From Chiloscyllium plagiosum (lineage: Eukaryota), in assembly GCF_004010195.1 (NCBI RefSeq), contig NC_057752.1, positions 948,523 to 968,522 on the forward strand: a stretch of 20,000 nucleotides of DNA. The letters are read 5' to 3'. Below, in pieces: positions 1 to 20,000 of this stretch; within the stretch, counting starts at the first letter, position 1; the number at the start of each line of letters is the position of its first letter. The position numbers were made by a program, and so were the translations under genes. The notes under the pieces are model-generated. The model had not been told where the DNA came from, did not search any database, and saw only the letters and a program-made list of their open reading frames with translations.

Positions 1-855
1 GGTCAGAGTAATTTTAAAATGAAGTCACAACAAAGACTGGGAGATGGATGAACAGCACATAGTTTGAGCTCAGATATGGGCAAGTAAGTTTTGAATGAGT
101 TGAAATTTATGGACAGCGGATGATGCAAGGTCTGCCAGGAGAACACTGGAATAAGTGCGTCTGAAGGTAATAAAGGCATAAGTAAGGGTTTTCACACAGC
201 TTAGCTGAACATGGGCAGAGATGGATGATATTATAAAGATGGAAGTGAGTGGTCTTTGCGAGTGAAAGAGAATACAAGTCAGAAGCTCATTACAAGCTCA
301 GTGTTGCTGAGATTGTGAACAAGCTGGTTCCACCTCAGACACTGGGCCAGGAGTACGCTATAAACCAGGGCAAGGATACACAGCCTTTGGCAGGGGCCAA
401 AGCTGACGGTTTCAATCTTCCCACTGTTTAGCTGGAAACAACTGCAGCTCATCTCATAATGGATGAGTCCAGCAGCTTGACAACAGATTCAGTGTTGCGG
501 TATGGGGGAAGATGATTCTTGAGGTAATGGCAAGGTTGATCTGGGTCACTGTCAGAACAAATGTGGAACCTGACCTCATGTTTGTGATGGAAAGTGGAGA
601 AAGCTTAGATCCACAGACAATTCTGAGAGCAACAGGGTGGAAACAAGAACAGAATCCATTGTCAAATCAATCTTCTGGCCACGAATGGACAAGCCTGACT
701 GGAGCCAAAGGCAATCCCAATGAGCTGGACAACAGAGGAGGATGGTATTGGTAACGGAGTCTTACAAAGGGGTAAAGGAGAGACAAGGCATCACATCCAA
801 AATGGATGTCATTGGTGACTTCAATACAGGCCATCTTGATGCTGTAGCAGGAGTC
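1..855 (-). mobile_element. Decayed L2-clade LINE ORF2 fragment (RT to C-terminal region)
   Basis: Minus strand 121-186 reads LTYAFITFRRTYSSVLLADLAS, resembling the L2 motif HAFVTSRLDYSNALLAGLP, and is homologous to the plus-strand copy at 7215 (RLDYSNRVLTGLP). Many stops and indels; boundaries approximate. Confidence 0.75.
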
Positions 856-883
856 CGTACGTCTGTGACAGAAGGCACACAAA

Positions 884-1015
884 CATACAAATTAAGAGCA
901 GGAGTAGGCCACTCAGCCCTCAAGCCTGTTATATCATTCAATAAAATCATGTTCAATTTCATTACTCAATATTCCCATCTACCTCCAATAATATTTCATC
1001 TGCTTATCTACCTCT
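884..1015 (-). mobile_element. CR1 LINE 3' tail fragment
   Basis: gagcaggagtaggccactcagccctcaagcctg...cattcaataaaatcatg is the reverse complement of a CR1 3'UTR. Similar segments occur at about 5135-5200 and 18465-18515. Confidence 0.6.
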
Positions 1016-1500
1016 AGTCATGGTGAAGGGATGCATAGGTGGTTTCATCTATCGATAAAGCAAAGGTTTATTGGATAAGTGGCTCTTGCCTTCATGTTCT
1101 CATGTACATAATGCATTGTAAGTAGATCTACCGAAACTTAATACATACCTTCGGATACTGCCTGTGGCAGACCTCAGCAAGATGCATCCCAGTTACCACT
1201 CCTAGGCGTGCAGCCAGTCGCTGGAGCAACAACCCTATAATGGTAGCTGTCAGCAGGATCCAAAGCAGCTGCAGAAAGACAAACCAAGTTGCACACAGTT
1301 CATAATCCCGGTCTCACAGTTTGGAAAATTTTAAGGTTATGTCACACAAACACATTCCTGGGTTCCAGTACTAAGTTTGCATCCTAAATATCACCGGCAC
1401 ACTCTGCAAGCAAAGCACATGGCTTTCTTTCAAGGCTAAAAACCAACAGCACGGAGGTCAGAAGAGGCAATTTGGCACTTCCTCTGGTCTTCAATACAGA

Positions 1501-1609
1501 ATCAACTGAAAGTGAGGTTCCAGATGAAGGACCTTTGCACGAAACGTCAATTCTCCTGCTCCTCGGATGCTGCTTGACCGGCTGAGCTTTTCCAGCACCA
1601 CACTCTCGA
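1501..1609 (+). mobile_element. Penelope-like 3'-end fragment with degenerate hammerhead motif
   Basis: 1518-1609 is homologous to 12988-13085 (..gatgaagg..gaaacgtc..ctgctcctcggatgctgc..cttttccagcacca). Flanked by a near-direct repeat cttcaatacaga (1489-1500) / ctttaatacaga (1610-1621). Confidence 0.7.
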
Positions 1610-2341
1610 CTTTAATACAGAGTGCTAATCAGACCATTTTTGCATAGAGTTTCAAATAAGCATAGTATTTTTTCCAAAAAAATCTTGGATGTACCTTAAA
1701 TCCTGCCACAGCACCAGATTGAAGGTCAGATTCAATGTTTCCTGGATCCAGATATGCAATACTCATCAGAAAGCCAGGCCCAGTGAAGGCCCAGAGCTTC
1801 CGAAAGCTAAATCGAGTCTGACAGGAAAAAGAAAGCCCAGTTACTTAGACACACGACAGCGGAATTTCTCATAGTCTATTCTTATGTCATTTCAATTCAA
1901 AAAGAGAGGATGCAGGATGGGATGTTTAAAATTAAATGACAAAATAAAACTGTGTTTGGCTAACATTCTTCTCCACAGTTGAGGGAGGAGAACGCAAGGA
2001 GAATTCCTTGCCCTTCTTTAAGCAGAAGCTGAATAGGAGAATAAGTCTCTTGTTTCAATGTATGGCAGCACCACCAACAGTGCAGCATAGTAATATGCTG
2101 GAATGCCAATCTAGATGATGTATACAAGTCCAGCAGGGACTTAAATGCACAATCTTGTAAATTAAAAGGTAAGGGTTCTTCCATTAGGCCAAAGCAACAG
2201 CTGTATTAGTACCATATCATCAGATCACACTGAGTAAATAAAGGCGATCGATAGTATTTGTTTGGTCAGCTGGGAAGAATCACAGGACAATGTTCAAGAA
2301 TCTCCAAAGAAATTTGCACCTTCCTGTAAAACATCTGGCAT

Positions 2342-2686
2342 TGATGTGGGGGAGCTGGTCTTGGACTGGGGTGGACAAAGTTAAAAAAAAAATCACAGCA
2401 CCAGGTTATGGTCCAACAAGTTTATTTGGAAGCACTAGCTCAAGAATTGAGTCTGGGCCTTTCCTGGCTTATGTACTTGTGTGGTATACTGACCGTACCC
2501 AGTAAGCTGTTGGAGAAGACGCCACTTTCAAGAATGAAGTACGTATAAAGGATATGAGCACAAAAGAGATCATTGTGAGGATGTAAATTAAACCCTCGTG
2601 TCGGATAAAAGTCCAAAAATATTCGAGCTCCAAAAGCTTCCAAAAAAACCTGTTGGACTGTTACTGGGTGCTGTGTTATTTTTAAC
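2342..2686. mobile_element. Penelope-like hairpin insertion (two inverted 3' ends) whose apex is replaced by captured local DNA
   Basis: Left arm 2342-2440 and right arm 2625-2686 are inverted and homologous to 3524-3674 and 15872-15935. TSD aacatctggcattga (2330-2344) / aacacctggcactga (2684-2698), 13/15 identical. Confidence 0.8.
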
Positions 2687-3245
2687 ACCTGGCACTGAAC
2701 CAGCTCGAACAATAGTGTACCAGAACCGCTTCCTATTCTACCTTTTGGGGAATTGGCTTTCAGGGTGAAAAGCCAAAAAAGATTACCAACACCCTGGAAT
2801 GCTGCGGACCTGCTGGACTCATGGATTGGATGATCAAATTCACTGCAGAGGGCTGACCCCATTTCAAACTTCAGTCACTAGGCATCGCACATTAAACAGA
2901 CTATGACCTCAAGGAAAACAGAAGCAGCATCAGGTCTCGGTTACAAGAATCACAGTAACTGGTTTCATCAAATATTTCACCTGATAGAAAGCACCGTTAA
3001 ACGAAGAACAACAAGAAGCCAGTCAAGAGATCAAGTTACAGAAACAGGGCTTAGCGCAAACATTTTTGGACTTTTACCTGACACGAGGGTTTAATTTACA
3101 TCCTCACAATGATCTCTTTTGTGCTCATATCCTTTATACGTACTTCATTCTTGAAAGTGGCGTCTTCTCCAACAACTTACTGGGTACGGTCAGTATACCA
3201 CGCAACTACATTAGCCAGGAAAGGCCCTGATTCAATCCGTAAGCT
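2437..3245. repeat. Long inverted repeat: arms 2437-2629 and 3053-3245, 423-bp spacer
   Basis: Manual alignment shows no indels. There are 11 mismatches over 2446-2629 vs 3053-3236 (184 bp), and a perfect 95-bp core at 2508-2602 vs 3080-3174. Confidence 0.97.
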
Positions 3246-3523
3246 GATCACAGCCAGGATGGACAAGGTAGATTTGATGTTGATGGCTTTCTTCCGTGGG
3301 TCAAGAGATCATGGCAGAGCACTGGTGTTGTACTTCATGTGACCAGGCCTCACTCATTCAGTTAAAGAGAACATAGGGTGGGATTGGGTTATTTGACTAC
3401 AGGACCAACCAAGGTTCAATCTCAAGTTAACAAGTGATGAATATCACTTTGGTGAAATGGCAGAGGACGACCAATGATGATATGCTCACCTCAGCAAGAG
3501 CTAACACCATCACAGCAGGAACA

Positions 3524-3674
3524 TGATTTGGAGATGCTGGTGTTGGACTGAGGTGTACAAAGTTAAAAATCACAACACCAGGTTATAGGTTTATTTGGAA
3601 GCACTAGCTTTCAGAGCACTCCAAAAGCTAGTGCTTCCAATTAAACCTGGTGTGTGATTTTTAAACTTTGAACA
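3524..3674. mobile_element. Penelope-like hairpin mini-insertion
   Basis: Arms 3554-3616 / 3619-3674 are inverted around ..ggaagcactagctttcagag-ca-ctccaaaagctagtgcttcc.., with an unpaired 30-nt tail at 3524-3553. Perfect 12-bp TSD acagcaggaaca (3512-3523 / 3672-3683). Confidence 0.85.
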
Positions 3675-4351
3675 GCAGGAACAAAGAGCTAGCAAGAAAA
3701 AAAACACAAACACTCTCAAGCATTTTTAAAAAAACTTCTAGCACGCAAGAAAATTCTCACCGAGCTATCATCTGGGATTGGGATCTTCTCATCTAGATAA
3801 GTTTGAGAGTGCTCCTCAGTTGGATCAGGAGATGCTGGAGGAGTGATAGTGCTGTACCTCAAGTGAATGTTTGACGTGCCATCAGATTCTAGCTGTGGTT
3901 CTGAAAACAGAAAGTGATTCAATCACATTGAGACCTGAGCAGTACCATTCATTCAATCAATCAATCAGCAGCCACGCTTTTTCTAATTCCAGGCAATGTG
4001 GATGACATGAGCAAGGGCAGCCTCATTGCCCATCCTCAGGATATGAAGAATCTATTATAAAAGTGTACAATAAGAGCCACATGAAAGCCAGAATTAAGCA
4101 GAACAGGTTCCCTTCCCCAGTGGAAATTTTTAAATATAACCAGGTAATAGCTTTCATCATCCTTCTGGTCAACCAGAAATGAATAAGACCTCATCATGTG
4201 CTGAGATGCTAGTCTAGTACTGCAGCCATGAGGCTGCCAAACAAATGGTTTCCATTCTATCACAAATCAGATACCATGGGATCCACAAGAGGCTTAAACA
4301 ACTGAATTACATATAACCTTTACAACTAGCAGAAACTTTCAGCAGGAGTCA

Positions 4352-4620
4352 ACCGGAGTCCCAGAGTGAAAAAGGAGTGTGATAACCCAGGTGTACTCAT
4401 CCAGTCCCAGACTGAAAGAATATTCTGATAACCCATGTATCAGCCAGCTCCAGAGCAGGAAAGGGCATCGTGATAATCCATTATACCACCTTGTTCCATA
4501 AACTGGAAAGGACAGTAATAACCTACTGTACTCGCCCAATCCTTCAGGAGAGAAGGAAGTGTGATAAACCAGTACACAACCATGGCCCGAGACTATTAAG
4601 TGAGCAATGAGAGATAATCA
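4352..4620. repeat. Degenerate minisatellite, about 45-46 bp unit, 5-6 copies
   Basis: Units start at 4380 (tgataacccag), 4426 (tgataacccat), 4471 (tgataatccat), 4516 (taataacctac) and 4562 (tgataaaccag). Most continue tgtac/tatac..cc..cag..gaaagg-like. Confidence 0.8.
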
Positions 4621-5122
4621 TACCTTCTACGATTGTAAAACAGCCACCTGTCTTTTTTTTTAAAAAACAGGGAACCAAATGTAAAAGAAAACAGAGCTCT
4701 CTTATTATAGATCCATTGTGTGAATTTTCCAGTATCTACAAAACCGATAATACTGGACAGAACTGATGATCTATGCCTGCATTGTAAACATGACCACAAT
4801 CTTGGTGAAGTAGCCATGTTTCTTAGGATGGGCAATTCTAATTTTTAAAAAGACTAATCAGCCAACATCACCCGAGCCACAAACACCACTGTAAAAACCA
4901 CAATCTTCTCCCCCCCGCCCTTTTCTAGAGCAGTTTTTTTGATTAACTAAATCAGACAACAACAATAACTGTTCCTGCCTTTAGGAATTACACAACATAC
5001 GTTTACACTGGATCTCTCACATAGAACATATCCCAAGGTATGGGAGAGAAGAAAAGAAAATTCAACTGAAAAGACAAAGCTTTGAAGAGGATCTTAGCGT
5101 TCGAGAAAGAAGTTGAGAAATT

Positions 5123-5320
5123 TAGACCTGAAGATGTAGGAGAAGAAGTCAGTCAAACCCACCCATCGAGTAAGCTCCGTCATTCAATAAGATCATAGCT
5201 GATCGGATAATCCTCCACTCCACTTTCATGTCCTTTTGCCATAACCCTCGATGCCCTCACCTGATTAAAAATCTGTCTCAGCCTTGGGGAAAAAAAAACT
5301 TAAATGACCCACCCTCAACA
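5123..5320 (-). mobile_element. CR1 LINE 3' tail fragment
   Basis: gtaggagaagaagtc...gctccgtcattcaataagatcatagctgatc; same tail family as 884-1015. Confidence 0.6.
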
Positions 5321-5489
5321 TTTGAGGCAGAAACATTTATGACAGCGATTCCCAAATGCCTTTTTGCTCAGCTCTTTTTGGAGGTTAAAGTGCTCCTTCA
5401 GCATTTTTGTAATAGCGATATTGTAAATATTGTTAGCAATTAAGAAGACTTTTGTTCTTTTAATTGCGTTTCCTTTATGCATTTTCAGG

Positions 5490-6935
5490 CATCATTGGAT
5501 GAGCCAACATTTATCACCCTTCCCTAGCTGCCCTTGAGGTTATAGTGAGCTGCCTTTTTGAAACCACAACAATTCATATGGTGTAGGGCCATCCATTGTG
5601 CGTTTAGGAAAGGAGGTCCAGAATTTCGATCCAGCAAGAGTGAGAGAGTGGCAATACATTTCACAGTAGAGATAATGAGTGGTTGGAGGGGAACCCGAAG
5701 GTGCTGGTGTTTCTGTGTACCTGCTGCTTTTGTCCTTTCCGGGTGGTAGGGGGTCACAGGGTTGGAAGATGCTGTCAAGAGAGCCTTGGTGAGTTCTTGC
5801 AGAGCATTTGGTAGATTTCTCATCCTCCTGTCACAGTGTGTCAGTAGAGGAAGGAGTGAGAGTGTTGAAGATGGTGAATTAAGCTGGTTGATTTGATCTG
5901 GATGGTGTCGAGCTTCTTGAGTGTTGTTGGAGCTGCAGCCATCCAGGCAAGTGGGGAGTGTTCCATCACAATCCTGACTTGTGCCTTGTAGATGGTGGAC
6001 AGGCAGGAGAGACAGGAGGTGAATCACTCACCGCAGGAATCCTAGCCTTTGACCTGCTCTTATCATTATGGTTGGTATAATCCATTTTCTGGTCAATGAT
6101 AGCCCCCAGAATACTGATAGTGTGAAAGTTAACAATAATGATGACTTTGAACATCAAGGGAGTGTTGGATTCTCTCTCACTAGAAATGGTCATTGCATGA
6201 CACTCATGTGCACAAAGGTTATTTGCTATTGATCAACACAATGCTGAATATTGTCAGGTTTTGCCAAACACGGACAAGAGCTGCTTCAGTATCTGAGGAG
6301 TTGTGAATGGTGCTGAACATTGCACAATCATCAGCGAACATCCCCACTAACCTTGTGATGAGGGAAGGTCATTGATGAAGCAGCTGAAGATGGTTTGACC
6401 TCGAACATGACCCTGAAAAACTCCTGCGGAGATGTCCTGGAACTGAGATAATTGACCTTCAACAACCACAGCCATCTTCCTTGGTGTTGGATATGACTTT
6501 CACCAGCAGATTTCCCCAATTCTCATTGGCTTCAATTTTGCTCGGGCTCCTTAATACCACACAGTCAAACGCAGCCTTAATGTCAAGGGCGATCACTCTC
6601 ACCTCACTTCTGAGTTCAGCTGTTGTGTTTGATTTGATTTATTATTATCACATGCACCAAAATACAGTGAAAAGTATTGTTTTGCATGCTATCCAGACAT
6701 ATCATATCTTACATAAGTACATCAGGGTAAGAGAACAGAATGCAGAATATATAGTGTTACAGGTGCAGAGAACCAAGGTTGCAACAAGGTCAGGAGCGGA
6801 GTGGCCCTGATGGAAACTAGACTCAGCATCAGTGAAAAGATTTGTCATAGCACTGTCGACAACACTTCCTATCACTTTGTGATGATTGAGAGGAGAGTGA
6901 CAATGTGGGAATTGGCCAGTGTGAATTTGGGTTTT
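5490..6935 (-). mobile_element. Decayed non-LTR retrotransposon (CR1/L2/Jockey group, exact clade not determined), RT to 3' end
   Basis: Minus frames contain TDAESSFHQGHSAPDLVATLV (RT QxGF region) and LGAIIDQK. YLSSRTSPQEF matches YLSSRTSLQEF in the plus-strand copy at 16895. Interrupted at about 6628-6768. Confidence 0.85.
6628..6768 (-). mobile_element. Nested LINE 3' end with (TCAAA)n tail (Rex1/L2-type)
   Basis: Minus strand ends ...ttttcactgtattttggtgcatgtgataataataaatcaaatcaaa. It splits the host LINE, which resumes at gaaccaagg (about 6770). Confidence 0.6.
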
Positions 6936-7121
6936 AATATGAAGTGCAATCATTCCATTAAAGCTCAGCTATGACATTCCTTAGACCCGCTGTCACTTCA
7001 CTGGATATGCAGTGGAAATTCAGTTATAACACCTAAATCCAGCAAAGCAGATCCAGAAAATTTCCTAAACAGTCACGTTGCTGCTTCCAGGACCCTGTTG
7101 TTTGCAGATCGGCTGCAGATT

Positions 7122-7207
7122 CCTTTTATTACAGCACTGATGACATTTCATTGCTTATAAAGTGACTTTGGATGCCCTGAGGTCCAGATACTACATAAAT
7201 GCAAGTC
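7122..7207 (+). mobile_element. SINE 3' tail (DeuSINE/SacSINE1-like, L2-derived tail)
   Basis: ttcattgcttataaagtgactttggatgccctgagg...tacataaatgcaagtc resembles the L2-type SINE tail. Recognised from memory only. Confidence 0.45.
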
Positions 7208-7211
7208 TGCC

Positions 7212-7692
7212 TTTAGACTGGACTATTCCAATAGAGTCCTGACTGGTCTCCCACATTCTATCCCCTGTAAAGCGGAGGTCATCTAAAACTCTATTGCCCA
7301 TGATTTAACAATCAAGGAGCCCCATCCCTATCACCCTTGTGCTTGCTGACCTACAGTAGCTCCTAGCACAGCAACATCTCAATATTTAAATTCATAGCTT
7401 GTCTTCAAATCCCACCATCTCTAATTCCCTCCAGTCCTACAGCCTTTAAGATACCTAATGCTTCTCTAATTTTCACAACTCTGCCTTCAGCTGCCTGGAC
7501 CCCAGCTTTTAGGATTCCATCCCGAAACCTTTCCACTTTGCTTTCCTCCTTTAAGGCCCTCCTAAAAGCTAAACATTTTGACTGAACTTTGAGTAATCGG
7601 ACCCAATATTTCTTTGGATCGCCTGGTGTTATACTTTGATTTATAACGCTCCTGTGAAGTGCCTTGACACAGTTTATGATGTATAAAGACAC
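7212..7692 (+). mobile_element. Decayed L2 LINE 3' fragment
   Basis: Begins with RLDYSNRVLTGLP (7215), contains cttgctgacctaca (LADLH-like), and ends in the L2-type tail ctcctgtgaagtgccttg...taaag. Confidence 0.75.
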
Positions 7693-8384
7693 ACCGTTTT
7701 TCTTTCAAGGGCATTACTCACAAGGAATGGAGTACAGGTGGGAATCTGAGGACTCCAATAGGGACAGCAATAATGAAAACAGGCTTTGTTTCTGGGACTA
7801 ATCTGAATCAGAGTGTGCAGAGTCCACAATGTGCAGTCACACTTGGTTCGATTCAGCCCATGCAAAGCACACAGGTTGACTGGTTTGGAGCCTGGCTGTG
7901 CTGAAAAAAACCTTTTTAAAATAGAGAAGGACATTAAAAAATAGGAATAACCATCACAAGAAATGATGTTTTTGAGTACTGCAGACAGCAAGGATCAAAG
8001 AATCATCAAGTACAAAGAAGCCCTTCAGCCCATTGAGTCTGCAGTGTAATAAATCCACTACTATCTGCAGGAGTCTCATTTTCCCACACGAGACCCATAG
8101 CCTTGAACGTTATGACAATAGATGTTACAAACTGCTGCTGGTGTTGGGCTTGACATGTTGCCCTTTTGTTTCAGGCTGCATTTGACCTCTTGGCCCACCT
8201 AGATAAGCCAAAGGTACTGTTTACATTGCTGACTTGTGAATTCAGAGAGGAGCCAGGAGCTCAAATTGTGACTTTTAAACAATTGTGCAACTGTTGATGC
8301 TGCTATCAGCTGTGGTTTTAAATCCTCTCTTACCAGAAGGTTTTATCTCCTATATTAAATCACACTTGTAGACAAGTCCCTACT

Positions 8385-10015
8385 CAGGGGACTGGAGAGT
8401 GGCGAATGTTGTGCCCCTGTTCAAAAAAGGGAATAGGGATAACCCCGGGAATTACAGGCCAGTTAGTCTTACTTCGGTGGTAGGCAAAGTAATGGAAAGG
8501 GTACAGAGGGATAGGATTTATGAGTATCTGGAAAGACACTTCTTGATTAGGGACAGCCAGCACGGATTTGAGAGGGGTAGGTCTTGCCTTACAAGTCTTA
8601 TTGAATTCTATGAGGAGGTGACCAAGCATGTGGATGAGGGAAGAGCAGTGGATGTAGTGTACATGGAATTTAGTAAGGCATTTGATAAGGTTCCCCATGG
8701 TAGGCTTATACGGAAAGTCAGGAGGCATGGGATAGAGGGAAATTTGGCCAATTGGATAGAAAACCGGCTAACCGGTCGAAGNNNNNNNNNNNNNNNNNNN
8801 NNNNNNNNNNNNNNNNNNNNNNNNNNNNNNNNNNNNNNNNNNNNNNNNNNNNNNNNNNNNNNNNNNNNNNNNNNNNNNNNNNNNNNNNNNNNNNNNNNNN
8901 NNNNNNNNNNNNNNNNNNNNNNNNNNNNNNNNNNNNNNNNNNNNNNNNNNNNNNNNNNNNNNNNNNNNNNNNNNNNNNNNNNNNNNNNNNNNNNNNNNNN
9001 NNNNNNNNNNNNNNNNNNNNNNNNNNNNNNNNNNNNNNNNNNNNNNNNNNNNNNNNNNNNNNNNNNNNNNNNNNNNNNNNNNNNNNNNNNNNNNNNNNNN
9101 NNNNNNNNNNNNNNNNNNNNNNNNNNNNNNNNNNNNNNNNNNNNNNNNNNNNNNNNNNNNNNNNNNNNNNNNNNNNNNNNNNNNNNNNNNNNNNNNNNNN
9201 NNNNNNNNNNNNNNNNNNNNNNNNNNNNNNNNNNNNNNNNNNNNNNNNNNNNNNNNNNNNNNNNNNNNNNNNNNNNNNNNNNNNNNNNNNNNNNNNNNNN
9301 NNNNNNNNNNNNNNNNNNNNNNNNNNNNNNNNNNNNNNNNNNNNNNNNNNNNNNNNNNNNNNNNNNNNNNNNNNNNNNNNNNNNNNNNNNNNNNNNNNNN
9401 NNNNNNNNNNNNNNNNNNNNNNNNNNNNNNNNNNNNNNNNNNNNNNNNNNNNNNNNNNNNNNNNNNNNNNNNNNNNNNNNNNNNNNNNNNNNNNNNNNNN
9501 NNNNNNNNNNCTGTACAGGACTTTGGTTAGGTCACATTTGGAGTACTGTGTGCAGTTCTGGTCTCCTCATTTTAGGAAAGATGTGGAAGCTTTGGAGATG
9601 TTGCAGAGAAGATTTACCAGGATGTTGCCTGGAATGGAGAATAGGTCGTACGAGGATAGGTTGAGAGTGCTAGGCCTTTTCTCGTTGGAACGGCGAAGGA
9701 TGAGGGGTGACTTGATAGAGGTTTATAAGATGATCAGGGGAATAGATAGAGTAGACAGTCAGAGACTTTTTCCCAGGGTACAACAGAGTGTTACAAGGGG
9801 ACATAAATTTAAGGTGAAGGGTGGAAGGTATTGGGGGGGATGTCAGGGGTAGGTTCTTTACCCAGAGAGTGGTGGGGGCATGGAATGCACTGCCTGTGGG
9901 AGTGGCAGAGTCAGAATCATTGGTGACCTTTAAGCGGCAATTGGATAGGTACAAATGTTCGGCACAACATCGTGGGCCGAAGGGCCCGTTCTGTGCTGTA
10001 TTGTTCTATGTTCTA
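8385..10015 (+). mobile_element. Young 5'-truncated CR1 LINE (shark HER1-like), ORF2 RT region and 3'UTR, non-functional
   Basis: GDWRVANVVPLFKKG..NYRPVSLTSVVGK..SQHGF..SKAFDKVPH lies before the gap and LYRTLVRSHLEYCVQFWSP..LGLFSLERRRMRGDLIEVYK after it. Has a gggccgaagggcc stem and a (TGTTCTA)n tail. TSD ctactcagg at 8380-8388 / 10013-10021. Frameshift at the G run near 9833-9839. Confidence 0.95.
8782..9510. other. Assembly gap (729 N) inside the CR1 element
   Basis: Run of N. The two long ORFs in the track span this gap and are artefacts of it. Confidence 1.
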
Positions 10016-10968
10016 CTCAGGTTTTGCTTTGAGATCCATCTAAGGTTTTGGCAACATGTTGAGAAACTGAACCACAAATTCAGTCTGACAATTGCTCTCA
10101 ACAATTAAACATATCCTGTGACTCCATAAAATCCCACTCTGATGCAAGAGTAATGGAGCATCACCCATTTTAAGATTAAAATAACAAGTCTATTCATTTT
10201 ACCAAAGCTGAGTAAGCACAGCAGAAAAACATATAATTTACAGTTTACACCCTTCATCAAACTTCAATGGACAAACTAAAATTACAACTCCAAAAATTAC
10301 AAATGTCCAAATAACGTGCAATGCAATTTTCCTTGGACTTTCTGACCGTTGTGGGATTTTAAATAATCAAAATTGCTGGTTGAAAGTTTAAACTTGATGG
10401 GCTTCTTTTTCAGGTATTTTATGCTCGCCTGATCCTCCTTCTAAATCTTCAAAAAAGGGACCAGGAAACAGAATGGGACTTCTTGCATTAAGTAATGCTA
10501 TCCCGAAAGAACCATCGTGACAGCATTAGATTATTCATCTTGCCAATCTTTCAGCTTCACAATTTCACTTGTTCAAAGTAAACAAAACAAATCTGAACTG
10601 TAGCCAAGGTTTTAAACTGCTTCTATGCCTGGGATACAGGCTAGACATGAAAAGCAAGGAAAGAAAGTCAAATTTCTCTTACTGCCAGTAATAGCAGCAC
10701 TCACCTTTGGGGGGGGGGGGGGGGGGGGGGGAGGCACGCAAAGTGGGGAGCGAAGAGATGGCGAAAACGTGCAAAGCAGGGCAGGATTTGGAAGGTCTTG
10801 TTAAAGAAGGCACACCAAAGAGGGAGGCAGCTAGGCGAGAGCATGCCAGAGTGCGTACTAATGCTTCTCTGCAAAGTTCTGGAATAATTCCCCACACTGT
10901 ACCAGAGGCAGAGGGATATCCAACACAAACAAATCAGGGATATCTGAGGATACAGACGGTGAATTTAC

Positions 10969-11052
10969 CAGTCAACTCTTTCTTTTCCTGATCAGGAGCC
11001 ATGTTGATAGGAACCAGTCCCCACTCAGAGTTCTCTGCCGAAGCCACGTTCC
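10969..11052 (-). CDS. Candidate 84-nt internal exon of an unidentified host gene, phase 1/1: xNVASAENSEWGLVPINMAPDQEKKELT
   Basis: Acceptor ...ttttgtttgtatttcctacAG is preceded by an 83-nt AG-free, U-rich zone (11055-11137). Donor CTG|GTAAAT. Length is a multiple of 3 and only this frame is stop-free. Lies in a repeat-poor island. Confidence 0.6.
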
Positions 11053-12433
11053 CTGTAGGAAATACAAACAAAAAAAATCAAAATCGGACAAAAGAAACAA
11101 ACAAGCAACAGCAAATGGAAGAGAGTTGGAGTGTTTACTCAGCACAAACAGGTATTCAGCTCAAGCCAACATAGCAGGAAACAAAGTGCATTAACTACCA
11201 TGGAATGTTTCAGCACAGTGCCAAGGTTGGTCTCCAGTCCTTGCTGAGAAATCCACACAGTATTGTGCCTATTTGCCTGAGATAGAGAATATATTCTCTC
11301 CATAGGGAGTAACCAGTGTTTGAATTCTGCACATCATTGGACAGAGCCATGTTTGAGAGACCAAATATGAGTAGAGGTCCTGTGTGAGTTTAACAAGTCA
11401 GACCCGCAGAAAATACTATTAAGCTTCGATTTCATGAGTGTCTCAGACTCTAGACTGACATGCGAGGGACAGTGCAGTGCCCACTCTCTCCCATTGAACA
11501 TTCTTATCTGTACAGTACACAGCCAGCTTGCAGATGGTGTGATACTAAAGTGTTAATTTGCTCTGCTCACCTGCAAGAAATTGGATGCCCTGGGGGGGTA
11601 GGGTGGTGCATCTTTGTCTTAGAGGTGGAATGTGGGATGTTTCCATTCCCATCCCTTGCCATTCAGGGATGATTTACACTGTTTTCATCCCCTATTCAGA
11701 AATCAATAAGAACATTATAGTTGGAATTCTGACTACTCCCCTATAGTTACAAATAAAACTATAGTGACTGGGGATTGTCTTGTGGGCATTACTAACTGTG
11801 ATGTAAAGATTCTGTATAAAGGAAGGACTGTTTCCTTTGTTCATGGAGAGCTTTTGCCATGACCCCGTGAGCCCTGCGAGGTGTGTGTTAAAAGATTCCT
11901 CCAGAGAGACACCCCTGGACATGCTTTGTAAGCATGGCAAGGAGGGGTCGGAGTTTCACCGAAGCTTGTACTGTACTGTGCTTCATAAATTTTGCTTGTT
12001 CACAGAAGTTGGTGGGTTGCAGTTGCATCAAGTGTGTAAGAACTTCAGGAAAAAGAACTTAACAAGGGAGTCACACTATTCATGCAGACTCATACAATCA
12101 TAGAATTGTGCTCTCATCAGACGGAGGATATCCTTTTGGCTTCATTGGAATCTCTGGCAATAGCCTGAAGAAACTCGACCATAACCAAGAGCTGAATTTT
12201 GGGTGGCCCATTTTGGGATAATCATACACCTCGTAGCCGAGCCCAATCCACTGATCCTGCATCATCGTTTCAATAACCCAGGCTCCTGATCGATACCATC
12301 AAAATGTATTTCTGCAGATACTCCTGATTCCTGTTACATGGGTTTCCGTGCTACTTTCATGGCCTGCTTTCGCCCAACAGCTCTCCTTCTGTTTTCAGGG
12401 AAGCTTCAAAAGGCCCAGTTGAATAGATTAATG

Positions 12434-13118
12434 ACCAGAGTCTAGATTAGAGTGGTGTTGGAAAAGCACAGCAGTTCAGGCAGCATCTGAGGAGCAGTAA
12501 AATTGACGTTTTGGGCAAAAGCCCTTCATCAGGAATACAGGCAGAGAGCCTGAAGGGTGGAGAGATAAGTGAGAGGAGGGTGGGGGTGGGGAGAAAAAGT
12601 AGCATAGAGCACTGTCCCCATGACTTAGATTAGATTAGATTACATTACAATGTGGAAACAGGCCCTTCGGCCCAACAAGTCCACACCGACCCGCCGAAGC
12701 GCAACCCACCCATACCCCTACATTTACCCCTTACCTAACACTACGGGCAATTTAGCATGGCCAATTCACCTGACCCTGCACATCTTTGGACAGTGGGAGG
12801 AAACCGGAGCACCCGGAGGAAACCCACGCAGACACTGGGAGAACGTGCAAACTCCACACAGTCAGTCGCCTGAGGCAGGAATTGAACAAGAGTGCTAACC
12901 ACTGTGCCGCNNNNATTCTATGCTACTTTCTCCCCACCCCCACCCTCCTCTCATTTATCTCTCCACCCTTCAGACACTCTGCCTGTATTCCTGAAGAAAG
13001 GCTTTTGCCCAAAACGTTGATTTTACTGCTCCTTGGATGCTGCCTGAACTGCTGTGCTTTTCCAGCACCACTCTAATCTAGACTCTGGTTTCCAGCATCT
13101 GCAGTCATTGTTTTTACC
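12434..13118. mobile_element. Penelope-like hairpin insertion with about 175-bp inverted arms and a nested SINE
   Basis: Arms 12434-12608 and 12917-13089 are reverse complements, with an unpaired tail at 13090-13118. Perfect 14-bp TSD tagattaatgacca (12424-12437 / 13119-13132). Each arm has an HHR-like motif (12501-12536 minus, 12987-13022 plus). Confidence 0.88.
12625..12910 (-). mobile_element. HE1-like tRNA-derived V-SINE
   Basis: Minus strand shows a head gcggcacagtggttagcact..gttcaattcc, a V-domain ctgtgtggagtttgcacgttctcccagtgtctgcgtgggtttcctccgggtgctccggtttcctccca, a CR1-type tail gggccgaagggcc, and a (TCTAA)n end. A 4-N gap follows at 12911-12914. Confidence 0.9.
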
Positions 13119-13154
13119 TAGATTAATGACCAACGGACTCTTAACTTCTATAAT

Positions 13155-13320
13155 AAACACCTGAAGAACTGCAGATGCTGTAAATCAGAAACAAAAACAG
13201 ACATTGCTGGAAATGTTCAGCAGGTCTGCGGAAGGGTCACTGGATCCGAAATGTTAACTTTGATTTCTCTTCACAGAAGCTGCCAGAACTACTAAGCTTT
13301 TCCAGCAACTGGTATTTTTG
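13155..13320. mobile_element. Older Penelope-like hairpin fragment of another subfamily
   Basis: caaaaacagacattgctggaaa..cagcaggtctg (13192-13228) is inverted against cagaactactaagcttttccagcaa..tttttg (13284-13320). HHR-like ctgcgga-a-gggtc-actg-gatcc-gaaa at 13226-13251. Confidence 0.65.
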
Positions 13321-14056
13321 ACTCTTCTGTTTATTTATTTCAGACAAAGAAAGCTTTTTGTTACCATGCTCACTTCAGAGGCAGGGTTTGAACAGAAATA
13401 GATCAAAACATTGAGCAATTCAAATCATAAAATAAACAAAACATTCTGAAAGATGAAGGCAGGCATTTGCCTATGGCCAATGCACTCCCTGAGAAAGCTC
13501 AAACCCATTGTTCAGCCCTTTTACCATTGTCGCTGTGCACTCTCCATAAAAGTTTGTGCCACACACACCCTTTTGAAGTTACAACAGTGCAAATAATTCC
13601 TCCAAATCGCTCCAGTCATTCTTTGGATCAACTTGACCTTTCTAGTTACTGACAATAAATCGACAGGGAACACTTTTCCTAATTTACACACTCAAAACCT
13701 TTCAGAGTTTGAAAGGTTCCACCAGATCTCTCAAACCTATTAAAGGGCTGTGACTTCTCCAGCCACTTGTCCCTGCTAGCCTTGTGAATATTTTCTGGAC
13801 CATGTCAATGACCTGGAGATCCCTGCTAAAGTAAAGCAGCAAAATTAGGCTCAGTACTCGAACTGTGGCTGACCACAGATCTATACAGGTTGAGCACTGC
13901 ACATAGTTTTACAAAGAAAGACATGGAATGGAAAAACAAAGAAGCCTGTATATTATTTGTCAAATTGACCTCTTACTTATATAATTTGTGTATCCGAACC
14001 AAATGTCTGCTCTATGTGTTTTTACAATTTTATCATTTATTGTATATTCTCTTTCA

Positions 14057-14303
14057 CAGAATCATAGGAACCCCTACAGCGTAGGAGCAGGCATTTGGCC
14101 CATCAAATCCACACCAATCCTCCAAACAGCATCGCATCCTGACCCACCTACCCTACTCTAGCCCCATTACCCTGCATGGCCAACTACCTAACCTGTACAT
14201 CTTTGGACTATGGGAGGAAACCCACACAGACAGTCGCCAGAGGGTGGCATGGAGCCAGGGTCCCTGGCAGCAGTGCTAACCACTCTGAGCCAACATGCTG
14301 CCC
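14057..14303 (-). mobile_element. HE1-like V-SINE, internally deleted and diverged
   Basis: Homologous to 12625-12910 (catctttggac..tgggaggaaacc, cagtcgcc, agtgctaaccact). Confidence 0.85.
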
Positions 14304-14382
14304 AAAATGTGACTTCACATTTCCCCATGTTTAATTTATTCTGACATTTATCTGTCCAATCTACTAACTGCCTGAAGATCAC
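14304..14382 (-). mobile_element. Small CR1 ORF2 fragment
   Basis: Reads RQLVDWTDKCQNKLNMGKCEVTF, resembling the CR1 motif LxxWAxxWQMxFNxxKCEVxHF. Confidence 0.6.
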
Positions 14383-15871
14383 AGCTGCTGACCTTTCATG
14401 GCAGGTAGTGACACACAGTTTTCAATGCCATACAAACTCCAGTTCTCGTGCAGAATTCGGCAGTTTGACGTCTGGATTGTACTTGAACGAGGTGGTCTGC
14501 ACTAGAGTTGCTATGTTCACAAGGCTAAAACTACACCAGGGGTGGGGGAATCAGCTTTCAGATAAGTCGCTGCTGGTAAAGGCTTCACTGAAAAACCCCA
14601 AATCATCACTGAAAAATGTTAGTAACGTCTGCCTCCAGCTCTTGTGATCCAGCATTCATCAACCAGCTTCCCACCCCGCCAAACCTCCACTCCATGTGGC
14701 CACATGGATTTTCAAAGAATGCCCCAAAAGTTTTGACGTGAGCAGGGAGAGTCTGCAGGGGGCTTTTATTCCCCAACATTACTTACTTATCTGGTTAACC
14801 TGCTTTGGCAGCTCCCAAGGTACTGTTTGACACATGAAGTTGTTTGCTCTTCATGGAGGCATTTCAACAGTCTCATTTAAAGCTTTCTCTACCATAGGAC
14901 TGGTACAGAGAGCGCTGCTGGAGAGGCAGGCAACCTGCAGGGTGAGCAGTACAGCACAAGCACACAGCAGCATGATGCAAAAATCAAGGACTCTGAAAGG
15001 GGCCTGTCCATCGGTTTACAGATTCCACTTAAACCTCAAGAAACAGGAACAAAAAACTCAACGTTTCATTCAGCAAGTTAAAAATCTTCTCAAAATCAGC
15101 TACTTGCAGAGGGAAAATTGCTTCCCTTGCTCAAACTGTGCTCTGAACAGAGGGCTCATCTCCTCTCAAAAATAACAATGCCGGTTCATGCAATTTGAAA
15201 ATTAAAAGGGTACTTACTTTGTCCTTTAGAGCAGAAGGTTTACAACTTTCTATTGAGGGAAGAGCTAGAAAAGCAGACAAGCCCACCACGCTTTCAAATG
15301 GAGACTCGGTGAAAGGCTGCAACTTTTACAAAGTCACAAGACCAGCCTTACTCTCTCACTTGCTTCACCAATGGATTGTGGGGGTTGGAAGGCTAGCCTC
15401 TGCCCCTCCTACACTATCACTACTGCCAAGCATCCTTATCTTCAAACAGGCAACACATGACCCACACAAAATCCTTCACCTACTTTCAACATGACAAAAA
15501 GCAGCCCTGGAACCTGATGAGGGCTTCAGGTTCTGCTGTATTTACAAAGCAGGGTGGATCAGACTACTGTTGATGTCACAAACTGCACATGTACAATGGA
15601 TAAGCTTCCCCAGTTAAGATACGATCCTGATGCTTATAGCTTTCTCCAGTATTCTAGTGAGGCTATCAATTATTCAGTCCAGCATCCATAGTTTCCATTC
15701 TAGCTTTCTAACACACCCTTGCAAACATCCCCACCACCCTTGATGATGGGGAAAAACCCAGTACATCAGTACAAGAGATAAGGCTATGCAGCAATATTTA
15801 ACCGGATGTGGCGAGTGGATGACCCACCTTAGCCTCCTAAAGTGACTAGTAGTCAGTCTTCAGCCAATTTT

Positions 15872-16318
15872 AAAAATCACACAACACCAGGTTATAGTCC
15901 AACAGGTTTAATTGGAAGCACACTAGCTTTCGGAGTGACGCTCCTTCATCAGGTGATAGTGGAGGGCTCAATCCTAACACACAATGTATAGTAAAAATTT
16001 ACAGTGTGATGTGTGATGTAACTGAAATTATACATTGAAGAATTGATTGTCTGTTAAGCCTTTCATCTGTTGGAATACCGTGATAGTTTCACTTCTTTCA
16101 CGTGTAAATCACAAAACCTTTTTTTAAAAAGTTGCATTCTCAGGTTAGCTGTTAACAATGGTGATAGATAGACAATATGTTGAAGGTGTTGGCCCCCTGT
16201 GTTCTCTGTCTATGCCATGATGTTTAGATTGATTCTAATCTAAAAAGTGAGATAAAGGAGTTTTACATAAATTCATGCAGTTTTTGAGCAAAGTACAATG
16301 TAACCCTGCAAGTACAAA
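15872..16318 (-). mobile_element. Penelope-like 3' region (tail-less), nested in a LINE
   Basis: 15872-15935 is homologous to the arms at 2380-2440 and 3563-3616. 13-bp direct repeat ttcagccaatttt (15859-15871 / 16319-16331). Carries an intact HHR core. Confidence 0.85.
15921..15955 (-). ncRNA. Minimal type I hammerhead ribozyme
   Basis: Minus strand reads CAC-CUGAUGA-A-GGAG-CGUCA-CUCC-GAA-AGCU-A^GUG. It has a 3-bp stem I, the full conserved core, a 4-bp stem II, a palindromic AGCU in place of stem III, and the NUH triplet CUA. Confidence 0.8.
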
Positions 16319-17499
16319 TTCAGCCAATTTTGATTTGCTTCACATGATATCATGAAACAGTTGGAGGCGATCGATACTGCAAAGACTACAGGCCCTGACA
16401 ACAGCCTGGGAATAGGACTGAAGATGTGCAGAACTTGCCTCACCCCTAGACAAGGTGCTCCAAGATAGATCCAACATTTGACATCTATCCAACAATGTAG
16501 AAAATTGCCCAGGTATGCCCTGTACATAAGATGCAGGACAAATCCAACCTGGCCAATGCTGTATACTCAGTCAGTCCACTCTCAAATTATCCGTAAAGTG
16601 ATGGAAGTGATTGACAGTGCTATTGAACAGCACTTGTTTACTGCTCACCGACTGACTCATTGACTCTCGGTTTGGACTCCACCAGGGCCACTCATCTCCT
16701 GGCTTCATGACAGCATTCGTTCAGACATGGACAAAAGAGCTGAATTCCAGAGGCGAGAGGAGAGAGACTTGGCATCAAGGCTGCAATTGATGGAGGAGTG
16801 GGGCATCAAGGAGGTCTAGCAAAACTGGAGTCAGTAGGAATTTGGAAAAACTCTCTGGTTAGGTACAATTCCAACCTGCAAAGGGAAATGGCTGTTGGAG
16901 GTCAGTTATCTCAGCTCCAGGACATCATTGCAGGAGTTCCTCATAGTATCCTCAGCCCAGACATCTTCAGCTGCTTTACCAAGAACCTTCCCTCCAGAAG
17001 GTCAGCAGTGGGGATGTTTGCTGATGATTACACCATATTCAGCACCACTCCTCAGATACTGCACCAGTCCATGTCCAAATGCAGCAAAACCCAGATAATA
17101 ACCAGGCATGAGTAACAAGTAACATCTGCACCACAAGAGTGCTAGGCAATAACCATCGCCAGCAGGAGAGAATATCTAATCACTGCCTATTGACGGTCAT
17201 TCAATGGTATTACCATCACTGAATCTCCCACTATCTACATCCTGGATGTGACCATTGACCAGAAACAGAACTGGATGAGCCATATAAATATTGTGGCTGC
17301 AAGAGCAGGTCAAAGGCTAGGAATCCTGCAGCGAGTAACTCACCACCTGACTCCCCAAAGCCTGTCCACTATCTACATGCACGAGTCAGGAGTGTGCTGG
17401 AATACTCCCCAGTTGCCTGGATGGGTGCAGCTCCAACGACACTCAAGGAGCTTGACACCATCCAGGACAATACAGCCCACTTGATTGGCCCATCTATAA

Positions 17500-17872
17500 C
17501 CCAGGTTTGAATCCCAACATGGTAGATGGTGGAATTTGAATTCAAATTTAAAAAAAAAAGTCTGGGAATAAGAATCTATTGATGACCATGAAACCATTGT
17601 TAATTGTCAGAAAAATTCATCTGGTTCACCGATATCCTTCAGGGAAGGAAATCTGCCATCCGAACCTGGTCAGGCCTATATGTTACTCCAAACCCACAGC
17701 AATGTGGTTGACTCTCAACCGCCTTCTGAGATGGCTGAGCAAGCCATTCATTCAGCCATATCAATTGCTACTAAGTTTAAACAAAGAAACGGAACCAGGC
17801 AGACCACCTGGCATTGACCTGGAACCTGGATAAAACAACAGAACCAGCTGTGTAGACCCTGCAAAGTCCTCC
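17500..17872 (+). mobile_element. tRNA-like-headed repeat segment, probably the 5' end of the LINE family at 15722-17490 or its partner SINE
   Basis: B-box-like ggtttgaatccc at about 17504, followed by gatgaccatgaaaccattg..gggaaggaaatctgccatcc..cccacagcaatgtggttgactct. Family assignment is from memory. Confidence 0.5.
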
Positions 17873-18600
17873 ATTCTCATTATAGGCCAACCTGCAGCAC
17901 GTGGACTGCTGTGGTTCGGGCAGTGCTTCAGAAAGTCATGAACTCCTCACACATTGTTGAGAAGGGAGTTGGGTTGGAGGCCACATGGAAGGGGGATTTA
18001 AATAATTTGTTGTAGAGAAGCTGGGGGTGCGCGGCAGGGGCTGCATTCTAGGATGATGAGCAGTTTTCGCAGAGAGGAACTGGTATTTATAGTGAAGGAA
18101 TGCTCCAAAGTGCAAAGCAAATAAAATTCTCTGTAATAGTTCTGATCAGAAGTATGCTGTCTGATAGTAAGGAAGTTTGTTTTGACTGGTTTTGTACTTC
18201 AAAAGTACTTGACTAATTGTTAAGTACTTTGGGAAGGTCTGAAGCCGTTGCAGAAGTGCAATTTTTTAAAAAAAACTAATGGCAGGCCTCCTAATCAGGT
18301 CAGGTTAAGGATAACAAGGAGTTTAAAGCACCTTCAGCCAGAACTGTGCTCCCAGCCCTACTCTCAACTTGTAACAATATTGCAAGCTTGGAGTTTTGTT
18401 CTCTGCAACAAATGCACTGCAGGAAAAGAAACAAGCGACATGCAAGCATGTGAATTAGGGGGCTGAATGGCCTTCCCTCAAGCCTGCTCAGTCACTCGGA
18501 AATCATAGCTGATCCAATCGTCCCCTCAAATCCACCTTCCCACCTACCTACGGGCAACTTTTCAACCCCTTATCTGCCTTTAAAATATTCAAGGACTGAA

Positions 18601-18757
18601 TAGAATCATAGTCATAGAGATGTACAGCATGGAAACAGACCCTTTGGTCCAACCTGCCCATCCCGACCAGATATCCGAACCCAATCTAGTCCCACCTGCC
18701 AGCACCCGGCCCATATCCCTCCAAACCCTTCCTATTCATATATCCATCCAGATGCCT
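18601..18757 (-). mobile_element. CR1 3'UTR fragment
   Basis: Reverse complement ends gggtctgtttccatgctgtacatctctatgactatgattcta; homologous to 19030-19178. Confidence 0.85.
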
Positions 18758-19180
18758 CTGGGACTTTTTTCACTGGAGTGTAGGAGGTTGAGGTGTGACC
18801 TGAGAGAAGTTTATCTATACCTCTCATTATTTTATAAAGTTGATATAGTTGTCTTTCCCCCCCCCCCCCCCCCAAGATGGGTAATTACAAGACTGGGGAC
18901 ACATTGTTAAGGTGAGGAGAGATTTTAAAAAGATAGGAAGTAATTATTTGTTTTAAACACAGAGGATGGTTCGAGCGTGGAATGAAGTCCCTGAGGAAGT
19001 GGTGGATGCGGGTACAATTACGATGCTTAAAAGACATTTGGATGGATACATGAATAGGAAAGATTGGGAGGAACATGGGCCAGGAGCAGGTAGGTGGGAC
19101 TAGTGTAGTTTGGGATTATGTTCAGCATGAACTGGTTGGACTGAAGGGTCTGTTTCCATGCTGTATGACACTATGCTCTT
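18758..19180 (+). mobile_element. CR1 3' fragment (end of ORF2 plus 3'UTR)
   Basis: LGLFSLECRRLRCDLREVY matches the same motif in 8385-10015. Ends gaagggtctgtttccatgctgtatgacactatg. Contains a C17 run (18857-18873). Confidence 0.85.
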
Positions 19181-19767
19181 CCTTAAAAGGTGGTAGAAGT
19201 TAGAAGTTAGAGAGGTCCAAAGACCATCAACATTTTAAAAAATACCGACTGTGTTTTAAATGGGCAATCCTTGATTGTTAAGCAGTGACCATAGTTTAAG
19301 ATTCTCCAAGAGGAAACATCTTTTCCCTATCTACCCTGTCAAGTTCCCTCAGGATTTTGTGTGCTTTAATCAAGTCACCCTTTACTGTTGTAAACTCCAG
19401 TGACTACAAATCCAGCCTGTCCAACCTTTCCTAATGAGATAACCAAAACATTCCAGTCATTAGTTTTGTCAACCTTCCCTGAACAGCCTTCATTTCCATC
19501 CTTCCTTAAATAATCCTGTGTACAGTACTCCAGCTGCAGTCTCACCAGTGCCCTGTATAACTGAAGCACAATTTCCCTTCTTTCTCATACTCAATTCACC
19601 TCAAAAATTAAATAATGTTCTAATAGATTTCTTCATTCTTATTGTGCCTGCATACTAACTTTTTACAATTCATGCACAAGGACACCCAGATCCCTCTGCA
19701 ATCTCTCACCATGTGATGATATGGTTCTTTTTCATTCTAAATCTATTAGAATATTATTTAATTTTTG

Positions 19768-20000
19768 AGGTGGATTGAGTATGAGAAAGAAGGGAAAGTC
19801 TCAGATACAGTCACATAGATGGGTTAACTCCAGGAAGGGTGAGAGAGGTCGGCACCTAGAGCAGGAGTCTTTTGTGGATATACCCATTTCAAACAGGTAT
19901 GCTGTTTTGGAAAATGTAAGGGGTGAAGGATTCTTAGGGGAACGTAGAACAAACAGCCAAGTTTCTGGTATTGAGACTGGCTCTAATGCAACGAGGGGTA
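19768..20000 (+). mobile_element. CR1 ORF1 fragment running off the window edge
   Basis: Stop-free frame from 19781: MRKKGKSQIQSHRWVNSRKGERGRHLEQESFVDIPISNRYAVLENVRGEG... The WV..RK and IP.SNRY.VL motifs are typical of the linker before the esterase domain of CR1 ORF1. Confidence 0.7.

Follow-up and report, generated by a model that had tools for sequence, protein, structure and literature searches.

The window, by which we mean the whole 20,000-nt stretch of the Chiloscyllium plagiosum genome analysed here, carries one exon of a minus-strand host gene for an NRAMP2/NRAMP1-like (SLC11) metal transporter, assigned by sequence match (40 of 41 residues matching NRAMP2 of PDB 9f6n, E=6.8e-21; NRAMP1, E=1.6e-19), and 5' of this exon, at a position that is thus most likely intronic, lies a structure built from two inverted arms of a Penelope-like element (PLE) within a TSD (Table 1). 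As the initial annotation had described, the arms enclose a 193-nt segment that is the gap-free reverse complement of a segment 423 nt away; the two copies differ at 14 positions (93% identity), and the TSD copies agree at 13 of 15 positions, 3 nt at either end of the TSD being readable as PLE too. The two arms are 81% alike over 48 nt. The 5' truncation of the long arm, which is 78% identical to the sister element, falls on the AGCT palindrome of the minimal hammerhead, and both arms stop before the CUGAUGA core, so that the copy at 2342-2686 holds no complete ribozyme. The 2-nt centre reported for the sister was found as described, and this hairpin proved in addition to have a perfect TSD. 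At the left junction, where donor/PLE microhomology had been proposed, 9 of 10 donor nt agree with those by which the PLE continues. Two caveats apply: the filler has diverged from the donor at this point (3 of the following 6 nt are unlike it), and an equally good match to the PLE continuation, 9/10, turns up at some point in 30 of the 180 4-kb flanks sampled. The minus-strand RNA of the locus has a predicted fold of -464 kcal/mol (z=-32).

Table 1. Features of the PLE locus and its surroundings (positions in the window)
Feature	Position	Strand	Remarks
Exon, NRAMP2/NRAMP1-like (SLC11) metal transporter host gene	~1692-1814	-	Sequence match
Left TSD copy	2330-2344	.	13/15 identical to 2684-2698; last 3 nt double as start of PLE tail
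PLE 3' end, long arm with ~38-nt tail	2342-2440	-	Aligns to 1-96 of the natural PLE reference copy from L012
Inverted copy of 3053-3245, proposed templated filler	2437-2629	-	4-nt overlap with left arm
Perfect 95-bp core of inverted repeat	2508-2602	.	Mismatch clustering p=0.0004
Inverted short PLE arm, tail-less	~2626-2686	+	6-nt deletion after AAAGCT
Right TSD copy	2684-2698	.	13/15 identical to 2330-2344
Proposed donor: low-copy, most likely intronic DNA	3053-3245	+	367 bp from right end of element
Sister PLE hairpin without filler	3524-3674	-	2-nt centre; perfect 12-bp TSD 3512-3523 / 3672-3683

A genome DNA search with the 193-bp segment, which skips very common words, returned 2 places only, the donor and the filler; exactly two local matches had been foreseen for a local capture, and the result rules against a dispersed repeat. 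Donor, spacer and right flank gave no BLAST match in 1.43 Mb of fetched loci, and no Pfam family was obtained for three frames over or near the donor or for the frame over the filler. Accordingly, a coding or transposon nature of the donor was rejected for want of a Pfam family in its frames, as was a MITE or dispersed repeat with terminal inverted repeats, given 2 matches in the genome and 0 in the 1.43 Mb of loci.

Several other inverted repeats are present in the window. Segments 19572-19630 and 19739-19797 form a 59-bp inverted repeat (97% identity, 108 nt apart) that has no PLE arms; its arm is without a match in 1.43 Mb of other loci while its spacer matches 7 loci, and it has the appearance of an inverted duplication of local DNA that arose without a PLE. 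A hairpin of a second hammerhead-type family occupies 12434-13089; its arms measure 163-175 bp (93-94% identity), a motif repeated in its flanks is reminiscent of a TSD, its centre holds a SINE-like insert, and a 4-N gap lies at 12911-12914. The inverted copies of a common repeat at 18613-18757 and 19032-19175 (80% alike, 116 loci matched) are probably independent insertions, and long repeat fragments at 5877-6628 and 16731-17486 are inverted, 70% alike and 10 kb apart. A longer N gap lies at 8782-9510.

The arms represent the 3' terminus of a retroelement that is abundant in the genome and for which 2938 exact-anchor head-to-head pairs with spacers of 1-84 nt, 353 with spacers of 85-149 nt, 266 with 150-260 nt and 272 with 261-420 nt were counted in the genome (13-nt anchors were used for the last class; reversed-pattern controls gave 0). 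The usual insertion unit of EN+ PLEs is an inverted 5'-truncated pLTR with a one-sided tail of 30-40 bp, according to Craig et al. 2021 (PMC8557442), and the locus resembles it in its head-to-head arms (an inverted 5'-truncated terminal copy beside the main copy), in its one-sided tail (38 nt on the left arm, none on the right) and in its TSD (12/12 in the sister). The minimal hammerhead known from PLE pLTRs, CUGAUGA...GAAA with palindromic 15.2-16.2 (PMC4209133), was read by eye as a putative motif in longer copies of the family, and Rfam gave no hammerhead match in the window at E<=1. In the decayed copy at locus L125 the same terminal repeat is linked to RT-like and GIY-YIG-like fragments with weak profile support: Pfam returned 0 families for four L125 pieces and a weak RVT_1 match (E=0.029) for a piece of L102, Atlas gave RT-linked clusters at 0.92-0.97 for one piece and no match for the other, and a walk along the PLE from the terminal repeat did not reach an ORF. 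Because the RT/GIY-YIG link has this weak profile support, the PLE label is based mainly on architecture. What differs from the EN+ PLE unit is the neighbouring host DNA between the arms, undescribed in the available parts of the accounts concerned (PMC8557442, PMC11167929).

The assembly was checked against contigs of four public runs over 2200-3400, among which no listed contig spans the whole stretch. A contig from another study of the same organism shows 0 differences over 2573-3109, an interval which takes in the right junction together with the short arm, the TSD and the first part of the donor; organism B (two runs) and organism C (one run) gave contigs over about the same interval with 12-24 differences, and the left junction is crossed by one organism C contig (2413-2500). 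Since the same structure is found in contigs of three organisms, it is not an assembly error, which the initial annotation had named as a refuting outcome, and the filler-bearing structure is, by the contigs, older than the split of the three. It is therefore hardly credible that the structure is an artefact or the product of two independent insertions of a dispersed repeat or of MITE arms, even though the assembly consists of 101,977 contigs with gaps and short-read assemblies are known to struggle with PLE inverted structures (PMC8557442): besides the contigs over both junctions, the 14 differences between the copies speak against an artefact and the presence of only 2 genomic matches against a dispersed repeat. 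Neither an empty site nor a filler-free orthologue was seen among the listed contigs of the four runs over 2200-3400; contig joints that skip 2440-2636 were rejected as an empty site, for they have sides of about 20 nt with PLE letters between them and come from other PLE copies. The listed organism A pieces leave 2446-2570 uncovered, which has no bearing on the question.

The initial annotation had suggested that other PLE hairpins might hold apex inserts matching nearby DNA. The centres of the first 50 listed hairpins of each of two long-spacer classes were searched against their own flanks (on either side, 1.5 kb at 12 loci and about 3.8 kb at the other 88), and a capture was kept only if the own-flank match was more than 15% better than the best match in any other fetched locus. 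A local copy, of DNA within 1.5 kb, was detected in 4 of 50 and 3 of 50 of these unselected hairpins, as against 0 of 16 and 1 doubtful case among 15 in the shorter-spacer classes, which scales to about 38 of the 3829 exact-anchor hairpins, or about 1%. Unselected off-centre hairpins yielded no capture in 48 (16 of this family and 32 of the second; 95% upper bound 7%). Combined with a density of about 23 hairpins per Mb (16 in 0.70 Mb), the rate of about 1% suggests several hundred to a thousand captures genome-wide, a rough figure. Enriched searches with loci picked by eye, which by their nature yield no rate, raised the set to 33, and 20 further picks added 14 to give a total of 47, that is 46 besides the focal one. 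Left out of this total were L069 (a tandem duplication including an arm), L167 (no proper left arm), L255 (a satellite array) and L103 and L119 (PLE matched to PLE), while L293 (several local copies) and L256 (part PLE) were kept though ambiguous.

The 47 captures comprise 24 inverted and 23 direct copies, with inserts of 31-351 bp and donors 2-1689 bp away; in the first 33 cases the median donor distance is 466 bp and only one donor lies within 15 bp. A near twin of the focal locus is L120 (239 bp, inverted, 295 bp away, 92% identical). All captures have donors closer than 1.7 kb, with 3-4.8 kb searched on each side at most loci. Local capture is a real and recurrent by-product of PLE insertion, and the analysis supports the local, microhomology-type template switching that had been proposed. 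The further proposal that PLE hairpins manufacture inverted repeats of host sequence holds for the 24 inverted cases, but inversion is only one outcome, the other being the 23 direct copies, and a preference for inverted copies was rejected. Some centres are filled otherwise. For many non-PLE fillers, about 70-400 bp long, the search of 3-4.8 kb turned up no donor (e.g. L211, L212, L214, L218, L253, L264, L275 and L276; 6 of 20 in the second picked set), and their donors may be farther off or deleted; other fillers are repeats such as SINEs (L022, L122). At L055 the filler at 3903-4062 begins with an inverted local copy of 111 bp and continues with a 49-bp fold-back onto that donor, which amounts to two template switches, and L136 has two different donors. 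At L102 (3881-4093) and in the centre of L091 the filler consists of internal pieces of the element's own ORF, and the same joining step thus appears to draw also on element sequence.

As to polarity, an early count by eye placed 11 of 13 donors on one side with respect to the tail, and this disappeared with more cases (tail-less side 24 of 44, p=0.65). In assembly coordinates, 34 of the 47 donors lie to the right (p=0.003), as do 9 of the 14 in the second set (p=0.42); no model predicts such an excess, which is possibly due to chance or ascertainment. The special role initially assigned to the AGCT/GAAA ribozyme site was not upheld: none of the arm ends of the 7 unselected captures falls on the AGCT palindrome or cleavage site (reference position 96), the ends lying at about positions 106-201, and the enriched sets, biased by the search anchors, are uninformative on a hotspot there. 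By a rough count made with no control, about 21 of 66 junctions show a PLE-donor overlap of at least 2 nt, the others being blunt or carrying extra bases.

The age of the fillers was compared with that of the elements in the 40 of the 47 captures that were long enough. Mean non-CpG divergence is 7.2% between insert and donor and 7.5% between the arms (Wilcoxon p=0.76), and the two values are correlated (Spearman 0.48, p=0.002, n=40); in the youngest elements the insert hardly differs from its donor (L274: arms 0/90, insert 1/103; L136: arms 1/92, insert 2/181). We therefore favour the view that the captures date from insertion or very soon after, with the caveats that the arms may stem from different RNAs and that a break soon after insertion would look alike. 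With such matched ages the apex, which the initial annotation took to have been replaced, probably never existed. The focal repeat has a history of its own after capture: 13 of its 14 mismatches lie in the outer quarters (permutation p=0.0004, the strongest of 18 cases tested), the ends of the insert differing at 13 of 71 sites and the middle at 1 of 122, while the PLE arms differ at 8 of 51, similar to the ends. Together with the mirror positions 2567 and 3115, which judging from contig ends appear to differ jointly in organism B, this clustering indicates that the core was probably homogenised later by gene conversion between the two host-DNA arms. General junction hypermutation as a cause of end-clustered mismatches was rejected, the effect being seen only in the focal case and weakly in L209 (p=0.03) among the 18.

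We consider it rather probable that the 193-bp segment was copied from chromosomal DNA nearby, as a filler, while the insertion closed. In an in-vitro study of an anole PLE, whose authors describe the steps after priming as unvalidated, the protein cut both strands of the target and extended them, with two RNA start sites one tail apart and uncleaved RNA (Frangieh et al. 2024, PMC11167929); cleavage and extension of both strands would leave two cDNA 3' ends in need of joining. In the proposed sequence of events, the PLE protein would nick both strands to give the TSD, cDNA would be primed from each end, one tailed and one tail-less, and the two cDNA 3' ends would usually be joined directly to give a hairpin. 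About 1% of events would deviate from this, in that one of the 3' ends first pairs over a few bases with DNA no more than about 1.7 kb away, is extended by 30-350 nt, is released and then anneals to the other cDNA. At the focal locus the right-hand cDNA, ending in the stem II palindrome, would have folded back on its own strand at 3053, copied from 3053 to 3245 and then joined the left cDNA at AGCT, which would give the observed order, and later sequence exchange between the two host-DNA arms would have produced the homogenised core. Direct copies could arise by loop-out or cross-break annealing; snap-back and loop-out synthesis are reported to yield inverted and direct fillers in break repair (PMC5728401).

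Against a filler made during integration stand the lack of tail-side donor polarity and the far shorter reach of known templates, about 30 bp in SD-MMEJ and typically 15 bp in L1; the age match, moreover, fits equally a cruciform break soon after insertion, when the arms were still perfect. Palindromes undergo centre-break repair, and the structure could have begun as a clean PLE hairpin whose young perfect palindrome formed a cruciform, was cut at its centre and was repaired with locally templated filler. This course, which we regard as unlikely though not negligible, predicts both filler orientations and no tail polarity, as observed, and the sister hairpin, pivoting on a decayed AGCGCT palindrome, indicates that near-perfect palindromes do form; breaks spread over the lifetime of the hairpins, however, should give an insert/arm divergence ratio near 0.5 and the observed ratio is about 1, so that only breaks very soon after insertion fit the age test, and most of the ordinary listed hairpins have, by eye, asymmetric centres like those of joined, differently truncated cDNAs.

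More improbable still, in our estimate, is a change of template by the PLE reverse transcriptase, from the element's RNA to nascent pre-mRNA of the host gene, with the 193 nt copied from intronic RNA. The host gene lies on the minus strand, and a right-hand cDNA extended on its pre-mRNA would give the inverted copy observed; rotifer PLEs are moreover reported to capture intron-containing host sequence (PMC3846280). Yet no observation made here demands RNA, and the restriction of donors to less than 1.7 kb, despite 3-4.8 kb having been searched, suits a tethered template, even if a nascent transcript is still compatible with it. Joining of the two cDNAs through a locally templated filler is the reading that we prefer.

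The general process is already known from L1 and from break repair. L1 'templated insertions', made in the course of integration, consist of local DNA, mostly shorter than 250 bp, and were found in 22 of about 3,600 tumour insertions, with templates typically within 15 bp of the site (bioRxiv 10.1101/2024.08.27.596794). They resemble the PLE captures in that local non-element DNA is copied into the element, at a rate similar to the 1% or so estimated here, and in L1 twin priming two cDNAs are joined by microcomplementarity, as is proposed here for PLE. The captures differ in the distance of the donor (367 bp at the focal locus and up to 1.7 kb at others, against 15 bp) and, unlike the L1 set, are germline, fixed and located at the 5'-5' junction of the PLE. 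SD-MMEJ (PMC5728401) is likewise expected to yield local copies in either orientation, inverted or direct, bounded by short microhomology on both sides, but the fillers described for it are small and their priming takes place no farther than about 30 bp from the break, whereas those of PLE measure 31-351 bp with donors up to 1.7 kb away and are nearer in scale to synthesis-dependent strand annealing. In the Adineta vaga Penelope elements (PMC3846280) unrelated host sequence is also framed by pLTRs and a TSD; there genes were moved in trans between direct pLTRs, whereas here the donor adjoins the insertion and nothing was moved far. Within a literature search of incomplete coverage, no account of local fillers in PLE inverted junctions was found, the nearest being PMC3846280; the present analysis adds a capture rate, the balance between orientations, the range of donor distances and the agreement in age.

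Fillers that lie at the 5'-5' junction and are as old as the insertion point to a repair-like joining of two free cDNA ends, and on this view a PLE transposition assay should show fillers at a measurable rate. On a broader reading, to which we give slightly less than even credence, the intermediate of PLE integration would be open and double-ended, its cDNA 3' ends scanning some 1.7 kb of flank, and integration would have written several hundred to a thousand local duplications into shark-type genomes, half of them inverted repeats able to fold pre-mRNA into long double-stranded stems and then subject to concerted evolution by gene conversion, the fillers being a fossil read-out of the PLE joining step. 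The PLE captures also represent a small, steady source of intronic inverted repeats.
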